A stretch of DNA of 64,000 bases from Candidatus Heimdallarchaeota archaeon (lineage in GTDB: Archaea > Asgardarchaeota > Heimdallarchaeia > Heimdallarchaeales > Heimdallarchaeaceae): positions 22,313 through 86,312 of the forward strand of contig DXJF01000097.1 of the NCBI GenBank assembly GCA_019057375.1. The letters run 5' to 3'. Position numbers and translations under genes: made by a program. A model generated the notes under the pieces. The model had not been told where the DNA came from and did no database searches. It worked only from the letters and a program-made list of their open reading frames with translations. Of this stretch, positions 1-64,000 are shown one piece after another (within the stretch, counting starts at the first letter, position 1; each line of letters starts with the position of its first letter).

Positions 1-67
1 AAAGGTCCTGAAACTTCAATGACTGTTTTAAATTCTCTAGTTTCATATTTTTCTTGAACTGTCATTT

Positions 68-1855
68 TTAATCCTCCACACCAAAGGCTTGAATAGTCAA
101 ACCATCTATTTCCTTCATCAACTCGTTTAAGCTTGTTTCAATTTCACTTCTTTCAATGTATTTCATTCTTGCAATTCTAACAACTAATTCGTGCTCAAAA
201 ATGTCTGACACAATCGCCCCTCGTCTGTAGAGGTCTTGAGCTTTTTCGTAAAATCGTAGAATTGTTTTCAACATAAGATATTGTTTCTCCAAGCTGCAGA
301 AACTATCTGTTTCATGAAATGCATTTTGCTGTAAGAAGTCTTCCTTAAGCATTCTTGCTGTTTCAAGAATAATCTTTTCACTTGGAGGTAAAGCATCAGG
401 TCCAACCAGAGCAACAATATCTTGCAACTCCTTATCCTTTTGGAGAAGTGCTAAAGCCTCCGCACGTAATTCGGGAAATTCGGGACTAACATTATCCGAA
501 TAATACTCTTCTAAAGCTGACCAATAAAGAGTATAACTTAGTAAGTAATCAATAGCAGGAAAATGTCTGCGGCTAGCTAAATCTTTCGAAAGTGCCCAGA
601 ATACTTTAACAATTCTTAGTGTGTTCTGTGTAACTGGTTCGCTAAAATCTCCACCAGGAGGACTAATTGCGCCAACTACAGAAATACTTGCTTCTCTTGG
701 TTTAGAACCAATTGTTAAAACACGACCTGCTCTTTCATAATATTCAGCGATTCTTGAAGCAAGATATGCTGGAAATGATTCTTCACCGGGCATTTCTTCT
801 AAACGTCCTGAGATTTCTCTCATAGCTTCTGCCCATCTTGATGTGCTGTCAGCCATCATTGCCACATCGTAACCCATGTCACGGAAGAACTCTGCCAGTG
901 TGATACCTGTATAGACACTCGCTTCTCGAGCAGCTACAGGCATATTGGATGTATTAGCGATCAGTACTGTACGATCCATCAAAGGCCCTCCTGTATATGG
1001 ATCCACAAGTTTTGGAAACTCTCTGAGGACATCAGTCATCTCATTTCCTCGCTCACCACAACCAACATAAACCACAATTTTAGCATCAGACCATTTTGCT
1101 AATTGGTGTTGACTGACAGTTTTACCTGTTCCAAACCCACCAGGAATCGCTCCTGTTCCACCCTTAGCTATAGGAGCTATTGTATCGAAGATTCTCTGTC
1201 CTGTTATTAAGGGAACATTAGAAGGTAATCTCTGATGATATGGTCTTGGTTTTCTTACTGGCCATCTGTGATAGAATTGTAAATCAACTTTATCGCCTGC
1301 TGGCGTAATGACTGTTGCTGATAAATCATCTACAGTATAATCTCCTCTTTGTGCAATGAATTCTAATTTTCCCTGAATATTCGGAGGAACCATCAACTTG
1401 AAATCTACAGTTGGAGTTTCTGGAATCTCACCCAGAATATCTCCTCCAACGACCTTATCTCCTACTTTTAGATTAGGTGCAAAATCCCATAATTTCTTGT
1501 GATCTAAACCAGGTATTTCAATTCCTCTGGCAATAAAGTCACCAGCGACTTCTCGAATTACTGGTAATGGTCTTTGAATTCCATCAAAAATTTGTCTCAT
1601 TAAACCTGGTCCAAGTTCAACAGAAAGAGGAGCATTTGTTAAATAAACTGGTTCTCCAGGAGTTAATCCCTCAGTATTTTCATAAACTTGAATCGTTGCT
1701 AAATCGCCAGTAAGTCTAATAATTTCTCCTACTAGCTTTTCCTCACCTACTCTTGCTACATCGTATAGCTTAGAGCCTAGCATATTAGAAGCTTGAACGA
1801 CTGGTCCAGAGATTCTATCTATTAAACCGATTTGTTCAGTATTAGCCGTAGTCAT
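68..1855 (-). CDS. atpA: A/V-type ATP synthase subunit A
   Basis: P-loop [16 protein letters not shown] and DSTSRWAEA motifs; 595 aa, no intein. Confidence 0.98.
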
Positions 1856-1986
1856 TATTTATACTCTCTCTTCACTACCCAACTTAATGATTTCTTTTTT
1901 AAGTTTTGTTAAATCTCTCTCTTTTTGCTGAATAAGTCCCCTTACTTAAAAAAAAGCGATAAAACTATAGTATACTCTTTCTAAAT

Positions 1987-3354
1987 TTATTGTTGATATT
2001 TTTGTATTGCTTTAGCAACCAACTTTAAGCTATCTTGCAATAAAATTTCCACTTTTTCCTTGCTCTTGGCTTCCACAAAGATTCTGAAAATTGGTTCTGT
2101 TCCAGAAGGTCTTATCAGAATCCAACTGTCAGAAAATATGAGTTTGACACCATCAATTAAGATAACTTCATCAGCTTGAACATTAGTTTTGATATCTTCC
2201 ATTACTAGTTCTTTCAGATTATTCGAACATTTGATTTTTTCTTTAGCTTGATAGTATTGAGGTAATTCAGATATTAAATCACTCAGTGTACTTTGGGATT
2301 CAGCTAAAATATTTCCCATCAAAGCTGCTGCCATCATTCCATCCCTAACACTTTGATGGGGTGCATAAAACAACCCTCCATTTTCCTCTCCTCCTAGAAT
2401 ACAATTATTTGCAATCATTTTTCGGCTTACATAGATACATCCAACAGGTGTCCAAGTAACTGATCCACCAAGATCTTCTGCGATATCAACAACAGCTGAA
2501 GAAGAACTGACAGGGGTAACAAATTGTTTGTTATCAGAATTTTGTAATATCCATCTTTCAAAAAGAGCAATTGATTTATCCCCAAAGTAGATTTTTCCCC
2601 TTTCATCCCCAAATATTGCGCGATCTGCATCTCCATCATGTCCTACAGAAAAATCAGCTTTAACTTGATTGGCAGCATACCCCATCACTCTAAGTTTCCT
2701 TGGATCTGGTTCCACACCTCTTCCTGGGAATTTGCCATCGAGCTGACAATTAACTGAAACAACCCTTATTCCAAGATTCCTTAATACGTAAGGTGTAACT
2801 AAGCTTCCTACAGCGTTTCCTCCATCAACAACAGCAGTAAGTTTCTTTTTTTGTATTAGATCAACATCTACAAACCCAATAATTTGGTTTATGTATTCAG
2901 GTATTAAATTCATTTTTGTTATGTTTTTGTTCGTCTCAGTTTTTCCATCTTGATAGGTTTCAGCTTCATAGGTTTCTTCTATTCCCTTCTGTTTTACTAT
3001 GTCAATCTCTATTCCGTCTGAATCTATTACCTTGAGACCATTAAATTCTGGAGGATTGTGGCTAGCCGTTACCACTATACCCATTTTTGCGTGTAAATAG
3101 GGGACCGCAAACTGCACTAATGGAGTTGGTACTATTCCCAAATCTATAACTTCTATTCCTTGTGCTAAGAAACTGGAAATAACAATTTCTTTGAGAGAAT
3201 GACTAGTTAACCTCGAATCGGAACCAATCACCATTGTACCCTTATTTAGCATATACGAAGCAATGGCTGAACTTATTCTGGAAACAAAATCAGGAGTAAT
3301 TAATTCACCCACTACACCTCTAATCCCGTTTGTGCCAAAATATTTTCTTTTCAT
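1987..3354 (-). CDS. glmM: Phosphoglucosamine mutase / phosphomannomutase family
   Basis: FGTNGIRG, TASHNP phosphoserine loop, DGDADR metal loop, RPSGTEP. Confidence 0.9.
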   Translation of the reverse strand: MKRKYFGTNGIRGVVGELITPDFVSRISSAIASYMLNKGTMVIGSDSRLTSHSLKEIVISSFLAQGIEVIDLGIVPTPLVQFAVPYLHAKMGIVVTASHNPPEFNGLKVIDSDGIEIDIVKQKGIEETYEAETYQDGKTETNKNITKMNLIPEYINQIIGFVDVDLIQKKKLTAVVDGGNAVGSLVTPYVLRNLGIRVVSVNCQLDGKFPGRGVEPDPRKLRVMGYAANQVKADFSVGHDGDADRAIFGDERGKIYFGDKSIALFERWILQNSDNKQFVTPVSSSSAVVDIAEDLGGSVTWTPVGCIYVSRKMIANNCILGGEENGGLFYAPHQSVRDGMMAAALMGNILAESQSTLSDLISELPQYYQAKEKIKCSNNLKELVMEDIKTNVQADEVILIDGVKLIFSDSWILIRPSGTEPIFRIFVEAKSKEKVEILLQDSLKLVAKAIQKYQQ

Positions 3355-3492
3355 TAGTCATCTATTAGTGTGTTGGAATAAATCTTTTTCGTCATATCGT
3401 CATATTATTTAAGATATCAAGGTGCAACAGAATCTTTTAAAAGAGTAATTTATGGTATTCATTTAACTGGACAATTTATCGTGGTAGGTACA

Positions 3493-3801
3493 ATGAGCGT
3501 TGAATTTCTAAAAAAAATAAGAAAAACAGAAAGAGATTGTGAAGGAAAAATCAAACAAACTGAAGCATCCAAACAAAATGCTATTTTAGAAGCAGAGAAA
3601 ACTTCTGTATTAAAGGTTCGAGATGCGGAAATTCAAGCTAAAGAAGAAGCTGAAAAAATTCTTTCTGGTGCTGAAGATAGAGTTGAAAAAGAATTTGCCT
3701 CAATGAATAAAAAATTTGAAGAAAATCAAAACAAATTCAATGAAAAGGCAAAACAAGTCGAGAAAAAAGCCATTGATGTAGTTCTCTCTGAAGTTTTATA
3801 A
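3493..3801 (+). CDS. atpH: A/V-type ATP synthase peripheral stalk subunit H (G-like)
   Basis: ~100 aa charged coiled coil (A/E/K-rich) directly upstream of subunit F; ATG at 3493 preferred. Confidence 0.65.
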   Translation: MSVEFLKKIRKTERDCEGKIKQTEASKQNAILEAEKTSVLKVRDAEIQAKEEAEKILSGAEDRVEKEFASMNKKFEENQNKFNEKAKQVEKKAIDVVLSEVL

Positions 3802-3821
3802 TTCTATAGAAAGTGATTTAC

Positions 3822-4151
3822 ATGAGTTCTCCAATAAGAAACAAAATAGTAAGCATTGGTGATGAAGAAACATCATTGGGTTTCAAATTATCTGGAATAT
3901 CCCAAGTATTTACAGAAGAACCCGAAAAAGCAGGATCACTTTTGAGAACGTTATCTGATGATCCTGAAATTGCTATTCTTATTATCACCGAAGAAGTAGC
4001 AAAAGCAAATGAAGCTATTTTAAGGAGAATAAAACTCAATCCCTATCCAGTTATTGTTGAAGTCCCAGGTAAGAAAGCACAGTATGAAGGTGCTGAAGAT
4101 AAGGTGCGAGCCTTAATCAAAATGGCTTTAGGTATCGATATTGAGATGTAA
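3822..4151 (+). CDS. atpF: A/V-type ATP synthase subunit F
   Basis: IGDEETSLGFKLSGI and P-x-IVEVP motifs. Confidence 0.93.
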   Translation: MSSPIRNKIVSIGDEETSLGFKLSGISQVFTEEPEKAGSLLRTLSDDPEIAILIITEEVAKANEAILRRIKLNPYPVIVEVPGKKAQYEGAEDKVRALIKMALGIDIEM

Positions 4152-4203
4152 TGGGAAAAGTCTTTAAGATTGTTATCTCTTCTTTCGGTTGGAGAATATT
4201 ACA

Positions 4204-4470
4204 ATGAATGATAAAATAATTGGTTTAGTGATGATTTTTGGTTCTCTGTCAATTGTTGGGTTTCTTTTATTTTGGACAATCTTAATGCCTATAATCTGGG
4301 AAGACCGACTTTTTGATGCTTATCTTGGATTAGCTATTACTGTTTTCATTATTATTTCAATTGCATTATTGTTCATTGCTTGGGTAGGAAGGATTTTTCT
4401 AAAAAATAGGGCACCCAAAGATGAAGTGTTTGATGAACAAATAGAAGAATATAAAAAAACAAATGATTAA
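4204..4470 (+). CDS. Small two-TM protein resembling eukaryotic DPM2
   Basis: D-x-x-x-GL...SL...W-x-IL-x-P first helix and AY...AI...LLF...LK second helix match DPM2 as recalled; 88 aa. Confidence 0.55.
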   Translation: MNDKIIGLVMIFGSLSIVGFLLFWTILMPIIWEDRLFDAYLGLAITVFIIISIALLFIAWVGRIFLKNRAPKDEVFDEQIEEYKKTND

Positions 4471-4485
4471 ATGAACGTGATTAAA

Positions 4486-4857
4486 ATGAGTGGAAGAAGA
4501 CCTATGTCTCCTCGAGATGCAAAAAGAATGCAAGCAAGGATGAGACAAATTGAACTAGAAGGAGTTGAAGAGGTCATTATACGTTTCGCTGATAAGGAAA
4601 CAGTGATTTACAGTCCAACAGTTATGAAAGCCTTTATTCCTGGTATGGTGGAATCAGATACATTCCAAATAGTTGGACCTGGAACAGATAGACCTAGAGG
4701 TACTGAAGAAGGTGTAGCAGCGGGAGTTAATTTCACTGATTCAGATGTTGAATTAGTAATGGCTCAAGCAGGTGTTTCAGAAGAAAAAGCACGAAAAGCA
4801 CTTGAAGAAGAAAATGGAGACTTAGCAGGAGCTATAGTCCGATTAAAAACCAAATAG
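4486..4857 (+). CDS. nac: Nascent polypeptide-associated complex protein (aNAC)
   Basis: NAC domain (VEEVIIR) plus C-terminal UBA (DVELVMAQAGVS...GDLAGAI). Confidence 0.93.
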   Translation: MSGRRPMSPRDAKRMQARMRQIELEGVEEVIIRFADKETVIYSPTVMKAFIPGMVESDTFQIVGPGTDRPRGTEEGVAAGVNFTDSDVELVMAQAGVSEEKARKALEEENGDLAGAIVRLKTK

Positions 4858-4864
4858 TAAGCTA

Positions 4865-5347
4865 CTACTTTTTTCCTATTCCTTTTCTGGTAGCTACCGC
4901 AACTCCAGATTTCATTTCTTTAATTAGTTTTCCAGGGATTTTTGCCGTACCAATACCTAAGAATTCTCCTTTTTGATTTGTAATAATAACTTCATCTTTA
5001 GCAGCAATATCCTCATCAACATCTACAACATGTTTAGAGAAAACAGTTTTACCATCTCTTACAAAGGGTTCTGCATCTTCATTTACAATAACTTTAAGAC
5101 CAAATTTATTTTTGTGAAGTATTTCTCCTCCTAGAATAGAAGGAACCAAAAATCCATCACGAACACGAAAAGAACAAATTCTCTCATCATTCCTGTAGAT
5201 GTATCTTATTCTATTAGTACCTCTTGATCTTTCCACCAGTATTTCTTCAGTAAATAACTTCTCTCCTGCACCTTTTCCAAATTGATAATCTGCAATACTC
5301 TGAATTTGTCTCAAATCAAAGGATGTAGGTTTTTCTAATTTCTGCAT
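4865..5347 (-). CDS. PUA-domain RNA-binding protein (archaeosine TGT C-terminal-like)
   Basis: IADYQFG, G-K-x-VFSKHV, DEV and GVAV-x-x-R PUA motifs. Confidence 0.85.
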   Translation of the reverse strand: MQKLEKPTSFDLRQIQSIADYQFGKGAGEKLFTEEILVERSRGTNRIRYIYRNDERICSFRVRDGFLVPSILGGEILHKNKFGLKVIVNEDAEPFVRDGKTVFSKHVVDVDEDIAAKDEVIITNQKGEFLGIGTAKIPGKLIKEMKSGVAVATRKGIGKK

Positions 5348-5407
5348 ACGTAGGAAAACTAACCTTGCACATAATAAGAATTATCATAATTAAGAAAATC
5401 TGCTCTT

Positions 5408-5773
5408 TTAATCTTTACTTATCTCTTGAGCTTCATTAAATGAAATAGCAACTTGATCCCAATCCTTTAACATTTCTTCAAGAAACTTTTCTCCTTTTTC
5501 AGACAATTGAAAATATCTTCTAGTTCGACCATCAAAGATTTCATTTCTAACTGAGACCAAGCTTCTCTCCTTTAATCTAGTTAGAATATTGTAAATAGTT
5601 CCATCCGCTAAAGGAGGATCAGTTTGAGGTAATAATGAGCGGATAAGTTGTAAAATATCCCAACCATATCTCTCTTTCTGTAAAAGAACAAGGATGAGCA
5701 ACTCAAGAATACCTCTTGAAAGCTGTGCTCTCCATTTTTTTAACATTTCTTGAAATTGCTCTTCAGCAGACAT
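5408..5773 (-). CDS. PadR family transcriptional regulator
   Basis: RGILELLIL...YG...GTIY..L.RL...RRYF.L...G. Confidence 0.92.
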   Translation of the reverse strand: MSAEEQFQEMLKKWRAQLSRGILELLILVLLQKERYGWDILQLIRSLLPQTDPPLADGTIYNILTRLKERSLVSVRNEIFDGRTRRYFQLSEKGEKFLEEMLKDWDQVAISFNEAQEISKD

Positions 5774-7609
5774 TTAAGTATGCTCCGTTGGTTCTGCTTC
5801 TTTCTTCTGAAAAAGATTTTTTTGCTTCTTTATATCCTCCGATATTGGCCACTCCAAGAACAATGAAAAGGCTGTTAGGATAATTACAAGTAAATCAGTC
5901 CAATAAGGGAACCAAGCTACTGTTGCTCTCCATTGAACATCTATTGATAAACCTGTCAGTGGGAGATTATTAGGCGTACCTTCTGGCAAAGTATCCAGAG
6001 GTACAGGTCTTTCACACGTTAAGAGTAGATAAATTGGTTCTTCTGCATTGAACTTGATTGTTCTTCCCATGAATCTAGCAAGACCATAATTAGATGCGCA
6101 CAAAAACTCCTCTTCAGAGAGAGTTCCGTTCCAATGTTCGTAAGTTTTAGTTGCAGAAAATGCATACAAATCCCAAGTACAACTTCCGTTAAGACCATAA
6201 ACTTGAATGTAAACATTTCCTGCTTTTGGTATATAGAAAGTAATTTCTGAAGTAGCTAAATTATCTTCATTAAAATGTACTGATTCCCTAAAACGGATGG
6301 TGGGATGAGGACGGGAACTCAAAGTTGCAACAATAACAAGGAAGAGTAATAGAATGGCATACCACTTCTTTAGTAAACCTTTAACTCTGAATTGGGGAAG
6401 CAATTTTCTTCCGCTTCTTCTAATACTTATGTATCCGATAACAATCCAAGCAAGTAAAACGATAGAAATCATGAAATAACTAATAAGTATCGGACCTTCT
6501 ATATCAAATAGAGTTTTTCTAAAAGGTATTCCAAATATTATTTGTGTAATGTGATACCTTGGATAGAGACTCTTGTTTATCATTACAGTTGATAATTCTA
6601 TAAAATTGCTTAGTTGAAGTATAAGTGATCCTAATCCTAAGAACCATATTTTTCCTGAAATTCTACCACTCAGAATTAAATATAATCCAATTACTATTAT
6701 TACCATTCCAAAACCAAGTGAAGGAAGAACGAAACCTGTTAGTATTGTGAAAATTAGAACAAACGAATTTATATCTACTTTAGTAGTTTCATCAGAAAAT
6801 CTTGAAGAAATACCTCTTCTGTTCTTATTTCTTAAAGTATAGTAAACAGCTGTTATAATTAGGAAGATACCAACTAAAGACCATCGGATGATGAACTCAA
6901 TGATAATACCTCCAAGTCCATTTTCCCATGCATAGCTGAACCATTGTTTTTTTATTAGAAATGAAAGCAAAAATAATACCAACCAATTTAGAACTAGAAG
7001 CCAATATTCGATCAATATAACTGGAATGATTTTTCTTCTTGGATCATGTATTGGTAATCTGTTCTTTGAGGTTTTAAGTAACAAAGTAAGATATACATTT
7101 AGCCCTATGAATAAACCGAATAGCCCATAACCACTAGAGAAAATAGCAGTCACAGGAATATACCCATCTCGATGAAACAAGTCAAAAGCATATTCAAGAT
7201 AATTGTAAGTATTGTGAGATAATATTTCCCAAATGGGAGAGATAAAATATGAGGATACTATAAAAGATGGAACAATTAAAAGAGCAAATAGTCCAAGGAA
7301 CATTGCTATTTTCTGTATCTGAACACCTTGTTTTGAAGTATGCTCTCTATATTCCTCTCTAATAAATCTTGGTTCTCCAAAGTTTCTTTCTAGTTCATCA
7401 CTTGAACTAATCTTATTATCCAGCAAGTACTGATCTACACTAGCTGATATTTCAGATATTATCTTATTTACTTCTTCATTAGAAAACCCTTCAGAAACCA
7501 ATTCTTTTGTAAGTTTTGTTAGATATTTTATTTTAATCTCAGAGTTATTTTCTTGTTTATTTTGTTCTTTCTTTCTTATTTTCATTTTTATCCCTCTGAT
7601 AAACATCAA
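5774..7609 (-). CDS. Multi-pass membrane protein with N-terminal HAAS/DUF1700-like domain
   Basis: N-terminal YL..L...EEV..II.EI...FGEP..I motif, about 10-12 hydrophobic helices, PadR-adjacent. Confidence 0.6.
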   Translation of the reverse strand: MMFIRGIKMKIRKKEQNKQENNSEIKIKYLTKLTKELVSEGFSNEEVNKIISEISASVDQYLLDNKISSSDELERNFGEPRFIREEYREHTSKQGVQIQKIAMFLGLFALLIVPSFIVSSYFISPIWEILSHNTYNYLEYAFDLFHRDGYIPVTAIFSSGYGLFGLFIGLNVYLTLLLKTSKNRLPIHDPRRKIIPVILIEYWLLVLNWLVLFLLSFLIKKQWFSYAWENGLGGIIIEFIIRWSLVGIFLIITAVYYTLRNKNRRGISSRFSDETTKVDINSFVLIFTILTGFVLPSLGFGMVIIVIGLYLILSGRISGKIWFLGLGSLILQLSNFIELSTVMINKSLYPRYHITQIIFGIPFRKTLFDIEGPILISYFMISIVLLAWIVIGYISIRRSGRKLLPQFRVKGLLKKWYAILLLFLVIVATLSSRPHPTIRFRESVHFNEDNLATSEITFYIPKAGNVYIQVYGLNGSCTWDLYAFSATKTYEHWNGTLSEEEFLCASNYGLARFMGRTIKFNAEEPIYLLLTCERPVPLDTLPEGTPNNLPLTGLSIDVQWRATVAWFPYWTDLLVIILTAFSLFLEWPISEDIKKQKNLFQKKEAEPTEHT

Positions 7610-7710
7610 TGATGCTCTAAATATACATTTTAGTAAAAGGTATATATAACTTTTTCTGCAAAATCAAAGATATGACACAAAAAAACAAGCATTGATAGTT
7701 GAAAATTAAG

Positions 7711-8571
7711 TCAGTTGTTGACAAAAATATCAAAACAAACATGAATCAGACGAGGAGAGAATTTCTTTACTTTTCTTGTTTTTTTAATCTGAATATTCAA
7801 GTTAACGTTTTTAGCCAAGCTTTCAAGTTTCTTTCTTGTATATTCTAAATTTCCTCGTTCAACTAAATCATGATAATGAATCCAACCCTTTTCTTCTATA
7901 GCTTCCTGAGCTTTGTAAAATTGAGTCTCTTCAATTCCAAAGTAACCCATTAAAACTCTTGTTGCAACTCCTTTTGGTGTTTTGTTCATATTATCTCCAA
8001 GTATTGGAAAATATCTGTTTTTTACTCGATTTTCTTCTATATTTCTCGTCAGAAAATTGAATGCTTCTTTATTTATTTCTATTCCATAACACTGGATACT
8101 TGGTTTATTAACTAAAACAGGAAGAGATAGGTTGCCTATACAAGCAAACATGTCAACTATTACTTCATTATCTTCAATTGTATCAATAAGAAATCCTCTT
8201 TCCCCCTTATTCCCTGGTGAAAATGTAATCCTAGAAACATCAATGTTGAATATTGTATCATACTCTTTGTGTTTAGTAATTGTTCTTTTTTCGCCAGCAA
8301 GATGAATGATTTGAGGTTTACGATAGGCTGAATCAGTGGAAAATTGTTCTACAACAACATTTACTTGAGGATCAAGATAAATAACAGTCTCTCCTATGTC
8401 TTGTTTATATTCAGTTAATTCAGGATTTATATGTCTGAAAATTGCTATATCACCTATAATTGAGTATCCTGAAGGTAATTTATCCAATAGCTCACTATCA
8501 AGTTTATCTTCCAACAGGGTTTGCAATTGTTTCTTTAGTTTCATTAAATCTAATGAATCTTCCAACACCAA
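7711..8571 (-). CDS. taw2: Trm5/Taw2(TYW2) family SAM-dependent tRNA-modifying transferase
   Basis: YSIIGDIAI, FSPGN..ER, DMFACIG, RVLMGY, GWIHYH. Confidence 0.75.
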   Translation of the reverse strand: MVLEDSLDLMKLKKQLQTLLEDKLDSELLDKLPSGYSIIGDIAIFRHINPELTEYKQDIGETVIYLDPQVNVVVEQFSTDSAYRKPQIIHLAGEKRTITKHKEYDTIFNIDVSRITFSPGNKGERGFLIDTIEDNEVIVDMFACIGNLSLPVLVNKPSIQCYGIEINKEAFNFLTRNIEENRVKNRYFPILGDNMNKTPKGVATRVLMGYFGIEETQFYKAQEAIEEKGWIHYHDLVERGNLEYTRKKLESLAKNVNLNIQIKKTRKVKKFSPRLIHVCFDIFVNN

Positions 8572-8608
8572 TTTTTAATATTATCTCCCTTTCACTATTA
8601 CTAGGAAA

Positions 8609-9151
8609 ATGCTTATCGTTGCTAAACTCTATGATGAATACGCTTTGATAAATGATAAAGAAGGTAATTCTATCTATAGTCAAGGTTGGTTTGGAAAACA
8701 TACTAAATCCGGTAATGTTAAGCTCAGTCCATATGAGACTGTTCTATTGTTAGAAAGGAAAAAAATTGATGTAATCGACGAAAACGAATCTTCTTTACCT
8801 TTATCAGATGTAGTAGCGTATTTTTCAAATAAATTTCCAGATTTCTTGGTTCGTTTTTTGTTATACAAAGACCTAAGGAATAGAGGTTATGTAGTAAAAG
8901 AACACTCAGAAACTGGAAAATACTTTGAGTTATATGAGAGAGGAGCAACACCAAACAAAGCCAAACATCTGGCATTAGTTGTTACAATGGTAGAGGGCGT
9001 GCTGTTTGATATTGATGATATTGATCAAATTGTTTCTCAAGCAAAAGAAATCAGTAAACAGTTAATCTTCGCCGTTATAGATAGTTTAGGAGATGTTTCT
9101 TACTATAGTGTAAGTGAATTAGAATTCACAAAAATAGATATAGATGGTTAA
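8609..9151 (+). CDS. endA: tRNA splicing endonuclease subunit (divergent)
   Basis: LSPYE.VLL, YKDLRNRGYVVK, FELYERG, D..GDV.YY; GLK(F/Y)G motif missing. Confidence 0.8.
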   Translation: MLIVAKLYDEYALINDKEGNSIYSQGWFGKHTKSGNVKLSPYETVLLLERKKIDVIDENESSLPLSDVVAYFSNKFPDFLVRFLLYKDLRNRGYVVKEHSETGKYFELYERGATPNKAKHLALVVTMVEGVLFDIDDIDQIVSQAKEISKQLIFAVIDSLGDVSYYSVSELEFTKIDIDG

Positions 9152-9160
9152 GGTTTTATT

Positions 9161-10972
9161 ATGCATTACGTCCCAGATACTTCAACAATAATCAATGGTC
9201 AGTTTCTAAAATATCTTGCTGAAAAAGAAGATATTGAATCAATCGTTCTTTCTCGTGTTGTAATAGCTGAAATTGAAAATATGGCAAATCAGGCTAAAAC
9301 AACCGGTATGACAGCTCTAGAAGAATTACAACGTATGCGCGATTTTTGTGCAAAACAAGGTATAGACATGATTATTGATGGTCAAAGACCAACCTATAAC
9401 CAAATCAGAGGAGCATCAATAGGTGAGTTGGATGCTCAAATTAGAGAATTGGCAGCTGAATATGATGCCATTCTAATAACTTCTGACCGTGTAATGGCAG
9501 AGATAGGAAAAGCTGAAGGATTAGCAGTTGCTTTCATGAAAGAGGAAACCAAAAGTTTGGGAAAGAAAGTTGAAGATTATTTTGATGAACAAACTATGTC
9601 TATTCATCTAAGAGAAAACAACTTACCTCTAGCAAAAAAAGGACTCCCTGGTAATTTTCAATTAGTACCTCTTCATGGAGAACCCATTCTAACTCGCGAG
9701 ACATTAGATGAACTAGCAAAAGACGTAATTGAAAGAGCATCTAGAGAAAAAGATAGTTTCATAGAATCTGACCGACATGGAACAACTGTAATCCAGTTGA
9801 AAAATACTAGAATTGTCATACTTCGACCACCCTTCAGTGATGCAATGGAAATTACTGCTGTTAGACCAATTGTAAAACTAACCTTAGGGGACTATAAAAT
9901 TGATTCAAAGCTCCTTGAAAGGATAGAAACACAAGCTGAAGGAATAATTATTGCAGGTCCACCTGGTGCTGGAAAAAGCACCTTTGCTACAGCAATGGCT
10001 GAATTCTATGCTGATAAAGATAAAATTGTTAAAACTTTTGAAAATCCAAGAGATCTCCAAGTGGACAACAGAATAACACAAATGTCCGGTTTTGAAGGAG
10101 ATATTTCTGCATCTGCAGATTTGGTTCTTTTAATGAGACCTGACTATGTAATTTATGATGAATTGCGAAGAACTAAGGATTTCGAAACTTATTCTGATTT
10201 ACGTTTAGCAGGAGTAGGGTTGCTTGGGGTTGTTCATGCTACTCAAGCTATAGATGGTCTTCAAAGATTTATCAAGAGAGTTGATTTGGGTATTATCCCA
10301 TCAATTGTCGACACAATTATCTTCATTTCTGAAGGGAAAATATCAAAAATTTATACGCTTGAGCTTACAGTAACAATGCCAAAAGGACTTACTGAACGTG
10401 ATTTAAGTCGTCCTGTAATCAAAGTTAAAGATTTCCACACAAATAAGGATGAATATGAAATTTATACATTTGGAGAACAAATTGTTGTTTCACCTCTCAA
10501 GAAACTAAGTATGAAACACTCTAAAACAGGTAAAACAATCACAGTTAGTTCAGCTCAAATACAAAAGGTTCTCAAGCAACATTCTGTTTATGATTTTACC
10601 TATGACTTTGATCCTCCTAATTCTCTTACCCTATTTGTTTCCAATAAAGATAAACCCCGTGTAATTGGTAAGGATGGGCGTAATATCGATGAAATAGAAC
10701 AGAAATTGGGCTTATCAATTACTGTAAAATCATTTAACGAGCAAGAAGAAATGGAATTTGTCATTGATTTGTATCCGTCTAAGGGTAAACTTAATCTTGT
10801 GTTTCCTAGTGTTTGTATAGGTAAAGATGTTATTCTAACAGTAAATGGATCACCCTTGACTCAATTAACAGTTGGTAAAACTAGTGAAATAAGTGTTGCT
10901 AAAAATACAGAAATTGGTAAAATGCTCATGGAAGCTCATCATAAGGGAGATACTATTACAGCTTTATTGTAA
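9161..10972 (+). CDS. PINA: PIN domain + P-loop ATPase + KH domain
   Basis: VPDTS PIN, GPPGAGKST, RPDYVIYDE, VIGKDG KH motif. Confidence 0.92.
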   Translation: MHYVPDTSTIINGQFLKYLAEKEDIESIVLSRVVIAEIENMANQAKTTGMTALEELQRMRDFCAKQGIDMIIDGQRPTYNQIRGASIGELDAQIRELAAEYDAILITSDRVMAEIGKAEGLAVAFMKEETKSLGKKVEDYFDEQTMSIHLRENNLPLAKKGLPGNFQLVPLHGEPILTRETLDELAKDVIERASREKDSFIESDRHGTTVIQLKNTRIVILRPPFSDAMEITAVRPIVKLTLGDYKIDSKLLERIETQAEGIIIAGPPGAGKSTFATAMAEFYADKDKIVKTFENPRDLQVDNRITQMSGFEGDISASADLVLLMRPDYVIYDELRRTKDFETYSDLRLAGVGLLGVVHATQAIDGLQRFIKRVDLGIIPSIVDTIIFISEGKISKIYTLELTVTMPKGLTERDLSRPVIKVKDFHTNKDEYEIYTFGEQIVVSPLKKLSMKHSKTGKTITVSSAQIQKVLKQHSVYDFTYDFDPPNSLTLFVSNKDKPRVIGKDGRNIDEIEQKLGLSITVKSFNEQEEMEFVIDLYPSKGKLNLVFPSVCIGKDVILTVNGSPLTQLTVGKTSEISVAKNTEIGKMLMEAHHKGDTITALL

Positions 10973-10973
10973 G

Positions 10974-11693
10974 CTATGAATCCCTCTTTATCAACTTTGC
11001 ATTATTTTTTTTACCAATAATGATTTTATCTGCATCAGAAGGAAATAATCCATTTTCAATGATTCCAGCAATGTTATTCAGTTTCATCTCCATGTCAAAC
11101 GGATCATATTCTTCTTTGAAGGTTATGTCTCCTATTATATTACCATTGTCCGTTATAACAGGTCCCTTCTTTCCTGAACCATATCGAAGTTGAAGTTCTC
11201 CTCCTAGATTGAATATAGGTTGAAGTACTGTTATGATTGCTTGTTTTATGATTTCTACAGGAACGGGATAACTTAGCAGATCTCTTGGATATTTTGAGCT
11301 ATCTGCAATTACTAAGAATTCTTGAGAAGCTCTTGCCATTATTTTTTCCATTGTTAAAGCTCCACCGCCTCCCTTGATCATAATAAAATCTTTAGTAATA
11401 ATGTCTGCACCATCTACATAGATGTTTATCTCAGGATATTCAAGTAAAGTTGAAACAGGTAATCCCGCTTTAACCAATTCAAGATGAGTTTCTGCAGAAG
11501 ATGGGATAGTGATTATTTCCAATTCGTTTTTATCAACAAGCTCTCCTAATTGTTGAATAAAGTGTTTAACTGTTGAACCTGTTCCTACTCCTACAACAAA
11601 TCCATCATAAATGAATTCTTTCGCTGCTTTTTGGGCAGCAAAAAATTTAGATTTTTCTTGTTCTGAGAGCTTCGAATCTTTTGAATTCATCAT
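10974..11693 (-). CDS. rpiA: Ribose-5-phosphate isomerase A
   Basis: GVGTGST, DGAD, KGGGGALTMEK, ITDNGN. Confidence 0.96.
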   Translation of the reverse strand: MMNSKDSKLSEQEKSKFFAAQKAAKEFIYDGFVVGVGTGSTVKHFIQQLGELVDKNELEIITIPSSAETHLELVKAGLPVSTLLEYPEINIYVDGADIITKDFIMIKGGGGALTMEKIMARASQEFLVIADSSKYPRDLLSYPVPVEIIKQAIITVLQPIFNLGGELQLRYGSGKKGPVITDNGNIIGDITFKEEYDPFDMEMKLNNIAGIIENGLFPSDADKIIIGKKNNAKLIKRDS

Positions 11694-11852
11694 TAAGTCA
11701 CTTCAAGTTGATCAGAATTGAAAACAATTTAGTTAGACCAAATTAAAACTTTTTTACTATCATTAGTTTTGTAAAATAAAAATAAGAGGAGTAGAAAATA
11801 TTTTTATTTTCATTCCTTTTCAGACGAGGATTTTACCATCATGAAGCAAATT

Positions 11853-12764
11853 TTATTGCTGTTCACTCATGAACTTCTTTAGTCTGTCTAATTCTTTTAA
11901 CATCTCTTTTCGAAGAGCAGCTATTGATGTACTCTTAGCAAACAAATCCCCTTCTCCTTCTCCTCCTGCTGGAACAGCTGCTGAAGGTGCTGTTACACCT
12001 GGTGGTTTTGGAGTTGGAACAGTTGGTGCTGGAATTGAAGGTGTTGTGGCTGGTGCACCAGTTGGTATTGGTGTTGGCATTGGTGGACTTGGAATTGCTG
12101 TAGGTGGTGGTGTTTTACCCACACTTGGAGGTGGTGGGGGTGCTGGTTTTCCAGTTACTGGAGGTGCAGCTGGTGAAGGTGGTGCTGTAGGTGTTGCAAC
12201 GGCTTTACCTTTTCTCCTCTTTTTTGGAGGTTTAACGGGTTTAACGGCTACTGGAGGAGCTGGAGGTGCAGTTGCTGGGATTGCTGAAGGAACATCTATT
12301 TTCTCTTCACCCTTTATTTTACTCAAATAATCTCCCTGCATCTTCTTTAGTTCCTCTTCAAGTTGAGAAACTTCAGCTTCTCTTGCTGTCTTTTCAATCT
12401 CATCTTCAATTTTCTTAACATCAGATGAGTATCTTACTGATAGTCTACCGAATACCGATTCACTGATTTCCTTCTTTCTATGGCCATTAGACAAAGCTTG
12501 TTGTGCAGCCTCGAACTTTACTTTTTCAATTTTAAGAATAGCAATACGTTCTGAAGGAGGAATATCTGAAGGAGTAGGTAGATCTGAATCCATATCTAAA
12601 TCAAGGAGAGAAGGGGCTTCTTTCTTTCGGTATACTCTTGTTGTAATGAACACTATAAGTGCACTTAGAAATGTGAAAATAACTAAAAGGTAAATTAGCA
12701 TCTTCACTCCTGGATCAGTTAAACTTGCTGGTGGTAAATTCTCAAACCAATCTATAAGCGACAT
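11853..12764 (-). CDS. Membrane-anchored protein with coiled coil, basic patch, proline-rich linker and conserved-looking C-terminal helix
   Basis: One TM helix near N-terminus; KPPKKRRKGK; PPAPP/PPPPP runs; C-terminal STSIAALRKEMLKELDRLKKF. Confidence 0.75.
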   Translation of the reverse strand: MSLIDWFENLPPASLTDPGVKMLIYLLVIFTFLSALIVFITTRVYRKKEAPSLLDLDMDSDLPTPSDIPPSERIAILKIEKVKFEAAQQALSNGHRKKEISESVFGRLSVRYSSDVKKIEDEIEKTAREAEVSQLEEELKKMQGDYLSKIKGEEKIDVPSAIPATAPPAPPVAVKPVKPPKKRRKGKAVATPTAPPSPAAPPVTGKPAPPPPPSVGKTPPPTAIPSPPMPTPIPTGAPATTPSIPAPTVPTPKPPGVTAPSAAVPAGGEGEGDLFAKSTSIAALRKEMLKELDRLKKFMSEQQ

Positions 12765-12940
12765 ATCCTTGCCTCTGAATTAATGTTGTTATAACACTTT
12801 TATTTGTTTCTCTGTCTATTAAGTTATTAGATTAAGTTAATAAACTCTATCAAAGTGTCCAATTAAAAAAGAAGATAATATCTCGAAAATATTGTCCTTC
12901 TATGTGAACATCTCTGCATCTTTTTCCATAAACAACTGTT

Positions 12941-13591
12941 TTACTGCTTTTTAGCTTCCAGTATTGCTTTTACTCGTTTTAATCTCGAAAATGTTTCTCT
13001 TTCTTGTTCTTCAAGAGTACTTGCTATGAATTTTGCTGTTGCACGTAATTTTGGAATTAAAATATAGTTCAGAGCATTAACTCTTCTCTTAGTTTTATTA
13101 ATCTCAACAGCTAGTTTTTCAAGTAAAGTCATCTTCTCGGCTATAACCATTAGTGTTTTCAATGACTTGCGAAAATAAACTATTGATCTATCTAGTTGTG
13201 CACTCGAACTAGTTAGACCATAAAATACATCTTCTCCTTCCTTCTGAATTTCATTAACAATAAACCTAGGCGATCTAACACCCATGATACTAACGGTTTG
13301 GGGAGTGATTTCTAAAACAGCGGGTGCATATTGAGCAAGATCTCTAATTTTGTCTGGACCTACAATCATCTCAGCTTTAGCAAGAGATTGATACGCTATC
13401 CTTAGTTCTTTTTCTACTTTTTTTCTTGCTTCTCTTACTTCATCTTTGATGGCATATAATTCAATAACTAGTGCATCCATCTTCTCCTTGAGAAGATCAT
13501 GTCCTTTTTGAGCAAGCCTAATTCGAGACCTAGTATTAAGAAGCTCCATTCTTGTTGCACTAATTGTACCAAATTCTGGTGTTGCCATCAA
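12941..13591 (-). CDS. atpD: A/V-type ATP synthase subunit D
   Basis: ATRMEL, GHDLLKEK, TKRRVNAL, LEEQERE.F.RLK. Confidence 0.96.
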   Translation of the reverse strand: MMATPEFGTISATRMELLNTRSRIRLAQKGHDLLKEKMDALVIELYAIKDEVREARKKVEKELRIAYQSLAKAEMIVGPDKIRDLAQYAPAVLEITPQTVSIMGVRSPRFIVNEIQKEGEDVFYGLTSSSAQLDRSIVYFRKSLKTLMVIAEKMTLLEKLAVEINKTKRRVNALNYILIPKLRATAKFIASTLEEQERETFSRLKRVKAILEAKKQ

Positions 13592-13749
13592 CGAAAAGAA
13601 TATCAGTTAAGTTAAATAGTTTTTGTTCTGTAGACAGGCTCTAAATTTGCTTGTAAGTGCAGTTTTTAGCATAATCATAACTATGTTAAGAATGGAAAGA
13701 TATTTTACTCGATACTATTTCCATTATTAAAAGACATATGTGACACTGA

Positions 13750-14352
13750 ATGACATTAGACATCTACGATAGAATAAAGGATACCGAAGAGATAGTTTTT
13801 CCAGGAACCCGTTTAGCAGTTACAGAGGAATTTATAGGTGGGCAAGGTACATATTCGGAAGGTAACCATATCTATGCTGCTGTAGCAGGAAAAGTTAACA
13901 TAAATATTGAAAAACATGAAATATCAGTTATGCCAAAAGCAAAAACTGCGGTTATTCCTAAAAACGGTGACATAGTAATCGGTGGAGTTGTAAATGCTTC
14001 TCGTCAAATGATAACTGTATCTGTGAATTATGTCAATAACAAGGAAGCTTATCCAACTTATACGATGGTTATCCATGTTTCTCAAATCTCAAGAGAATAT
14101 TTGGATACAGTAGATGAAGCGGTGCGTTTGGCTGATATTGTTAGAGCCAAAGTAATTGATGATAAGACCATTCCCTTGCAAGGATCTTTAATAGGTTCGC
14201 AACTTGGAGTTATATTAGCCGGTTGTTCAAGATGTGGGGGGAAATTGGAGAAGATAGGGAGAGACAAATTAAAATGTTCTGAATGCTCTTATTTTGAAAA
14301 AAGAACAACCACCATTGATTATGGAAGTGGAAAATTAGCATTCAAAACATAA
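13750..14352 (+). CDS. csl4: Exosome complex component Csl4
   Basis: VFPG..L...EEF..G.GTY, S1 domain (GDIV), C-terminal Zn ribbon (CSRC...CSEC...E.R). Confidence 0.92.
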   Translation: MTLDIYDRIKDTEEIVFPGTRLAVTEEFIGGQGTYSEGNHIYAAVAGKVNINIEKHEISVMPKAKTAVIPKNGDIVIGGVVNASRQMITVSVNYVNNKEAYPTYTMVIHVSQISREYLDTVDEAVRLADIVRAKVIDDKTIPLQGSLIGSQLGVILAGCSRCGGKLEKIGRDKLKCSECSYFEKRTTTIDYGSGKLAFKT

Positions 14353-14371
14353 ACTAATTTTCATTACTGGG

Positions 14372-15073
14372 TTGGTGATTAGTTTGGCAAAAACAACCAA
14401 GAAAGAGATATATGTTAGTATTGTAAAAAAAGATTTGTTAGAATATTTCCTGGAATTGCTCTCAGATTCCTTACGTTATGTGGAGTTTGTTTTTACACAT
14501 AGAAAAGGAAAATCCAAAATATCTTTGTATGGAGAAAGGGCAATAGTAAATCAATCTGCTATTAAAGTTAAAGTTCTTGCGAAAATGTTTAATCAATCTG
14601 CAGTTCTCAATACTGATGGTTATTATGTTCATAATCTGAAACTTATACAACAAATTGGATCAAAAATCATCTCTTTACAAAGCATAAGTACAGTCTTAAA
14701 TCATTTGGAAATTCCTTCATCAGTAAAGGATCAAAATTTGATTACAAAAGCAAGTATGCAAGAAGTACAGAAGATTTTGTCGTCAATGCATGAATTAATT
14801 CAAGAAACTCCTTTAAATGTTAGAACACAGATAATGAAGAGAATTTTAGCTACAGTTAGTTACTGTACAGATCTTTCACCCTCTTTTATTCTTGATAAAG
14901 GGTTAGAAATGGAATATTTCAAGAAGCAGAAAAACACTATCTCAGTAAACTACAATCCTGAGAAATGCATCACGGAGCTGATAGAGAAATTGTCTGGAGA
15001 TTCCGCACAAACTGAGTATCTGGAATCTAGGGATAAAGATGCAGAGATTGAGAAGATTTTATTTAGAGAATAA
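14372..15073 (+). CDS. Hypothetical protein, possibly DUF2067 family
   Basis: Long ORF between csl4 and rpoL, the position where this family is usually found. Confidence 0.4.
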   Translation: MVISLAKTTKKEIYVSIVKKDLLEYFLELLSDSLRYVEFVFTHRKGKSKISLYGERAIVNQSAIKVKVLAKMFNQSAVLNTDGYYVHNLKLIQQIGSKIISLQSISTVLNHLEIPSSVKDQNLITKASMQEVQKILSSMHELIQETPLNVRTQIMKRILATVSYCTDLSPSFILDKGLEMEYFKKQKNTISVNYNPEKCITELIEKLSGDSAQTEYLESRDKDAEIEKILFRE

Positions 15074-15135
15074 AAACAGTCTAGACTGGTAAAATATTTA
15101 AATCAAGTATTAAAACAAACATCAGAGGCAATGAA

Positions 15136-15420
15136 ATGCTGATTAACATTCTAAAAAAAGAACAGGGTTACATAAAATTTAGTATCAAAGCTACAGACCC
15201 CCACACTTTATTCAATCTATTACGTGAAGAGCTACTAAAAGATGCAGAAGTGGATTTTGCTGGTTATTGGCGCGATGAATCTTTCTATGAATCAGTCGTT
15301 TTTCAAGTAAAAATGAATAAGAAAACTGCGGATCCTATTGTTTCTATAAATTCTGCATTAAGCAGATTAGAAAAACAATCGAAGGAATTTGTCGATTTAT
15401 GCAAAGCAAAAATTGAGTGA
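15136..15420 (+). CDS. rpoL: RNA polymerase subunit Rpo11 (L)
   Basis: HTLFNLLREEL...V.FAGY motif. Confidence 0.88.
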   Translation: MLINILKKEQGYIKFSIKATDPHTLFNLLREELLKDAEVDFAGYWRDESFYESVVFQVKMNKKTADPIVSINSALSRLEKQSKEFVDLCKAKIE

Positions 15421-15432
15421 GGAAGTAGTCTT

Positions 15433-15852
15433 ATGGACTCACCCTTCGAATTTACTCCAAATTTAAATGAACTTCTTTTGAATAATAAACTAGCTAAATT
15501 CGGAGATTCTATTGTGAATTTCATTTACAATGCAGCTGTATACAAAGCTACTAAAGAATTGGAAGGGGTAAAAGTTTGGGATCAATGTCTTGCACAAGCA
15601 TGCAGAGATTCTCCTTTAAGGAAGTATGTGGGTTCAAGGAAAAATGCTGGGGATTTAGGTGATGCTGTAGAAGCATTTATTGCCTTTATCTATCTAAGAA
15701 ATCCAATCAATATTACTGAAATGATTTCAATTTTAACAAAAAGCATAACAATAAACAAGCATTTACTAGAACTTAATGAAAAAGAATTATGTTCAAAAGC
15801 TTTTACAGTTTTACTAGATGAATTATGTAAAAATCTTGGAATAAGAGAGTAA
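15433..15852 (+). CDS. Ribonuclease III-like domain protein (archaeal DUF3198-type)
   Basis: LAKFGDSIVNF and GDAVEAFIA motifs. Confidence 0.75.
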   Translation: MDSPFEFTPNLNELLLNNKLAKFGDSIVNFIYNAAVYKATKELEGVKVWDQCLAQACRDSPLRKYVGSRKNAGDLGDAVEAFIAFIYLRNPINITEMISILTKSITINKHLLELNEKELCSKAFTVLLDELCKNLGIRE

Positions 15853-15862
15853 TTTACTGTTT

Positions 15863-16444
15863 TCATAAAAGATAATCTTTGAAACTCTGCCCTATTATGT
15901 CTGCTAATCTGAGACTTTCAGGAACACAACTTGAGTAAGTTGTTATTTGAAGCAGATTTTTCACTTCATCAATATTTCTAAACCCCAAATATTGTACATA
16001 TATTTTACACTCTCTTCCGCTTTGATTTATGAATTCAATCTTCTCTAGATTTGGGTTAGACATTAGAATTTCGAGACGCTTTTCCCAATCAGGGAGATGA
16101 GATAGTGCCTTCTTAACTTCTGCATCATTAGGAGGATTGTGTAATATTGATATGATTGGTATAGTTGTTTTTTGGAAGATATCTTCCATGTTAATAACAT
16201 TGAATGCAGCAATAGTTGCGCTTCCTAAAACTACAGCTTTTACCTGATTTAGGAACTTGCTTTGCTTTATCATAGTAACGATTCTCTCTGTCGCATCCAA
16301 ACCATCAACTGTTATTTCTGTTCTTAAAATACCTTCAACTAGATTATTTCCTCTTACTACAACACCAAAAACAAAGCATTTCAAGGACTTTTCTCTACTA
16401 AAAGCTGCATCATCAATACCTATTGTTCTAATATATTTCTTCAC
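15863..16444 (-). CDS. DUF99 / endonuclease V-like family protein
   Basis: IGIDDAAF, VDGLDAT, VPESLRLA. Confidence 0.88.
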   Translation of the reverse strand: MKKYIRTIGIDDAAFSREKSLKCFVFGVVVRGNNLVEGILRTEITVDGLDATERIVTMIKQSKFLNQVKAVVLGSATIAAFNVINMEDIFQKTTIPIISILHNPPNDAEVKKALSHLPDWEKRLEILMSNPNLEKIEFINQSGRECKIYVQYLGFRNIDEVKNLLQITTYSSCVPESLRLADIIGQSFKDYLL

Positions 16445-16532
16445 AGCTTACTTTCTAATGCTATTTATTTAAATTACTACTGATTTCTGTGATAAGAAAG
16501 TAACTTTTTAAATAAAGAGTATAGAGAGATTA

Positions 16533-17339
16533 ATGGTTTATATGAGTAGAAGAAACCTTCCAGAATATGGTGATTTGGTAATTGGTACAGTTAAGAGCAT
16601 TTTCGATCATGGAGTATATGTTGATCTTGACGAGTACGAAGATTTACAAGCATATTGTCATGTTTCTGAAGTTAGTTCCACTTGGGTGAGGAACATTCGA
16701 AATGTTATGAGGTTGGGTAAGAAAGTTGTAGGAAGGGTTATGCGAGTCAAAGAAAATCAGATTGACATTAGCGTAAAAAGAGTTTCTGATGGATTAAAAA
16801 GAAAGAAAGTTGAAGAAACTAAAAGATATAAAACTGCTCTAACACTTCTGGAGATGAGTGCTAAAAAAAGGAAGATTAGCTTCGAAACAGCTCGAGCTGA
16901 AGTTGAAGATTTATGTACTGAATATTATGGAAGCTTCTACCAAGCATTTGAAGAATCATTATTCAGTGGAGAGAGCATTTTTACTGATGCAAGTGTATCT
17001 GAGGAGTGGGCTCAAGTGTTAACTGATATTGCAAAAACGAATTTAACTATACCTAAAGTAGAGATTTCAAGAGATCTTGAGATAATTTGCTGGGAAGGTA
17101 ATGGAGTTAATTCAATTAGAGATGCTCTTAAAAAGGCAAGCAAATCTAGAGAAGAGATTGACGCAGGAGACGAAGAGCTCAATATGAACGTATATGTAAG
17201 AGGGGCGCCCATATATAGATTCGTTATCTCAGCAAGAGATTATGAGTTAGCAGAAGAGTTAATGTCTAAAGTAGTCGCTACAATTGAGGATTCCCTGTCT
17301 ACAGTCAAGGCTTCTGTTAAGGTTGTTGAATCAAAGTAA
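16533..17339 (+). CDS. eif2a: Translation initiation factor 2 alpha subunit
   Basis: PEYGDLVIGTV S1 domain, SEVS..WV.NI, IDISVKRV, GAPIYR. Confidence 0.95.
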   Translation: MVYMSRRNLPEYGDLVIGTVKSIFDHGVYVDLDEYEDLQAYCHVSEVSSTWVRNIRNVMRLGKKVVGRVMRVKENQIDISVKRVSDGLKRKKVEETKRYKTALTLLEMSAKKRKISFETARAEVEDLCTEYYGSFYQAFEESLFSGESIFTDASVSEEWAQVLTDIAKTNLTIPKVEISRDLEIICWEGNGVNSIRDALKKASKSREEIDAGDEELNMNVYVRGAPIYRFVISARDYELAEELMSKVVATIEDSLSTVKASVKVVESK

Positions 17340-17351
17340 AGGGAGATTTTA

Positions 17352-17528
17352 ATGACCAAATCTATCTTTTTCTGTTCTAAATGCAAAGCCTATACCCTGA
17401 ATGATAAAACATGTCCAATTTGTGAAGGTAGAGTTGTTTCTCCTCAACCTGCTCGTTTTTCCATAGAGAAAGAAAAAAAGTATTCAATTTATAGAAGAAA
17501 ATTACTAAAAGAAGAAATGGAAAATTAG
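17352..17528 (+). CDS. nop10: H/ACA RNP protein Nop10 (58 aa, absent from ORF track)
   Basis: Manual translation MTKSIFFCSKCKAYTLNDKTCPICEGRVVSPQPARFS...YSIYRR; follows eif2a. Confidence 0.92.
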   Translation: MTKSIFFCSKCKAYTLNDKTCPICEGRVVSPQPARFSIEKEKKYSIYRRKLLKEEMEN

Positions 17529-17535
17529 TTTTTCA

Positions 17536-18144
17536 TTATTTGCATTGTAATATTGCTACCTCTATAATATGCTGTTTTTTTGTGTGAAAGCTGTAAATTT
17601 TAGGTATTTCAAACTCTGCTTTTATCATTTCCTTTACTTCTTTGTTGTGATTTTTCACGAAACTCTTCAGGAAAATGATATTTCTTTCTTGATGAAGATG
17701 AATAGAATAAGATACCATAGAAGCTTTTAGAGCTGAATGTAAAAACTCTTGATCTTTAATCTCTCCTTGAATACCAAAAGGACTATTCATAAAAACTGTA
17801 TCAAACTTTCTCTCAGTAGTTCTTACATCTTCTTCTAAGAATTCTACATCTACTTCCAATTTAGCTGCATTTTGTCTTGCAATTTCTAAAGCTTCTTGAT
17901 CAATTTCTAATCCAATAACCTTTTTTGCACCAAGTTGTTTAGCACCAATTCCAAACATACCTGTTCCGCAACAAAAGTCTCCTATAACTTTATTTGTAAT
18001 ATGTCCTAGTTGATAAGCTCTCCAGAGAATCATTGCTGCTATACGTGGTGGGGTTTGATATTGCTCTAGTTTTAGATTAGGTTTTTGAAATGTTTGAACT
18101 TGTGAAAGTAGCATCTCAATGTCTTTTTGCCTCACCTTTACCAT
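17536..18144 (-). CDS. METTL5 family methyltransferase
   Basis: LEQYQTP, D.CCGTG..G.GA, NSPFG. Confidence 0.9.
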   Translation of the reverse strand: MVKVRQKDIEMLLSQVQTFQKPNLKLEQYQTPPRIAAMILWRAYQLGHITNKVIGDFCCGTGMFGIGAKQLGAKKVIGLEIDQEALEIARQNAAKLEVDVEFLEEDVRTTERKFDTVFMNSPFGIQGEIKDQEFLHSALKASMVSYSIHLHQERNIIFLKSFVKNHNKEVKEMIKAEFEIPKIYSFHTKKQHIIEVAILQCK

Positions 18145-18893
18145 CCCCTCCCTGATTTTTTCAACTGATGAAGAATAGTTTTGAAAATACCAATTAATGA
18201 ATGAATCTCTTCACTCGTAGGGAAGCTTCTATTAACAACAGTTGTAAAACTATGAAAAGCAATAGGTTTTCTGTACTCTTCGTACGGTAGGAAATCAACT
18301 AAATCTTCAACTAAATCAAATAAGATTTTTCTTTCAATACTAGTTGAAATCCTCTCTTCTGAAATCCTTTTTTCAGTTTGTGATAATTCCTTCCATATTT
18401 CATATAGTATAATTGCAACAGCTTGGGAGATATTCAAAACTCTATGATCTCCAGGTATAGGAATATTTACTAAAATATCACATAATTGTAATTCCTCGTT
18501 TGACAACCCCCTATCTTCTCTTCCAAAAATTATACCCATGTTTCCTTGAGATACGTTTTGAATCTCACTTAAATTCCAAGGAAAAGAAGGCTGTCTATAT
18601 ACGTTGTAGTTCAATCCTGCCTTTGCTGAAGTTCCTATTAGAAGTGAATATTTTTCCTTTATTTCTTTTATAGAATTGACCACTTCAGCCTCCTCCAAGT
18701 ATTTTAATGAGTGCTTAGCCCTCTTTCTAGCTTCCTCATCAAGATGATTAACTTGAGGTGCAACTAAAACCAATCTATTAATTGCAAAGTTGTTACACAA
18801 TCTAGCAATTGCACCAATATTCCCCTCAATTTTGGGTTCTACCAAGATAACATCTTGCTTAATCTTTATTTCATAATTTGTCATTTCTTTCAC
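18138..18893 (-). CDS. trmJ: TrmJ/TrmH family tRNA C/U32 2'-O-methyltransferase
   Basis: LVEPKIEGNIGAIAR, FGREDRGLSNEEL, LNISQAV. Confidence 0.9.
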   Translation of the reverse strand: MKEMTNYEIKIKQDVILVEPKIEGNIGAIARLCNNFAINRLVLVAPQVNHLDEEARKRAKHSLKYLEEAEVVNSIKEIKEKYSLLIGTSAKAGLNYNVYRQPSFPWNLSEIQNVSQGNMGIIFGREDRGLSNEELQLCDILVNIPIPGDHRVLNISQAVAIILYEIWKELSQTEKRISEERISTSIERKILFDLVEDLVDFLPYEEYRKPIAFHSFTTVVNRSFPTSEEIHSLIGIFKTILHQLKKSGRGW

Positions 18894-19506
18894 AAAAATT
18901 AATTTTTACTAAATATAGTTTCTCAAAGAATAAACTTAATTCACCCATAATCTCTAATTCTATTCTATTTTTCTTTAATTCTTGAATATTATCTTCTTGC
19001 CAACTTAGAGATGAGAATATAGTATAAAAACTGGCATTAACTTTGTTTTTTCGTAAAGAATCCAACATCTCATACGTCTCTTCATAGCCCTTTTCCCCCC
19101 CCACTAACATAAGCTTGTTTAATGATGAAAGGTTTCCACTTTCCTCATTATCAGGTAGATAGGGCGGATTCCAGATAATAATTTCAGAGTCGAGATAATG
19201 AACGGCCTCAATCTTATCCATACACACAATGTCAACTTGATTCTGAATACTGTTTAATTGTAAATTGTACTTAATTGCTTTGGTGGCACTAAATGAAATA
19301 TCAGATATTAGAAACTGAATATGGGGATTTCTTTTGGCAAGAACAATAGATATAATTCCTGAACCGCTACCTATTTCCACAATTTTCTTTATGCTGCTGG
19401 GTACTTCTATTGTATCTATTAGAAAAAAAGTATCTTCTGCGGGAAAATAGACATCATCCTCTAATTCTAGTTCTATTTCATATTTGGGGAAATCATATTT
19501 AACCAA
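18871..19506 (-). CDS. HemK2/Mtq2-like methyltransferase
   Basis: VYFPAEDTF, EIGSGSG, NPPYLP, GG..G. Confidence 0.88.
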   Translation of the reverse strand: MVKYDFPKYEIELELEDDVYFPAEDTFFLIDTIEVPSSIKKIVEIGSGSGIISIVLAKRNPHIQFLISDISFSATKAIKYNLQLNSIQNQVDIVCMDKIEAVHYLDSEIIIWNPPYLPDNEESGNLSSLNKLMLVGGEKGYEETYEMLDSLRKNKVNASFYTIFSSLSWQEDNIQELKKNRIELEIMGELSLFFEKLYLVKINFCERNDKL

Positions 19507-20357
19507 AGTTCCTCGCCTATCCTTTCTTTAATGTGACCATATAGTTGTAGAAGTTCTTCAAATGACATTGTGAAAACTCGTCTTTCCATAAATTGAAGCG
19601 TTTCTAAAACTTTCCTTTCAACCAATATATTTTGCTTTTCCTTTCTCTTCATTATATTGAACAAAATACTTCGAATTGTCTTTTTCTTGTTTGTAAAAAG
19701 CATTCTCACAAATGCAGAAAAATCTTCGTTATCATCTAAATGAACCTCATCTTTTTTTGTAATAGCTACTATTGAAGAATATATCTTTGGTTGTGGATAG
19801 AATGAACTTGGTTTAACAATCTTAAGATTCCTACAGATCGCCTTTAAATTAATCATCACTGAAAGTCTTGAATAATTGCTGGTTCCAGGTTTAGCAAAAA
19901 ACCTCTGTGCAAACTCCCTTTGATACATGAGAATTGCTAAATCAAAAGAATATTCTAGAAGCTTAAATGTTATGGGCGAAGATATTTGATAGGGTAGATT
20001 GGAGACACATTTAGTAAATCTTGGGAAGTCTGTTTTAACAGCATCCCCTTGTATTATCTCTACATTTGAAAAATCTTGTAGAAAATTAGTTAAAAATGAG
20101 ATCATTCGTTTATCATGTTCTATAATAATCAGTTTTTTAGCTTTGCTAGCAATACATTTTGATAGGTTCCCTATTCCTCCCCCAATTTCAAGAACGATAT
20201 CCTTAGGTTGTATACTTGCTTGGTTTATTTGATAGTTGATAATGTTAGAATCTACTAAAAAATTCTGTCCCCTATGTCTGGAAGGAGTGATATTCAACTC
20301 TCTTAAACTATCTAAAACATGTTTTCTTAGTTCAAAAGAGGAAGTCCAGCAATCCAT
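19473..20357 (-). CDS. rsmA: 16S rRNA m62A dimethyltransferase KsgA/Dim1
   Basis: GQNFLVD, VLEIGGGIG, SNLPYQISS, YSRLSV. Confidence 0.95.
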   Translation of the reverse strand: MDCWTSSFELRKHVLDSLRELNITPSRHRGQNFLVDSNIINYQINQASIQPKDIVLEIGGGIGNLSKCIASKAKKLIIIEHDKRMISFLTNFLQDFSNVEIIQGDAVKTDFPRFTKCVSNLPYQISSPITFKLLEYSFDLAILMYQREFAQRFFAKPGTSNYSRLSVMINLKAICRNLKIVKPSSFYPQPKIYSSIVAITKKDEVHLDDNEDFSAFVRMLFTNKKKTIRSILFNIMKRKEKQNILVERKVLETLQFMERRVFTMSFEELLQLYGHIKERIGEELWLNMISPNMK

Positions 20358-20377
20358 TATTCAAACCATTTTTAGTG

Positions 20378-21043
20378 TTACCTTCTTTGTCCAGAATCTG
20401 GGTTTGCTGTAAATAATCTATGTTTCTCATCTTCTATTAATTCTTGCATAATCCTATTGAGAATCATTTTTCTTATATCAGAGATTTTTACTCTCTCTTC
20501 TATATCGCTAAAGGAGACGAAAGGCATGCTTTTTCTTGATTGTAATATTTCCCACATCAGCTTCTTTCCAATGCCAGGTATTAATTGCAGAGAGTGAATA
20601 CGGTTGGTTATAGGTTGAGCTTTATTGAAAAATGAAACAAATCTTTTTTCGTTCTTGTTTATTATATTAAGAACAGCTTCTTTCAATGAACTATATCCTG
20701 TGTTTGTTAAATCATTTACAGTAATTCTGCGTTTGATTTGTCTAATTGGAGTTTTTTCACTGATTTTTGGTAATGGTAGCTCTGTGAATTGAGGATAACT
20801 GCTCCTTTTTTCAACGACCATATCGAGTAAACTAAACCATGTTGTACCAATACCCTGAATTGTAGGTTCCCTTTGTTTGGTTTGTCCAAAACCTTTACCA
20901 TCTGGTAAATAGTCGAGAACTAGAATTCGTGACTCATCTTTCTTTGTATGTTTTACACGAGTAACGGGGCTAATAATGAAATCATCACTTTCGGTTGATT
21001 TTTCAGAACGTTTGTTTGATCTGGAATGTTTATTGTTTACCAT
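20378..21043 (-). CDS. DUF655 family protein
   Basis: VLDYLPDG, Q.IG..WF.LL, HSLQLIPGIGKK; typical rpoF neighbour. Confidence 0.9.
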   Translation of the reverse strand: MVNNKHSRSNKRSEKSTESDDFIISPVTRVKHTKKDESRILVLDYLPDGKGFGQTKQREPTIQGIGTTWFSLLDMVVEKRSSYPQFTELPLPKISEKTPIRQIKRRITVNDLTNTGYSSLKEAVLNIINKNEKRFVSFFNKAQPITNRIHSLQLIPGIGKKLMWEILQSRKSMPFVSFSDIEERVKISDIRKMILNRIMQELIEDEKHRLFTANPDSGQRR

Positions 21044-21117
21044 GATACTCTCACCATAAATAAGTACAAATACAAAAAAAGTTTTTGCTTTCTTGGTATT
21101 AATCCTATATTGAAGTT

Positions 21118-21471
21118 TTATGCGGATTTGGGTTCTCTATCGATAAATGGCTTAATAATGTTAAAGATTTCTTTGATGTCGGGATCTGTTAGCATTTGTG
21201 GTTCTTTTGAGAGCAAATCCTTCAGTTCTTCTATAGATGGGGGAAGTATATTTGCAATAGTATATGCAGAGAGTTCAGACAATTTATATTTTTTAATTAA
21301 TTTCTCAACTATTTCTCTAGATTCTTCAGGTTCAATTCTAGCGTTTTGCATAGCATGTTCAAATGCTACTCTTTGCCAGTAAGAAAGTTCTGATTCTTCA
21401 CTTCTTTCCTGTAAGATACGCATAGCTTCAGAAATTGTTAATGGTTTTTTTTCGAGACCCTCTCTAGGCAT
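21118..21471 (-). CDS. rpoF: RNA polymerase subunit Rpo4 (F)
   Basis: LT.SEA..IL, LSYWQR.A.EH, IANILP...EEL. Confidence 0.9.
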   Translation of the reverse strand: MPREGLEKKPLTISEAMRILQERSEESELSYWQRVAFEHAMQNARIEPEESREIVEKLIKKYKLSELSAYTIANILPPSIEELKDLLSKEPQMLTDPDIKEIFNIIKPFIDREPKSA

Positions 21472-21483
21472 AAACTCACTTCA

Positions 21484-21795
21484 CTAATTTTCTACTTGAA
21501 CAACAGAACGACTTAAGCGTAAATGTTCCTTTACTGCAATAATTTGCTTTGTAGCTCTTCCTTGTTTTATTGAAATAATGAAAGCTTTACCTTGTTTTTT
21601 TGTGATTTCACCTGTTTTACCATGATATCTTCTGTGAGGCATTCCTCTATGTTCACTTGAATCAATAATAATGTCCACTATATCACCTTCGTTGAAATCA
21701 CGCAATAGATAATCTAAAGGTCGAATACCTTTATCTCTTGTATGCTTCTTCATGAGATGTCTTGTTCTAGCACGATAACCTTTGGATTTACGCAT
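21484..21795 (-). CDS. rpl21e: Ribosomal protein eL21
   Basis: KGYRARTR, GMPHRRYHGKTG, KEHL. Confidence 0.96.
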   Translation of the reverse strand: MRKSKGYRARTRHLMKKHTRDKGIRPLDYLLRDFNEGDIVDIIIDSSEHRGMPHRRYHGKTGEITKKQGKAFIISIKQGRATKQIIAVKEHLRLSRSVVQVEN

Positions 21796-21914
21796 ACTTT
21801 ACACCTTTATGTCTAATTTATACAAGTGAGCAAAGTCCCTCGATGTAACTTTTAATCTTTTCGTTATCTGTTCTGGTGATTGCAAACCATACCATCAAAA
21901 CCACTACGTCTATT

Positions 21915-23255
21915 TTACGCTTTATTGGACCCATCCTGAATTTCAATGACATCCAATTCCTTGCATTTAGCTTCTATACCTATAACTTCTGCTATGCTGG
22001 GTTTTGTTCGGTTATTATCTCCTGAAATTAGTTCTTTAACATAACAACCACCATCGCAAGTTATTATGGCTTCAATATGAGTCTCATCAATTTTTGAGCA
22101 TTGAACAGAAAATGCTGTTTTCTTTCTTATAATATCTGCTCTTCTATGAGAAACTCTCTGAGGTGTTCGTTGATTTATAGTGCGGTTTTGAAAGAATTCT
22201 TCGATTTCTTTGATTTTCTTTTCAGAAACTGTTTCTTTAAAAGTAATAAGAGCTTTGTACTTCTTTACAGTTCGTTCTGCACTGCTTTTTAAATCTCTCA
22301 ACTCATTTTTTGAAGACCATCTGTATTCAGAAACATCGATTTTTCCTTTACCAAACTGGTTTGTGTTTTTTTCAAGCTCACGCAAATCTATGGTTCGTAC
22401 CTTTGGCTCCACTATTTCGAGAACAAAAGGTCTTCCTGTACCCAACATCAAAGCATCTATATCCTCTCTTCCCGCTCCATGTAACACGCCTTTGTACCCA
22501 TGTGTTAATTTAAGTGCTTCATATTCTGCAAGCTCCTCAACAGATTCCTGATGTTTTTTACCAGTATGATCGCACTCTACACATCCTTTCCCTTTACATT
22601 TTCTACAAGGCCAACGTGTCTGAGGTAGAGTTCGAATATATTTTCGATATCGGCCATAAATATACAAAGGTTTTAACTTGAGGTCTATAGAGTAGGTTAA
22701 AGGACTTATTTCGATGACAATTTCTGGGGACTGAAAATCGGTTTCTTTTGAAAGAAACTCTCCAATTTTTCCTCCTATCAAACGATTGAATTCTTGCTTT
22801 AGATATTCAGTTTGCACAACATTGAATTCTTCTTTCAGATTTCTCTCTCTTTCAAAGAACTCCTTAGGTAGTGAAGTACCAATCAAGAATGTTTGAAATT
22901 CATAATCTTTAACTTCTGGTAAAATCCCTTGTATAATCTCTTCTGAATTTTCAGTCAGAGTATTTTGACAGATATAACACTCTTCTGAATCCTCTGTTTC
23001 AAAATTATTTCTCCTTAGAGTATTTTTTGCCAATTTATTGTCTGCTCTTGATAAAGTTTGAAGTATTAAGACATTATTATCAGTAATATCAGTTGAATAA
23101 AATAGAGATAGAAAGTCCTTAATTGTTGAGCCTCTGTTCTTGTTTGTTGTTCCTGTTGACAAATTAGAGAATTGTCTTCCTAAACAATAATCACACAAAG
23201 AATGTGATTTTAGTATGTCTATAGCTTTTTTATGCAGAGTCATCCTATCTAACAC
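21915..23255 (-). CDS. pus10: tRNA pseudouridine(54/55) synthase Pus10
   Basis: LCDYCLGRQF, GRYRK..R..PQT.W, HGAGREDID, GRPF, QRTPQRV.HRR, YVKELISGD. Confidence 0.96.
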   Translation of the reverse strand: MLDRMTLHKKAIDILKSHSLCDYCLGRQFSNLSTGTTNKNRGSTIKDFLSLFYSTDITDNNVLILQTLSRADNKLAKNTLRRNNFETEDSEECYICQNTLTENSEEIIQGILPEVKDYEFQTFLIGTSLPKEFFERERNLKEEFNVVQTEYLKQEFNRLIGGKIGEFLSKETDFQSPEIVIEISPLTYSIDLKLKPLYIYGRYRKYIRTLPQTRWPCRKCKGKGCVECDHTGKKHQESVEELAEYEALKLTHGYKGVLHGAGREDIDALMLGTGRPFVLEIVEPKVRTIDLRELEKNTNQFGKGKIDVSEYRWSSKNELRDLKSSAERTVKKYKALITFKETVSEKKIKEIEEFFQNRTINQRTPQRVSHRRADIIRKKTAFSVQCSKIDETHIEAIITCDGGCYVKELISGDNNRTKPSIAEVIGIEAKCKELDVIEIQDGSNKA

Positions 23256-23814
23256 TCTCCAGAAGATAATTGGTAATGATTACTTGCTCATCAACTACTA
23301 GATGCTTTAAGAGCATCTTCTTTGAATTGATTGATAAAGGTAGTTTTTCGAAACCATAAGAAAAGACATTGCTATGTTTAACGATTTCTTGTGAAAATTC
23401 TGATTCTTTTTCACATGTTGAAACAACTTGAACTATCTTATCCTCTTTGTGCTTTTCAAAGATCCAATCGCTACTTTGCTCTAGAACTGAAATTCCTGGT
23501 GTGAGTTTTCCATCTCGAGAATTAGGATTTATTATGTGACTTTTTGCTCGTAGTATAAGGTGTGCTGATGAAAAGAAGCCAGGACCAAGATACTTTAACT
23601 TGCTACCTTCAAAAGTAATTACATATGGTATTCCTTGGTAGCTTGTACAATAATAAAGAAAAAGATTCTTTCTAAATTGATTTGACAGAAAAAAAGAATC
23701 AGCAATTGATTTGATATAGGGTGCGGATTCTTCCAACTCTGTATTTTTTTTATATAAATTGGATTTAATAAAAGATAAAGGAGGTGCGTTTAAGATGAAA
23801 AAAAGTTGAGACAT
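23245..23814 (-). CDS. TrmY-like (SPOUT) m1-pseudouridine-54 methyltransferase homologue, divergent
   Basis: SFFLSNQFR, ITFEGSKLKYLGP, TPGISV resemble TrmY; overlaps pus10 end; C-terminal knot motifs degenerate. Confidence 0.55.
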   Translation of the reverse strand: MSQLFFILNAPPLSFIKSNLYKKNTELEESAPYIKSIADSFFLSNQFRKNLFLYYCTSYQGIPYVITFEGSKLKYLGPGFFSSAHLILRAKSHIINPNSRDGKLTPGISVLEQSSDWIFEKHKEDKIVQVVSTCEKESEFSQEIVKHSNVFSYGFEKLPLSINSKKMLLKHLVVDEQVIITNYLLESVR

Positions 23815-23837
23815 ACGATTTCACATTTAGTGATTGT

Positions 23838-25181
23838 CTATTGTCCTAATAACCCAGGTGGTATTCCTGGTATTTGCATTCCTCCGCGTCTTCCTTTACG
23901 CATGCGTTTTACCAGATTGGTCATCATCTTGTGTTGGGCCATTAGTTCTCTAACTTCTGAAACAGGTCTCCCACTACCTTTAGCAATTCGTTGAACTCTA
24001 GAACTCCCCAATTTAGTTTTTCCATCTAGTTCTTCATTTGTCATAGAGGTCATAATGACTTTGAATCTTTTCATATTGTCCTTTGAAACATCGAGCATAT
24101 CTTCATCAATAGTCATTCCTAATCCTGGAATCATTGAAAGCATTCTCTTCATTGAACCAGAGGAGCTGAAAGTGTCTAACAATTCCATCATTTGTCTATA
24201 GGAGATTTTACCACTTAGCATGCTCATTGCTTCCTCTTTTGAGGGAAGTGCCTCCATTTCTCGTACTTCTTTCAAAAGACCTTCTAAATCCCCTACTCCA
24301 ATAAGTCTTCCTACAAACGAAGTTGGGTTGAATTCCTCCAAAGAATCGATATCTTCACCATCAGCGAGGAATTTAATTGGAACCTTAACTGCTACTGCTG
24401 CAGAGAGACTACCACCACCCTTAGCTGAACCATCCATTTTAGTAACAATAACTGATCCTACTTTGGTTACTTCTGCAAAGGCAGAAGCTTGATCATGAGC
24501 CGCTTGTCCGAGATTTCCATCTACAACAAGTATAATCTCATCTGGCTTTATTTTATCATTAAGTTCTTTCATTTCTTTAAGAAGAGCTTTTTCCTCTTTG
24601 TGACGTCCAGCTGTATCAATAATGATTGTGTTATACTTTTCATCCAAAAATTTCTTAACACCATCTGCTGCAATTTTGACAGTATGTTTATTTTCAGGGT
24701 CACCATAAACAGGTACTTTAATACTTGAGCAAAGTTGTTGCAATTGTTCATAGGCACCGGGTCTAAAATTATCGACAGTTACAACTGCAACCTTTTTACC
24801 TCTTTTTTGAATGTATTTCGCTAGTTTTGCTGTTGTGGTTGTTTTTCCTGATCCTTGAATCCCTACCAACATTATTAGTGTTGGTTTGTTTGGATGTAAA
24901 GTAAGGGGGTAAACCTTTGTTCCTAGAAACTTAGAAAGCTCATCATGTATGATTGACAAAACACTTTTTTTACGAGATAAACCATCCGGAAGTCCCTTAT
25001 CCATAGATTTACGTTCAACTTCATTAACTACCTCTGCAGCTAAATCAAATTGAACATCAGCTTCTAATAAAGCTTTTAACATTGCATTCTTTAATTCACG
25101 AATTTGCTCTTTATCTGGAGGACCACCTCTAAGTATCTTAGAAATTGCGGTGTTAAGAGCAGAACCTAGTTTACCTAACAT
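23838..25181 (-). CDS. srp54: Signal recognition particle protein SRP54
   Basis: GIQGSGKTTT, DTAGRH, TKMDG, M-domain SRVQRIAKGSG. Confidence 0.97.
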   Translation of the reverse strand: MLGKLGSALNTAISKILRGGPPDKEQIRELKNAMLKALLEADVQFDLAAEVVNEVERKSMDKGLPDGLSRKKSVLSIIHDELSKFLGTKVYPLTLHPNKPTLIMLVGIQGSGKTTTTAKLAKYIQKRGKKVAVVTVDNFRPGAYEQLQQLCSSIKVPVYGDPENKHTVKIAADGVKKFLDEKYNTIIIDTAGRHKEEKALLKEMKELNDKIKPDEIILVVDGNLGQAAHDQASAFAEVTKVGSVIVTKMDGSAKGGGSLSAAVAVKVPIKFLADGEDIDSLEEFNPTSFVGRLIGVGDLEGLLKEVREMEALPSKEEAMSMLSGKISYRQMMELLDTFSSSGSMKRMLSMIPGLGMTIDEDMLDVSKDNMKRFKVIMTSMTNEELDGKTKLGSSRVQRIAKGSGRPVSEVRELMAQHKMMTNLVKRMRKGRRGGMQIPGIPPGLLGQ

Positions 25182-25259
25182 GGATTATCATTTGAAGAAT
25201 GCAAAAGAGATTAAAGAATATTTTGTTTTGAGGGAAAAGAAAAAAAGAGAGGGTAGGAA

Positions 25260-26159
25260 CTAAAATTTTAATTCTTCAGGTTTGATTCGGATTGGTTCTC
25301 CAGTTAATTTTACTCTGCGTTTAACTTTGAGAGAATTAACGAAGTAAACTTTTCCGCCAACTTCTGAACGACGACCAATAAAGACATCGTGTCCTTTTAC
25401 GTCACCAGTAACTGATGTGGCTCTAATATCGACGTTATTTTTTGCAAATAAGTTGCCACCAACTTTGTATGGATGTTTGACAATGCTACCGATTCTTAGA
25501 CTTAGCCATCTTTTCCATCCTTTCAAACCTAGAGTTACATTTTCTCCTACTAAGTTTCCTTTAACATTAGCTGCTCCCTCTACTGTAACATCTTTTTGTG
25601 ATAGGAGATTTCCACCTACTCCTATGGTTCCTGAAGATTTTACACCATTGTTTGTTTGTAGATTTCCACCTACTTTGAAAGAACCAGAGGATTTTGTGAA
25701 ACCTTGTACAGTAGTTTCTCCTTCAATCTTTGCTGATCCAGCAAATTTGGCATCACCACTACCAATCAAATCTCCACCAACCCTGAAAGATCCAGAAGAT
25801 TTGATGGGACCTAAAATATTAGCATCTTGACCAATTTTTGCAGAGCCACTAAACCTAGCAGAAGATTCGCTCACAAGTCCACCAGATATACCAAAGGATC
25901 CAGAACTTCTAACTGTACCCAAAGAAGTTAAGTTTCCTTCACCTTTTAATGATCCTGAGGTTTTTATTCCAGCACATTTAAAATCTCCAGCAAGTCTTCC
26001 TGAACCTGAAATTTTGACAAATTTAGGAATAACTCCACCGGATATATTTGATGATCCAGAGATTTTAACTAAATCTTCTGATTCCTTTAAACTTCCAGCA
26101 GAGCTGATTGTAGCTCTCTGTTCAACATTTTCGTTTGTTTCTTTAATTGTTTTTTCCAT
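25260..26159 (-). CDS. Bactofilin-like (polymer-forming cytoskeletal) beta-helix protein
   Basis: Repeated SGS/xGx-hydrophobic beta-solenoid units; C-terminal G.V.G..V.IG...V.G.V. Confidence 0.7.
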   Translation of the reverse strand: MEKTIKETNENVEQRATISSAGSLKESEDLVKISGSSNISGGVIPKFVKISGSGRLAGDFKCAGIKTSGSLKGEGNLTSLGTVRSSGSFGISGGLVSESSARFSGSAKIGQDANILGPIKSSGSFRVGGDLIGSGDAKFAGSAKIEGETTVQGFTKSSGSFKVGGNLQTNNGVKSSGTIGVGGNLLSQKDVTVEGAANVKGNLVGENVTLGLKGWKRWLSLRIGSIVKHPYKVGGNLFAKNNVDIRATSVTGDVKGHDVFIGRRSEVGGKVYFVNSLKVKRRVKLTGEPIRIKPEELKF

Positions 26160-26189
26160 TTATTTCACCTTTCTGTTTCATTATCTTAA

Positions 26190-27095
26190 TTACAATCTTA
26201 GTTTTTCATGGCTTATTTTTACTGGCTCATTAGCTAAATCTGCTCTCTTGTTAACATCTATGTAATCAACATAAAAAACAGTACCTTCTACATTGGTAAA
26301 TGGTCCAATCTCGACTTTGAGACCTTTAACATCGCCGTCTACATTGGTATTAGCCAAATAAACTTCCCCAGTACCTAAAACATGCCCTTCAATTATTGAT
26401 TTCTTAAGAGATCGAAATCTTAGACCAAGGAAATCCTTTCCTTTATTGATAAGAATATCATCGCCTACTAAATCACCTTCGACCATAATTCGTCCAGCCG
26501 CTTCAACAATTCCTTGAGATAATAGGTTACCTTCAATTCTAGCAGAACCTGAAAATTTTGCTCCGCTTTCAGCTTGTAAAAGTCCTCCAGTAGTAAAACT
26601 ACCAGCTGCTACAATTCTGCCTTTGAGAATAGTTTCTAAGCCTACTTTTGTAGAACCTGCGAATTTTGCATCTTGATCTCCATGTAAGAAACCAGCGCAC
26701 TTAAAAGATCCAGCAGTATTGATGTCTCCATGGGCAGTAATGCTACCATTACTCTTTAGGGAACCAGCAGATTTCAAGTTGTTACATTCAACATCATTTT
26801 CAATTTTTCCAGAACCTGCGATGCGAATATCCTTTCCAACATACCCTCCTGAGATTTTAGTTGATCCAGCAACTGATAGAGATTTATCAGTTGATACCTT
26901 AACTCCTGAAGTATAAATCTGAGAAGCTTCTTTGTGTTGTTCAAAATTTTCTTTAGCATCATCAAGCTTTTGGAGATAACGTTCTTTTAATTCAACATAG
27001 TTTTGTTTATCGATTTCTCCTTTGTCAAACCTCTTTTCCAAGAGTTCTAATAATTCTTCATACATTTTGACTTCGTTTTTAGACAATTGTATCAC
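26190..27095 (-). CDS. Bactofilin-like beta-helix protein with N-terminal SHOCT-like domain
   Basis: LELLEKRFDKGEIDKQNYVELKERY then AGS-repeat solenoid; paralogue of 25260-26159. Confidence 0.7.
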   Translation of the reverse strand: MIQLSKNEVKMYEELLELLEKRFDKGEIDKQNYVELKERYLQKLDDAKENFEQHKEASQIYTSGVKVSTDKSLSVAGSTKISGGYVGKDIRIAGSGKIENDVECNNLKSAGSLKSNGSITAHGDINTAGSFKCAGFLHGDQDAKFAGSTKVGLETILKGRIVAAGSFTTGGLLQAESGAKFSGSARIEGNLLSQGIVEAAGRIMVEGDLVGDDILINKGKDFLGLRFRSLKKSIIEGHVLGTGEVYLANTNVDGDVKGLKVEIGPFTNVEGTVFYVDYIDVNKRADLANEPVKISHEKLRL

Positions 27096-27253
27096 TATGA
27101 TACCAATAACATCGCTTTATTTAATCATTTTTTTAATTGGTTAGAACAAGTGCTTAATCGCCAGGTTAAACGTTTTTAATATCAAGGTAAAGAGGATAAA
27201 CCATATAGCTTAAGGTTAAACCAACCAGTGAAAAAATCCACAAAAGGTAAGAA

Positions 27254-27295
27254 TGGTGCGGGGAGGGAGATTCGAACTCCCGAACCACTAAGGAA
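27254..27295 (-). pseudogene. tRNA-Leu 3' fragment, copy 1 (part left of the inserted element)
   Basis: Plus strand TGGTGCGGGGAGGGAGATTCGAACTCCCGAACCACTAAGGAA is nearly identical to 31861-31902. Confidence 0.92.
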
Positions 27296-27343
27296 AGGTG
27301 TTTTTTTATCGTGTTTAAATATCAAATTACAGATATAAAAGTG

Positions 27344-29269
27344 ATGAATTCTGTGCTTGTAAAAGATCTCGAAGAAGAAAAGGAAGTTCAAAAAACCTAT
27401 TCCTTAGTTCTTAGATTTCAAAATCTAGCACAAAGAAAAGAAGCTAACCATCGAGTCAGCGATTTAGAAGATAAACAATCACTATTACTATATGATACTT
27501 CTACTCAAAAAATTGCAAGAGATTTAGCTCGCGAAAATCCAAATGTTTCATTTCCTATTTCTAAAATCCAAAAATCTTCGAGGAGCAGTTCAAATATCTC
27601 TTTCAGTGCTTATAATTGGTTGTTTGCAGCATCAAAAGTGTCTGTTGATAAGGAAAAGAAAGTAGCTGATTTATTCCAGTTTCTGTTACAAAATCCACAG
27701 CAAGCAATTGAATGGGTGATTCTTGGACGTTCTCCCTATACTGAAATTTCTCTTTCGAAGAAATGGAGAGTAGATTATGTATATGTTATAAATCTCTTGA
27801 CAAGTACTAGACGAAAAACTAACACTTATTGGAAAAAGAATTTTACTATGAGCTTTAAAGAAAAGCAACTAGAGTTCAATTCAAAGCTTCCAAAGACAAC
27901 ACAATTTGAAGTTGAACAAGCAATACAAGACTGCTATGAAGTAAAGGTAGAAGAGTATGCAAAATTGAAGAAAACTACTGAAAAACAATATACTTTTCTT
28001 GATAAATTAGCTTTGGTAGTGAAACATAAGTATGTTATAGCTCCATATGTAACTTCTTGGATTAATCTTTCTCAAAAAGCTCGGTGGAAAAGCTTAAAGC
28101 AACTGAGTAAACAACTTGCTGAAACGATTGGTCAAATCAATGAAAAACTCCATTCTACAATAAGATTGATAGTAGTTTTTGCACTCTTCTCAAAACTGTG
28201 GGGGACTGTATCTAAATTAATTGATTCAACTAATCCAGAAGAAGTTGTAAGTTCTCCGTTTGAAAGAAAAAAAGCGAATTTACCAATTAAAATGTTAATG
28301 AAACATGAATATGACATAATTCGACCTGGTAACTCTCAAAAGATGACACAACTTGCTAAAGAACAAGGATGCTTTGAACTTGGATTTCCATGTAAAGGAA
28401 AAAAAAGAATAACAGGTAATCTTCTGTTTACAGAAAAAATTATCGAATATCTGAAAAATGGTGCTAGTGTAAGAATCTTACAAATTAAAAGTGGAAAAGC
28501 TCCTAACTACAAACCCAAGATTTCAGTTGTTCTTCATGGTACTCCTAGCATGTTTGTGAGCACCAAACTAGCACAAAAATATGCTAACAGTATGAATCTC
28601 ACTGCTGCTAATATCTTAGGGCTAGATGTCAATAGAGTAGGAAAACACATGTTGTCGTTCTCTAATGAAGTTCCATTGGATTCTAGATTGAGATCTTTAT
28701 CAAACCATTACCTCTCCTTAACAAGAAAAGAAATTCCAAGATTGAGTAACTCACTAAAAACTAAAGGTAAGCAAAAAGATAGTTATGGTTATATTAAAAC
28801 AAAGGGTGAGCTAAATAGGATATATAACAAAAGAACTAATATAATTAAGGAAATTAAGAGAATAATACCACATTACATTGCGGGAGTTATTATCAAGAGT
28901 AAGTGTAAATTTTTTTGTATAGAAGAGTTTCGTAAGAATCCAAGAGGGAAAAGAGGTGCATTAGCAAAAGCAATATACAACATGCCTTACGAAGACAATA
29001 TTTTTGAAAAAGCAGTCCAGATTGCGACTCACATTCTTAGTTATAAAGTGAAACTTGTATATGTAAGTGCTCGTAACACAAGTAAATATCATTATAGTTG
29101 TAGAGGTGTGATTCAAAGAGATCTTAAAAATTATGATTATGCTCTCTGTAAAAAATGTGGTGAACGAGTAAATACACATATTAATGCTGCTAAAAACATT
29201 GCGAAGAAAGGAGAAACAATAATAAAGCAAATCAAGCTTCCCCTAGACGCCGCTAAGGGGACGGGGTAA
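27344..29269 (+). CDS. tnpB: Large TnpB/Cas12-like RuvC + Zn-ribbon protein (~641 aa from ATG 27344; track start 27311)
   Basis: RuvC-I ILGLDVN, RuvC-II FCIEE, SARNTSK, HxxC...CxxC ribbon, NTHINAAKNI terminal motif. Confidence 0.85.
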   Translation: MNSVLVKDLEEEKEVQKTYSLVLRFQNLAQRKEANHRVSDLEDKQSLLLYDTSTQKIARDLARENPNVSFPISKIQKSSRSSSNISFSAYNWLFAASKVSVDKEKKVADLFQFLLQNPQQAIEWVILGRSPYTEISLSKKWRVDYVYVINLLTSTRRKTNTYWKKNFTMSFKEKQLEFNSKLPKTTQFEVEQAIQDCYEVKVEEYAKLKKTTEKQYTFLDKLALVVKHKYVIAPYVTSWINLSQKARWKSLKQLSKQLAETIGQINEKLHSTIRLIVVFALFSKLWGTVSKLIDSTNPEEVVSSPFERKKANLPIKMLMKHEYDIIRPGNSQKMTQLAKEQGCFELGFPCKGKKRITGNLLFTEKIIEYLKNGASVRILQIKSGKAPNYKPKISVVLHGTPSMFVSTKLAQKYANSMNLTAANILGLDVNRVGKHMLSFSNEVPLDSRLRSLSNHYLSLTRKEIPRLSNSLKTKGKQKDSYGYIKTKGELNRIYNKRTNIIKEIKRIIPHYIAGVIIKSKCKFFCIEEFRKNPRGKRGALAKAIYNMPYEDNIFEKAVQIATHILSYKVKLVYVSARNTSKYHYSCRGVIQRDLKNYDYALCKKCGERVNTHINAAKNIAKKGETIIKQIKLPLDAAKGTG

Positions 29270-29334
29270 ATAAACCCCTCAAGTAAACCTAAAGTTTCTA
29301 CGAGAACCTAGTAAACTTCATTACGTGCGTGGAA
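29232..29334 (+). ncRNA. Putative omega-RNA scaffold / right end of the element
   Basis: Hairpins CCCCT(29240-44)/AGGGG(29256-60), GGGGT(29263-67)/ACCCC(29274-78) and GTTTCT/AGAAC, overlapping the tnpB 3' end; 5' boundary approximate. Confidence 0.55.
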
Positions 29335-29347
29335 CGGATGACTTATT
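29335..29347 (-). pseudogene. Remainder of tRNA-Leu fragment copy 1 (anticodon 3' strand + intron 3' end)
   Basis: CGGATGACTTATT vs CGGATGGCTCATC in the intact gene (10/13). Confidence 0.65.
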
Positions 29348-29398
29348 ATTTTAATAAATAATAGTTAGCTTAGATAAGAAAAATAGATTTGAAAAAAT

Positions 29399-29502
29399 TG
29401 GTGCGGAGAGGGAGATTCGAACTCCCGAACTACAAAGGAACGGATTTCTTATCTATTCTCTAACCCTTATCTTAGGTTTAAAACTAAGATCTTAAGTCCA
29501 CC
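29399..29502 (-). pseudogene. tRNA-Leu(TAA) partial copy 2 (anticodon arm + full intron + 3' exon + CCA; lacks 5' acceptor strand and D-arm); att-like repeat
   Basis: Collinear with 31861-31963 including TCTTAAGTCC; homology stops at about tRNA position 27. Confidence 0.92.
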
Positions 29503-29548
29503 TTGAAACATAAAAGTATTAAAGGTTTAAAAGACAAAATAGGATTAA

Positions 29549-30427
29549 ATGTCTAGTAAAAATTGGGACACTGTAATAGAGTTACTAGAAACAATCACGC
29601 CCTCATATTACTTAGAAAAGGAGCTTAAAGCTACATTCAAATCTAATCTCCAATATAGAATAGGAAAATACTCTGAGAATTGTCGATATTTCTTTCAGGA
29701 AGGTTTCGAAAAAAAATATTCAAATATTATTCCATCAGCAATAATTGTACCAAGGAAGTCAGGAACTAATATAAGCAAAATCGCAAATGAAGCTGTTATA
29801 TATTTTAAACAAAGCTTGGAATTGTTTAAAACATTGGATAACGTTGAAGAAAATGTGAGTCCATTATTGGAATATTATGGATTATTACAATGTGTTAAGG
29901 GAGTAGTAATTTTAGAATTAGATGTGAAAAGTGACAAGATATTTAGTAAGCATGGTTTAACTCAAGAAACAAGATTTCATTCAAAAATAGATGAACCAAA
30001 ATCAACAAAAAAATATAAACTAAAAATGATTAAGAGAATTAAGCCATCAAAATATATCAACGCTAAAATTATGCCTTATGGTGTTTTAACATCTTTAATC
30101 ATTCGTTTCACAGATCATTATGATGAACTTTATTCTGACAGAGACATATACAAAATAAGTAAGCATTCTATGGATAAATACGTAACAGGATACTATAGAC
30201 CTTCATTAGAAGAAATAACAACCAATCATCATGTAGATCCAATAATTGCTTTCATAGGTTCTTGGATGTTATCAACATTGGTAAGATATAAAGCAAAAAT
30301 GTGGCAAGAAATATGTTTGGGAGAAAAAGATGACATAATAAATAATATTAGAAAATTTAGGAGGGAAAAAATACCTAAAGCAGTAGAAACTATGCTAATG
30401 GATTATGTAAGAAAGAGCTCTTGGTAA
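29549..30427 (+). CDS. YaaC-like family protein
   Basis: YFKQS.E.F...PLLEYYG.L...HGL and MLSTLVRY....W.....GE motifs resemble YaaC. Confidence 0.6.
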   Translation: MSSKNWDTVIELLETITPSYYLEKELKATFKSNLQYRIGKYSENCRYFFQEGFEKKYSNIIPSAIIVPRKSGTNISKIANEAVIYFKQSLELFKTLDNVEENVSPLLEYYGLLQCVKGVVILELDVKSDKIFSKHGLTQETRFHSKIDEPKSTKKYKLKMIKRIKPSKYINAKIMPYGVLTSLIIRFTDHYDELYSDRDIYKISKHSMDKYVTGYYRPSLEEITTNHHVDPIIAFIGSWMLSTLVRYKAKMWQEICLGEKDDIINNIRKFRREKIPKAVETMLMDYVRKSSW

Positions 30428-30509
30428 CAGCTTAAAGAGTATTCATAAGTACTACAAAAGCTTAAAAAATAATGAATGAAAAAGGAAGGAGAGAAAGGAG
30501 GGGAGACAA

Positions 30510-31853
30510 GTGCAAGAGGATAATAGCGAAAATTTAGCTGAGCCAATAGGAATTAAAGAATTAGGAAAGAGAATAATTCTTCTCCCTTATCACATTATAA
30601 GGCTCATAGTAAATAATGTTTTACTATTTATTTTAGGAAGTATAGAAAATGGAGTAATAATTGTAAGAGCAAAAAAAAGTATCAAGATTGAAGAAGGAAT
30701 AAAAAAACTCATACAGGAAAACGAATGTATTCTAAGAAAAAGTATCTACTTAAAGAAAAACGATAGTATAGACGAGATTAAACCAGAAGAGGAAGAAGAG
30801 CAAGAAGTAAAACGAATAAATGTTTTGAATAGAATAATGGCTATAGTAGTAATTTCAATAGTTTGGTCGTTTCAAATTGTGTTGAGAGTCATAGTTTGGA
30901 TATTTATCTTGATTAATTGTTTAACCATTAGAAAGAAAGTAGGTTTAAAGGAGTGGGAAGAGAATAATTTGGGATATTACAGAGAAACCATAAAATATCT
31001 TACAGGTATTAGTGAAGAAATACCTTTTTGGAAAGAATTAGGTGGTTGGGGCGAAGGTTTATTATTTATATTAGTATTTGATTTGGTTGTTATTAGGAAT
31101 GGATTCTTAAGATTGTGTAGGATAATTCTTGGAGATACTTACAGTTATTATTTGATTATTTCGTTAGTATATATCATAATTTTCGTAATTCTTATACCAA
31201 AATATCTGAAGTTTCCAAGTAAAAGTGGGGAAAGGAAAACTAAGCAAATAGTAAGAAGAATAGGAGTAAAAAAACCAAAAAGTATAGCAAGGACTCTCTT
31301 AATTGTGATTCTACTATTAGCAATTAAATTAGGAATTATTTATGGAATATCCTTGCTAATAGATTATAATGTAGAAAATTTTATTTTCCCAGTAAATACA
31401 GGTTATATAATTGCAGTAAGTATGAGTGCAGGTATTGCTGAAGAAATAATATACAGGGGATATGTAATAGAAGTAACAAAAAGAAAATATGGAACTTTAG
31501 TAACTATGATAATTTCAGGGTGTCTTTTTGGACTTGCACATTTTGCGCTTAATCCATCCATTTATAGTTTTGTTCAGATGTTGTTCGTAACCTTTATAGG
31601 AATAACATATGCGTATTTCAGAATTCTATCAGATTCATTGATAGGACCAATAGTCATGCACACAATATATGACATAATTGTACTATCAGTAGTATATACA
31701 ACAGAAAAAATACCTGATTATGTCGTGTATTTGATAGCAATTACATTGAGTATTATAATAACAATAATTTCAATTAATTTGCTGAAACTAATATACAAAG
31801 ACAAAGAACTATTGATATTTAAGAAAAGAGGGAAAGAACAGAAGGAAGGATAA
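30510..31853 (+). CDS. CPBP (Abi/CAAX-type) intramembrane glutamic endopeptidase with long N-terminal extension
   Basis: EEIIYRG, FGLAH and H-x-x-x-D (MHTIYD) motifs; multiple TM helices. Confidence 0.9.
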   Translation: MQEDNSENLAEPIGIKELGKRIILLPYHIIRLIVNNVLLFILGSIENGVIIVRAKKSIKIEEGIKKLIQENECILRKSIYLKKNDSIDEIKPEEEEEQEVKRINVLNRIMAIVVISIVWSFQIVLRVIVWIFILINCLTIRKKVGLKEWEENNLGYYRETIKYLTGISEEIPFWKELGGWGEGLLFILVFDLVVIRNGFLRLCRIILGDTYSYYLIISLVYIIIFVILIPKYLKFPSKSGERKTKQIVRRIGVKKPKSIARTLLIVILLLAIKLGIIYGISLLIDYNVENFIFPVNTGYIIAVSMSAGIAEEIIYRGYVIEVTKRKYGTLVTMIISGCLFGLAHFALNPSIYSFVQMLFVTFIGITYAYFRILSDSLIGPIVMHTIYDIIVLSVVYTTEKIPDYVVYLIAITLSIIITIISINLLKLIYKDKELLIFKKRGKEQKEG

Positions 31854-31860
31854 AGGAAAA

Positions 31861-31989
31861 TGGTGCGGGGAGGGAGATTCGAACTCCCGAACTACTAAAG
31901 AACGGATGGCTCATCTGACTTCTAACCCTTATCTTAGGCATAAACCAAGATCTTAAGTCCGCCGCCGTTGGCCACTTGGCTATCCCCGC
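31861..31989 (-). tRNA. tRNA-Leu(TAA) with 44-nt intron at 37/38 (31908-31951), CCA encoded
   Basis: GCGGGGA/TCCCCGC acceptor, GCGGA-CTTAAG[intron]A-TCCGT, GTTCGAAT T-loop; BHB central helix CTTA/TGAG. Confidence 0.96.
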
Positions 31990-32073
31990 CAACAAAGTCT
32001 CAATGTTTGACTATTATAATGAATTTCATTCTTCTTTTAAGATTTTTCATCTTGATTTGAAATTGATTGAAGA

Positions 32074-33387
32074 TCATGGATGGAGTCTTGTTGGATCTCT
32101 TGGTAGTAATCTCGCTTCTCTAATATTAGGTAAATCAAGGATCTTTTGCACAAATCTTTCAATTCCTGTACCACTTCCTCCATGTGGAGGTGCTCCATTT
32201 CTAAAGAACTGCAGATAACTGTCAACCTCTTCAAGCTTGAAATCCTTTTCAACAGCTTGCTTGGCTAAAATATCTACTCTGTGTTCTCTTTGTCCTCCAG
32301 TGGTTAATTCTTGTCCTTTGAATAAGAGATCAAAAGATTTTGTCAATCTTGGATCTTCATCATCCTTCATAGTATAGAATGGTCTAATTTTCCAAGGATA
32401 TTGGTCTACGAATACAAAGTCTGAATTCCATTTCTCTTTTGCATACCTACCAATTATTCCCTCTGCTTCAGCGTCTAAATCTTCATAGAGGTCTAGTTCT
32501 TTTCCTTCACTTGCTAAAACTTCATTACATTCAGGAATTGTAATTATTGGCCATTCTTTGGGTTGATCATCAATTTGAACTCCCAATACTTCAAGAGAAT
32601 TAGCTCTAGATGTTTTTATTGTTTTGAGAGCAAAACCAATTGCGCCTTGTATTACTTTCATGACATCTTTTTGATCATTAATGTATGAAATCTCAAAATC
32701 TATAGAAGTATATTCGCATAAATGACGATTAGTGTGGTGTTTCTCAGCTCTAAAAACAGGCCCTATTTCAAAAACTCTTTCAAATCCTGCCATTAACATC
32801 ATTTGTTTATAGAATTGAGGGGATTGTGCTAAGTATGCTTTTTTATCAAAATAATTTATTTCAAAAACACTAGCGCCACTTTCTGTTGCTGAACCAACAA
32901 TTTTAGCTGAAAAGAACTGTAAGAAGTCGTTATCTCTAAAATATTGTTGAATTGCATAAGCAGCAGTACTCTCAATTTCGAAAATGTGAGCAATCTTTTT
33001 ATCTCTTAAATCTAGAAACCTATAATCGTATCTCTTATCAGGATTTGTTTCAATCTTATCACCAACTGAAATTGGATATTCTTGAGCTCTTTTATTGATA
33101 ATTTCAATCTCAGACGGAAGGATTTCCTTTCCATTTGGGGCACTTTCATTGGTTACGACATTTCCAGTAACTGCAATTATATCTCCTTCTTGAAAATCTA
33201 AAGCAAATATCTCTTCAGATACTTTCTTTTTGGGTAAAACTATTTGTACAATCCCTGTTCTATCTTGTAATTGAATGAATCGTAATCCTCCAAGATTGCG
33301 AACTTGTTGAACCCATCCTGCAATCGATATCTTTTCACCTGTTGTAGAAAAAACCTTCTCAATAGGATTTCTTTGACTAAAGTCCAT
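32074..33387 (-). CDS. aspS: Aspartyl-tRNA synthetase, probably non-discriminating Asp/Asn type
   Basis: YLAQSPQFYKQ, FRAE, GAPPHGG.G.G.ER; Q and P at the positions that are W and K in discriminating archaeal enzymes (WVQQ, SAPNG). Confidence 0.93.
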   Translation of the reverse strand: MDFSQRNPIEKVFSTTGEKISIAGWVQQVRNLGGLRFIQLQDRTGIVQIVLPKKKVSEEIFALDFQEGDIIAVTGNVVTNESAPNGKEILPSEIEIINKRAQEYPISVGDKIETNPDKRYDYRFLDLRDKKIAHIFEIESTAAYAIQQYFRDNDFLQFFSAKIVGSATESGASVFEINYFDKKAYLAQSPQFYKQMMLMAGFERVFEIGPVFRAEKHHTNRHLCEYTSIDFEISYINDQKDVMKVIQGAIGFALKTIKTSRANSLEVLGVQIDDQPKEWPIITIPECNEVLASEGKELDLYEDLDAEAEGIIGRYAKEKWNSDFVFVDQYPWKIRPFYTMKDDEDPRLTKSFDLLFKGQELTTGGQREHRVDILAKQAVEKDFKLEEVDSYLQFFRNGAPPHGGSGTGIERFVQKILDLPNIREARLLPRDPTRLHP

Positions 33388-33532
33388 GTTACAGTCCTCA
33401 GTTTATTTGTTTGCACCTTTGAAAGTTTATTAAAAAAGATTCTCTTCTTTGTTGTATAAAAATGTGAAAAAAATGACTTTCTGAGAAAAAACGTTATTTA
33501 GCTATTATCCTAATAACTTTGTAGCGATACTA

Positions 33533-34222
33533 ATGAAGAAGATTGTACTAAAGTTTGGTGGTTCTGTTTTATACAAAGAAGAAATGGTTCTAAATGTTGA
33601 GAGAATAAAGGAAATTGTTGAAACCATTAACACCCTCCATGATGCAGGGCATAAAGTTGCTGTGGTTGTTGGAGGAGGAAAATTAGCGAGAGTTATCATT
33701 CAAGCAAGCGATGTCCTTGGACATGTATCTACTTTCAAAGACATTCTTGCAGTGGAATCAACTCGAATTCATGCTTTGCTAGTAATTGCTTCACTCCAAA
33801 ATAAAGCATATTTGCTTGTTCCTCGTTCATTCGAAGAAATTGGTAAAGCACTCTCGACTGGAAAGATTGTTGTTACTGGAGGTCTTCAACCAGGGCAATC
33901 TACAAATGCTGTTGCAGCTCTTGTAGCAGAATACTGGGGCGCTGATTTACTGATAAATTTGACAAATGTAGATAAGGTCTATGATAAAGATCCCAACCTG
34001 TTTGAAGATGCTAAACCTTTAGATGAACTTTCAGCGGATGAACTGTTGGAGATTATATCAAAACAAGATGAAGAACCAGGTAAATATGCCCTCTTTGACA
34101 GAGTAGGATGTGAAATAGTGAAAAGATCCAATTTAAGACTAATATTTACAAATGGTTCTGATCCTAAGAACATTTTGAGAATTGTTGATGGAGAAAATAT
34201 TGGAACTGTAGTTAATGGATAA
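33533..34222 (+). CDS. pyrH: UMP kinase
   Basis: KFGGS, VVGGGK, GGLQPGQST, YDKDP. Confidence 0.95.
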   Translation: MKKIVLKFGGSVLYKEEMVLNVERIKEIVETINTLHDAGHKVAVVVGGGKLARVIIQASDVLGHVSTFKDILAVESTRIHALLVIASLQNKAYLLVPRSFEEIGKALSTGKIVVTGGLQPGQSTNAVAALVAEYWGADLLINLTNVDKVYDKDPNLFEDAKPLDELSADELLEIISKQDEEPGKYALFDRVGCEIVKRSNLRLIFTNGSDPKNILRIVDGENIGTVVNG

Positions 34223-34237
34223 GTCTTTCTTTTTTTT

Positions 34238-35509
34238 CTAATAACTATCATATGTTTTGTATCGGAGAATTGCTGCTATCCCACCAAATGCATTGTATAA
34301 CATAGCCCCATCCTCATGATCGGATGAAATGACCTCTAGTGTGGCACCAGTATTCTCGGCTTTTTCATTCAATTCAGTTATTAAATCACTTTCACTTTCA
34401 ATATACAATTTGGAATTTCCGCAATCAGGACATTTTTTATCAGATAATTTTTTTACGAAATCATTGTAATCTTTGCTTTTTACCGACTCAATGGTTGAGT
34501 AATCACACCCATCACATCTAATTTCCATATTAATTCTATCTACATCCTCACTTACTAAAACAATATCAACAGCTGCTTTTTCTAATGCTTCCAAAACTTC
34601 CTTTTCTCCATAAGTAACTAGTCCTGTGTCTTTTCCCAAATGTTCCATGAATTTTTGTGTGAGTTGGCGCTCCTTAACTAACTCAAAATCAGACAATTTA
34701 TCTGCAGCTTTATCTAGAAGTTCTCGAATCCCTACTGAGCCCAAATATCCAATATCATAGATTCCTATGACTTTTTCAAGCAATCGATAATCAATTTCCT
34801 TACTTTCCAAAAATTCTGCTTTTGATAAAGCTGGACCACCAACAACTATTGCTTCAACAGGATAATCTTCAAGATAAACAGTATTCATGATATCTGCAAT
34901 TTTGCCATACCATCTTTGAGCCGCTTCTTCAGTTAATCTTTGAAAACGAGCTTGAGACTGACCACCCATTTTATGTTTACCAGGAACATTAGATTCTTCT
35001 TCACGAATTATATCTAATCGGGAGCCTTGAACAGTTGCTAGTGTTGCTCCTCCTCGAGCAATTAATGCTAACCCATACCTTTGTTTGCTTTCTAACATCT
35101 CTTTAAGATGATCAATATGAAATACATAATCACAGAGATAGAGCTTAATTCCTACGGGATCTGGAGGGCTAATTAGGAAAAACTCCACCTTATTGTTTTG
35201 AGTAATTCCACAGAAGATAACAAGACCATTTACTCCAGAATCAGGAATAGTTTTTATCCTAGACATGATAGAGGAAAGCGCAGATTGGACAGCTTTTCCA
35301 GTGCTTTTGTCTTTAATATTTGTTGCAGTTCCGTATTCATCACGCAACTGGGCATTAACATCAGATAACCTAGTACCGGGAGGAATATATAGGGTAACTA
35401 AACTTGTAGACATGTTAAAACTTTTTTTGGACTCTAATTTGTCTATTTCATGTTTTAACATATAACGTTCTACTGATGTTCTTTTCTTTTCTTCCTGTTT
35501 CTTTGTCAT
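34238..35509 (-). CDS. prf1: Peptide chain release factor aRF1
   Basis: TNIKD, YLCD, GGQSQARF, GGIAAILRY. Confidence 0.97.
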   Translation of the reverse strand: MTKKQEEKKRTSVERYMLKHEIDKLESKKSFNMSTSLVTLYIPPGTRLSDVNAQLRDEYGTATNIKDKSTGKAVQSALSSIMSRIKTIPDSGVNGLVIFCGITQNNKVEFFLISPPDPVGIKLYLCDYVFHIDHLKEMLESKQRYGLALIARGGATLATVQGSRLDIIREEESNVPGKHKMGGQSQARFQRLTEEAAQRWYGKIADIMNTVYLEDYPVEAIVVGGPALSKAEFLESKEIDYRLLEKVIGIYDIGYLGSVGIRELLDKAADKLSDFELVKERQLTQKFMEHLGKDTGLVTYGEKEVLEALEKAAVDIVLVSEDVDRINMEIRCDGCDYSTIESVKSKDYNDFVKKLSDKKCPDCGNSKLYIESESDLITELNEKAENTGATLEVISSDHEDGAMLYNAFGGIAAILRYKTYDSY

Positions 35510-35675
35510 GGTATCTCCTCGGAGTAAGGTAAACTAAAGAACTATGCTTCAGTATAGCACTTTAGACAAAATTTCAAGATTTGTTATTATCTTTTTGGTT
35601 ATGAGTCTTTAGAAATGATGAGAAATAATAGGGAAATATTTTTAGAAAGAACAAATAGTTAACATTCTGATAATA

Positions 35676-35930
35676 ATGGTAGAGAAACAACAGATAGAAA
35701 TTGATTTATTAGATATTTTTGTTTCGCTAAATAGGGGTTTGAATCTCTCAGATGTAATGTTTCAGCTAAATAATCTTTATGCTCCTAAAGGAGAAAGTGT
35801 GGAGCAAGAAGTGCTCATGGAAGTTTTAAATTCATTAACAGAAAAAGATTATTTGAAGAATTTTCAGGTGGGAGCATTAGATAGTTGGAAAATCACTGAT
35901 GAAGGAGAAGATTATTTCTATAATCTCTAA
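35676..35930 (+). CDS. Small winged-helix-like hypothetical protein
   Basis: Helix-helix-L..L...YL...W.IT..G pattern; 84 aa. Confidence 0.45.
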   Translation: MVEKQQIEIDLLDIFVSLNRGLNLSDVMFQLNNLYAPKGESVEQEVLMEVLNSLTEKDYLKNFQVGALDSWKITDEGEDYFYNL

Positions 35931-35956
35931 TTGTAAATAAGTAAGAGAAGAGTAGA

Positions 35957-36715
35957 ATGGAATTAAGGGAAAGTACAGGATTACCTATTATTAGTGAAGA
36001 GACTGTACTAAAATATAGTGAAAGTGAAATTAGTGTAAAAGATGTAATAATTCACAGAACCAAGGACATTTCCAACTTCTTGTTGAAAAAAGAATGGGAA
36101 GGAAAAGATGAGGAAGAAGAAGTGTTTAGAATCTATAAAGGAATAAGGAAAGTAGTAGATAAACACCTTTGGGATGTAATGAGATTTGATTTCTTAATTA
36201 TCCAAGCTGGAAAATTAGGAGAAGAATGTTACAAGACTTCTGGTTACTATAGATCCTTTGCAGGTACAGGATACCGTTTTTCCGAGATCTATCAAGTTGT
36301 TGAAGGATATTCGGAATTCTTAATCCAACAATTCGGGGAGACCCATGAGAAAATTAAAGATGCTGTAATGATAAGGGCACAAAAATTTGATACTGTTATT
36401 GTACCTCCTTCTTACGGAGTTTCGATAATTAATCCAAGTGACCAAAAAGTTGTTCTTGCAAGAATCCGTGCAGACGATGCTAAGGAAATTAAGGATGACT
36501 ATGAAAGAACAAAAGGGGAATGTTATATTAGGGGAGAAGAAGGGAGATGGATGTATAATGAGAACTATCATGAAATACCCAATCTGAGATTAGAACCACC
36601 TCAAAATAAATGGAGATCTTTGAAAAGAGGTATTCCGATTTATAGTATATATGTATACAAACCAAGAATATTTGCACCTTTATTAGAACCAGACCCAGCT
36701 GACTATGTTATTTGA
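35957..36715 (+). CDS. Cupin-type glucose-6-phosphate isomerase family protein (metal ligands degenerate)
   Basis: G.LGEE.YKT.G, EIY.V..G...L.Q, V.VPP.YG...INP. Confidence 0.75.
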   Translation: MELRESTGLPIISEETVLKYSESEISVKDVIIHRTKDISNFLLKKEWEGKDEEEEVFRIYKGIRKVVDKHLWDVMRFDFLIIQAGKLGEECYKTSGYYRSFAGTGYRFSEIYQVVEGYSEFLIQQFGETHEKIKDAVMIRAQKFDTVIVPPSYGVSIINPSDQKVVLARIRADDAKEIKDDYERTKGECYIRGEEGRWMYNENYHEIPNLRLEPPQNKWRSLKRGIPIYSIYVYKPRIFAPLLEPDPADYVI

Positions 36716-36724
36716 TTTTCTCAT

Positions 36725-37216
36725 TTAATCATCTTTTCCATAGATTTCTTCGTCAGTCCAACCTGTTGAACGTTTTAGTAACCATTGTATTTGTCCTAAG
36801 TGTCTATGTTCATGATTAATTAGTCTAATTAAATAAATTCGTCGTTGCATTTTACCTTTCCACATGTCAATATATTCTTCTTCTTGCTCAGATGTTAAAG
36901 AGGATAGGTTTTTACTTAGTAATGGTGATATTTTGTCAAATTCCTCGATTAAATTATCTAAAGATACTTGATCATGTATTTCTTCTTCAAGATCAATTGC
37001 AAGTTGAGATGGTTTTTGTGATTCAGTGGGGAGTTTGTCTAACATCCATTGAATGTTCATTAAGAGATGCCTGAAAATTAGTTCCGGACTCCAAGTTTTT
37101 TCAGTTTGTTTATAATGAAAGTGCTTTTTGAGAACTTTAGAAAAAAAACCAAGAAGTTTTTTCCTATCCTCTTCAACAATGCTATAGAGTTGTTGTATTG
37201 AAACCATAACTATCAA
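36725..37216 (-). CDS. DinB/YfiT family protein
   Basis: WS...I.RH and HE.RHLGQI motifs. Confidence 0.8.
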   Translation of the reverse strand: MIVMVSIQQLYSIVEEDRKKLLGFFSKVLKKHFHYKQTEKTWSPELIFRHLLMNIQWMLDKLPTESQKPSQLAIDLEEEIHDQVSLDNLIEEFDKISPLLSKNLSSLTSEQEEEYIDMWKGKMQRRIYLIRLINHEHRHLGQIQWLLKRSTGWTDEEIYGKDD

Positions 37217-37345
37217 CTAGATTTAGTATTCATACACTCTTATAATTTTTCTACAAATGAGAGCAAAAGAAGTAAGGAAAGAACAAAATAACTAAAAAGA
37301 GAAGTGTAAAAAGATAATAGTAGAATGCGACTAGATAACAAGAAG

Positions 37346-37455
37346 TGGTGGGGCATAGCAGATTTGAACTGCCGACCCCCCGGTTTTTGAGTTAAATGCT
37401 TAACAAACAAATAACATATCAGCCGAGTGCTCTAACCAAGCTGAGCTAATGCCCC
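37346..37455 (-). tRNA. tRNA-Ile(GAT) with 32-nt intron at 37/38 (37385-37416), CCA encoded
   Basis: GGGGCAT/ATGCCCC acceptor, CTCGG-CTGATA[intron]A-CCGGG, GTTCAAAT. Confidence 0.95.
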
Positions 37456-37641
37456 GTTCTTACTGCATTCTTCCTAATTTATTACTTTTAAAAATGTTTT
37501 CTTATAATTCTAAAAAAGAAAAGAAAATGCATAGTAATAAATTAAAGCACCCATACTTTCACGTTACAAGCTAAAGAAAGAAGGAACATGGTTAGTCTAT
37601 TGTAAGACATTTTTTTATGCTAATCTCTCCTAAGAAGAGTT

Positions 37642-37863
37642 CTACTCACTGTCATTCTTTGAGGTGTAAAATGGAGATTTTTTTTCGTTTTTCAACATTC
37701 GAATCAATCTATCCATCCCTTCAATTTCTTCTACACTTACTCTTGGTTTTTCCTGTAATAAATCCTGAAATCTTAAAATCTTATTTCTACTGTCCACACT
37801 AATCTCTATCTTAGGGTTTGATTCTGTTAATTTTTCAGATTCCTCTATCATTTGCATAACCAT
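37642..37863 (-). CDS. Small hypothetical protein, paralogue A
   Basis: Shares DLL.EKPR.SV.EI.....LI.MLKN with 38060-38269. Confidence 0.75.
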   Translation of the reverse strand: MVMQMIEESEKLTESNPKIEISVDSRNKILRFQDLLQEKPRVSVEEIEGMDRLIRMLKNEKKSPFYTSKNDSE

Positions 37864-37897
37864 TTGTTACTTTAGTTCCCAACCCTATTTTGCATAA

Positions 37898-37958
37898 TGA
37901 TAGGATGTATTACTTACGTATTTGCCAGATGAATATAAAGGACAATTAAAATTCTATA
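37898..37958 (-). promoter_or_regulatory. Duplicated upstream motif set, copy A
   Basis: TGATAGGATGTATTACTT (37898-37915), GACAATTAA (37941-49), TATA (37955-58). Confidence 0.6.
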
Positions 37959-38059
37959 CTGTACTTCTTTTGTAACTTTATGAGACCATCAAATGAATTT
38001 GATGATTCCATTGAAGCTGGTGCTGATTTTTTTCTTTTTTTGGGCAGAACACTAAGTAA

Positions 38060-38269
38060 TTATTTTCCAGTACTTTTTGGAGGCTTATACGAGAATTTTG
38101 CAGCGTTTTTTAGCATCTTTATCAGTTTGTAGGTATCGTCTATCTCTCTTACACTAGCTCGAGGTTTTTCTGTAAGCAAATCTTCTATTTTGAGAATAAC
38201 TCTCCCTTTATCTGGTTTTGCAGACAACTTAGGAATAGATTCAAGTGTTCGTTCTATTTTTTTAACCAT
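38060..38269 (-). CDS. Small hypothetical protein, paralogue B
   Basis: Shares motif with 37642-37863. Confidence 0.75.
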   Translation of the reverse strand: MVKKIERTLESIPKLSAKPDKGRVILKIEDLLTEKPRASVREIDDTYKLIKMLKNAAKFSYKPPKSTGK

Positions 38270-38320
38270 TCAGAATCACAGTACTTATTTCTTAGTCTTA
38301 AGAGCTTAACTATTTTCTTT

Positions 38321-38381
38321 TGATAGAATGTATTACTTGGATATTCATTATTTGCTTGTGAAAGACAATTAACGTTTTATA
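38321..38381 (-). promoter_or_regulatory. Duplicated upstream motif set, copy B
   Basis: TGATAGAATGTATTACTT (38321-38338), GACAATTAA (38364-72), TATA (38378-81); same spacings as copy A. Confidence 0.6.
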
Positions 38382-38402
38382 GTAACTTTTCACTGTTTTC
38401 AT

Positions 38403-38822
38403 ATGTCTCCATCAAAAGAATCAGATGCTTCTGTCGCTGCAGGAGCTGACTTACTTCTAAAGGGTTGGAAGATGATCAATAAGGCATGCCCTGTTTGTGT
38501 AGAACCTCTTTATGAAAAAGATGGAAAAGTTGTTTGTGTAAAATGTAAAAAAGAATATGTTCTGGTGGATTCAAAATCTGAAATGCCCCCAACTAAAACA
38601 TCAGAAGCTCAACAACCAGCAGCAAGTTCTTCACCAAACAATTTCAGTTCATATGATTTCAGCTCTTTACCTCCTGCTTTAGCAGATACCGCAAAGATAA
38701 TGCTGGAAAAAATAACCGATCTGAATGCCAAATTAAAAGAAACATCAGATCCCAAAGAGATATCATCAATTTCTTCTTCAATTCGTTCTCTTATTGATTC
38801 TCTCCGTTCTCTGAATTCTTAG
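38403..38822 (+). CDS. Sjogren syndrome/scleroderma autoantigen 1 (UPF0148) Zn-ribbon protein
   Basis: A.LLLKG.KM....CP.C..PL...G...C..C. Confidence 0.85.
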   Translation: MSPSKESDASVAAGADLLLKGWKMINKACPVCVEPLYEKDGKVVCVKCKKEYVLVDSKSEMPPTKTSEAQQPAASSSPNNFSSYDFSSLPPALADTAKIMLEKITDLNAKLKETSDPKEISSISSSIRSLIDSLRSLNS

Positions 38823-41280
38823 GTTCTTTTTTTACTTTTTCTCTTTTTAAGAACTCTAATTCATCCTTCATACCCTTTATCTCTTCTCCCGTCTCAATTT
38901 CGTTATAGTTTGTATAAATAAAATCAACTATGTCAGAAGCTATTTTCTCACCAACACCACGTACTTCAAAGAAGTCCTCTAATTTCGCATTCATAATTTC
39001 TTTAACCGACCCAAAATGCTTCAACATTCTACTAGCTATCTTGTGGTCGACATGTGGTAACGAAGCAATAGCTTCCTCTAACTGCGACTTAAGACCTATT
39101 CCCTTTCTCTTACCAATTGAAATACTTCTTTTTCTCTCTTCTTGTTCTCTTCTTGCCAAAGCAAATAGAATTTCTGCTGTTTCTTTCTGATTTTGAGTGT
39201 GAATAATTGGGAGTCTGAAATCTGTAGCTAAAGAAGTTAAAGCTCCAGCAAGTGCATGTGGGTGAAGTGACGAACTGAATAAATTGAAGTCTCCTTCTAA
39301 AATCATTACAGGTTTTGCACAACTCTCAACTAACACTTTTGTTTGTGAGAATAATCTCTTATCTAGAATTGATTTGATGAAATCATCACCTGTTTTTCTC
39401 TCAACTACAACTTGGTCTGAACAAATGTAGTCACCAATATCCAATCTTTCAAATCCTAGTTCTACATCTTTGTTCATCAATTCTTTAATAACGACTGAAT
39501 TTCTTTCTCTACTATCACAAATTACTTTGATTTTTCCCTTTTCTTTAACGAATTTAACATCTTTAGTTTCTTTTTCGAGGTTTTCTGGTTCTTCTAGTTT
39601 TTCTTCTTGATATTCTTGTGTCTTGGTTGAAACTTTTTCTGCTTCTTTGAGAAAATCCATAATTCCCTTTTGTTTATCTTTCGTTGCTGTTTCTTTCTTT
39701 TTTAAGGGTCTTTCAAGCCTCTTCACGAGTTTTTTCATTTTTTGTGCTTGTCTCTTAGATGCCCACATGTATGCTTCATCTCTAGTTCCCTCAGCGATGA
39801 GCATAATTACTTTTCCTTCCTTTCTTCTTCCTGTCCGTCCCTTTCTCTGAATTAATCTGATAGCACTTGGGACAGCATCATAGAAAATTACTAACTCACA
39901 CTCACCAATGTCTAACCCTTCTTCTGCAACACTAGTTGAAACTAATGAGTTGTAAGTTCCATCTCGAAAAGATTGCATAATTTCAATTTGTTCTTTCTGG
40001 GAAAGACCTTTGTCACCTCTTGCGGAAGATTGCCCCACAAACCAATGGGATTTTATTCCATTTATTTTGTTTAGTTCTTCACTAATTATTTTGGCAGTTA
40101 CTCTGAAATGTGCAAAAATAAGTATTCTGTTGTTTGGATTATTCGATAATTCCTCAGTTACAATCTCTTTTAATCTTTCAATTTTCGGGTGAATATTTTT
40201 CTCTTCTTGAAGAATTTGAACAGATTCTACAACTTGTCGCATTTCATCTGAGAACATTAATTCTTTTAGTGCTCTACTTCCTTTCCCAAACTTAATCTCA
40301 TTAATTTGTTTTTCTAAATATTTACTCAATGAAGGTATTCCTTGTGTTTCAATAAGTTCTATGGCATGAGATAATCGAATTGAATTACCTACTAAAGACA
40401 TGGCTCTGAAGAATTCTGTTCTATCTTCTTGATCTGAATTACTGTAGATTTCATTTACCCTTGCTCTTAACTGTAATAATTCCCTCCTAGGATTATTTTT
40501 TGGGGAGACCGATTTAATAATTTTAAGTTCTTTTAATCCCTCCAGGATAACCTTGAAGAGATCATTTAGCGTATCAATAATTGTTTTAAATTCGTCTGAT
40601 AGTGGAATAATTTCCCAGCTTTCATCAATTTTATGTATATATTGCCTAACATCATCTGAACTTTCATCACGCATTTCGATGTTAGTGATTCCAAGATTAG
40701 ATTGAACTTCATCAATTCTTTCAATTTTTGAACCAGGACTAGCGGTTATACCAAGCAATAAAGGATTGGTTGCTCTTTTAAGATATTGTTCCGCGATGAA
40801 AACATAGCTATGGTCTCCGACAGCTTTATGTGCTTCATCTAAACACAGAAAAATAATTTCTTCCAATTTGACTCTTCTTTGAATTATGTCATTCTGTATA
40901 GTTTGAGGCGTAGTAATGAACACTTGGCCATTATCCCAAATCTCCTTGCGTTTCTTTGGATCAATTTGTCCAGAAACTTGAACAATCTTATCTTGATCAA
41001 TATTTAGTGATTTACGGGTTGTACGCTCATGCTGGTCAAGTAAGGGTTTTGTTGGAGCACAAAAAACGATTTTTCCTTCTGGAAATTTCTCTAATCTCTG
41101 TGCAGTAATCATCAGATAAAGAACTGTTTTACCTAACCCTGTTGGTAAAATAACAAGGGAATTTTCCTTTATACAAGAAGCAAAAAGAGTCTGTTGGTAT
41201 AATCTTGCTTCAATTGTATTTTGCTTAATCAAAGGATGATTTAGGTATTCAGTCTGGTTCATTTTAGACCACAATAACAA
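38791..41280 (-). CDS. hef: Hef: FANCM-like SF2 helicase + ERCC4/XPF nuclease + HhH
   Basis: LPTGLGKT, DEAH, QRKGRTGR, GDY...VERKTGDD, C-terminal HhH. Confidence 0.96.
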   Translation of the reverse strand: MLLWSKMNQTEYLNHPLIKQNTIEARLYQQTLFASCIKENSLVILPTGLGKTVLYLMITAQRLEKFPEGKIVFCAPTKPLLDQHERTTRKSLNIDQDKIVQVSGQIDPKKRKEIWDNGQVFITTPQTIQNDIIQRRVKLEEIIFLCLDEAHKAVGDHSYVFIAEQYLKRATNPLLLGITASPGSKIERIDEVQSNLGITNIEMRDESSDDVRQYIHKIDESWEIIPLSDEFKTIIDTLNDLFKVILEGLKELKIIKSVSPKNNPRRELLQLRARVNEIYSNSDQEDRTEFFRAMSLVGNSIRLSHAIELIETQGIPSLSKYLEKQINEIKFGKGSRALKELMFSDEMRQVVESVQILQEEKNIHPKIERLKEIVTEELSNNPNNRILIFAHFRVTAKIISEELNKINGIKSHWFVGQSSARGDKGLSQKEQIEIMQSFRDGTYNSLVSTSVAEEGLDIGECELVIFYDAVPSAIRLIQRKGRTGRRKEGKVIMLIAEGTRDEAYMWASKRQAQKMKKLVKRLERPLKKKETATKDKQKGIMDFLKEAEKVSTKTQEYQEEKLEEPENLEKETKDVKFVKEKGKIKVICDSRERNSVVIKELMNKDVELGFERLDIGDYICSDQVVVERKTGDDFIKSILDKRLFSQTKVLVESCAKPVMILEGDFNLFSSSLHPHALAGALTSLATDFRLPIIHTQNQKETAEILFALARREQEERKRSISIGKRKGIGLKSQLEEAIASLPHVDHKIASRMLKHFGSVKEIMNAKLEDFFEVRGVGEKIASDIVDFIYTNYNEIETGEEIKGMKDELEFLKREKVKKEPKNSENGENQ

Positions 41281-41406
41281 TTTGCATATGATGTTTTATA
41301 TTTGAATATATAAATAATAGTTCTTTTCTTATCCATTGCTCAAGTTAATGCATCTTGGATACAAAAGTCTTATAATGAAGAAATAATAGAAAGGAGGATA
41401 TCCATT

Positions 41407-42903
41407 ATGAGCTCTAACAACAATGATTCTGAAATACCTTCAGGAACCCAGTTGAAAATCTTTACTCTGGTGAGCGCTGTAGGTGTAGGAGTTTTCATGT
41501 CTTCCTTAGATGCATCTATTGTAGTAGTGATTCTAGAACAGATTGGAGCAGATTTCGATGTTTCTCCACCTATATTACAATGGGTAATACTTTCCTATCT
41601 TCTAACTATGATGGCTTTTACAATGGTTGCAGGAGATTTAGGAGATAGATATAGCAACAAAAGAATTTTCCAATATGGGATGGTTCTTTTTGCAATAGGA
41701 TCCCTTTTCTGTTATTTGTCAATTGAGTTCCTTCTTAGATCAATATGGTATTTAGTCTTTAGCAGAGTAATACAAGCAGTTGGAGCCACTGGAATGATGG
41801 CAAATGGGATGGCATTAGTAACAAGATTTACAACAAAAAAGAATAGAGGAACTGCAGTAGGAATAAACAATGTTGTTATTTCTCTAGCTGTAATCTCAGG
41901 ACCTGTTTTTGGATCTGTTATAAGTCAGTATTGGCATATTGGTGGTGTGTTTTTGATTAATCTTCCAATTGCGGTTATTGGATTGGCGCTGGTACATTTT
42001 AATATTCCAAAAACTCCACCATTAACAGAAAGGAGAACAGCAGATTATCTTGGGTCTTTTCTATTTGCAGTATTTCTAATGATTTTAGTTTTAAGCTTCA
42101 GCGTCTTTCCTGAAACAGACACTATACCTAATGCAAGAATGTGGGCGGGGATAGCCTTTGGTTTCAGCCTTTTTATTCTTCCATTTTTCATATTGTGGGA
42201 AAGAAAAACGTCTTCTCCTCTGATTGATTTCAAGATGTTAAAGAACAGGAAGATTTCAATAGGTTTAGTTACCGCTATATTAAAACATCAAGGGTATATA
42301 GTTATTATTTTTCATTTTGTCTTGTTTTTACCGGAATTTGGAATAACGCATACTCCAATAGAACTTGGTTTGGTGCTTGCAGGAGTAGCTGTTGGTATGG
42401 CAATTTTTGCAGCAGTTTCAGGAAAATTATCGAACACAGTTGATGCAAGATATTTATGTACTGGAGCAATGTTGTGTGTTGCTATAATGCTTGCTGTTCT
42501 TTCAGCATTAATTGATGTTAATGCTCATCTGTCACTATATATTGTCTCAGCAATTGTGGTAGGTATCTCTATAGGAATGTTTCAATCCCCCAATGGCAAT
42601 AGTATTATGAGTGCTGCACCAAAGGAAAAACTTGGGATTGCAAGTGCTTTACATGGTTTAACAACTAGTGTAGGGATAAGTTTGGGAACAGCACTTTCTA
42701 CAGCTATTCTTGCTTTGGTAGCAAGTCTTGCTTCAACTAAAAATGGTCTACCTATGTATGGAGAAGTAAATTGGGCAATTGGACTCAAATGGGTATTTGG
42801 AGTATATGCGGTAATGACCTTTTTGGGAGCAGTTCTATCCTATTTCAGAGGACCAGAAGATAGAAGTGATGATGAACCTATAGAAAAAGTAATGAAAACT
42901 TAG
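41407..42903 (+). CDS. MFS transporter, DHA2 (14-TM) type
   Basis: LDASIV, GDLGDRYS, RVIQAVG, FLINLPI. Confidence 0.92.
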   Translation: MSSNNNDSEIPSGTQLKIFTLVSAVGVGVFMSSLDASIVVVILEQIGADFDVSPPILQWVILSYLLTMMAFTMVAGDLGDRYSNKRIFQYGMVLFAIGSLFCYLSIEFLLRSIWYLVFSRVIQAVGATGMMANGMALVTRFTTKKNRGTAVGINNVVISLAVISGPVFGSVISQYWHIGGVFLINLPIAVIGLALVHFNIPKTPPLTERRTADYLGSFLFAVFLMILVLSFSVFPETDTIPNARMWAGIAFGFSLFILPFFILWERKTSSPLIDFKMLKNRKISIGLVTAILKHQGYIVIIFHFVLFLPEFGITHTPIELGLVLAGVAVGMAIFAAVSGKLSNTVDARYLCTGAMLCVAIMLAVLSALIDVNAHLSLYIVSAIVVGISIGMFQSPNGNSIMSAAPKEKLGIASALHGLTTSVGISLGTALSTAILALVASLASTKNGLPMYGEVNWAIGLKWVFGVYAVMTFLGAVLSYFRGPEDRSDDEPIEKVMKT

Positions 42904-43050
42904 TTTGTTTTCATTCTTTCTTTCTAGTTAAGAAAAGTTGACGAAGTTTTTAAAATGGTTTTTATCTTCATGAAAACATAGAGGCTTTATATTAATTGGG
43001 TGTAATCACTCCATTTTTAAAGCAACAAAAAACAGCAATATTAAAGGTTG

Positions 43051-45525
43051 ATGACTGTGAGTGAATTCGTTCCTAGACTAACAGAAAAAACATATGACCC
43101 CCAAACAAAGGATATAGAACTATTCAATATTTGGCAAAAGGAAAAACTGTTTGCATTTAACAAAAACTCAGGAAAGCCAATCTATAGTATAGATACCCCT
43201 CCACCTTATGCAAATGCTCCTTGGCATATGGGTGGCGCTATTCATTATAGTGGAATAGATATGATTGCTAGATATAAACGGATGTCTGGAAATGAAATAT
43301 TGTTTCCAATGTGTTTGGATCGAAATGGATTACCAATTGAAGTTCAAGCTGAGAAAGAATTCAAGGTATCCATGCATGATGTTCCAAGAGAAGAGTTTCT
43401 GAAAATGTGCAAAGGAATATTAGACCGTGTAGGTGATCAAATACTCCATGTATGCAGAATTTTAGGATTCAGTAATAATTCCTTTGAATGGGACGAAGTT
43501 TACAAAACTGACGAAGAACAGTATAGAGCACTAACTCAAGCAACTTTCATTAAGTTGTTCAATGAAAACCAAATTTACGAAGATAATCGCCCTAATAATT
43601 ATTGTACTCGATGTAAAACAACCATAGCAGATAATGAAATTGATTATAAGTCAGGTTCACATTTACTTTATGATATTAGGTTCAAAGTAAAAGAAACAGG
43701 TGAGGAGTTAATTATCTCAACATCAAGACCTGAGTTGATACCAGCTATAGGGGTAGTAATTTTTAACCCAAAAGATGAAAGGTATTTGCATTTAAAGGGG
43801 AAGACCGCTATATCTCCTATATTTGAAGATGAAGTGCCGATTATGCCCCATCATTATGCAAAAGCTGAATTTGGAACCGGTATAATGATGGTATGTGCCT
43901 ATGGAGATTCAGGAGATGTTCAAATATTTAGAGAACTTCAATTAAATCCCCAAACTGTAATAGATACAGATGGTAAGATAACAGAACAAGTACCTGCTTA
44001 TACTGGTTTAACAGTGAAAAAAGCAAAAAAACAAATTGCTATTGATCTTGAAGAACAGGGTTTTATTCTTGAGAAAGCAGATGCACCTCATAATTTTCCA
44101 ACATGTTCTAGATGTAAGAAAGAAGTAGAATTTCTGGCAATGCCTGAGTATTACCTAAAACAAGTAGAATATGTTCCAAAGTTACATAAGTATGCGCAAG
44201 AGATGAATTTTTTCCCACCTTTCATGAGACAGGTTTGGATAGATTGGTTGAACATTGTTTCGATTGACTGGCCAATAAGCAGAAGACGGTATTATGGAAC
44301 AGAAGTACCCATATGGTATTGCAAAAAATGTAATCATCCCAATGTACCTGAACCAGGACCTTATTATCAACCTTGGAAAGATGACCCTCCCTTTGGTACA
44401 TGTGAAAAATGCAATAGCTCTGAGGGTTTTGAAGGTGATTCACGTACTTTTGATACTTGGATGGATTCTTCAATTAGTGAAATATACATAACTAAACATC
44501 CTCACAACAAGAAAGATGAAGAACTATTTAAGGAATTGAACAGCAGACCCTTTATATGTGATATAAGGCCTCAAGGTAAGGATATAGTACGAACATGGTT
44601 ACATTATACTATGTTAAGGGGTCTTCAACTTCATAATAAACCCGCATTTAATCATGCTTGGATTTCAGGACACGTGGTAAATAGTAAAGGCGAAAAGATG
44701 TCAAAAAGCAAAGGAGCTGTTGTACAACCTGAGAAAATGATTGAAAAATATGGTGGTGATGCTGTGAGATTTTATGGAGCAGCTGAAGCAAGTCATGGCT
44801 CTGATATCAGATTCAATCAACAGAGATTACAAGGTATTTCAAAATTCATAAACAAATTTTACAATATTGCAAAATTTGTTAGTAGATTTCCTATAATCGA
44901 AAACGAATCAGAAATTTCTTTACAACCAGCTGATGAATGGATACTATCTGAATTAGCTAAGACAATAGAAGAATCTCAAAAAGGTTATGAGATATATGAT
45001 TTTCAAATACCTGCTAAAACTCTTCGGAATTTTGCTTGGGAAACATTCGCTTCACATTATGTAGAACTTGTAAAAGGAAGAGCTTACAACAGAAATGACA
45101 CATACAACAGCAAAGAACAAAAAGCTGCTTGGTTCACCCTTCATAAAGTTATAAAAGAATTAACTAAAGCTTTTGCTCCTATCATTCCATTTGTTACAGA
45201 TTTGATCTATAGAGGGATTTATGATTCAAGCGTTCACACACAAGCTTTTCCAAAACCTGAAGAGATAATTAAAAAATCAGTGTTCACAAATCTAACATCA
45301 TTACTATTAGAAATAAATTCTGCAATTTGGAAGTTTAAGAAAGATAAGAAACTGCCTTTGAACACTCCGATAAAACAAGCATACTTACCCACAGAACTAT
45401 CTCCTTTGATAGGTGACCTTCAATCGATGCATGGTGTTGAGAGTATAGTAGAAAATATGGATAGTATACAGGAAGGAGAAATAATACACCTCACAGAAGA
45501 AACCATCATAAACTTGAAATTATAG
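43051..45525 (+). CDS. valS: Valyl-tRNA synthetase
   Basis: IDTPPPY, HMGG (HIGH variant), DTWMDS, KMSKS. Confidence 0.95.
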   Translation: MTVSEFVPRLTEKTYDPQTKDIELFNIWQKEKLFAFNKNSGKPIYSIDTPPPYANAPWHMGGAIHYSGIDMIARYKRMSGNEILFPMCLDRNGLPIEVQAEKEFKVSMHDVPREEFLKMCKGILDRVGDQILHVCRILGFSNNSFEWDEVYKTDEEQYRALTQATFIKLFNENQIYEDNRPNNYCTRCKTTIADNEIDYKSGSHLLYDIRFKVKETGEELIISTSRPELIPAIGVVIFNPKDERYLHLKGKTAISPIFEDEVPIMPHHYAKAEFGTGIMMVCAYGDSGDVQIFRELQLNPQTVIDTDGKITEQVPAYTGLTVKKAKKQIAIDLEEQGFILEKADAPHNFPTCSRCKKEVEFLAMPEYYLKQVEYVPKLHKYAQEMNFFPPFMRQVWIDWLNIVSIDWPISRRRYYGTEVPIWYCKKCNHPNVPEPGPYYQPWKDDPPFGTCEKCNSSEGFEGDSRTFDTWMDSSISEIYITKHPHNKKDEELFKELNSRPFICDIRPQGKDIVRTWLHYTMLRGLQLHNKPAFNHAWISGHVVNSKGEKMSKSKGAVVQPEKMIEKYGGDAVRFYGAAEASHGSDIRFNQQRLQGISKFINKFYNIAKFVSRFPIIENESEISLQPADEWILSELAKTIEESQKGYEIYDFQIPAKTLRNFAWETFASHYVELVKGRAYNRNDTYNSKEQKAAWFTLHKVIKELTKAFAPIIPFVTDLIYRGIYDSSVHTQAFPKPEEIIKKSVFTNLTSLLLEINSAIWKFKKDKKLPLNTPIKQAYLPTELSPLIGDLQSMHGVESIVENMDSIQEGEIIHLTEETIINLKL

Positions 45526-45551
45526 GCTATTAAGAACTGGTAATCTGGAAT

Positions 45552-45857
45552 TTACCAGCGGGAAATTTTTTTCTTTACTCTTGTTTCTGGAGTCCCTTTA
45601 ATTATATGTCCTTCAACTAAGATTACTGTTCCATCTGCAATTTTGATTTGAAAAATTTGATTTGACTTAGGAATCCATAAAACCTTTTTTTCAGTTAAAA
45701 CTCTTAAAAGATTAGAAGTTTCCTCTTCAATAATACCTCTTACGCCAATTAAATCTTCAGAGGAACTATGTTTTACTTCTATTTCTAAACCTACCAGTGA
45801 CGAGGAAAGATTTCGCCAAACTCTAGATTTTCGTTTATTACGATTTTCTTTTGACAT
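45552..45857 (-). CDS. rnp1: RNase P protein component 1 (Rpp29/Pop4)
   Basis: L.GL...V..S....G..G.I.EET.N...PK...F...V.G......PE.R. Confidence 0.92.
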   Translation of the reverse strand: MSKENRNKRKSRVWRNLSSSLVGLEIEVKHSSSEDLIGVRGIIEEETSNLLRVLTEKKVLWIPKSNQIFQIKIADGTVILVEGHIIKGTPETRVKKKISRW

Positions 45858-46060
45858 TAAATCTCATCTAGTTCAGTCATAATAGTCACAATTCTTGCAA
45901 TAGCTTTCTTATATTCTTGAATTTGACCTGGATTTTCGATTGAACCACCAGATGATAATTCGGATTGAATTGTAAATAGTTTCTTCTTAAATTCGTCCAG
46001 TTTCTTGAGTCTTTGATTTTTATTCAACTTTCTAATTTCACTTGATTTTATTAGTGCCAC
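45857..46060 (-). CDS. rpl29: Ribosomal protein uL29
   Basis: SSEIR, ENPG.I...KKAIARI.T. Confidence 0.93.
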   Translation of the reverse strand: MALIKSSEIRKLNKNQRLKKLDEFKKKLFTIQSELSSGGSIENPGQIQEYKKAIARIVTIMTELDEI

Positions 46061-46074
46061 ATCATTTCACTCCT

Positions 46075-46992
46075 TCATTTCTTCTTGGACTTTTCTTTTG
46101 GTTTTTCTTCCACCTTATCTTCTTTCTTTGGTTTAGAAGCTTTATCGTCTTTCTTTGGTTTTTCTTCTACCTTATCTTCTTTCTTTGGTTTAGAAGCTTT
46201 ATCAACTTCTTCCAGTTCTTCAAACTCGTCTTTAGGTTTCTTCTTTTTCTTCTTACTCTCTTCTTCTGTGATTTTTTCGAGTTCTTCATCGATATCTGGA
46301 AACTCTTCTAATTCTTCAATAACTTCTTCGCTAACTTCTTCGATGATTTCAGGTTCTTCTTCTATACCAGTATCCACTATCATGGATGTTGAAGTTGGTT
46401 CAGCTTCAATAGTAATGTCATCCGGTAAAATTGCATCGCCTCTCATGATTCGAACTTGAACCCCTATTAATCCTCGTCGTATGAGGGCTGTTGCTTTTCC
46501 TAAATCGACATATCGCTCTGCAGGGTCTCCTGCCTTTGCAACAAAACCAGCTCTGAATGTTTCAACTCTTGCTCTTTGACTAGTGATTTTTCCACTAATC
46601 TTTATTTCAATACCTTTGGCTCCAACTGACAATATACGTCTAATTATACCATGAGCGCTTCTACGAAAATGACGTCCCCTCTCTAAAGAAGATGCTAAAC
46701 GATAAGCCATAATACGGGCATCAAGTTCTGGATTTTCTACTTCGGTTACTTCAATTTGTGGATTATCTAACTCGTATTGCTCGCGTAAAGCTTCAGTGAT
46801 CCTGTGGATGTTTCTTCCTCTTCCCCCAATCGCTAATCCTACTCTCCCCACTCTAAGAATAACACGATCTCCCAAAGGTGTTCTTCTAAGTTCAACCCCA
46901 CCATATTCAGCATTTTTCAACTCCTCAGCTAAATATTCATCAATTGCATTTCTTTGGTATTTTTTTAATAGATAGTCTTTTGTTGTAGGCAT
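46075..46992 (-). CDS. rps3: Ribosomal protein uS3 with ~105-aa acidic/lysine-rich C-terminal extension
   Basis: KH domain (IGGRGRNI), GIEIKISGK, G.IG.QVRIM. Confidence 0.96.
   Translation of the reverse strand: MPTTKDYLLKKYQRNAIDEYLAEELKNAEYGGVELRRTPLGDRVILRVGRVGLAIGGRGRNIHRITEALREQYELDNPQIEVTEVENPELDARIMAYRLASSLERGRHFRRSAHGIIRRILSVGAKGIEIKISGKITSQRARVETFRAGFVAKAGDPAERYVDLGKATALIRRGLIGVQVRIMRGDAILPDDITIEAEPTSTSMIVDTGIEEEPEIIEEVSEEVIEELEEFPDIDEELEKITEEESKKKKKKPKDEFEELEEVDKASKPKKEDKVEEKPKKDDKASKPKKEDKVEEKPKEKSKKK
46097..46203 (-). repeat. 57-bp period tandem duplication in the uS3 tail (DKASKPKKEDKVEEKPK x2)
   Basis: 46097-46146 and 46154-46203 are identical at 49/50 nt. Confidence 0.9.
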
Positions 46993-46997
46993 AATTA

Positions 46998-47462
46998 TCA
47001 CATCTCAGCTACTTCTGCTACTAATTCAACATGGATGAATTGTCTCATTTTAGGTGAAGAACTTCCATGAGCTCGGTAAAACATACCTTGTTGTCTTGTT
47101 CCTTGTAGAGTTACAGCATGAGTAATCCTACATTTATCTAACTGTAATTGATTATTTTCAGCATTGTTTTCTAGATTTCTTACAACTTTAAGAATCTCTG
47201 TTGCAGCTTTTACAGGATATCTGCCACCTGTCCAACCAACTACGCTACTTTTGTGTCCTACATTATTTTTGAATCGTCTATATGGGACTGCAAGTTTTTT
47301 ATCAATTACAGCCTCAAGATACTCAATAGATTGATGAATTGTCATACCCTTAATTGTGTTACAAACTTCGCGAGCTGCCTTTCTACTAACATCTATACCT
47401 CTTGCAGAGGCTTTGGCTGATCTGTCAGGATCTGTTTGAACTGAATATTTGTATTTTGGCAA
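46998..47462 (-). CDS. rpl22: Ribosomal protein uL22
   Basis: REVCNTIKGM, GRYPVKAA, RAHG; TTG start. Confidence 0.95.
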   Translation of the reverse strand: MPKYKYSVQTDPDRSAKASARGIDVSRKAAREVCNTIKGMTIHQSIEYLEAVIDKKLAVPYRRFKNNVGHKSSVVGWTGGRYPVKAATEILKVVRNLENNAENNQLQLDKCRITHAVTLQGTRQQGMFYRAHGSSSPKMRQFIHVELVAEVAEM

Positions 47463-47684
47463 TCTTATATCTCCTGTATATTCTTGTTACTATTAACTAC
47501 ATTAGCGAGTAAGAGTACAATTTTTAAGGTTTATTAACGAATACAAATTGTATTTATTATTACCCGGCAAGTAAAATCGACTATTTGTTATTTAAAATGG
47601 TTTTCTTTAATGAGCAAATAAAAGAAAGAACAATTAAATTATTTTCTGAAAGTTTTTCAGCATTTAATTTCAATTTTTGAAAAA

Positions 47685-47708
47685 CTTAACGATAACAACT
47701 ATTAAAAA
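47685..47708 (+). promoter_or_regulatory. Promoter (BRE/TATA region) of the rps17 operon
   Basis: CTTAACGATAACAACTATTAAAAA, 22/24 identical to 51790-51813. Confidence 0.6.
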
Positions 47709-47759
47709 GATAAATGATGGAGGAAATCTGTCGATATAGTTTCGAATTAGATAAAAACT

Positions 47760-47826
47760 AAAAACAGGTATGTGACGTCTTACTCCAAAAGAAGTTTTGG
47801 AGCCGAGATTGTTTTCCTGTGTTTTT
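47760..47826 (+). promoter_or_regulatory. Structured 5' leader upstream of rps17
   Basis: Perfect hairpin CTCCAAAA-GAAG-TTTTGGAG (47783-47802) inside ACAGG/CCTGT outer stem. Confidence 0.45.
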
Positions 47827-47874
47827 AACATGGGGAAATATGGGTATAAGACGCTTTACCGAGGTGACAAAAAA

Positions 47875-48207
47875 ATGAGTGAAGTAAGGAATATAGGTGT
47901 TCCCGGAGTGGAACCACCTTCCACAGAATGTGAAGATCCACGTTGTCCTTTTCATGGTAAACTTCCGGTTAGGGGTAGGATATTCACAGGAAAAGTGGTT
48001 TCTGACAAAATGAGACGAACTGTCGTTATTAGGAGAGATTATCTTCAGTATGTGAAAAAGTACAGAAGATATGAACGTGCTCATGGAAAGATTTCTGCCC
48101 ATAACCCTCCTTGTTTAAATGTTAAAGAAGGGGATATGGTTTTAGCAGCAGAATGCCGACCACTCGCAAAAACTGTGAGTTTTGTTGTTATACAAAAATT
48201 AAACTAA
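47875..48207 (+). CDS. rps17: Ribosomal protein uS17
   Basis: [24 protein letters not shown]; GAGGTGA SD before ATG 47875. Confidence 0.96.
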
Positions 48208-48216
48208 GGTGATAAA

Positions 48217-48633
48217 ATGGCAAAAAGAAAAACAGTCGGAAGGACTCAAGTTCATATCACTAAAGGATTGATGGTTGGTTCTAGAATACGCTGCGCAGAT
48301 AATTCTGGTGCAAGAATTGTGCAAATTATTGCAGTAAAACATTATAGAGGAAGATTAAACAGGATTCCTAAAGCTTCTGTTGCAGATATGGTTATAGTAT
48401 CTGTGAAGCAAGGAACTCCTCAAAGAAGAAAACAAATCTTCCCTGCAGTGGTTGTAAGACAACGTTCCGCTTATCGTAGAAGATCAGGAGATTGGATACA
48501 ATTTGAGGAAAATGCAGTGGTTCTTACAAATGAAGTAGGAGATCCACTAGGAAGCGAGATTAGAGGACCAGTTGCTAAGGAAGCAGCAGAAAAATGGCCA
48601 AGAATAGCTCATCAAGCTTCCATAATCGTATAG
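48217..48633 (+). CDS. rpl14: Ribosomal protein uL14
   Basis: ADNSGA, FEENAVV, GPVAKE. Confidence 0.97.
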   Translation: MAKRKTVGRTQVHITKGLMVGSRIRCADNSGARIVQIIAVKHYRGRLNRIPKASVADMVIVSVKQGTPQRRKQIFPAVVVRQRSAYRRRSGDWIQFEENAVVLTNEVGDPLGSEIRGPVAKEAAEKWPRIAHQASIIV

Positions 48634-48642
48634 GTGATTAAA

Positions 48643-49209
48643 ATGAAACAATCAAAGTCAATACAACCTCGTAAGCAGAGGAAGAGTCATTTCAAAGCTG
48701 AATATCATATCCGAAATCGTAAAATGACTGCGCCATTATCTCATGCATTAAGAGAAAAATATGGTGTCCGCCGTTTACCTATACATAGAAACGATAAGGT
48801 AACAGTCTTCAAAAACAAATCACTAGACGAAGAAATTAAAGGAAAAGTCATTAGGGTTTTACCACAAAGATATGCCGTTCATATTGAAGGACACAGTAAA
48901 GAAAAAGCAGATGGAACTATTGTCAGCTTTCCAGTTCATCCAAGTAATATTGTGATAACCTCATTAAATTTAAGAGATAAAAAGAGACGTGCTATTATTC
49001 AGCGAAGGTCTAGAAAAGAAATAACTGATGAAGAGTTAGCTGAAGATATTTTTGACGAAGATGAAGAGTTAGCTGAAGAACTAGAAGATCTCGATATGCT
49101 AGAAGATGAAGATATCCTCGAAGAAGATTTCGAAGATCTTGATATAGATGAATTAGATGAAGGAGAAGAAGAAACTCCTGACACTGAAGCCAAGGAGGAA
49201 TCAGAATGA
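48643..49209 (+). CDS. rpl24: Ribosomal protein uL24 with acidic C-terminal tail
   Basis: QPRKQRK, L..KYGVR..P, HPSNIVI; about 65-aa E/D-rich tail. Confidence 0.95.
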   Translation: MKQSKSIQPRKQRKSHFKAEYHIRNRKMTAPLSHALREKYGVRRLPIHRNDKVTVFKNKSLDEEIKGKVIRVLPQRYAVHIEGHSKEKADGTIVSFPVHPSNIVITSLNLRDKKRRAIIQRRSRKEITDEELAEDIFDEDEELAEELEDLDMLEDEDILEEDFEDLDIDELDEGEEETPDTEAKEESE

Positions 49210-49952
49210 CCAAGGGCGGTGGAAAAAGACATCTGAAGAGATATGTGGTATCTAAACATGTCCCCATCAGTAAAAAAACTGATAAATACGCTGTCAGACC
49301 TTCCCCAGGTCCTCATGCAGCATATGATTGTATTCCTGTAGCTATTCTACTAAGAGATATGTTCCATGTTGCAAGAAACATGAGTGAAGTTAAACGTATT
49401 CTCTATGAAAGAAATGTTATCGTTGATGGAAGAGTTAAAACAAACAGAAAATACCCTCTAGGGTTTATGGATGTTTTATCTTTGCCCAAAATGCAGAAGC
49501 ACTATAGGATGATTTACACAATTAAGAAAGGATTAAGAGCTATCCCAATCGATGAAAACGAAATAACTGAAAAACTGTGTCAAATAAAGAACAAAACCAC
49601 AATTAAAGATGGTTTAATACAACTAAATTTACATGACGGAAGAAATATAGTTCTTAGCAAAGAAGAAAATAAAAATGCAACTTATGCTACTCATGATACA
49701 CTAAAAATTTCTCTACCTGAACAAAAGATTCTAGAAAAATTCGAGCTTAAAGTAGGAACTTATGGATTTGTTACTAGTGGAAGATGGATGGGTAGGCATG
49801 GTGCTATTGAAGAAATTAGTGCTCATGGAACTAAGAAAACAAAAACTGTTACCCTTAGTACTCCTGATGGTGAAAAAATAGTTACACTCTACAGATATAT
49901 TTTCGTTGTAGGAAATCAATCTCCAAGTGTGACAATTGAAGGTAAGAAGTAG
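49206..49952 (+). CDS. rps4e: Ribosomal protein eS4
   Basis: HLKR, PSPGPH, VDGRV..YP.GFMDV. Confidence 0.96.
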   Translation: MTKGGGKRHLKRYVVSKHVPISKKTDKYAVRPSPGPHAAYDCIPVAILLRDMFHVARNMSEVKRILYERNVIVDGRVKTNRKYPLGFMDVLSLPKMQKHYRMIYTIKKGLRAIPIDENEITEKLCQIKNKTTIKDGLIQLNLHDGRNIVLSKEENKNATYATHDTLKISLPEQKILEKFELKVGTYGFVTSGRWMGRHGAIEEISAHGTKKTKTVTLSTPDGEKIVTLYRYIFVVGNQSPSVTIEGKK

Positions 49953-49962
49953 GTGATGATTG

Positions 49963-50529
49963 ATGACAGAAGAAGTAATGGAACAAACACAATTTGAGCC
50001 TAAATTTGCTGAAGAATGGAAAAAGAATCCAATGAAAAAGCCAAAGCTAAAAGCTCTTATCGTCAATACATGTGTCGGTGAATCAGGTCCAAGATATGAA
50101 CGTTCAAAGGAAATTCTAAGACAAATAACCAAAAGAGAGCCTGTTGATCGGCAAGCAAAAGAATCTATCAGAGGTTTTAACATCAGAAAAGGTGAACCAA
50201 TTGCTTCACTTGTAACCCTGAGGGGCGAGGAAGCTGGTAAAGCCTTGAAACGATTTTTGTATGCGTATGATTACGAAGTTAAGTATTCATCTTTTGATGA
50301 ACAAGGTAACTTTGCATTTGGTATAACAGAACATGTTGATATTGAAGATGCACCATTTGACCCTATGTTAGGAACTATTGGTTTTAATGTAGTTGTTAAA
50401 ATTGAAAGAGCTGGATATAGACTCAAATATCGCCAAAGAAAAAGACAAAGTATCCCAAAAAAACACTTGATAAGTCCTGAAGAAGCCATGGAGTATCTAG
50501 TGACAGAATTTGGGGTGAAGGTAATATAG
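49963..50529 (+). CDS. rpl5: Ribosomal protein uL5
   Basis: NPM..P.L, F.IRKG.PI, FD..GNF.FGI.EH. Confidence 0.95.
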   Translation: MTEEVMEQTQFEPKFAEEWKKNPMKKPKLKALIVNTCVGESGPRYERSKEILRQITKREPVDRQAKESIRGFNIRKGEPIASLVTLRGEEAGKALKRFLYAYDYEVKYSSFDEQGNFAFGITEHVDIEDAPFDPMLGTIGFNVVVKIERAGYRLKYRQRKRQSIPKKHLISPEEAMEYLVTEFGVKVI

Positions 50530-50538
50530 GTGACGGAA

Positions 50539-50706
50539 ATGCAAGAGAAAAGAGAAATTAAATATGGTAAAGGCTCAAGAAGATGCAGACGTTGTGGTAC
50601 TCATCAAGCTATAATAAGGCGAGGAGGACTATATGTTTGTAGACGATGCATTAGAGAGATATACGCCAAAATAGGTTTCAAGAAAACCGGCGGTAGAGGA
50701 GGATAA
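50539..50706 (+). CDS. rps14: Ribosomal protein uS14 (55 aa, absent from ORF track)
   Basis: Manual translation ...YGKGSRRCRRCGTHQAIIRRGGLYVCRRCIRE...IGFKK. Confidence 0.95.
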   Translation: MQEKREIKYGKGSRRCRRCGTHQAIIRRGGLYVCRRCIREIYAKIGFKKTGGRGG

Positions 50707-50719
50707 GGAGGTAATAAAA

Positions 50720-51109
50720 ATGCAAATGGATACACTAGCAGATGCCTTAACATCAATTTTGAATGCTGAAAAAACTGGAAAGAAAACCGTCACTGTCAAA
50801 CCTGCAAGTAAAATAATAGCTAATGTTTTGCGAACAGTTCAAAGAGCAGGTTATCTAGGAGAACTAGAATATATCGAAAATAACAGAGGGGGAATGTTCG
50901 ACATCCAACTTTTAGGTCGTATAAACAAGTGTGGTGTTATCAAACCTCGTTTTCCGATCCAGAAAGATGAATTTGAGGATGAAGAACGTGCATATCTCCC
51001 CGCAAGAGGATTCGGTATACTTGTAGTTACTACCTCAGAAGGCGTTATGACACACGAAGATGCAAAAGAGAAAAGCATCGGTGGTCGTTTATTGGCTTAC
51101 ATATACTAA
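50720..51109 (+). CDS. rps8: Ribosomal protein uS8
   Basis: DTLADAL..I.NAE, GRINKCGVIKPRF, GGRLLAY. Confidence 0.97.
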   Translation: MQMDTLADALTSILNAEKTGKKTVTVKPASKIIANVLRTVQRAGYLGELEYIENNRGGMFDIQLLGRINKCGVIKPRFPIQKDEFEDEERAYLPARGFGILVVTTSEGVMTHEDAKEKSIGGRLLAYIY

Positions 51110-51119
51110 GGTGATAAAA

Positions 51120-51671
51120 ATGAAACAGTTATACATCGAAAGAAGTATCGAACTTCCAGAAGATTTGAAGATAACCGTTAAAGATCGACATGTAACAATT
51201 GAAGGACCTAAAGGTACTTTAACAAAAAACTTTGATCCAACTGATGTTGAAATTACAAAGAAAGGCAAAAAAGTTGATATCAAGGCTTATTATATAAACA
51301 AAAAACGAAAAGCAGCAACCCTTGCAGTAGTTGGGTACATAAACAACATGATCAAGGGCGTAATGCAGGGTTATACTTATAAATCTAAGATTGTTTTTAG
51401 TCACTTTCCGTTAACAGTTGAACCAGACAATAAGAAGAAAATTATAACCATCAAGAATTTGTATGGTGGTCGTAAGCACATAATTGTTCCTATAGTTGGT
51501 TCTGAAACTTCAGTTAAAGTTGATAAAGATGATGTCATCATCGAAGGCATTGATAAAGAAGCAGTGGGTCAAACAACAGCTAATATGCAAGAAGCATGTA
51601 GGTTAAGGGGTAAAAGAAAGAAGGACCCAGAAACCTTCATGGATGGCGTTTGGCTTTGGGATAAAGAATAA
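51120..51671 (+). CDS. rpl6: Ribosomal protein uL6
   Basis: GPKG.L, NMIKGV..GY, SHFP, KDP..F.DG; ATG 51120 follows SD. Confidence 0.95.
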   Translation: MKQLYIERSIELPEDLKITVKDRHVTIEGPKGTLTKNFDPTDVEITKKGKKVDIKAYYINKKRKAATLAVVGYINNMIKGVMQGYTYKSKIVFSHFPLTVEPDNKKKIITIKNLYGGRKHIIVPIVGSETSVKVDKDDVIIEGIDKEAVGQTTANMQEACRLRGKRKKDPETFMDGVWLWDKE

Positions 51672-51673
51672 TC

Positions 51674-51700
51674 CCTTCTTTTTTATTTTTCATTTTTAAT
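51674..51700 (+). terminator. Oligo-T terminator after rpl6
   Basis: CTTCTTTTTTATTTTTCATTTTT right after the stop codon. Confidence 0.45.
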
Positions 51701-51789
51701 ATTTATTTAGTTTCTAATACTTCTAAATTTGAATACGAATTTTATTATTATTATTTTTTAGGAGACTTTATAATTCTGTTCTAGAATTT

Positions 51790-51813
51790 CTTAACGATAA
51801 AAAGTATTAAAAA
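51790..51813 (+). promoter_or_regulatory. Internal promoter upstream of rpl32e
   Basis: CTTAACGATAAAAAGTATTAAAAA, near-identical to the rps17 upstream motif. Confidence 0.6.
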
Positions 51814-51866
51814 CACCAGAAAGTAGGTAGCATAATTACGAAGGTAACATTCTACCGTGAGTGCCT

Positions 51867-52394
51867 ATGACAGTCAATAAAAAACGATTGTTGGAAAAAC
51901 GAAAAAAAATCAATGCTCGTAGACCTAACTTTGTACGTCAAGAAAGTTGGCGTTACAATAGAGTCAAGAAAAGTTGGCGAAAGCCCAAGGGTATTGATAA
52001 CAAAATGAAAGAAAAACGCAAAGGTGTTCCTGCAATGGTCAGCGTTGGTTATAGAGGACCAAAAGCTGTCAGAGGTCTGCATCCTTCGGGTTATCAGGTA
52101 GTTCATGTTGCTAATATCTACGAACTTGATAAAGTAGATAAAGAGACTGAAGCAGTAATGATTCAGCACACTGTGGGGTCTCGCAAAAGGCAAACAATTC
52201 TCGACACAGCAGCAGATTTGGGTTTGAAAGTACTGAATCCACCCGCTCGAATTGAAGAGTTTGGTGAAGTACTCGAAGATACTATGCTTGAGGAAGAGTA
52301 TGAACTATTAGATGAAGACTTCGAATTGGATGAAGATTTCGAGTTGGACGAAGACCTTGAAAAAGATGAAGAGTCGGAAGATGATTCTTCATAG
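51867..52394 (+). CDS. rpl32e: Ribosomal protein eL32 with acidic C-terminal tail
   Basis: FVRQE, WRKPKGIDNK, GLHPSG; LDEDFE repeats in tail. Confidence 0.96.
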   Translation: MTVNKKRLLEKRKKINARRPNFVRQESWRYNRVKKSWRKPKGIDNKMKEKRKGVPAMVSVGYRGPKAVRGLHPSGYQVVHVANIYELDKVDKETEAVMIQHTVGSRKRQTILDTAADLGLKVLNPPARIEEFGEVLEDTMLEEEYELLDEDFELDEDFELDEDLEKDEESEDDSS

Positions 52395-52420
52395 AACAAA
52401 ACTAACGTGAGGTTAAGTTT

Positions 52421-52885
52421 ATGGATGTAAAAACTCAAAGAAAAATAGCTGCTAAAGTATTAAAGGTCGGTGTTAACAGAGTTATAATCGAACCTGATAG
52501 TTTAAGTGATGTTGCTTTAGCGATTACTAGAGAGGATATTAGGCGTCATATAGATGACGGCGATATCAGGAAAAGAAAGATTAAAGGAATTAGTAGAGGG
52601 AGAGTAAGAGCTGTTGCGGCTAAGAAGAGAAAGGGTCAAAGAATTGGTCCCGGTAGTCGTAAAGGTCCTAAATACTCCCGTCTTTCTGGTAAAGACAGAT
52701 GGATCTCAAAAATACGAGCTCAACGAAAATACCTTAAAAACCTTAGAGATGAAGGATATATTGATACTTTAAATTACAGAAAGTTATATCTCCAAGCTAA
52801 AGGTGGCCTTTTCCGCTCTGTACGCTATCTTCGAAATTATATTGCTGAACATGGTTTAGCAAAGAAACGTCTTCCTGAATTATAA
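52421..52885 (+). CDS. rpl19e: Ribosomal protein eL19
   Basis: QRKIAAK.LKVG..RV, G.GSRKG, LY...KGG.F. Confidence 0.96.
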   Translation: MDVKTQRKIAAKVLKVGVNRVIIEPDSLSDVALAITREDIRRHIDDGDIRKRKIKGISRGRVRAVAAKKRKGQRIGPGSRKGPKYSRLSGKDRWISKIRAQRKYLKNLRDEGYIDTLNYRKLYLQAKGGLFRSVRYLRNYIAEHGLAKKRLPEL

Positions 52886-52899
52886 TAAGGTGATAAAAG

Positions 52900-53541
52900 A
52901 TGTCAAGAAGAAGCAGAAAGGGTTATAAAAAGAAAAGGAAGCTGCAGCCAAAACGTCAAAGATATGGACCACTCTATAGAGTTCCATTTAGAAGACGCCG
53001 AGAAATGAAAACAGATTATAGACAACGAAAAAGACTCTTAAAATCTGGTAAAATTCGATTTATAGCAAGGCCTTCAAATAAGCAAGTTTTGGTTCAGTTC
53101 GTTGAATCAAAAATAGGCGGCGATCAAACTTTTGTTCAAGTAAGATCAAATGAATTGAAGAATCATGGATGGGATATAGCTACTTCAAATCTACCTGCAG
53201 CTTATCTTACTGGCTATCTAGCTGGTAAAAAAGCTCTAAAATCTAAAATTAAAGCGGCAATTTTAGATGTTGGTACATTTGCAGTAAATCCTGGAACAAG
53301 AATGTTTGCTACTCTCAAGGGAGTAGTAGACGCAGGGATAACAATTCCATACAATGATAAAATGATGCCTTCTGAAGATAGAATCAGGGGAGAACACATC
53401 CAATCTTATGCCAAATTATTAGCTAAAGAAGATAAGGAGAAATATAGTAAACTCTTTTCTAAATATCTCGAAGTTAATAAGAAGCCTGAGAATTTACCCT
53501 CGCTTTTCGATGAGGTAAAAGCTAAGATTGATACATTATAG
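52900..53541 (+). CDS. rpl18: Ribosomal protein uL18
   Basis: RRRRE.KTDY..R..L, N.PAAYLTG, RIRGEHI. Confidence 0.96.
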   Translation: MSRRSRKGYKKKRKLQPKRQRYGPLYRVPFRRRREMKTDYRQRKRLLKSGKIRFIARPSNKQVLVQFVESKIGGDQTFVQVRSNELKNHGWDIATSNLPAAYLTGYLAGKKALKSKIKAAILDVGTFAVNPGTRMFATLKGVVDAGITIPYNDKMMPSEDRIRGEHIQSYAKLLAKEDKEKYSKLFSKYLEVNKKPENLPSLFDEVKAKIDTL

Positions 53542-53549
53542 TGAGGTAG

Positions 53550-54194
53550 ATGAAAATGAGTAGAGATATGTTTTTAGATTTAGATGCATGGGAACCTCGA
53601 ACAAGAGTAGGAAGATTAGTTAAAGAAGGTAGAATTTCAAGCATCGACGAAATATTCCAACAGGGATTACCTCTGGTGGAACCTGAAATCATTGATATGT
53701 TATTCGGTGATACTCTTGAAGATGATGTAGTTGATATTAGTCTTGTTCAGAGACAAACAGACGCTGGTAGAAAACGTAAATTCCGCGCAACTGTTGTTGT
53801 AGGAAATCGTAATGGTTATGTTGGCGTTGGAGAAGCTAAGCTTAAAGAAATTGGTCCTGCTATCAAGAAAGCCATAGTTAATGCTAAATTAAATATTAGA
53901 CCTGTAAGAAGAGGATGTGGATCATGGGAATGCTCATGCGGAACTCAACATACAGTACCTTTCAAGGTTTCTGGAAAAGTAGGGTCAACTAAAGTTATCC
54001 TTTATCCTGCACCACGAGGTTTAGGTCTAGTAGTTGGAAATACTGCTAAAACTGTTCTAGAATTAGCAGGAATATCCGATGTATGGAGTAAGACATTTGG
54101 TGAAACTCGTACTACCTCAAACTTTGCTAAATCAACTTTTGAGGCATTAAAGAATAGTTATTCCATTATGGCTCCTTATGATTGGACAAGATAG
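53550..54194 (+). CDS. rps5: Ribosomal protein uS5
   Basis: [27 protein letters not shown]. Confidence 0.97.
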
Positions 54195-54207
54195 GAAAGT
54201 GAGAGAA

Positions 54208-54696
54208 ATGAGTCAAACTAAAGATAAACCAGAATTATTGGCAGTTATTCGATTAAGAGGAACAATCAATGTTCATTATAATGTTCGTGAAACTCTGAAG
54301 AATTTAAATGTTAGACGAACCAATTATATGACTCTTGTTCCTAACACTCCTTCATATATTGGTATGCTCAAAAAAGCTAAAGATTACCTAACATGGGGCG
54401 AAGTTAGTCAAGAGGCATTGGAATATGTTCTCACCAAAAGAGGAGAATTACCTGGTAGAACTAAAATTTCTAACAAATATCTGAAAGAAAATTCTTCCTA
54501 TACAACAATCAAAGCACTTTCCAAAGCATTAGTTAATGGAGAAACTAGCTTAGGTGAAATAACTGGGTTGAAAAAATTCTTCAGACTCCATCCTGCATCA
54601 AAAGGATATAAATCCATGAAACGCGGTTTTGCAGAAGGCGGAGATTTGGGGTATAGGGGAAATACAATAAACGAGCTAATAGTAAGGATGTCGTGA
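54208..54696 (+). CDS. rpl30: Ribosomal protein uL30
   Basis: AVIRLRG, TWGE, FRLHP..KG, G.LGYRG..IN.L. Confidence 0.96.
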   Translation: MSQTKDKPELLAVIRLRGTINVHYNVRETLKNLNVRRTNYMTLVPNTPSYIGMLKKAKDYLTWGEVSQEALEYVLTKRGELPGRTKISNKYLKENSSYTTIKALSKALVNGETSLGEITGLKKFFRLHPASKGYKSMKRGFAEGGDLGYRGNTINELIVRMS

Positions 54697-54701
54697 TGTT
54701 A

Positions 54702-55145
54702 ATGACAGTAAGAAAAAGAAAAAAGGTTAGAAGAGAACGTGGATACCGTACTCATGGCTGGGGAATTGTTCGAACTCACAGAGGAAGTGGTATGCGTGGT
54801 GGAGTTGGTAAAGCTGCCCCTATGTCACATCATTGGATTCAAACAGTTAAGGGACTTCGTCCTCCTATTGGAAAAAGAGGTTTTGTTCGTCCTCCTGCTG
54901 TAACTGAGAAGACCCATCAAATTAACATTTCTCATCTTGAAGCTATGATTCCCTCATTGTTAAATGAAGGCTTAGCAGTTAAGAAAGGAGAAAAATTTGA
55001 GATAAAACTGGAAGAACTTGGTTATACTAAATTACTTGCTCAAGGTAATGTAACTCTCCCAATGAGTATAACAGTTAATAAAGCATCTGAGAAAGCAATT
55101 GCCAAAATCAAAAAAGCTGGCGGTAAAGTAAACCTAATAGAATAG
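54702..55145 (+). CDS. rpl15: Ribosomal protein uL15
   Basis: RG.RTHG.G, RG.G.RGG.G.A, KLLAQG, A..KI..AGG. Confidence 0.96.
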   Translation: MTVRKRKKVRRERGYRTHGWGIVRTHRGSGMRGGVGKAAPMSHHWIQTVKGLRPPIGKRGFVRPPAVTEKTHQINISHLEAMIPSLLNEGLAVKKGEKFEIKLEELGYTKLLAQGNVTLPMSITVNKASEKAIAKIKKAGGKVNLIE

Positions 55146-55260
55146 ATTCTTTACCTCTATTCCTTATTTTTTCATTCATTTTTAAGATTTTAACCTATTC
55201 TAATGATGTTCTATTCCTTTCATTATACGAAAACCTTTTGTTTAAGTGCTCTAATCTGGG

Positions 55261-55884
55261 TTGAATAGCATGAAAGTTTTTATTCTGGTTGGTTTGCAAC
55301 TGAGCGGAAAGTCATCTCATGGTCACAATTTGAGAGAAGAAGAAAATATTCCCATGATAGAAACAGGTCATGCAGTTTACCATGAGTTGAAAAAGCAGAA
55401 CCTCGAGGTAAACCACAAGAATACATCAAAAGTTATTATAGAACTTCTTTCAAGAGATCCAACAGCTTTTACTCAAACCATTCTAGAATTCGAGAAAGAG
55501 AAATATGAAGACTCTTCTGTCTTGATTCTTAATGGAGTTAAATCTTCTGCAGAAATTAATTATACAAAAGACAAGTTTGGGAAGAATAATGTCTATGTTT
55601 TAGGTTTTCATGCAGGACAACTAACCAGGTTCAATAGAGTAACAAACACCGATCGTTTTGCAGTGTCTGGAAGGTATCTTGAAAAAACTCAAGAAGATCA
55701 AGATTTAGCAATATGGGAAAATTTCAAAAGCAGGGATGTGCGAGAAATCGGTCTAGGTATAGGTAACGCAATAGCCACAGCTAACCACATTATTGTCACT
55801 GAAGATAAAGATTGGCCATATTATGCCTTTGAAACCTCTTATAAGAATTTTAAAAAATATGTTTTAGCAAAATTAAGTGTTTAG
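55261..55884 (+). CDS. P-loop NMP-kinase-like protein (UPF0200-like)
   Basis: G.QLSGKS P-loop, RFNR, RD.RE...GIG..IA.A. Confidence 0.7.
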   Translation: MNSMKVFILVGLQLSGKSSHGHNLREEENIPMIETGHAVYHELKKQNLEVNHKNTSKVIIELLSRDPTAFTQTILEFEKEKYEDSSVLILNGVKSSAEINYTKDKFGKNNVYVLGFHAGQLTRFNRVTNTDRFAVSGRYLEKTQEDQDLAIWENFKSRDVREIGLGIGNAIATANHIIVTEDKDWPYYAFETSYKNFKKYVLAKLSV

Positions 55885-55903
55885 ATACTTAAATATTAAC
55901 TAA

Positions 55904-56914
55904 TTATTTTGCTTTTGAACTTGGGTAAGTTCCTATTGGCATAAGAACTTTCTTTACACTTGCTAAAATACCATGATTCGAACCCATTATGTTATCAGAT
56001 GTAAGCTGCATCTCTCCTAAAGCGATTAATTCATGTTTAAGTGTAAAAATACCTACTAAATCACCTTTACCAAACTTGTTAGTATATTTGGACAATCCAG
56101 GCATTGCAAGGGGCGCACCATGACAAAGGGAATCTACCGTACTGTCTTTCACAAAGAGTTTTGGTATATGCTTGACTCCATATTCCATAGGAAGTATGAT
56201 ATTTCGAAGTGGCACTTCATCCTTCTCTTCAAGATACCAACTGTACGCATCATAGAGGTCTTGAAGTGTTGATAAGTGATCATCTTCAGTAAAGGGACCA
56301 GATCTAATTCTACGTAATTCTTTCATGTGAGCACCACAAGAGAGACTTTGACCGATATCGTGGCAATACTTTCTAATGTAAGTTCCCGCTTGACAACTTG
56401 CTCTAAACAATACTTCCCTTTCTTTTATTTGAATTATCTCATTTTCGTAAATTTTTCTAATTCTCAAAACTCTTTTTACACTAGATCTTAAAGGAGGGCG
56501 TTGGTAAAGTTCCCCTAAATATTCCTTCATTATGTCCTTTATTCTTTCTTCTTCAACATCTTTATGCAATTTCATATTACACACATATTCTTTACCTGCA
56601 AGTAATAAAGTATCTAGAATTCTTGTAGCTTTGTTAAGTGCAACTGGCAAAACACCTGTAACGTGGGGATCTAAAGTACCTGAATGACCTGCACGGGGTA
56701 TATCAAGTATTTTCTTAACATAACTAACAACCTCGTGACTTGTTGGTTTAGGTGGTTTATCTAAATTTATTATACCGTATTGTAATAGTTCTTCAATAGA
56801 TCGATCTGTTGGGACTTTACCCCATCTGAAGTTAGTTGTATCACTTGACAATTCTACTATCCTGTCATTTTCATTACCCAAAACAATCTTTGAAGGAGTA
56901 AAAACAATTGTCAT
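55904..56914 (-). CDS. cbf5: H/ACA pseudouridine synthase Cbf5
   Basis: NLDKP..PTSHEV, GHSGTLDP, QRPP.RS.V, GTYIR, PUA domain. Confidence 0.97.
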   Translation of the reverse strand: MTIVFTPSKIVLGNENDRIVELSSDTTNFRWGKVPTDRSIEELLQYGIINLDKPPKPTSHEVVSYVKKILDIPRAGHSGTLDPHVTGVLPVALNKATRILDTLLLAGKEYVCNMKLHKDVEEERIKDIMKEYLGELYQRPPLRSSVKRVLRIRKIYENEIIQIKEREVLFRASCQAGTYIRKYCHDIGQSLSCGAHMKELRRIRSGPFTEDDHLSTLQDLYDAYSWYLEEKDEVPLRNIILPMEYGVKHIPKLFVKDSTVDSLCHGAPLAMPGLSKYTNKFGKGDLVGIFTLKHELIALGEMQLTSDNIMGSNHGILASVKKVLMPIGTYPSSKAK

Positions 56915-56964
56915 ATTTCACCAACTATTGAAAAAAGGAAGATATTAAGTTTGAGGAAAAAAAC

Positions 56965-57240
56965 TTAATGAATTATAATTTCTTCCATAAATTTCTTCAT
57001 TTTTGCAGTTTCAATGGCTGCAGCGACTTCTTCATCTGTTGCATCTCTTTTGATAGCAACAACTTTATCTGTTGGTTCTAAATGTCTTATATTGCATTTG
57101 CGACGACGAACTGAAGTTACTATTTTTGGCCCAGTAAGGAGAACATAGTTTTCGTTTATAATGTCGACTATTACTCCTTTCTTTCCCGCTTCTCTTCCAT
57201 TTGTCTTAACAATAACTCTTCCTACTTGAATTGCTGTCAT
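56965..57240 (-). CDS. rpl14e: Ribosomal protein eL14
   Basis: GRV.VK..GREAGK..VIVD, RRRKCNI.HLEPT. Confidence 0.96.
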   Translation of the reverse strand: MTAIQVGRVIVKTNGREAGKKGVIVDIINENYVLLTGPKIVTSVRRRKCNIRHLEPTDKVVAIKRDATDEEVAAAIETAKMKKFMEEIIIH

Positions 57241-57782
57241 TCTTTTTCACCTTTTAATTTTTTATTAAACGCAGTCAAAATTATTTCAACACATTCAAAG
57301 GCGTTGAATTTCTGTGAATTAATTATCAGATCATAGATAGTTAAATCTGTGATATCGATTTTATACAGTTTTTGATATCTGTTTTTTTCAGATTCTTCTC
57401 TAACCTTTGTTTCTTTAATAATAATTTCAACTGTTTTGTTTTCTCTTTCAGATATTCTTTGAATTCTTAAATCAAACGGAGCTGTAATATAAATGAGTAT
57501 ATCTGCTTCATTTTTAAGCATCCATCCTCCTAATTGTGCGTCAATAACTATATTGTCTCTTGTTTGACCCAATTCTAATGTTTTATCATCAATATACTTG
57601 TCAATTTCTTCTTTTAGTTCAGCTTGTTTACTGAATTCTTCAAGACTCATATTTTCTTTTTTTGCCATATCTCTAAACAGTTCACCAGCTGATATGTACT
57701 CATATCCTAAACTCTCCGCAACTTTCCTAGCAGCAGTGCTTTTTCCGGAACCGTGCGGACCTGAAACTGCGATAATTGGCAA
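57237..57782 (-). CDS. cmk: Cytidylate kinase (archaeal type)
   Basis: SGPHGSGKST, AGELFR, RE..E..RY...Y.ID. Confidence 0.94.
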   Translation of the reverse strand: MPIIAVSGPHGSGKSTAARKVAESLGYEYISAGELFRDMAKKENMSLEEFSKQAELKEEIDKYIDDKTLELGQTRDNIVIDAQLGGWMLKNEADILIYITAPFDLRIQRISERENKTVEIIIKETKVREESEKNRYQKLYKIDITDLTIYDLIINSQKFNAFECVEIILTAFNKKLKGEKE

Positions 57783-57800
57783 TTTGCCACATCCTCAGAA

Positions 57801-58058
57801 TTAACTGCGAACTTCAGCCTTAATTGCACTCTTTAAGCAATTTGAGCATAAATGTCCTGCATGTTGTCTTGTTGGCAAACGTTCAGAACGAGACATTTTT
57901 CTTACTCTATTCTGACTACCAAAAGCTACTCCATGAACGATAGCTCCACAATTAGCGCAATGTGGCTTTTTTGTTCTTTTTTCTATTCTTCTTAACTTAG
58001 TTTCAGAGGGTGTTCTTCGCTTTCTTGTTTTTGCGACACGTAATGAAGGTTTAACCAT
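57801..58058 (-). CDS. rpl34e: Ribosomal protein eL34
   Basis: RRTP, CANCG..VHG, P.R..AG.LC..C. Confidence 0.93.
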   Translation of the reverse strand: MVKPSLRVAKTRKRRTPSETKLRRIEKRTKKPHCANCGAIVHGVAFGSQNRVRKMSRSERLPTRQHAGHLCSNCLKSAIKAEVRS

Positions 58059-58079
58059 TTTAATTCCTCATAATAATTT

Positions 58080-58790
58080 TCATTCTTTTTTGGTGGTAGT
58101 TTTCTTTCTAGCTAATTGTTCTTTGGCTGATGAAACTGGTGTTTTAACTTGTTTTTCCTTAACTATTGTTGATTTGGATTTAGCTGCTCCTGATGGAGTG
58201 ACTCCAAATATTCTGGAAATTATTGAACCAAAAGCAAAGGCAGTTATAAAATACCAAGTTGAAAAGGGAACTTTTGAGAAGAAGTGTCCATTGTACTCTT
58301 CAAGTCCAAACCAAGGGTTCTTTCCTATCCATGGAAAATTTCCAATATTGAAAGGTAACCAAGCATAATAATGTGTTACTGGATTTGCTTCAGTGGGAAC
58401 ACCACTTGGGAAGGCACCTCGTAAAATTGCAAATATTAGCAAGAAAGGAATAGTTGTAAAAAGCATTGGTTTCATTCGTTTAAACATCATAGAGGATTGC
58501 ATTTTCTTGATTCTTTCCTCATCCCTTTTTACATTTAACCATAATTTCTTATCTGCAGTTTGCATGGCTTTCTTTCTCCTTTGGTTCCATTCATTGACTT
58601 TTTGCATACTTTCCTTTAATGCATCAACGTCTGAAACTACTCTGGTTATTGTTGTTGATATAATAGCAAGTAGAACAGAAGTTAATGCGATTATCCACGC
58701 CGAAGTAGGCCTTTGGTTAAGTCCATGTTCTATCATCCAGTTTGTTAATCCTTTAAACCAATTATCCCAGAAAGCCATAATTAAAACCAC
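58080..58790 (-). CDS. EMC3/TMCO1 (DUF106) Oxa1-superfamily membrane insertase
   Basis: TM1, coiled coil, MKPM..T.IP, LPF, WYFIT.F; sits with rpl34e-cmk. Confidence 0.9.
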   Translation of the reverse strand: MVLIMAFWDNWFKGLTNWMIEHGLNQRPTSAWIIALTSVLLAIISTTITRVVSDVDALKESMQKVNEWNQRRKKAMQTADKKLWLNVKRDEERIKKMQSSMMFKRMKPMLFTTIPFLLIFAILRGAFPSGVPTEANPVTHYYAWLPFNIGNFPWIGKNPWFGLEEYNGHFFSKVPFSTWYFITAFAFGSIISRIFGVTPSGAAKSKSTIVKEKQVKTPVSSAKEQLARKKTTTKKE

Positions 58791-58878
58791 ATTCTGTACT
58801 ATACTTACACAAAAAATGATTTTCTTTTTAAAAGCTTTTGTAATTGGAGTATACTAAAAACATACAATTGTGTCAAAA

Positions 58879-59598
58879 TTAACCATTCTTTAATAGAAGA
58901 AAGAAATTATCTTTTCCACCTCTTCCTCCTAGTTTGGTAAAATCAATAACTGTGTAGTTTGTTGCTGAAACAATTTTCAGTAATTCTTTCTTACCGAATA
59001 GATGATAATACCTTTCAGCTATTAGCTCTTTTTTCTCATTATACCAAGGAAGATAAATGTCCCCATGACGCCACAGTCGATTTTTCCTTTTCTTAAAGAA
59101 ATAAAAAAGAAAATCAGAGATTATCTTTTTTCGGGTTTCTTTCTTCCATTTTTTCCAACAGGATAATATTAGAAAACCTTCTTGTTTCAGAATTTTAGAG
59201 ATATTTCTAAGTACAAGTAACACTTCATCTTCATTCCTAAAATGATGTATTGTGGCGATACACAATGATAGATCAACCGACCTTTCCTTCAAAGGAATGG
59301 AGTTTGCATTGTTATTAAGAGGATAGACTGTGTTATTTTCTAGAATAACTCTTGAGTTTAATAGCTCAAATGATATATCAGAAGCTATATGTTGCCATTT
59401 TTGAGATTCAAAAAGCAAGAGATTTCTTGCATTTCCACTTCCAACATCAAGTGATATTCCTCCTGTAGGAAGTGAAAATCGTTTTTTTATGGATTCTAAA
59501 TATCTCTGAAAATCTTTCCATGGTTTTTTCTTTAGACTACTGTACCTTGGGGAGATTTTTTTGTATGCTTCTATCAATCCAAAATCCAAATCTGACAA
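58879..59598 (-). CDS. Class I SAM methyltransferase (Trm9/ALKBH8-like)
   Basis: LDVGSGNARN, CIATIHH, D.Y.PW, RYYHLF. Confidence 0.8.
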   Translation of the reverse strand: MSDLDFGLIEAYKKISPRYSSLKKKPWKDFQRYLESIKKRFSLPTGGISLDVGSGNARNLLLFESQKWQHIASDISFELLNSRVILENNTVYPLNNNANSIPLKERSVDLSLCIATIHHFRNEDEVLLVLRNISKILKQEGFLILSCWKKWKKETRKKIISDFLFYFFKKRKNRLWRHGDIYLPWYNEKKELIAERYYHLFGKKELLKIVSATNYTVIDFTKLGGRGGKDNFFLLLKNG

Positions 59599-59724
59599 TG
59601 TATGAATAATAAGGTGCGGTACTTTATCAATTTTCTTTTTTCTTCACTTCATTCAACCAAATGAGAAATTTTATATATTTACTTATCTTTACTCAAAATG
59701 AGGGAATAGTTAATTCGTCTCAAG

Positions 59725-60684
59725 GTGAAAAAAATGGAAAAATTAAATGTAGCAGTAATAGGTACTGGTTCTTGGGGTAAGAATCACGCTCGTGTCTTTA
59801 CTGAAATGGACAATACAAACCTTGCTGGACTTTTTGATTTAGATCAAAATAGAGCAAATGAAATAGCTAAATTACATAATACTAAACTCTATTCTAGCAT
59901 TGATGAAATACTTAAGGATGATGATGTTCATGCTATAACAATTGCATCACCAACTTCAACACATGCTAAGATTGCAAAGCAAGCGATAGAAAGTGGCAAA
60001 CATGTCTTAATAGAAAAACCAATGACTAGTACTGTTGAAGAAGCGGAAAAGATAGTAGATTTGGAAAAAAGTTCCAATGTCATCGTTTCTGTAGGTTTCA
60101 TAGAGCGATTTAACCCCATAGTTTTCAGATCAAGAAAACTAGTTGAAAGAGACGAATTAGGGGAACTTGTTCTAATCAGTGCAAGAAGATTAGGTCCATA
60201 CTGGCCAGATAGATTGAAAGATGTAGATGTTATTCGAGATGTAAGTATTCATGATATAGATGTTTTTAGATATATTACTGACAAAGAACCTAAATCAGTT
60301 TACGCAAGAGGAGGAAAGCTAAGACATACTTATCTTGATTATGCTGAAATCTTGTTAGATTTTGGCAATGGAGTTACTGGTTTTATAGAATCAAACTATC
60401 TTACTCCTCATAAATTAAGAAAGTTAAATTTAACTTGCGAAAAGGGCGTTGTTGAAGCAGATTATATGTCTCAAGATTATTTAATTGAGGATGAGGAATG
60501 GGTACGTAATAAGAAGCTTGAATGGAAAGAACCTCTAAGTGCAGAGATGCACGCGTTTGCTGAATCTTGTTTAGGAAATGCTCCACCTGTTGTAACTTCA
60601 GCAGATGGATTAAAAGCTTTGAAAATAGCTACAGCTTCAATTAAAAGTATTGAAACACATCAAATAGTAGACTTAAATTTCTAA
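59725..60684 (+). CDS. Gfo/Idh/MocA oxidoreductase (UDP-sugar 3-dehydrogenase-like)
   Basis: IG.G.WG.NHAR, HVLIEKPM, VGFIERFNP, D..IHD.D. Confidence 0.88.
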   Translation: MKKMEKLNVAVIGTGSWGKNHARVFTEMDNTNLAGLFDLDQNRANEIAKLHNTKLYSSIDEILKDDDVHAITIASPTSTHAKIAKQAIESGKHVLIEKPMTSTVEEAEKIVDLEKSSNVIVSVGFIERFNPIVFRSRKLVERDELGELVLISARRLGPYWPDRLKDVDVIRDVSIHDIDVFRYITDKEPKSVYARGGKLRHTYLDYAEILLDFGNGVTGFIESNYLTPHKLRKLNLTCEKGVVEADYMSQDYLIEDEEWVRNKKLEWKEPLSAEMHAFAESCLGNAPPVVTSADGLKALKIATASIKSIETHQIVDLNF

Positions 60685-60726
60685 TATAGGTTTAAAAAAT
60701 AATAAAAAGGGAAGGAGATTTAGGTT

Positions 60727-62190
60727 TTATTTTAAGCCTAAGAATCCCGCTAATGCTGGAACAGTTTCACTTACTTGTTCGCTAGCAAATATCTCATAGT
60801 ATTGACGGAGAATACCCGTTGTTAGCAAAATACCTGTTCCCGTACCTAACGCACCTAGGAAATCCGCAAAGGCCGCTAGTACGCCTATGAAGAATCCTCC
60901 TAACCATGCGGCGGTTGGAATATATCTTTCTAGGTATTTTTCTACAATCCTTGGATTTCTTCTAAATCCTGGTATTTGCATATTTGCATCAAGTAATTGC
61001 TTCGCAACATTTTTTGAACTCATACCCGCCGTATCTATCCAGATCCGTGAGAATATACCACAAAGTGCAATCATCAGCACTAAGTAAATTATAGCATTTA
61101 CTGGATACTTCGCTATCTGCTCAGGACCATATGGAGCCGTTGTATACGACGCCAAACCCGTCACAGGTGCTAATTGCTGGCTTCCCGTACCGCCTGATAT
61201 GTCTTCCCACGTGCCAAAGAATCTTACCAGAAAATATTTTAGTCCTGATGCCGCACTTTTCCAATTATTCCACATCAGATTAGAAATGAAATAAATGTTT
61301 GCAAATAATGCACTAACTAGAATTACTGGGATGTTTGAAGTATAAAGGAATTTTATTGGGTAACGAGCTGGCATTTTATATTGACTGTGTTGTACCGGGA
61401 TTTCAATCTTTATGGAATCAACATAAATGACCACCGCAAATACAACGATCGTAGCTAATAATCCTATCAAATCTGGCGTTCTACCTACTCGGCTGAAAGG
61501 TGTAGACAAAGTAGCATTTGGATCATCACTGAATATCGCTTGGAAGAATGCTAGAATACATCCTCTAAACCAGTTAAATCCTCCAGAGGGTTCAGGACTA
61601 AGACTAAACATTCCATCAAAGATATTGAAAGAAACACTTGCTGCAATAAAAAGACTGATACCACTTCCAAGTCCATAGCCTTTCTGGATTATTTCATCCA
61701 TTAATAAAATAATAAGCCCAGCTACTATTAATTGAACCAAAATAAGCATTGAAGCTTCAAATCCGATATCTTCTCCGTAAGCTCCACCCAAGATATAGGC
61801 AAGAGCCTCAAAGATAGTCATCAATACAGCTAGAATCTTTTGTGTTCCGGTGTATAATGCTCTTTCTTCAGGATTCGAGAAATCAACTTTGATGATTTGT
61901 GAACCCACAAGTAGTTGCATAATCAAACCAGCTGTAACTATAGGACCTATTCCAAGTTCAGCTAGACTTCCTCTTTGGGAAGCTAGAATTGCCCTCATCG
62001 CAAAAAATGGATCGGTTCCTTCGTCAGAAGGTACTCCAACTAGAGGAATGTTTAACATCACTAAGTAAAGGGACAGTATTCCGAAAGTCCAGGCTATCTT
62101 CCTCTTAAAGGAAGGTTTCCTTGCAGGTTTTTTTACCTCCAAGGTAAAACGTTGAAATGGTTTGAATAGTAGTAGAAACTTTGACGCCAT
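60727..62190 (-). CDS. secY: Protein translocase subunit SecY/Sec61alpha
   Basis: ELGIGPIVTAG, GLGSGISLFI, YPIKFLYTSNIP, LGTGTGILL. Confidence 0.98.
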   Translation of the reverse strand: MASKFLLLFKPFQRFTLEVKKPARKPSFKRKIAWTFGILSLYLVMLNIPLVGVPSDEGTDPFFAMRAILASQRGSLAELGIGPIVTAGLIMQLLVGSQIIKVDFSNPEERALYTGTQKILAVLMTIFEALAYILGGAYGEDIGFEASMLILVQLIVAGLIILLMDEIIQKGYGLGSGISLFIAASVSFNIFDGMFSLSPEPSGGFNWFRGCILAFFQAIFSDDPNATLSTPFSRVGRTPDLIGLLATIVVFAVVIYVDSIKIEIPVQHSQYKMPARYPIKFLYTSNIPVILVSALFANIYFISNLMWNNWKSAASGLKYFLVRFFGTWEDISGGTGSQQLAPVTGLASYTTAPYGPEQIAKYPVNAIIYLVLMIALCGIFSRIWIDTAGMSSKNVAKQLLDANMQIPGFRRNPRIVEKYLERYIPTAAWLGGFFIGVLAAFADFLGALGTGTGILLTTGILRQYYEIFASEQVSETVPALAGFLGLK

Positions 62191-62459
62191 GAAACCACCG
62201 GTTTGATTTCTAACTCAAAGAAGATGTTTCATTTATGAGTTTTTTTATGTATGTGTATCGAAAAGAAGAGATAAAAAATAGGAATAGGGGGTCTCACACT
62301 TTGCATTTGTTAGTTTTAGCACAGATTAGGATTTATATTGACCAAAGTGATAATTTATTGGTTTCGGAATCTCATAAAAGCGTAATAAGATGAAAAAGAA
62401 ACATTTTAAAACAAAACAAGTGAAGAATGAACGTAAGATATTCTTTATTCATTTGAAAT

Positions 62460-62542
62460 GCCAGGATACTCAAGCGGTATGAGGCTAGATTGGAAATCTA
62501 GTGCCAGTAGGTTCCGGGGTTCAAATCCCCGTCCTGGCTCCA
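62460..62542 (+). tRNA. tRNA-Ser(GGA), no intron
   Basis: GCCAGGA/TCCTGGC acceptor, CTAGA-TTGGAAA-TCTAG anticodon arm, long variable arm, GTTCAAAT. Confidence 0.95.
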
Positions 62543-62757
62543 TATCTGCTCTTGATGTCTTTTCATCATTTTTGTCTTTAAAGCAAATACTTAAAAAAAT
62601 CATTTACGCCCTCAAGCTAAAGTCATTTGTGCAATTTAGAAAAATATTGGAAAGCACAAGGCGAAGCTCGAAGGATTAAATCCTGGTTCTGAACATTCAG
62701 AAATGAAGAGCACCACAACTTCGGGTTGTGGAATAAAAAAACACAAAGAGTGAAAAT

Positions 62758-63201
62758 ATGTCATTTCGCCATTTAGTTAGGATAAAGTCTACAGATCTTG
62801 AAGGACATCTTCCTGTTTCTATGGGTCTTTCAAGAATAACTGGAGTTAATAACCGATTAGCTCAAGCAATTGCAAAATCATTGAATATTCCTGCATCAGA
62901 ACGTATTGGTTTTCTTACCGATGTTAAAATAAAGGAAATAGAAACTGTCATAAGTGATCCCATCGCCGCTGGTATACCAGAATGGTTGGTTAATCGAAGG
63001 AAAGATCGTCAAACCGGTGGTAATATTCACATCACTGAAGCTCAACTTATTTTGCAAACCAAGCAAGATATTGAAAGATACATTCGTATACGAAGTCGTA
63101 GAGGAATCAGACACCAATTTAAGCTTAAAGTTAGAGGGCAAAAGACCCGAACCCATGGTAGCAAAGGTACCACTGTGGGTGTTTCAAAGAGGAGAAGGTA
63201 A
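62758..63201 (+). CDS. rps13: Ribosomal protein uS13
   Basis: FRHLVRI..TDL.G, P.W..NR.KD..TG, RG.RH...L.VRGQ.T. Confidence 0.97.
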   Translation: MSFRHLVRIKSTDLEGHLPVSMGLSRITGVNNRLAQAIAKSLNIPASERIGFLTDVKIKEIETVISDPIAAGIPEWLVNRRKDRQTGGNIHITEAQLILQTKQDIERYIRIRSRRGIRHQFKLKVRGQKTRTHGSKGTTVGVSKRRR

Positions 63202-63211
63202 GGTGAAATGA

Positions 63212-64000
63212 ATGGGTGGAATACGAAGATATAGAAAGAAAATTCTAACACCAGGTCATCCTTATGATAAAGATAGAATTGAACGAGAGTTACCATTAGT
63301 TGGTGAGTATGGATTACGAAACAAGAAAGAATTATGGAAAGCTAGAACTTTATTATCAAAAGCTCGACAACAAGCTCGTGCTCTTCTAGCCCTAACACCT
63401 GAAGTTAGAGAACAAAGAGCAACTGAATTATTATCCCGTTTAACTCGTTTCGGTATGCTTCCCCAAGGTGGAGATCTCGATTCTGTTCTAGCTTTGAATG
63501 TTAAAACAGTACTAAACCGCAGATTACAAACAGTTGTCTTTAGGAAAGGTTTAGCATCTTCTCCCTATCAAGCTAGACAATTTATTACACATAGACATAT
63601 CGCTCTAAATAGTGCGGTAGTTACAGCTCCTGGAATGCTAGTGAAGATCGATGAAGAAGAACATATTGCTTATGCACCAAGTTCTCCTTTAGTTAAACAA
63701 GATCATCCTTCAAGACCACAAGCACCACCAACTCAAGTTGAAGAACCCCTTGAAAAGAAAGAAAGTCCAAAGGGTAGAGGAAAGCCAAAACCTGAAGTCA
63801 AACCTAAAGCTGAAGTTAAACCTGAAGTCAAACCTAAAGCTGAAGTCAAACCTAAAGCTGAAGTCAAACCTAAAGCTGAAGTTAAAGCTGAAGTTAAACC
63901 TAAAGCTGAAGTTAAACCAAAAGCTGAAGTTAAACCAAAAGCTGAAGTTAAACCAAAAGCTGAAGTTAAACCAAAAGCTGAAGTTAAACCAAAAGCTGAA
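63212..64000 (+). CDS. rps4: Ribosomal protein uS4 with long KPKAEV-repeat tail; runs off the window (absent from ORF track)
   Basis: Manual translation MGGIRRYRKKILTPGHPYD...YGLRNKKELWKA...RRLQTVVFRKGLA...QARQFITHRHI; no stop before 64000. Confidence 0.95.
   Translation, partial: MGGIRRYRKKILTPGHPYDKDRIERELPLVGEYGLRNKKELWKARTLLSKARQQARALLALTPEVREQRATELLSRLTRFGMLPQGGDLDSVLALNVKTVLNRRLQTVVFRKGLASSPYQARQFITHRHIALNSAVVTAPGMLVKIDEEEHIAYAPSSPLVKQDHPSRPQAPPTQVEEPLEKKESPKGRGKPKPEVKPKAEVKPEVKPKAEVKPKAEVKPKAEVKAEVKPKAEVKPKAEVKPKAEVKPKAEVKPKAEVKPKAE
63782..64000 (+). repeat. In-frame 18-bp tandem repeat AAACC(T/A)AAAGCTGAAGT(T/C), about 13 units including two 12-bp units
   Basis: Directly visible; encodes KPKAEV. 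Confidence 0.97.

What the first reader, a model, noticed from the sequence alone, without database searches (positions are those of the whole stretch)
27292..29354. TnpB element sits in a tRNA-Leu fragment, so its predicted guide points at tRNA-Leu att-like sites
Seen in sequence: GGAA occurs at both junctions (27292-95, 29331-34), and excision restores CCACTAAGGAA|CGGATGACTTAT, collinear with tRNA-Leu. The 3' end has stacked hairpins and a possible 4-bp pseudoknot (loop ACGC 29247-50 with terminal GCGT 29327-30). By the established TnpB rule, the guide is the right flank (CGGATGACTTAT...) and the TAM is the left flank (...AGGAA). The guide matches 10 of the first 12 nt in both the copy-2 fragment and the functional tRNA gene. 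Copy 2 keeps AGGAA, whereas the functional gene has AAGAA. Inference: the element could be biased towards tRNA-derived att sites while sparing the essential gene, echoing tRNA homing by type V-K CASTs but without Tns genes.
Basis: partly seen in the sequence, partly recalled or inferred. Interest (0 to 1): 0.72.

Follow-up and report, generated by a model that had tools for sequence, protein, structure and literature searches.

The report
tRNA-aimed TnpB element in tRNA-Leu
A 2-kb mobile element encoding a large RNA-guided TnpB-type protein splits a copy of the tRNA-Leu gene in an Asgard archaeon. It belongs to a family in which several branches keep a conserved 20-base guide matching a neighbouring tRNA gene, which suggests a selfish element that targets essential tRNA genes while leaving a resistant copy in place.

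Summary
A 2,039-bp element (27296-29334) encodes a 641/652-aa TnpB/Cas12f-fold protein and a 3' omega-RNA. It interrupts a tRNA-Leu(UAA) 3' part. Sixteen or more sister species carry the uninterrupted tRNA at the same place, with a single GGAA.

Three points change the picture:
- **Family type.** Full-length relatives carry an IS607 serine-recombinase tnpA. A dinucleotide-core crossover explains the GG(AA) at both junctions.
- **RNA.** It is degenerate (3-4 bp) in this subfamily.
- **Guide.** The first 20 nt after the right end are conserved among orthologous elements: 0.74 identity in the Leu subfamily and 0.79 in a tRNA-Cys subfamily. The next 40 nt are at background (0.26-0.38). So the guide is a fixed, selected part of the unit.

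The guide matches tRNA-Leu alleles of sister species (0-2 mismatches in the first 16 nt). It differs from the resident functional gene at 6 of 20 positions. Seven tRNA-linked groups exist (Leu, Cys, Pro, two Val, Ser, Asn). A paralog at tRNA-Val brought in an intron-bearing rescue segment, and the sister species kept that intron without the element.

Best reading: tRNA-directed homing with rescue. Nuclease activity is untested, because His replaces the RuvC-III Asp.

The parts
27255..27295 (-). t1: the 41-nt 3' part of tRNA-Leu (CCA end to variable region, ..CCACTAAGGAA). It lies on the native left flank and is cut off by the element.
   Evidence: It is 100% identical to the 3' part of a second tRNA-Leu at C47:14590-14701. 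Sister species have the whole tRNA here.
27296..29334 (+). tnpA-less TnpB element of 2,039 bp. The boundaries are ambiguous within the GGAA repeated at 27292-95 and 29331-34. By comparison with the family, the right end is most likely ..GTGCGT at 29330.
   Evidence: Empty alleles. The conserved right end in 73 loci. Orthologs L012, L014 and L134 end GTGCG(C)|[G/A]GAACGGAT.
27314..27321 (+). TTTAAATA, an archaeal TATA-like box 22 nt upstream of the ATG. It is the conserved left-end motif of the family.
   Evidence: This is a sequence motif only; transcription was not tested.
27344..29269 (+). TnpB-like gene: 641 aa from the ATG, or 652 aa from the GTG at 27311. RuvC residues are D (GLDVNR), E (CIEEF) and His (NTHINAAKNI). 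The zinc finger is HxxC..CxxC.
   Evidence: AF2 model with pLDDT 84.4. Foldseek hits to Cas12f, TnpB and Fanzor2 at E = 8e-9. The His aligns to the catalytic Asp of CnCas12f1.
29232..29330 (+). Omega-RNA scaffold. Hairpin 1 is 29240-29260 (CCCCT..AGGGG) and hairpin 2 is 29263-29278 (GGGG..CCCC). Then come CAAG, a third stem, and the conserved tail ..CTTCATTACGTGCGT.
   Evidence: The homologous RNA is conserved in all paralogs. The pseudoknot between the hairpin-1 loop and the last 7 nt covaries across the family. Here it is only 4 bp (29247-50 with 29327-30).
29331..29352 (+). Guide block t2: GGAACGGATGACTTATTATTTT. It matches the tRNA-Leu anticodon-stem 3' strand plus the intron 3' end, read antisense.
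   Evidence: Collinear with empty alleles. Nt 1-20 are conserved among orthologous elements at 0.74 identity, against 0.26-0.38 for the next 40 nt.
29353..29398 (.). Spacer X: 46 nt of A-rich sequence between the guide and the next tRNA-Leu copy.
   Evidence: A spacer of 20-90 nt is present in every ortholog, but its sequence is not conserved.
29399..29507 (-). Copy 2: a tRNA-Leu fragment running from the 3' end through the intron to the anticodon loop. The 5' half is missing.
   Evidence: Alignment with the gene. BLAST hit of 101 nt at 86% identity.
29549..31853 (+). Integrase-less islet between copy 2 and the functional tRNA. It holds a YaaC-like gene (29549-30427) and a CAAX/Rce1-like protease gene (30510-31853).
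   Evidence: Pfam hits.
31861..31989 (-). Functional tRNA-Leu(UAA) gene with a 44-nt intron, next to the class II (Asp/Asn/Lys-type) aminoacyl-tRNA synthetase gene.
   Evidence: Rfam at 44.2 bits. ARAGORN with introns. Sequence read. Pfam for the neighbouring gene.

Best explanation
**What it is.** The stretch is a tnpA-less derivative of an Asgard-specific IS607-family element. It encodes a large TnpB/Cas12f-fold protein (RuvC D-E-His) and an omega-RNA. The scaffold ends at ..ACGTGCGT (29330).

**Shown**
- The element sits precisely inside the 3' part of what was the resident tRNA-Leu(UAA) gene.
- The 20 nt after the scaffold (GGAACGGATGACTTATTATT) are a conserved, heritable block in all orthologous elements.
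- A complete tRNA-Leu always follows, after a short non-conserved spacer. In this genome it follows after copy 2 and an islet.
- The guide differs from the resident functional gene but matches alleles in sister species.

**Inferred mechanism**
1. The omega-RNA uses this fixed guide to direct TnpB to susceptible tRNA-Leu alleles. These would be on other chromosome copies or on incoming DNA of related strains.
2. The break is repaired by homologous recombination with the element-bearing locus. This uses the conserved tRNA and flanking genes as homology arms.
3. The whole unit is copied in: element, guide, spacer and a guide-mismatched tRNA part.
4. An essential single-copy tRNA gene can therefore be targeted without killing the carrier, in a 'cleave and rescue' manner.

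The first insertion was probably made in trans by an IS607 serine recombinase at a GG core. That would leave GG(AA) at both junctions.
For: **Insertion site**
- Empty alleles in 16 or more species; the joined flanks equal the G010 tRNA-Leu.

**Protein**
- Pfam PF07282 at 27.6 bits and NF040570.
- AF2 pLDDT 84.4 and Foldseek hits to Cas12f, TnpB and Fanzor.
- His at the RuvC-III Asp position. It is conserved in all family loci carrying the motif, including tnpA-bearing copies.

**IS607 membership of the family**
- MerR-HTH plus resolvase ORF upstream of tnpB in 15 loci.
- NF033518 scores 167-171 bits against a cut-off of 110.

**Omega-RNA**
- The right end is conserved in 73 loci.
- The pseudoknot has 7 pairs, 6 with double changes. 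91.7% of cells pair, against 29-63% when the partners are slid.

**Fixed guide**
- Flank nt 1-20: identity 0.74 (Leu, 4 loci) and 0.79 (Cys, 11 loci; 0.77 in 7 non-syntenic loci).
- Flank nt 21-60: identity 0.26-0.38.

**Guide versus alleles**
- 16/16 match to the G010 allele and 2 mismatches in 20 to the G009/G013/G018 allele.
- 6 mismatches in 20 to the resident gene and 5 in 20 to copy 2.
- No perfect target in the own genome.
- The G022 resident tRNA equals the native allele of the empty G008 site. Its guide resembles the G002 allele.

**tRNA linkage**
- About 22 of 73 loci fall in 7 tRNA groups.

**Rescue precedent in paralog L003**
- The native intron-less tRNA-Val(GAC) 5' part lies right of the RE, identical to G013.
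- A foreign intron-bearing 5' part plus promoter lies left of it and restores the gene.
- Sister species G024 keeps that intron without the element.
Against: - No expression, RNA-end or cleavage data exist.
- His replaces the catalytic RuvC-III Asp. A loss of nuclease activity cannot be excluded, and homing needs a cut.
- The pseudoknot is degenerate in the Leu subfamily (3-4 bp).
- No TAM could be derived.
- The Leu-subfamily loci are syntenic (bactofilin-like gene on the left, synthetase on the right). They may descend from a single event, so targeting of tRNA-Leu has n = 1 within this subfamily.
- How the arrangement first arose is unexplained (guide, spacer and a second tRNA 3' part). A plain insertion into an integrase-made attR remnant would also produce it.
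- No tnpA of this family was found in the own genome, which is 89% complete.
- Conservation of the 20-nt block could partly reflect its origin from a conserved tRNA. However, the half of the Leu guide that comes from the intron is not conserved among the tRNA genes themselves.
Confidence: 0.55

Rival explanations
1. Ordinary non-autonomous IS607-type insertion with no tRNA-directed function. An integrase-type element first duplicated the tRNA-Leu 3' part, creating an attR remnant. The TnpB element then landed in that harmless remnant by trans-acting TnpA. The locus was inherited vertically and lost elsewhere by recombination between the repeats. On this view, tRNA linkage in the family only reflects that tRNA loci are insertion hot spots and that only harmless insertions survive.
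For: - tRNA-Leu is an islet hot spot. The window has copy 2 and a YaaC/CAAX islet. G024 has a 2-kb islet bounded by the same 41-nt repeat and no TnpB.
- The Leu-subfamily loci are syntenic.
- TnpB identity of 60-62% is close to the identity of the flanking gene, 56-58%.
- Most main-clade copies sit at non-tRNA sites.
Against: - Conservation falls sharply after exactly 20 nt of flank in two separate subfamilies. The adjacent spacer has diverged to background.
- In the Cys and Pro subfamilies the tRNA-matching block is 18-21 nt long. It lies beyond the 3' end of the complete gene, with no companion fragment on the left.
- The G022 guide differs from the native resident allele.
- The closest relatives of G000 lack the element.
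- The 'integrated element' would have to be reduced to 20-90 nt in every lineage.
Confidence: 0.28
2. Domesticated, nuclease-dead RNA-guided DNA binder (TldR-like). The His substitution abolishes cleavage. The fixed guide directs binding to tRNA genes or to incoming DNA, for example to repress them or to block integration at tRNA att sites.
For: - His replaces the RuvC-III Asp across the family.
- The guide is fixed and conserved, as in TldR loci.
- There is no tnpA in this subfamily.
Against: - The same His is present in tnpA-bearing, multi-copy IS607-type members that behave as transposons. It is therefore not a mark of domestication.
- The other two RuvC residues and the zinc finger are intact.
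- The guides mismatch the resident tRNA at 3-6 positions, so no resident target is evident.
- Many copies are pseudogenes or lie at contig ends, as expected of mobile DNA.
Confidence: 0.1
3. The TnpB gene is cargo of a small cassette that an unlinked tyrosine or serine integrase inserts at the 41-nt tRNA-Leu att site. TnpB and its RNA play no part in choosing the site.
For: - G024 has a different cassette bounded by the same 41-nt repeat, ending at the same nucleotide.
- The insert in G022 relative to the empty G008 site equals element + guide + spacer + a repeat of the tRNA 3' end.
Against: - The left fragment and the guide are exactly contiguous in tRNA coordinates. An att boundary does not require this.
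- No integrase lies in or near the locus.
- This view does not explain the conserved 20-nt block in the Cys and Pro subfamilies, where there is no flanking repeat.
Confidence: 0.07

Closest known systems
IS607-family elements with TnpB and omega-RNA (OMEGA systems; transposon homing as described by Karvelis 2021 and Meers 2023, and reviewed in PMC13565253)
   Same: - Full-length family members carry a serine-recombinase tnpA (MerR HTH + resolvase) upstream of tnpB.
- The RuvC/zinc-finger TnpB fold is present.
- The 3' scaffold RNA overlaps the end of the gene, has a pseudoknot and ends at the right end.
- The guide is the sequence just beyond the right end.
- The element ends in GG.
   Different: - The protein is about 650 aa with a long helical N-terminal part.
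- The RuvC-III Asp is His.
- In several subfamilies the guide is not an arbitrary flank. It is a conserved 20-nt block that matches a tRNA gene, followed by a complete, mismatched tRNA.
- tnpA is absent from these subfamilies.
Type V-K CRISPR-associated transposons, which home to tRNA genes with a dedicated crRNA (Saito 2021; from my own knowledge, not checked here)
   Same: A Cas12-family protein carries a fixed, element-borne guide that matches a tRNA gene. The tRNA gene serves as a safe, conserved landing place.
   Different: There are no Tns genes, no CRISPR array and no Tn7-like ends. Insertion here lies inside tRNA-derived sequence with duplication of part of the tRNA, not downstream of an intact gene by Tn7 machinery. 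No common descent beyond the TnpB/Cas12 superfamily was shown.
TldR, the TnpB-like nuclease-dead repressors (PMC10705468)
   Same: A TnpB relative without a cognate transposase, with a conserved guide and a substituted RuvC residue.
   Different: - Here only one RuvC residue is replaced. The replacement is the same His in all members, including apparently mobile ones.
- The guide matches no resident promoter or gene.
- The family is archaeal and about 650 aa long.
tRNA-Thr disruption locus of Caldiarchaeum subterraneum (Sugahara 2012, PMC3293823)
   Same: A roughly 1.9-kb multi-copy insertion lies between a displaced tRNA 5' fragment and a restored tRNA. The element supplies the 5' part of that tRNA, including a new intron. 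[quoted passage not shown] Paralog L003 here (tRNA-Val) has the same layout.
   Different: That element encodes an unrelated 271-aa ORF of unknown type. No guide RNA or TnpB was recognised there.
Integrase-borne elements that integrate into archaeal tRNA genes (SSV-type and pNOB8-type)
   Same: Direct repeats of part of a tRNA flank the inserted DNA, and the tRNA gene is restored by element-borne sequence.
   Different: There is no tyrosine integrase. The only gene between the repeats is tnpB. The repeat on the right starts exactly at the end of the omega-RNA scaffold.

Membership tests
TnpB/Cas12 superfamily | RuvC-like nuclease fold with a C-terminal zinc-ribbon (TNB) domain | tested here: met
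   PF07282 scores 27.6 bits against a cut-off of 26.3. Foldseek hits to Cas12f, TnpB and Fanzor2 at E = 8e-9, probability 1.0. The profile hits CnCas12f1 at E = 1.8e-7.
TnpB/Cas12 superfamily | Catalytic D-E-D triad in RuvC motifs I, II and III | tested here: not met
   The D (GLDVNR) and E (CIEEF) are present. Motif III reads NTHxNAA, with His aligned to the Asp of 'NADYNAARNI' in CnCas12f1. Whether D-E-H is active is not known.
TnpB/Cas12 superfamily | Cognate structured RNA that overlaps the 3' end of the gene and ends at the element boundary | tested here: met
   The scaffold is conserved in 73 loci. The pseudoknot covaries: 6 of 7 pairs have double changes. Expression was not tested.
NCBIfam NF040570 guided_TnpB | Score above the curated cut-off of 100 bits | tested here: not met
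   28.9 bits. The protein is a distant, oversized relative.
IS607 family | Serine-recombinase TnpA (MerR HTH + resolvase domain) encoded upstream of tnpB | tested here: inconclusive
   Met for 15 full-length or partial main-clade relatives: NF033518 scores 167-171 bits against a cut-off of 110. Absent from the window element and its whole subfamily. No family tnpA was found in the own genome.
IS607 family | No terminal inverted repeats, no target-site duplication, ends terminating in GG | tested here: met
   The right end reads ..GTGCGTGG|AA. GG(AA) is shared by both junctions and occurs once in empty alleles. The feature list is taken from PMC13565253.
IS200/IS605 family | Y1 HUH transposase TnpA | tested here: not met
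   PF01797 was not found in the own genome, which is 89% complete. Relatives carry a serine recombinase instead.
TldR (nuclease-dead TnpB-derived repressors) | A guide complementary to a resident promoter or gene, and loss of mobility in the whole clade | tested here: not met
   There is no perfect or near-perfect resident target. The same His occurs in tnpA-bearing multi-copy members.
Type V-K CAST | Cas12k with TnsB/TnsC/TniQ genes and a CRISPR array | tested here: not met
   The neighbours are bactofilin-like, YaaC-like and CAAX-protease genes. No repeats typical of an array were seen in the stretch read.

The most novel reading that the evidence does not exclude
A natural 'cleave-and-rescue' gene drive in archaea. 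TnpB elements carry a fixed guide against an essential single-copy tRNA gene, together with a guide-resistant replacement part of that tRNA. They spread by homologous recombination among related Asgard strains. In passing they seed tRNA introns and allele diversity at the guide-matched positions. This would give a concrete selective origin for some archaeal tRNA introns.
Probability: 0.3. Interest if true: 0.9.

Novelty: new variant of a known kind. Interest (0 to 1): 0.74.

Why it matters
Transposon TnpB is thought to use whatever flank it lands beside as its guide. Here, two or three branches of one family keep a 20-nt guide that matches a tRNA gene over long evolutionary time, always beside a mismatched complete tRNA.

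If the ribonucleoprotein cuts, several things follow:
- It would be a natural RNA-guided drive aimed at essential genes, with a built-in rescue.
- It would sit between free transposon homing and the fixed homing guides of CRISPR-associated transposons.
- It would make an old idea testable: that archaeal tRNA introns and split tRNA genes are by-products of, or defences against, mobile elements. The tRNA-Val case shows an intron left behind in a sister species.
- The D-E-His RuvC site, conserved across a mobile family of about 650-aa proteins, would be of interest for nuclease mechanism.

Tried and rejected
**Transposases**
- A Y1 transposase was sought in the own genome and not found.
- The four resolvase-domain ORFs of the own genome are stand-alone, unrelated to the family's tnpA, and not next to any tnpB.

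**RNA**
- The window RNA folded alone gives z = -1.31, which is not informative.
- Rfam has no family for the RNA. The only sub-threshold hit, RF04351, falls on the tRNA fragment and is spurious.

**TAM and crossover core**
- I compared the left flanks of nine full-length copies and the 5' sides of the tRNA targets. No consistent motif emerged.

**L003 spacer**
- I first took the 114 nt between the tRNA promoter and the left-end motif in L003 for a spacer. It is a remnant of the tnpA 3' end.

**Vertical versus horizontal history of the Leu subfamily**
- The loci are syntenic.
- The closest relatives lack the element.
- Recombination between the repeats could erase it.
- The question stays open.

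**Other dead ends**
- The metagenome contig of P0004 could not be read because the file was too large.
None was found there with the motif D.NAA..I.
- No complex prediction was run. No claim of protein-protein binding is made.
Full report
**1. What is in the window**

The window is AT-rich (34% G+C) and comes from contig C47 of a 3.47-Mb assembly in 159 contigs. Sources label homologs of the central protein as Heimdall- or Thorarchaeota MAGs, so the host is an Asgard archaeon.

The ORF at 27311/27344-29269 encodes 652 or 641 aa. The evidence on the protein is:
- It passes Pfam PF07282 (Cas12f1-like TNB) narrowly, at 27.6 bits.
- It scores far below the cut-off of NCBIfam guided_TnpB.
- An AlphaFold model built on 30 homologs has pLDDT 84.4. 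It matches Cas12f, TnpB, Fanzor2, Cas12k and other Cas12 structures at E down to 8e-9.
- A profile search aligns the family motif 'CkkCGqkVNtHaNAAkNIA' with 'CKKCGYKVNADYNAARNIA' of CnCas12f1. A His therefore sits where the catalytic RuvC-III Asp should be.
- The RuvC-I Asp and RuvC-II Glu are intact. The His is kept in every family locus in which the motif was found.

**2.

The window holds three tRNA-Leu-derived stretches:
- the intron-bearing functional gene at 31861-31989(-);
- copy 2 at 29399-29507, which runs from the 3' end to the anticodon loop;
- copy 1, split into 41 nt left of the element and about 22 nt right of it.

I searched the genus with the bactofilin-like gene to the left. 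In 16 or more species that gene is followed, after the same spacer, by an uninterrupted tRNA-Leu and then the synthetase gene. The G010 gene reads GAACCACTAAGGAACGGATGACTTATCTAACCC. This is exactly the window's left flank joined to its right flank, with one GGAA. The insertion is therefore precise and measures 2,039 bp.

**3. The family is IS607-type**

The own genome has ten full-length paralogs (two with an in-frame stop) plus one C-terminal fragment, at 42-46% identity. All 25 genomes of the genus have copies, many at contig ends or carrying stops.

Upstream of the main-clade copies lies conserved coding sequence. In 15 loci it belongs to an ORF with a MerR HTH and a resolvase domain, and the longest of these are complete ORFs. 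These score 167-171 bits on NF033518, 'IS607 family transposase' (cut-off 110).

IS607 elements have no inverted repeats, make no target duplication and mostly end in GG (PMC13565253). This accounts for GG(AA) at both junctions. A crossover at a GG core between CTAA-GG-AACGG (the tRNA) and GCGT-GG-AAAGG (the joined element ends) gives exactly the two junctions seen.

The window element and its subfamily lack tnpA. No tnpA of this family and no Y1 transposase were found in the own genome, which is 89% complete.

**4. The RNA**

All paralogs share a 3' RNA that starts inside the end of the ORF and stops at ..TTCATAACGTGCG(T). Beyond that point the sequences diverge.

The loop of the first hairpin pairs with the last seven scaffold bases:
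- The pairing is 7-9 bp long in 61 of 71 distinct RNAs, with many compensatory types. The mean is 7.2 bp, against 3.8 bp for shuffled tails.
- On a 36-sequence alignment, 6 of the 7 pairs show changes on both sides. 91.7% of cells pair, against 29-63% when the partners are slid.

The window RNA alone does not fold better than shuffles, and Rfam has no matching family.

**5. A fixed guide aimed at tRNA**

Orthologs of the window element were found in G003, G017, G022 and a metagenome contig, at 60-62% protein identity. All that can be read end GTGCG(T/C), followed by [G/A]GAACGGAT.. (18-22 nt collinear with tRNA-Leu). A non-conserved spacer of 20-90 nt comes next, and then another tRNA-Leu copy or the complete gene.

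A second subfamily, present in 12 of 25 genomes, has the same layout next to tRNA-Cys. The block there is A[CG]GCATGGCCGCTTTGCTAA and matches the D-arm. A third case matches the anticodon arm of an intron-bearing tRNA-Pro.

Mean pairwise identity drops sharply after exactly 20 nt:

| Segment | Cys subfamily | Leu subfamily |
|---|---|---|
| Last 20 nt of the right end | 0.92 | 0.78 |
| Flank nt 1-20 (guide) | 0.79 (0.77 among seven non-syntenic loci) | 0.74 |
| Flank nt 21-60 | 0.33-0.35 | 0.26-0.38 |

A neutral relic would have decayed together with its surroundings. The 20-nt block therefore behaves as a selected part of the unit.

**6. The guide spares the resident gene**

The window guide compares with the known alleles as follows:
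- It equals the G010 allele over the first 16 nt.
- It differs at 2 of 20 positions from the G009/G013/G018 allele.
- It differs at 6 of 20 positions from the resident functional gene, whose allele is the one also found in G024 and G011.
- It differs at 5 of 20 positions from copy 2.
- It matches only 13 of its first 16 nt in tRNA-Leu(CAA), with which it shares the first 10 nt.
- No perfect target exists in the genome.

In G022 the resident tRNA is virtually identical to the native allele of the empty G008 site, while the guide resembles the G002 allele. This shows that the guide came with the element. In the Cys subfamily, most of the guides compared by eye are likewise closer to alleles of other species than to the neighbouring tRNA.

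**7. A worked example of rescue and intron gain (paralog L003, contig C65)**

Twelve species have a complete, intron-less tRNA-Val(GAC). The G013 gene, promoter and downstream flank are identical to what lies directly after the right end of the L003 element in G000.

Left of that element (a tnpA remnant plus tnpB) lies a diverged copy of the tRNA 5' part and promoter. It carries a 31-nt intron that interrupts the guide match after 12 nt. Joined to the 3' part, it makes the complete gene.

The intron-bearing allele occurs only in G000 and its sister G024. In G024 it is followed by native-type sequence and there is no TnpB. That is what recombination between the two repeats would leave.

The same layout was described for an unrelated element at tRNA-Thr of Caldiarchaeum (PMC3293823). 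Similar repeats flank copies at tRNA-Val(CAC), tRNA-Ser and tRNA-Asn. In all, about 22 of 73 loci in seven tRNA groups are tRNA-linked. tRNA genes make up roughly 0.1% of the genome (40 genes).

**8. Reading**

*Shown:*
- a precise insertion into tRNA-Leu;
- the IS607 affiliation of the family;
- a covarying scaffold RNA;
- a conserved 20-nt tRNA-matching block;
- mismatch of that block with the resident gene;
- recurrent tRNA linkage, with a complete tRNA always retained.

*Inferred:*
- the ribonucleoprotein cuts susceptible tRNA alleles;
- the unit spreads by homologous recombination, with the mismatched tRNA part acting as rescue.

*Open:*
- whether D-E-His is catalytic;
- what the TAM is;
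- how the guide-spacer-tRNA arrangement first formed;
- whether the Leu-subfamily loci descend from one event or several.

A 2026 review of OMEGA systems mentions tRNA-specific insertion only for eukaryotic Dada transposons and the phage enzyme SegB, and not for TnpB. My literature searches found no description of tRNA-matching fixed guides in TnpB elements.

**9. Verdict**

It is best filed as a new variant of TnpB/IS607 biology. The plain-insertion rival remains substantial (about 0.28).

Noticed in passing
L131 (G024:C152), reverse strand; same locus as window 27255-31989: The sister species has, at the same tRNA-Leu site, a 2-kb integrase-less islet encoding a 649-aa protein with an N-terminal signal-like and a C-terminal membrane-anchor-like hydrophobic segment. 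It is bounded by the same 41-nt tRNA-Leu repeat, ending at the same nucleotide (..AAAGAA|) as the left junction of the window element. No Pfam scan of this ORF was run.
   Followed up: partly
G000:C65:38338-40760 (L003/L148) and G024:C13 (L149): tRNA-Val(GAC) carries a 31-nt intron only in G000 and G024, while 12 other species are intron-less. In G000 the intron-bearing 5' part lies on the element side of a TnpB insertion. In G024 the intron remains without the element. This is a likely case of intron gain through a mobile element.
   Followed up: yes
L111-L129 (tRNA-Cys genes of 19 genomes): The D-loop and anticodon stem of tRNA-Cys(GCA) vary unusually much between species of one genus (for example GGCCGC, AACGGC, ATCTTC, GGCCAGG). 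The variable D-loop is the region matched by the guide of the Cys-subfamily elements.
   Followed up: partly
window 27344-29269 and all family loci: The RuvC motif III reads NTHxNAA throughout a family that includes apparently mobile IS607-type copies. The first zinc ligand pair is HxxC. A conserved [YWH]D lies just before the second CxxC.
   Followed up: partly
window 37349-37455 (-): A second intron-bearing tRNA gene (Rfam, 52 bits) that ARAGORN misses without its intron option.
   Followed up: no
G000:C47:14590-14701 (outside the window, same contig): Another intron-bearing tRNA-Leu (anticodon CAA) whose 3' 42 nt are identical to window 27254-27295. It shares the first 10 nt of the guide target.
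   Followed up: partly
L019 (G018:C512): The 71 nt after the right end recur exactly 534 nt further on. This may be a local duplication or an assembly artefact.
   Followed up: no
L010 (G000:C117:13445-15316): A paralog is flanked on both sides by a similar stretch of about 50 nt (..GGCACCTCTGAAT..) that is not a recognised tRNA.
   Followed up: no
L006, L015, L019, L081 left ends: Several main-clade copies are internal-deletion derivatives. The IS607 left-end motif (..GTGAAAACTTA.CCAATCTTGCCA) is fused to the last 45 nt or so of tnpA.
   Followed up: partly

Follow-up and report, generated by a model that had tools for sequence, protein, structure and literature searches.

The window analysed is a 64,000-nt stretch of a Candidatus Heimdallarchaeota genome, a MAG of 159 contigs (89% complete, 4.95% contamination; labelled G000). 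It was compared with 24 congeners (25 genomes of the genus including G000), and flanks were fetched for 20 loci. The locus holds an intact tRNA-Leu(UAA) gene, two partial copies of it, a TnpB-family insertion sequence (IS) and a two-gene islet (Table 1). Alignment placed the gene and all fragments on the minus strand, confirming the single orientation given in the initial annotation.

Table 1. Features of the tRNA-Leu(UAA) locus (positions in the window).
Feature	Position	Strand	Evidence
Copy 1a: 3'-terminal 42 nt of tRNA-Leu (3' side of variable arm, T arm, 3' strand of acceptor, CCA)	27254-27295	minus	Alignment
TnpB-family insertion sequence, 2.03 kb	27296-29330	+	Pfam PF07282, NCBIfam guided_TnpB, PADLOC Cas12f/Cas12u
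TnpB-like ORF, 652 aa	27311-29269	+	RuvC motifs and zinc finger
Copy 1b: exon 2 start and last intron bases	about 29331-29347	minus	16-mer repeat of exon-2/intron junction
Spacer, 52 nt, between copy 1b and copy 2	29347-29398		Local alignment to native flank
Copy 2: anticodon stem 5' strand to CCA, complete intron, BHB intact	29399-29502	minus	Alignment to gene
Islet A, 2.36 kb, two ORFs	29503-31860	+	Pfam, NCBIfam, composition
YaaC-like ORF	29549-30427	+	Pfam, NCBIfam
DUF4389 and Rce1/CPBP intramembrane protease ORF	30510-31853	+	Pfam, NCBIfam
Intact tRNA-Leu(UAA) gene, CCA encoded	31861-31989	minus	Rfam RF00005, ARAGORN, congener orthologues
tRNA-Leu intron, 44 nt, canonical 37/38	31908-31951	minus	ARAGORN

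The tRNA-Leu gene scored 44.2 bits with the Rfam tRNA model RF00005 (match on the minus strand, 31864-31989), the alignment carrying 47 inserted nt in the anticodon loop. ARAGORN, with introns allowed, called tRNA-Leu(taa) i(39,44), with the 44-nt intron after linear position 38. The gene is single-copy, no second tRNA-Leu(UAA) being present in the assembly, and orthologues were found in 24/24 congeners (81-99% identical). Read from the sequence, the intron fits the archaeal BHB pattern at 37/38, with a 4-bp CUUA/UGAG helix, two 3-nt bulges (AG^A and CC^A) holding the predicted splice sites (^), and an outer UCU/AGA helix. Minimum-free-energy folding did not recover the BHB of this intron and was of no help in judging it.

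Comparison of the locus across relatives, as the initial annotation had proposed, showed the tRNA-Leu gene directly adjoining the native flank in 18 of the 20 congeners with fetched flanks. Positions 24000-27298 were directly contiguous with 31857-36000 in G011, G013 and G009 (93-96% identity), likewise in G018 as far as its contig extends, and the same direct contiguity was seen in more distant congeners. Because the flanks run on uninterrupted past the tRNA 3' end in these 18 loci, which lack the 4.56 kb at 27296-31860, this segment is inserted DNA. Extra tRNA fragments were present in only G024 and G022 among the fetched loci, and a sister species carries a different, one-gene islet at the same tRNA-Leu.

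The segment at 27296-29330, which separates the halves of copy 1 by 2,035 bp, is an IS and not an integrative element. Its TnpB-like ORF scored 27.6 bits with PF07282, fell below the cut-off with NF040570 and matched the Cas12f/Cas12u models (PADLOC) with E = 5e-10. The protein has the RuvC-I Asp, the RuvC-II Glu, a zinc finger and a His at the RuvC-III position; this His recurs in every paralogue that yielded the motif (7) and in all 4 orthologues of the Leu lineage. At 29330 the conserved right end comes to a sharp stop. Ten paralogues share the right-end motif and then run into unrelated flanks, and the flanks beyond the right end of the family differed across 18 loci. Orthologous elements occupy the same tRNA-Leu site, at the same nucleotide, in three other species (G022, G017 and G003; four including G000). 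The ORF showed a dN/dS of 0.11 between the G022 and G017 orthologues, and the dS of TnpB was at least as high as that of eRF1.

Two paralogues (C92 and C21) have clean empty sites in sister species and represent 2.08-2.14-kb insertions without duplication. The GGAA found at both IS junctions was considered as a 4-nt target duplication; this was dropped, as the paralogues insert without one. The motif aligns with internal left-end sequence of the TnpB family, so the left end of the Leu-linked element, which is short relative to the paralogues, looks truncated or divergent. No TnpA partner was found: PF01797 (Y1) gave 0 hits in G000, and the resolvase genes adjoin no TnpB copy. A metagenome scan with the TnpB protein returned no relatives, while the 4-sequence alignment returned one locus (51% identical) with a right-end flank that is not tRNA-like. 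A scan of genome contigs for the right-end-plus-guide motif yielded nothing beyond the three known congeners.

Copy 1a is 93% identical to gene positions 85-129 and runs straight into the native flank; flank and copy together are collinear with the flank and tRNA 3' end of G011, G013, G009 and G018 (93-95% identity). Copy 1b follows immediately on the TnpB right end, where an omega-RNA guide would be expected, an arrangement shared with G022, G017 and G003. It matches the functional allele of G010/G006 at 16/16 positions, versus 13/16 for the genome's own gene. When the halves are joined, the last 54 nt of copy 1 are identical to the functional genes of G010 and G006 (54/54), and its likeness to tRNA-Leu is therefore not due to chance.

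Without the TnpB element, copy 1 sits 52 nt from copy 2. Two successive integrative elements, as previously claimed, are thus not present: what had been taken for 'element B' is the IS within copy 1 and these 52 nt. Local alignment of the spacer with 27190-27240 gave a score of 32 (shuffle mean 18.7, p = 0.002), and its best matches were the native flanks of clade-A relatives, at only ~70% identity. The spacer looks like a diverged, AT-shifted, decayed copy of the native flank downstream of the tRNA. Its derivation from a sampled foreign species was considered and dropped, given those best matches and their low identity.

Copy 2 lacks the acceptor 5' strand and the D arm, is 86% identical to gene positions 27-129 in the alignment, and stands, relative to the TnpB cassette, where G022, G017 and G003 have their intact gene. 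As the whole intron lies within this displaced repeat, the intron did not prevent recombination at the tRNA-Leu gene. The earlier proposal that the intron sits inside an att site without blocking it was borne out in this respect; the contrast it drew with a protective role of introns is not new. The repeats are 42, about 58 and 104 nt long depending on the event, whereas an att core would be of fixed length.

The structural differences described in the initial annotation were largely reproduced. The central helix is CUUA/UGAG in the gene and CUUA/UAAG in both copies, the outer TCT/AGA helix is retained in copy 2, and the acceptor C-to-T change in copy 2 yields a G-U pair, the functional gene of G009 having the same T. 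For the variable arm, the gene has CT..AG and copy 1 has CC..GG, as stated, but the CC..AG of copy 2 had been missed; it gives a C·A mismatch and is among the private changes of that copy. Across the 25 functional genes, the arm is CT..AG in 15 and CC..GG in 10, and the only mixed arms are those of two relics, copy 2 and the G024 fragment. Copy 2 differs from the gene at 15 positions, 11 of which are seen in functional orthologues and 4 of which are private; its intron differs from that of the gene at 11 alignment columns, one indel counted. The two allele classes are scattered across the eRF1 tree.

Within the window alone, the claim that these differences are not random decay is weak, because each pairing-preserving stem change of copy 2 is a transition that creates or replaces a G-U pair, an outcome of about half of random transitions. 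The relatives give the strong evidence: when the fragment alleles were sought as functional genes, copy 1 was matched at 54/54 nt and copy 2 at 11 of its 15 differences. The comparison supports the copies being alternative functional alleles with inherited differences rather than decayed duplicates; they would look structure-preserving because each descends from an allele that was once functional. That each element 'brought' a new intron allele was not upheld: the present gene equals that of the sister species G024 except for one D-loop base, and G011, a species with an empty site, has the same exon 2 and 3' half of the intron.

Islet A, whose protease ORF stops 7 nt short of the tRNA 3' end, has a low GC content (0.29-0.31), and its DNA was found in 0/24 congeners. 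On these two grounds it is clearly foreign. Its DNA gave no recombinase domain by Pfam and no PADLOC match, and its proteins received no defence assignment. The YaaC-like protein has only 3 distant homologues with uninformative gene context, and no donor of the islet was found.

Two further tRNA loci show TnpB elements in a similar setting. In G000, 3 of the 10 TnpB-family copies have a right end adjoining a tRNA relic, always antisense to the tRNA, with a functional cognate gene nearby that is mismatched to the relic. At tRNA-Val(GAC), the right-end flank matches the intron-less alleles of 7 congeners at 24/24 positions, and the genome's own gene is split, after 13 nt of the matched stretch, by an intron found only in G000 and G024. 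At tRNA-Val(CAC), the old gene is cut in the anticodon loop and the new allele lies inside a 3.66-kb insert. Targeting of tRNAs by the whole TnpB family was considered and dropped, as only the Leu lineage and these two copies adjoin them.

Given the empty sites, the allele matches, the position of copy 2, the spacer homology, the absence of an integrase and the foreign islet, we lean cautiously towards a layered record of 3'-part replacement of an essential intron-containing tRNA-Leu(UAA) gene, together with one IS, in an Asgard archaeon. In the earlier layer, copy 1 would be what was once the 3' end of the resident gene, which stayed next to the native flank and whose allele still functions in the sister clade; the TnpB-family IS would have interrupted it, bringing the IS right end to the exon-2/intron junction. 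In the later layer, copy 2 would be the anticodon-stem-to-CCA part, with the whole intron, of the gene that functioned next, followed by the decayed 52-nt copy of the native flank. It would have been severed when the 2.36-kb low-GC islet came between it and the present gene. Recombination may have been anchored by homology within the conserved tRNA sequence rather than driven by an island-encoded integrase, either by host recombination with foreign DNA or with a recombinase acting in trans. We infer both this order of events and the anchoring role of the tRNA sequence.

Some observations complicate this history. Since the present allele is that of G024 and largely that of G011, with its empty site, copy 2 could be a foreign piece (an attP-like arm or part of a donor block) and not a former resident. 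Copy 1 shows 0 changes over 54 nt beside a spacer that is ~30% diverged from the native flank, which is unexpected for a simple neutral relic. A copy 1 free of the IS was found in none of the genomes examined, and the G024 fragment ends at the exact base where the IS sits in G000; the duplication may thus be mechanistically tied to the IS.

Classical tandem site-specific integration, in which two integrase-driven elements with a tRNA-Leu attP each replaced the 3' part and intron allele, their integrases being lost or acting in trans, seems unlikely. Direct repeats of the tRNA 3' part do bound the inserted DNA, and copy 2 begins at the anticodon stem, where Williams is said to have reported in 2002 that the identity blocks of anticodon-loop-targeting integrases begin. 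Tandem arrays at a single att site are well known (PMC6563490), and 12 of the 25 genomes of the genus have sporadic tyrosine recombinases on short contigs. However, no tRNA-like sequence was found at these integrase loci. The integrative elements previously named as agents have no integrase in the islet, and PF00589 (tyrosine recombinase) gave 0 hits across the G000 assembly, whose only recombinases are 4 small stand-alone resolvase-type genes outside the island; an integrase could be missing from an assembly of this completeness. Elements whose attP carries the intron had been suggested as a check, and a scan of viral contigs for the tRNA-Leu 3' end found none. The 52 nt left of 'element B' resemble native flank, which an attP would not carry, and the repeat end points differ at every event. 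A mechanism driven by the TnpB elements themselves is rather improbable. Here, the elements would target tRNA genes with a predicted guide equal to the old allele, and guided cleavage and repair would spread the cassette, replace alleles and duplicate parts, the functional tRNA surviving through a mismatch in the guide-matched stretch (intron sequence, intron presence or a different stem). The three antisense copies beside relics with mismatched cognate genes (Leu, Val(GAC) and Val(CAC)) are consistent with this, as are the cassette at one nucleotide in four species, the purifying selection on its ORF, and the pristine state of copy 1 beside a decayed spacer. In all four Leu-site species, 17-22 nt of tRNA-like sequence are kept beside the right end while the remainder has decayed. 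Yet the guide equals the flank by construction for any such IS, and a mismatch to the functional gene is needed for viability under any mechanism. Nuclease activity is only predicted, with His for Asp in RuvC-III throughout the family, most family copies are not beside tRNAs, and no transposase partner was found.

Purely local events are very unlikely. If the tRNA 3' region and its flank had long ago been duplicated in tandem (slippage or unequal crossing-over), with decay, gene conversion and unrelated insertions to follow, no foreign tRNA alleles would be required. Such a history predicts the homology between spacer and native flank, and it accords with a cassette common to distant species and with a TnpB dS no lower than that of eRF1. 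On the other hand, the variable arm of copy 1 and of the G024 fragment is in the state of the outgroup clade, which no clade-A functional gene has, the allele classes are scattered on the eRF1 tree, and the islet is clearly foreign. Least probable is an assembly or binning artefact, in which reads of related strains were joined at the repeated tRNA segment. The genome is a MAG in 159 contigs with some contamination, and repeats are classic chimera points, but the repeats here are just 85-93% alike, five sister species are collinear with the locus on both outer sides, and the cassette architecture recurs in three other species. A JGI metagenome contig and GCA_019056895.1 also carry the same 7.5 kb at 100% identity (three records in all, possibly not independent), and the locus is not obviously artefactual.

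tRNA genes are insertion hot spots in which leftover fragments remain. Genomic islands with displaced tRNA 3' fragments, including tandem arrays, have been catalogued (Williams 2002; Islander database, PMC4383910; archaeal examples, PMC8371274). The present locus shares with them DNA that is absent from relatives' sites, bounds formed by a regenerated, intact tRNA gene on one side and a directly repeated 3' part of it on the other, several layers per tRNA, and fragments that mark the ends. It differs in having no integrase (tyrosine or large serine recombinase) inside, its ORFs being YaaC-like, CPBP protease and TnpB-like, and in its islets of one or two genes, end points that vary by layer and one repeat with a complete intron. 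In Caldiarchaeum subterraneum, Sugahara et al. 2012 (PMC3293823) described a ~2-kb repeated insertion between a fragment and an intact gene of tRNA-Thr(GGU) that differ by an intron, and proposed that the tRNA-like site of a mobile element may harbour an intron that is then exchanged into the tRNA gene of the host. As in that model, an intron-carrying tRNA-like repeat (copy 2) is found here together with a different intron allele in the gene, and either copy may be the incoming one. In Caldiarchaeum, however, the 5' part is duplicated and the encoded protein is only a predicted recombinase, whereas at our main locus the 3' part and a canonical intron are duplicated and the repeated element is a TnpB-family IS; the 5'-type arrangement has its counterpart at tRNA-Val(GAC) on contig C65.

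Krupovic et al. 2019 (PMC6563490) found Thaumarchaeota elements in intron-containing tRNA genes in 10/39 tRNA integrations, so there too introns do not keep elements from inserting. In contrast to the repeats here, the att sites concerned are short (median 17 bp), 3'-distal and associated with integrases, and the intron lies outside the repeat. Intron-containing tRNA genes as targets of mobile elements are thus already documented (PMC6563490), and an intron-bearing attP has been proposed (PMC3293823). With the IS200/IS605/IS607 superfamily, the TnpB element shares the RuvC-like and zinc finger motifs, a sharp conserved right end overlapping and following the ORF, multiple copies, and paralogue insertions with clean empty sites and no target duplication. 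It is distinguished by its 650-aa protein with a ~400-aa N-terminal part and RuvC-III His for Asp, by the lack of a nearby TnpA and of any Y1 transposase in the genome, and by the short left end of the Leu-linked copy, which is fixed at one tRNA site in four species.

Layers formed without an integrase and with shifting end points would point to tRNA-anchored recombination as an archaeal route to small gene islets. The complete intron in a displaced repeat, together with relic alleles that function elsewhere, suggests that tRNA exon and intron alleles are exchanged between species at the tRNA-Leu locus. A TnpB-family element lies at the exon-2/intron junction in four species, and two more tRNA loci follow the same logic. 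A 2026 preprint (10.64898/2026.10.13.758758) left the arrival route of Asgard tRNA introns open and found no association with mobile elements; the Leu and two Val loci are concrete cases for testing this. We offer, as a conjecture of low confidence, that a 650-aa TnpB-like family is tied to tRNA genes in the genus, with a predicted guide that equals the functional alleles of other species, and that the host's own tRNA escapes by intron sequence (Leu), a gained intron (Val-GAC) or an element-borne gene (Val-CAC). If the nuclease is active, the elements would be RNA-guided drives that force tRNA allele turnover and favour intron gain. This would, if true, provide a concrete arrival route for Asgard tRNA introns and a mechanistic form of the idea that introns protect tRNA genes.

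The window was taken from contig C47 of G000, a metagenome-assembled genome of 3.47 Mb that is 89% complete. The only UAA isoacceptor gene in this assembly is the intact, intron-containing tRNA-Leu gene. Reading of its sequence showed a bulge-helix-bulge with a central helix of CUUA and UGAG, 3-nt bulges and an outer UCU/AGA helix. The initial annotation described a three-copy series consisting of this gene and two partial downstream repeats (copy 2 and copy 1, the latter divided into 1a and 1b). On re-reading the sequence, the series was confirmed, with both coordinates and pairings correct. The bulge-helix-bulge was kept in copy 2, with UAAG replacing UGAG. The account of the pairing was incomplete, however, as the variable arm of copy 2 reads CC..AG and thus contains a C·A mismatch that had been left out. 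The end points of the repeats were unequal (42, about 58 and 104 nt).

Coordinates of the tRNA features and of the loci compared with them
Feature	Position	Strand	Evidence or description
tRNA-Leu(UAA), CCA encoded	31861-31989	minus	Rfam 44.2 bits; ARAGORN, introns allowed
tRNA-Leu intron, 44 nt, canonical 37/38 site	31908-31951	minus	ARAGORN, introns allowed
Copy 2	29399-29502	minus, as gene	Gene positions 27-129, 86% identity
Copy 1a	27254-27295	minus, as gene	93% identity
Copy 1b	29331-29346	minus, as gene	16-mer
TnpB-like ORF, 652 aa	27311-29269		PF07282, weak guided_TnpB, Cas12f/Cas12u models
Second intron-containing tRNA	37349-37455	minus	Rfam 52 bits, 33-nt insertion in anticodon loop
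tRNA-Val(CAC) locus	G000 C145:90605-94346 (L153 2606-6347)		Old gene split in anticodon loop by 3.66-kb insert
tRNA-Val(GAC) locus	G000 C65:38335-40710 (L135 1036-3410)		Intron-less 5' fragment adjoining right end of TnpB-like insertion sequence

A second tRNA with an intron was present in the window, and the default mode of ARAGORN missed both this tRNA and the tRNA-Leu. With introns allowed, ARAGORN predicted a tRNA-Ser(GCT) with a 431-nt intron in G000; this prediction may be false, or a tRNA may be split there by a larger insert.

The locus was compared in 20 congeners. In G011, G013 and G009, whose flanks are 93-96% identical, window positions 24000-27298 were contiguous with 31857-36000, with the final ~45 nt of the tRNA common to both segments. 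G018 showed this contiguity to the limit of its contig, and many more distant species showed it too. Extra tRNA-Leu fragments were identified in only two of the 20 loci (G024 and G022). Nowhere in the region is GC lower than in the 2.36-kb islet that separates copy 2 from the gene. Its two ORFs encode a YaaC-like protein and a DUF4389/CPBP intramembrane protease, and the islet had no match elsewhere in the genus. On an eRF1 tree, G024 and G011 group together as the closest relatives of G000. At the same tRNA, G024 carries a different 2-kb insert (L038 10007-12068) with one 649-aa solute-binding protein (SBP_bac_5), closed by a 42-nt tRNA fragment with a mixed variable arm (CT..GG).

Copies 1a and 1b are separated by a TnpB-like ORF. 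G000 contains ten paralogues of this ORF (42-46% identical), which share a right-end motif stopping at window position 29330 with unrelated flanks beyond, and two of which have clean empty sites in sister species. The segment 27296-29330 is therefore a TnpB-family insertion sequence and not an integrative element. The family of 650-aa TnpB-like proteins was present in 25/25 genomes of the genus, with 1-10 copies each. The RuvC-III position is His rather than Asp in the seven paralogues with the motif recovered and in all four orthologues of the Leu lineage; the first zinc ligand of the family is also His.

Orthologues of the element adjoin tRNA-Leu(UAA) in G022, G017 and G003. The Leu-linked proteins are 58-62% identical to those of G000 and G003, and 83% identical between G022 and G017. 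The order in these three species is right end, 13-22 nt of exon-2/intron-junction sequence, a 20-75-nt spacer and the intact gene; where they have the intact gene, G000 has copy 2. At its left end, the cassette retains pieces of the tRNA 3' terminus in G022 (17 nt) and G017 (12 nt). Comparison of G022 with G017 shows purifying selection on the ORF (dN/dS 0.11). As the dS of the ORF (0.85) is no lower than the eRF1 value (0.43), the cassette is old within that clade, despite the empty sites in the sisters G012 and G008.

With the insertion sequence removed, 29335-29347 and 27254-27295 join into an unbroken 3' part of the tRNA, and no more than 52 nt separate it from copy 2. This 52-nt spacer could be aligned to the native flank next to copy 1a (p = 0.002 relative to shuffles), matches the flanks of clade-A relatives best, and is ~30% diverged from its source. 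The flank downstream of the tRNA (27190-27240) contains a motif of repeated GGTTAAACC-like units that much of the genus has conserved, and positions 29353-29398 of the spacer are a copy of this motif shifted towards AT.

The variable arm is CT..AG in 15 and CC..GG in 10 of the 25 functional tRNA-Leu(UAA) genes of the genus, and mixed in none. It had been asked in the initial annotation whether each fragment allele is functional in some relative. The last 54 nt of the joined copy 1, which differs from G000's own gene at five positions, show no difference from the functional genes in G010 and G006, whose clade is sister to that of G000. Copy 2 differs from the gene at 15 positions, and 11 of these states were seen in functional orthologues, among them UAAG as the helix strand (12 species) and T in the acceptor (G009). 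The other four occur in copy 2 alone, and the C·A mismatch arose from one further change, at column 97 or 103. The differences thus look structure-preserving because they were inherited, as differences between alleles that once functioned; the few changes arising within the relic are not biased towards pairing. The statistical case from the window alone is weak, since every preserved stem change is a G-U transition, and the argument for functional alleles is carried by the comparative evidence.

The proposed displacement of successive functional alleles was supported in part. Given the G022-like cassette order and a spacer homologous to the native flank, copy 2 most probably served as the functional gene, arranged as in G022, until the islet came in. 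The present gene matches that of G024 except for one D-loop base, and its exon 2 and the 3' half of its intron are those of G011, which has an empty site; the present allele may therefore be the native one, with copy 2 of foreign origin, or vice versa. No integrase was found in the islet, and no recombinase in the G024 insert either. Neither PF00589 nor the Y1 transposase family had a match in the 89%-complete G000 assembly, which returned not even a Xer-type gene for PF00589, while 14/14 control genomes were positive. Four small resolvase-type genes of G000 lie among housekeeping genes. Within the genus, 12 of 25 genomes have tyrosine recombinases, for the most part on short contigs, and no tRNA-like sequence was found within 1.5 kb of them. 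The lack of an integrase, the position of recombinases away from tRNAs and the unequal repeat ends lead us to favour insertion by recombination anchored in conserved tRNA sequence over an island-encoded integrase. Copy 1 is pristine although the neighbouring spacer is diverged, a copy 1 free of the insertion sequence was not found in any genome compared, and the G024 fragment ends at the exact base where the insertion sequence sits in G000. Together these suggest a link between the insertion sequence and the duplication.

Two tRNA-Val loci of G000 bear on whether TnpB-like elements act as RNA-guided drives that replace tRNA alleles. At tRNA-Val(CAC), the TnpB element follows the old 5' half, its right end coming first. 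Next are an intact new tRNA-Val(CAC) whose acceptor changes are compensatory, ~1.5 kb of small ORFs without Pfam matches and, last, the old 3' part. The junctions overlap by 4 nt (TCAC at both); in G010 and G006 the site is empty and the old allele unbroken. At tRNA-Val(GAC), the fragment keeps its native upstream flank, and the functional gene is 2.3 kb away. A 31-nt intron interrupts that gene, as it does in G024; the gene is intron-less in seven congeners, whose alleles match the 24 nt past the right end 24/24. At all three loci (Leu, Val(CAC) and Val(GAC)), the sequence adjacent to the right end is closer to functional alleles of other species than to G000's own gene, which is the ground for proposing a guide-driven turnover. 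We consider such turnover unlikely; the case for it is weakened because the guide equals the flank by construction and because the family has His at the RuvC-III position.

Islands that occupy tRNA genes, leave displaced fragments and form tandem arrays are well established (PMC4383910, PMC8371274). The proposal that the intron is no bar to insertion is borne out by the full intron inside the copy 2 repeat, but is not new, since Thaumarchaeota provide documented cases of integration into tRNA genes with introns (PMC6563490) and a mobile element with an intron inside its tRNA-like site was proposed in Caldiarchaeum (PMC3293823). Four points are new here: an integrase is lacking, a 3' repeat contains a full canonical intron, a TnpB element is fixed where exon 2 meets the intron in four species, and the allele classes are scattered over the species tree. 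For Asgard tRNA introns, a 2026 preprint (10.64898/2026.10.13.758758) finds no general arrival route and no association with mobile elements; the tRNA-Leu, tRNA-Val(CAC) and tRNA-Val(GAC) loci are candidates for such a route.

Follow-up and report, generated by a model that had tools for sequence, protein, structure and literature searches.

A candidate RNA-guided endonuclease of the TnpB family with a D-E-H active site, located beside tRNA-Leu(UAA) in an Asgard archaeon

We analysed a 64,000-nucleotide stretch of Asgard archaeal DNA (the window) and conclude that it probably encodes a TnpB-type RNA-guided endonuclease, belonging to an IS607-like family whose active site reads D-E-H and left stranded beside a tRNA-Leu(UAA) gene. 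We place the probability of this reading, together with the mechanism that we propose for it in the Discussion, at roughly 0.55.

Results

The window gene encodes an enlarged protein with the predicted fold of TnpB and Cas12f

The gene and the residues of its presumed active site are located as follows (positions are those of the window).

27344..29269, plus strand: TnpB-family gene of 641 amino acids, frame without internal stop
28625..28627, plus strand: RuvC-I Asp, D428 in GLDVNR, invariant in alignments A1 and A2
28922..28924, plus strand: RuvC-II Glu, E527 in CIEEF, invariant in A2
29090..29158, plus strand: TNB zinc ribbon (H-C-C-C; PF07282), ligands H583, C586, C602 and C605, 4 of 4 invariant in A2
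29177..29179, plus strand: H612 (CAT) at the RuvC-III Asp position, in NTHINAAKNI, matching the catalytic Asp in alignments with 8hr5 and 9nzq and found family-wide

An alternative GTG start at 27311, which would add 11 residues, is disfavoured, as the homologues P0003 and P0004 begin no more than one residue from the ATG. The 641-aa protein consists of WED strands (residues ~5-24 and 315-399), an all-helical REC lobe (~28-295) and a region of RuvC and TNB (~420-630), in which the zinc ribbon sits between RuvC-II and RuvC-III. The initial annotation of this DNA had placed the RuvC-I Asp at 28625, the RuvC-II Glu at 28922, the CAT codon at 29177 and an HxxC...CxxC ribbon correctly, and its estimate of about 425 residues before RuvC-I agrees with the 427 that we counted ahead of the RuvC-I Asp.

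By sequence this protein is a distant TnpB, since Pfam recognised only its TNB domain, barely above the cut-off (PF07282, 27.6 bits against 26.3), and its score with the NCBIfam model guided_TnpB was far below the cut-off (29 bits against 100). The AF2 model (pLDDT 90.3) has a fold resembling that of TnpB and Cas12f. Its best match by VIA-align was ISFba1 TnpB (8iaz, Z 13.2, 338 residues aligned) and the second was ISDra2 TnpB (8h1j, Z 12.8), with 327-338 residues aligned over these two structures; AsCas12f, Fanzor2 and Cas12g were further structural matches, and Foldseek matched the model to CnCas12f1 (8hr5) with an E value of 4.7e-9. The initial annotation had suggested a TnpB/Cas12-like protein whose REC lobe is enlarged, with structure prediction as a check, and this fold match upholds the suggestion. 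With its split RuvC-like domain (RNase H fold), WED and REC, the protein as modelled is a member of the TnpB/Cas12 superfamily.

His replaces the third RuvC acid throughout the family

The canonical D-E-D triad is incomplete in this protein: D428 and E527 are present, and the third position is His across the family. In profile alignments to solved relatives, the H612 column corresponds to the catalytic Asp of N-A-D-Y-N-A-A in CnCas12f1 (8hr5) and to the Asp of N-A-D-F-N-A-S in a Cas12f (9nzq). It had been suggested in the initial annotation that this His might be a private inactivating mutation (GAT to CAT), and that homologues would reveal whether it was clade-wide. They do: His occupies the RuvC-III position in 8/8 aligned paralogues of this genome and in 13 of the 14 close homologues reaching the motif, and among the 145 cluster representatives that extend to it, nearly all read N-T-H-x-N-A-A. 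Kept in every aligned paralogue and across more than 100 diverged representatives, the His is no private mutation.

In 34 sequences with identities down to 20% (A2), D428, N430 and E527 were invariant and H612 was conserved in at least 90%. As drift would be expected at a dead site, we consider the D-E-H site to be under selection, and D-E-H rather than D-E-D is probably, as part of our joint best explanation, the normal active site of this IS607-like family. A literature search found no biochemical test of any TnpB with a RuvC-III His.

We considered D598 as a relocated compensating acid and rejected it, as this residue is invariant, yet the same Asp precedes the second CxxC in Cas12f and TnpB PDB chains and is not specific to the family. 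Replacement of Asp by His could abolish two-metal catalysis, which is a counterpoint to an active enzyme.

Relatives are linked to a serine recombinase that the window copy lacks

Two distant family members, P0026 and P0053, lie directly downstream of a MerR-HTH and Resolvase gene, and within the genus 13 copies, with a conserved left end, are immediately preceded by a serine recombinase of ~200 aa. As an IS607-type serine recombinase is located directly upstream of these relatives, the D-E-H enzyme is the TnpB of a presumably still mobile family; the D-E-H site would then be compatible with mobility. Relatives of the window protein are ordinary tnpA-tnpB elements of the IS607 type. These transposase-linked mobile copies are short-branched, and the deep tRNA-linked lineages without transposase form a clade of their own. 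The left-end consensus ACCGTnnnCAACTG...CAATCTTGCC is carried both by TnpA-linked copies and by cp6, a solo copy, and does not occur ahead of the window gene. In the 5' flanking sequence of 14 left ends there was only a weak A/T preference; a loose search pattern gave mostly false matches, and we claim no TAM.

The initial annotation had noted no cas gene, array or transposase gene nearby, which was confirmed from the domains of the flanking genes, none of them a cas or transposase domain, and from a search of the region from 15 to 42 kb, in which a CRISPR array was not found. The neighbours of the window copy are bactofilin-like genes, SRP54, a YaaC-like gene and a CAAX protease. All 4 resolvase genes of the genome are on contigs other than that of the window, a Y1 transposase was not found in this genome (89% complete), and a family profile search of it found no additional TnpB relatives. 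The sole Cas1 of the genome lies on another contig, and the window gene adjoins neither the array nor the cas adaptation genes that would mark a type V CRISPR effector (Cas12). Because the window copy has neither a transposase nor a recognisable left end, classical excision-coupled homing cannot operate here.

The gene is fixed at a tRNA-Leu locus and under purifying selection

The surroundings of the gene contain tRNA-Leu sequences on both sides and a promoter-like element.

27253..27297, minus strand: copy of a tRNA-Leu 3' exon (T arm, acceptor, CCA), abutting the left edge of the TnpB unit
27315..27322, plus strand: archaeal TATA-like box TTTAAATA, inside the conserved block TTTATCGnGTTTAAATA, 22 nt ahead of the ATG
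29395..29502, minus strand: second tRNA-Leu copy, truncated to exon 2, the intron and some of the anticodon stem (repeat families D1 and D15)
31864..31989, minus strand: functional tRNA-Leu(UAA) with a 44-nt intron (Rfam, 44.2 bits; ARAGORN with intron search)

Fragments of tRNA, which fall below permissive-threshold Rfam (with which full tRNAs only were found), were scored by local alignment against shuffles. The copy at 27253..27297, which neither ARAGORN nor Rfam called as a tRNA, is identical to the functional tRNA-Leu at 42 of 45 positions (repeat family D1). The truncated copy at 29395..29502 and the intact tRNA-Leu form a direct repeat that flanks a 2.35-kb insertion. Ahead of the gene, TTTATCGnGTTTAAATA is the only upstream block kept among the aligned paralogous copies of this genome, and it is also present in the orthologues L009 and L010.

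The locus is syntenic in five genomes, where the gene order is bactofilin-like genes, TnpB, tRNA-Leu and a class II aaRS. Between the syntenic orthologues dN/dS was 0.14-0.19, including an unsaturated pair at dS 0.50, and the open frame is intact in all five despite dS values of 1.7-2.0 (dN/dS ~0.15); the protein is thus under purifying selection. Synteny and dN/dS together support the view that the window copy is functional, and by these sequence comparisons it is a member of the deep transposase-less clade, inherited vertically at one locus.

An omegaRNA-like scaffold is followed by a segment resembling tRNA-Leu

Two features not described in the initial annotation, an omegaRNA-like scaffold and a tRNA-derived guide, are located at and beyond the 3' end of the gene.

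29236..29329, plus strand: 3' part of the omegaRNA-like scaffold, from conservation among 30 aligned scaffold copies (A3), with a sharp end
29330..29349, plus strand: guide-like segment TGGAACGGATGACTTATTAT, antisense to the exon-2/intron junction of tRNA-Leu(UAA)

Hairpin 1 of the scaffold (CCCCT/AGGGG) spans the stop codon and is followed by a variable second hairpin, and the loop of hairpin 1 is paired with the last 7 nt (ACGTGCG) in a pseudoknot. When this pseudoknot was tested against a manually specified structure, compensatory changes were found in 5 of its 7 pairs, 93.8% of cells could pair, and 0 of 500 shuffles reached its score. Since the subfamilies are out of register at hairpin 2 in the mixed scaffold alignment, RNAalifold recovered from it nothing beyond the invariant hairpin 1. 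A comparable pseudoknot is present in known omegaRNAs (PMC12558985), and the predicted structure is that of a cognate guide-RNA scaffold at the 3' end of the TnpB gene.

Directly 3' of the scaffold, ~17 nt are conserved among orthologues: GAACGGAT-NN-CTT is invariant in the five syntenic orthologues, and the spacer beyond it is unalignable. The guide-like segment resembles the tRNA-Leu(UAA) gene at 31864..31989, with which it agrees at 14/20 positions (13-15/20 with the adjacent tRNA-Leu in each genome), and judging from this match it originates from a tRNA-Leu gene. No perfect target of the guide was found in this genome, and the post-scaffold flanks had no second genomic match beyond chance, with the exception of tRNA-related ones. 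Conservation of the guide could be caused by gene conversion with the neighbouring tRNA gene or by a T-rich terminator, as alternatives to selection on targeting. The idea that guides match foreign tRNA alleles better than their own was rejected: the own allele matched at 10-15/20 positions and was never the best, but this was not significant (5 and 7 genomes).

The flanks of sister lineages are derived from tRNA-Cys, Pro, Asn, Ser and Val. In the Leu, Cys, Pro, Ser and two Val lineages, every flank match above the shuffle null was antisense to the tRNA transcript, and in the tRNA-Asn lineage the flank copies the 3' end of the tRNA in sense orientation. In copy cp3, the guide match is interrupted after 13 nt by the intron of tRNA-Val(GAC).

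Discussion

We propose that the window copy shed the left end of the element together with the gene for the serine recombinase, and that its fixation beside tRNA-Leu(UAA) predates the divergence of species in this Asgard (Thorarchaeota-labelled) genus. Its own TATA box would drive transcription of the TnpB gene, and the 3' end of the transcript would become the omegaRNA scaffold, with the hairpin over the stop codon and the pseudoknot. After the scaffold would come ~17-20 nt of guide, taken over from a tRNA-Leu gene at its exon-2/intron junction. The WED and enlarged REC lobes would bind this RNA, the guide would pair with matching DNA, and the RuvC residues D428, E527 and H612 would cut it. 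The probable target would be a tRNA-Leu allele without the element, mismatches would let the resident tRNA-Leu escape, and such homing-endonuclease-like action would retain or spread the element at the tRNA locus. RNA binding, catalysis at the His site, DNA as the target and the homing role are steps that we infer, as probable, jointly with this best explanation.

It is possible, although in our judgement rather unlikely, that the protein is instead a domesticated RNA-guided binder, nuclease-dead or poor in cleavage, that occupies the tRNA-Leu gene and modulates its transcription or protects the locus, in the manner of TldR or Cas12k/Cas12m. Replacement of the catalytic Asp, an immobilised and syntenic copy with a fixed guide resembling the adjacent gene, long-term purifying selection on a protein without transposase, and the separate clade formed by the deep transposase-less tRNA-linked lineages would all be consistent with such a role. 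However, the same D-E-H site is present in transposase-linked, short-branched and presumably mobile copies, where a dead nuclease has no known role, and this makes a nuclease-dead protein less likely. Additionally, D428 and E527 remain invariant, the guide is mismatched to the resident gene, and the C-terminal truncation of inactivated TnpBs (PMC10691335) is not seen here.

A wider reading, which we regard as doubtful, is that the whole transposase-less D-E-H TnpB clade of Asgard archaea consists of single-locus RNA-guided enzymes aimed at tRNA genes (Leu, Cys, Pro, Asn, Ser, Val). Their guides would be copies of tRNA gene segments, and resident genes would be spared by mismatches, by D-loop variation or by an intron interrupting the protospacer. 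If this were true, it would provide direct evidence for the old idea that archaeal tRNA introns and variation of tRNA genes protect against mobile elements targeting these genes, and would reveal that an RNA-guided nuclease can serve in homing or as a gene drive in the absence of a transposase.

Very unlikely, in our view, is an effector that targets RNA, with a guide that pairs with the 3' splice junction of pre-tRNA-Leu (with mature tRNAs in the sister lineages) and a D-E-H RuvC site that cuts or masks the RNA. The antisense orientation of the above-null tRNA flanks in the lineages other than that of tRNA-Asn and the lack of an evident TAM are in keeping with this, and Cas12g, which cuts RNA, was among the structural matches. 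It has also been suggested that altered RuvC sites may shift substrate preference (PMC10691335). Against these points, the tRNA-Asn lineage has its sense copy, the insertion into DNA that belongs to TnpB biology fully explains flank-derived guides, and a shared antisense orientation can stem from insertion bias.

That the gene is a decaying relic, a stranded transposon gene without present function whose tRNA-like flank is the scar of an old insertion, is extremely improbable, for although the transposase, the left end and the 5' exon of the disrupted tRNA copy are gone, the left tRNA remnant has decayed in L009 and 2/10 paralogues of this genome contain a stop codon, the frame has stayed intact under the selection described above, the promoter, scaffold and pseudoknot are conserved, and the 17-nt flank is conserved beside a randomised spacer.

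If the window protein is an active D-E-H endonuclease, as we favour, the enzymes available for study would be joined by an RNA-guided nuclease of ~640 aa that comes from AT-rich genomes and has a non-canonical catalytic site. For an entire TnpB clade already described, it can be tested directly whether a RuvC site is able to cut when His stands in for the third acid, and which substrate it cuts. To such a test this family brings members that are mobile and members that are immobilised, a scaffold that is well defined and a structural model of high confidence, with the conserved tRNA-derived guides of the fixed lineages as natural target candidates. These guides also tie OMEGA systems to the landing of mobile elements at tRNA genes, and to archaeal tRNA introns that are possibly protective.

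Comparison with known systems

RIIIr-4 is a major TnpB clade in which the RuvC-III Asp is replaced by His (Altae-Tran et al., PNAS 2023, PMC10691335), as it is throughout the window family, and retained activity was inferred for this clade in the same study. The N-T-H-x-N of the window family parallels the N-A-D-x-N of the 'derived' TnpBs described there. RIIIr-4 was characterised as lacking the C4 zinc finger (PMC10691335); in the window family the first Cys of this finger is His, giving H-C-C-C. Archaea-specific rearranged TnpB branches (Ser-6, RIIIr-6 and MazE-TnpB) have already been described (PMC10691335), and the members of the window family are likewise archaeal, its large relatives having weak MazE-domain matches. 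The initial annotation had envisaged a distinct archaeal clade; RIIIr-4, the archaeal branches and the ordinary IS607-type relatives weaken the case for an undescribed one. Compared by text rather than by tree, the size of ~640 aa, the REC lobe of ~270 residues, the locus-fixed tRNA-linked lineages and the tRNA-derived guides of the window family are absent from the main text of that study, in which the word tRNA occurs 0 times.

The relatives of the window protein resemble IS607 tnpA-tnpB/OMEGA elements in having a MerR-HTH and serine recombinase gene directly upstream, and the window scaffold resembles the RNA of IS607/OMEGA RNPs in overlapping the 3' end of the gene and in placing a pseudoknot just ahead of a flank-derived guide. 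Unlike IS607 elements, the window copy lacks both tnpA and a left end, carries a D-E-H site, and is inherited vertically at one locus. Its core fold aligns over nearly the whole of a minimal TnpB, but the protein is ~230-260 residues longer than ISFba1 TnpB (8iaz) and ISDra2 TnpB (8h1j), with the extra residues in REC.

In type V-K CAST, too, a TnpB-derived effector, Cas12k, is equipped with a short, fixed guide, and the tRNA gene to which this guide corresponds lies beside the element (bioRxiv 10.1101/2021.02.06.429022). Cas12k has lost its nuclease and works with the Tn7-like TnsB/TnsC/TniQ, whereas the window locus has no partner genes and no CRISPR repeat, and its protein has kept the D and E residues. 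TldRs, too, are domesticated and immobilised TnpB relatives; reportedly (Wiegand et al., 2024) they are nuclease-dead repressors whose conserved guide is directed at a host gene next door, a role that the tRNA-Leu-like guide of the window copy may share, and RuvC residues as well as part of the C-terminus are missing from them. The window protein differs at the third RuvC residue only, as do its mobile relatives, and its C-terminus is full length.

The RuvC-III His is shared by an IS607-type TnpB family

Translation of the 641-codon open frame at 27344-29269 (+), whose ATG is matched within one residue by the starts of the closest homologues, recovered every motif named in the initial annotation:

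D428, in GLDVNR: RuvC-I Asp
E527, in CIEEF: RuvC-II Glu
H612, in NTHINAAKNI: His at the RuvC-III position
H583, C586, C602 and C605: zinc ribbon ligands

The placement of the His was confirmed by aligning the family profile with solved structures, in which H612 aligned with the RuvC-III Asp of two Cas12f proteins, CnCas12f1 (8hr5, N-A-D-Y-N-A-A) and 9nzq. Judged by its sequence, the protein is distant from canonical TnpB: Pfam returned PF07282 alone, at a score barely over the cut-off, and NCBIfam guided_TnpB gave 29 bits versus a cut-off of 100. The base composition of the gene resembles that of the surrounding genome.

The suggestion that the His is a private inactivating mutation was not borne out, as the residue is common to paralogues, close homologues and distant relatives. 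Ten full-length paralogues with 43-46% identity to the window copy are present in the genome, and all eight that were aligned carried N/P-T-H-x-N-A, while close database homologues reaching the motif had His in 13 of 14 cases and Gln in one. Only 145 relatives came out of an exhaustive HMMER search against 1.84 billion representatives; N-T-H-x-N-A-A was the reading in almost all that reached the motif, even where identity had fallen to 20-25%. An alignment of 34 sequences showed no variation at D428, N430, E527, D598 or any of the four zinc ligands, and almost none at N610 and H612. D598 was considered as a relocated catalytic acid and rejected, because canonical Cas12f and TnpB chains keep it too.

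The interpretation in the initial annotation was partly supported. The His is clade-wide, but a TnpB clade with the RuvC-III Asp replaced by His, also without the C4 zinc finger, has already been published (Altae-Tran et al., PMC10691335), and the family is IS607-type TnpB. The same authors described the archaea-specific rearranged branches Ser-6, MazE and RIIIr-6, inferred retained activity of such enzymes from conservation, and placed a MazE/RHH-TnpB group in the His clade RIIIr-4 (PMC10691335). Our literature search found no experimental test of a RuvC-III His TnpB. Two large relatives (P0081 and P0101) had weak mid-protein MazE-domain matches, which would fit the MazE/RHH-TnpB group. In relatives of 1200-1800 aa (P0055, P0058, P0059, P0065, P0081, P0089 and P0101) the D-E-H TnpB module is C-terminal; these may be fusions or read-through gene calls.

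Two distant members, P0026 (31% identity) and P0053 (25% identity), directly follow a gene with MerR-HTH plus Resolvase domains. The family was found in 18 of 18 genomes of the genus searched, with 1-15 matches per genome, and a serine recombinase of ~200 aa (N-terminus MLVRIG...RRWEKE) lies immediately upstream of 13 copies in the genus. Recombinase-linked copies share a left end, ACCGTnnnCAACTG...CAATCTTGCC, which the solo copy cp6, lacking tnpA, retains. None of the copies in the window's genome has tnpA beside it, a Y1 transposase was not found, and the four resolvase genes are on other contigs. In a midpoint-rooted FastTree phylogeny of 55 copies, read from its topology alone, all TnpA-linked copies fell into a short-branched clade, and the window copy into a deep-branched clade without TnpA. 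D-E-H is therefore normal for this IS607-type TnpB family, some members of which remain linked to a transposase, and this argues from sequence that the site works.

Predicted fold

The AlphaFold2 model, for which 34 homologues were used (mean pLDDT 90.3, pTM 0.81), was arranged as follows:

N-terminal: WED strands
Residues ~28-295: REC lobe, an all-helical insertion
Residues 315-399: more WED strands
After the WED strands: RuvC domain with TNB insertion

Foldseek and VIA-align matched it exclusively to TnpB, Cas12 and Fanzor structures, indicating that the modelled protein contains a complete minimal TnpB core. The best matches, effectively tied in score, included ISFba1 TnpB (Z 13.2, 338/384 residues), ISDra2 TnpB (Z 12.8, rmsd 4.3), AsCas12f and Fanzor2. 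Compared with the ISFba1 and ISDra2 chains of 384 and ~408 aa, the surplus of ~230-260 residues in the 641-aa protein is located in REC.

The window copy at the tRNA-Leu locus

Features surrounding the gene in the window were:

25260-27095 (-): two adjacent ~300-aa genes that match Bactofilin (PF04519) weakly and contain 54-nt repeats (families D2, D5, D10-D13)
27253-27297: 45-nt copy of tRNA-Leu exon 2 (42/45 identical)
27315-27322: TATA-like box, TTTAAATA
29236-29329: 3' part of the scaffold (omegaRNA-like 3' RNA); the guide begins at 29330
29503-31856: 2.35-kb insertion bordered by a 105-nt tRNA-Leu direct repeat (29395-29502 and the intact gene 31864-31989)
29549-30427: YaaC-like gene (PF14175) in the insertion
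30510-31853: CAAX/Rce1-like protease gene with DUF4389, in the insertion
37349-37455 (-): second intron-containing tRNA (107 nt, Rfam score 52 bits), overlooked by ARAGORN when run without intron search

The order of two bactofilin-like genes, TnpB gene, tRNA-Leu(UAA) and class II aminoacyl-tRNA synthetase also surrounds the closest homologues (59-64% identity), and two further orthologues came from searching the genus at the DNA level. All orthologue pairs gave dN/dS of 0.14-0.19, including L061-L010 at dS 0.50; by these comparisons the window copy is fixed at the locus and under selection. The bactofilin-like pair is kept upstream of the TnpB gene in the related locus L009. The 2.35-kb insertion has no integrase and is absent from the orthologous loci L010, L061 and L067. 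ARAGORN with intron search found just 20 tRNAs in the 3.47-Mb assembly, and therefore many tRNAs of this genome are probably intron-bearing or unassembled.

Two non-coding blocks are common to all copies aligned, a TATA-like box 5' of the gene (consensus TTTATCGnGTTTAAATA) and the scaffold at the 3' end, which begins within the last codons and has an abrupt end at TTCATAACGTGCG. Hairpin 1 (CCCCT/AGGGG) does not vary, and hairpin 2 has lineage-specific sequence in which pairing, judged by eye, is still possible (GGGG/CCCC in the window, GGGTTC/GAACCC in L009, ACGAG/CTCGT in cp4, ATGGG/CCCAT in L029). A pseudoknot forms between the hairpin 1 loop (CGCACGT) and the final 7 nt of the scaffold: over 30 sequences 93.8% of cells pair, versus 27-69% in slid controls, both sides change in five of seven pairs, and the covariation score was reached by 0 of 500 shuffles. 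A pseudoknot adjoining the guide is known in omegaRNAs (PMC12558985).

After the scaffold the window reads TGGAACGGATGACTTAT, and four other orthologues read CAGAACGGATGGCTTCT, CGGAACGGATATCTTAT, CAGAACGGATGACTTTC and CAGAACGGATTTCTTCT. GAACGGAT and CTT are invariant in all five, and the next 25-60 nt to the tRNA gene are unalignable, with dS between genomes of 1.7-2.0. This guide is antisense to tRNA-Leu(UAA) over the last intron nucleotides and the opening 9-10 nt of exon 2. It matches the tRNA-Leu of its own genome at 13-15 of 20 positions, with a mismatch always at guide positions 11-12, and that of other genomes at up to 18 of 20, although the own-versus-cross contrast was not statistically significant. 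The exon 2 copy adjoins the left edge of the unit, and GGAA(A/C)GG (7 nt) occurs at both sides, a pattern suggesting that the unit inserted into a second tRNA-Leu copy. The left tRNA remnant has decayed in L009.

tRNA-derived flanks in sister lineages

In the tRNA-Cys(GCA) lineage the tRNA lies on the opposite strand, 65-102 nt past the stop codon or scaffold end, in 7 of 8 genomes, and was not found within the stretch examined in the eighth (L057); the flank after the scaffold is antisense to a tRNA-Cys D arm. Comparison of seven loci (L028, L029, L055, L058, L059, L077 and L080) showed this D arm/D loop, the segment copied in the adjoining guide, to be markedly variable among species of one genus (for example GCATAACGGCTTTGC, GCATGGCCAGGTTTTGC, GCATATCTTCTTTGC). 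The tRNA-Pro(UGG) lineage has its tRNA 53 nt downstream, and the flank runs from tRNA position ~38 into the 5' exon. Three genomes make up the tRNA-Asn lineage, in which the tRNA lies just upstream on the same strand and its last ~28 nt plus trailer recur in the flank as a direct repeat. Another sister lineage has a flank derived from tRNA-Ser(GCT).

In copy cp2 the flank is 42 nt of antisense tRNA-Val 5' half; just past this fragment (L002, 1029-1315 (+)) lies an H/ACA-type HgcG RNA match (42 bits, E 2.9e-8; below the gathering score of 77). The cp3 flank combines a tRNA-Val(GAC) segment that has no intron with the region upstream of it, and the intact, intron-bearing tRNA-Val(GAC) lies ~290 nt upstream of the element. 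A ~145-nt duplication of tRNA-Val(GAC) positions 1-48 and the upstream region borders cp3 (G000:C65, L003 ~1125-1230 (-) and 3444-3500 (+)). Its T-arm-joined copy has the intron and its scaffold-side copy does not, and therefore the intron would interrupt the guide match after 13 nt.

Seven flanks scored 13-23.5, all to tRNAs, relative to a shuffled-flank null maximum of 12.5. Because tRNA genes make up only ~0.1% of the genome, this enrichment is beyond chance. Mobile-clade copies had mostly unrelated, diverse flanks, as expected of guides taken from insertion sites.

Interpretation

The window copy is an old derivative without transposase that has retained promoter, frame, scaffold and tRNA-derived guide. 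Most likely its protein would be an active RNA-guided nuclease aimed at element-free variants of the tRNA-Leu gene, and such targeting would resemble that of a homing endonuclease and lead to retention or homing. A rival reading is a cleavage-deficient binder acting on the tRNA locus, which the His in place of Asp might suggest and the D-E-H site of transposase-linked copies would argue against. The protein might instead be an RNA-targeting enzyme, given a guide antisense to tRNA-Leu. A decaying relic would have to be squared with the low dN/dS. The literature search found no deep, locus-fixed, tRNA-linked TnpB clade with conserved tRNA-derived guides, and what is already known is the RuvC-III His clade and the IS607-type TnpB family. 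Type V-K CASTs offer a related precedent, in that they have a fixed homing guide matching a tRNA.
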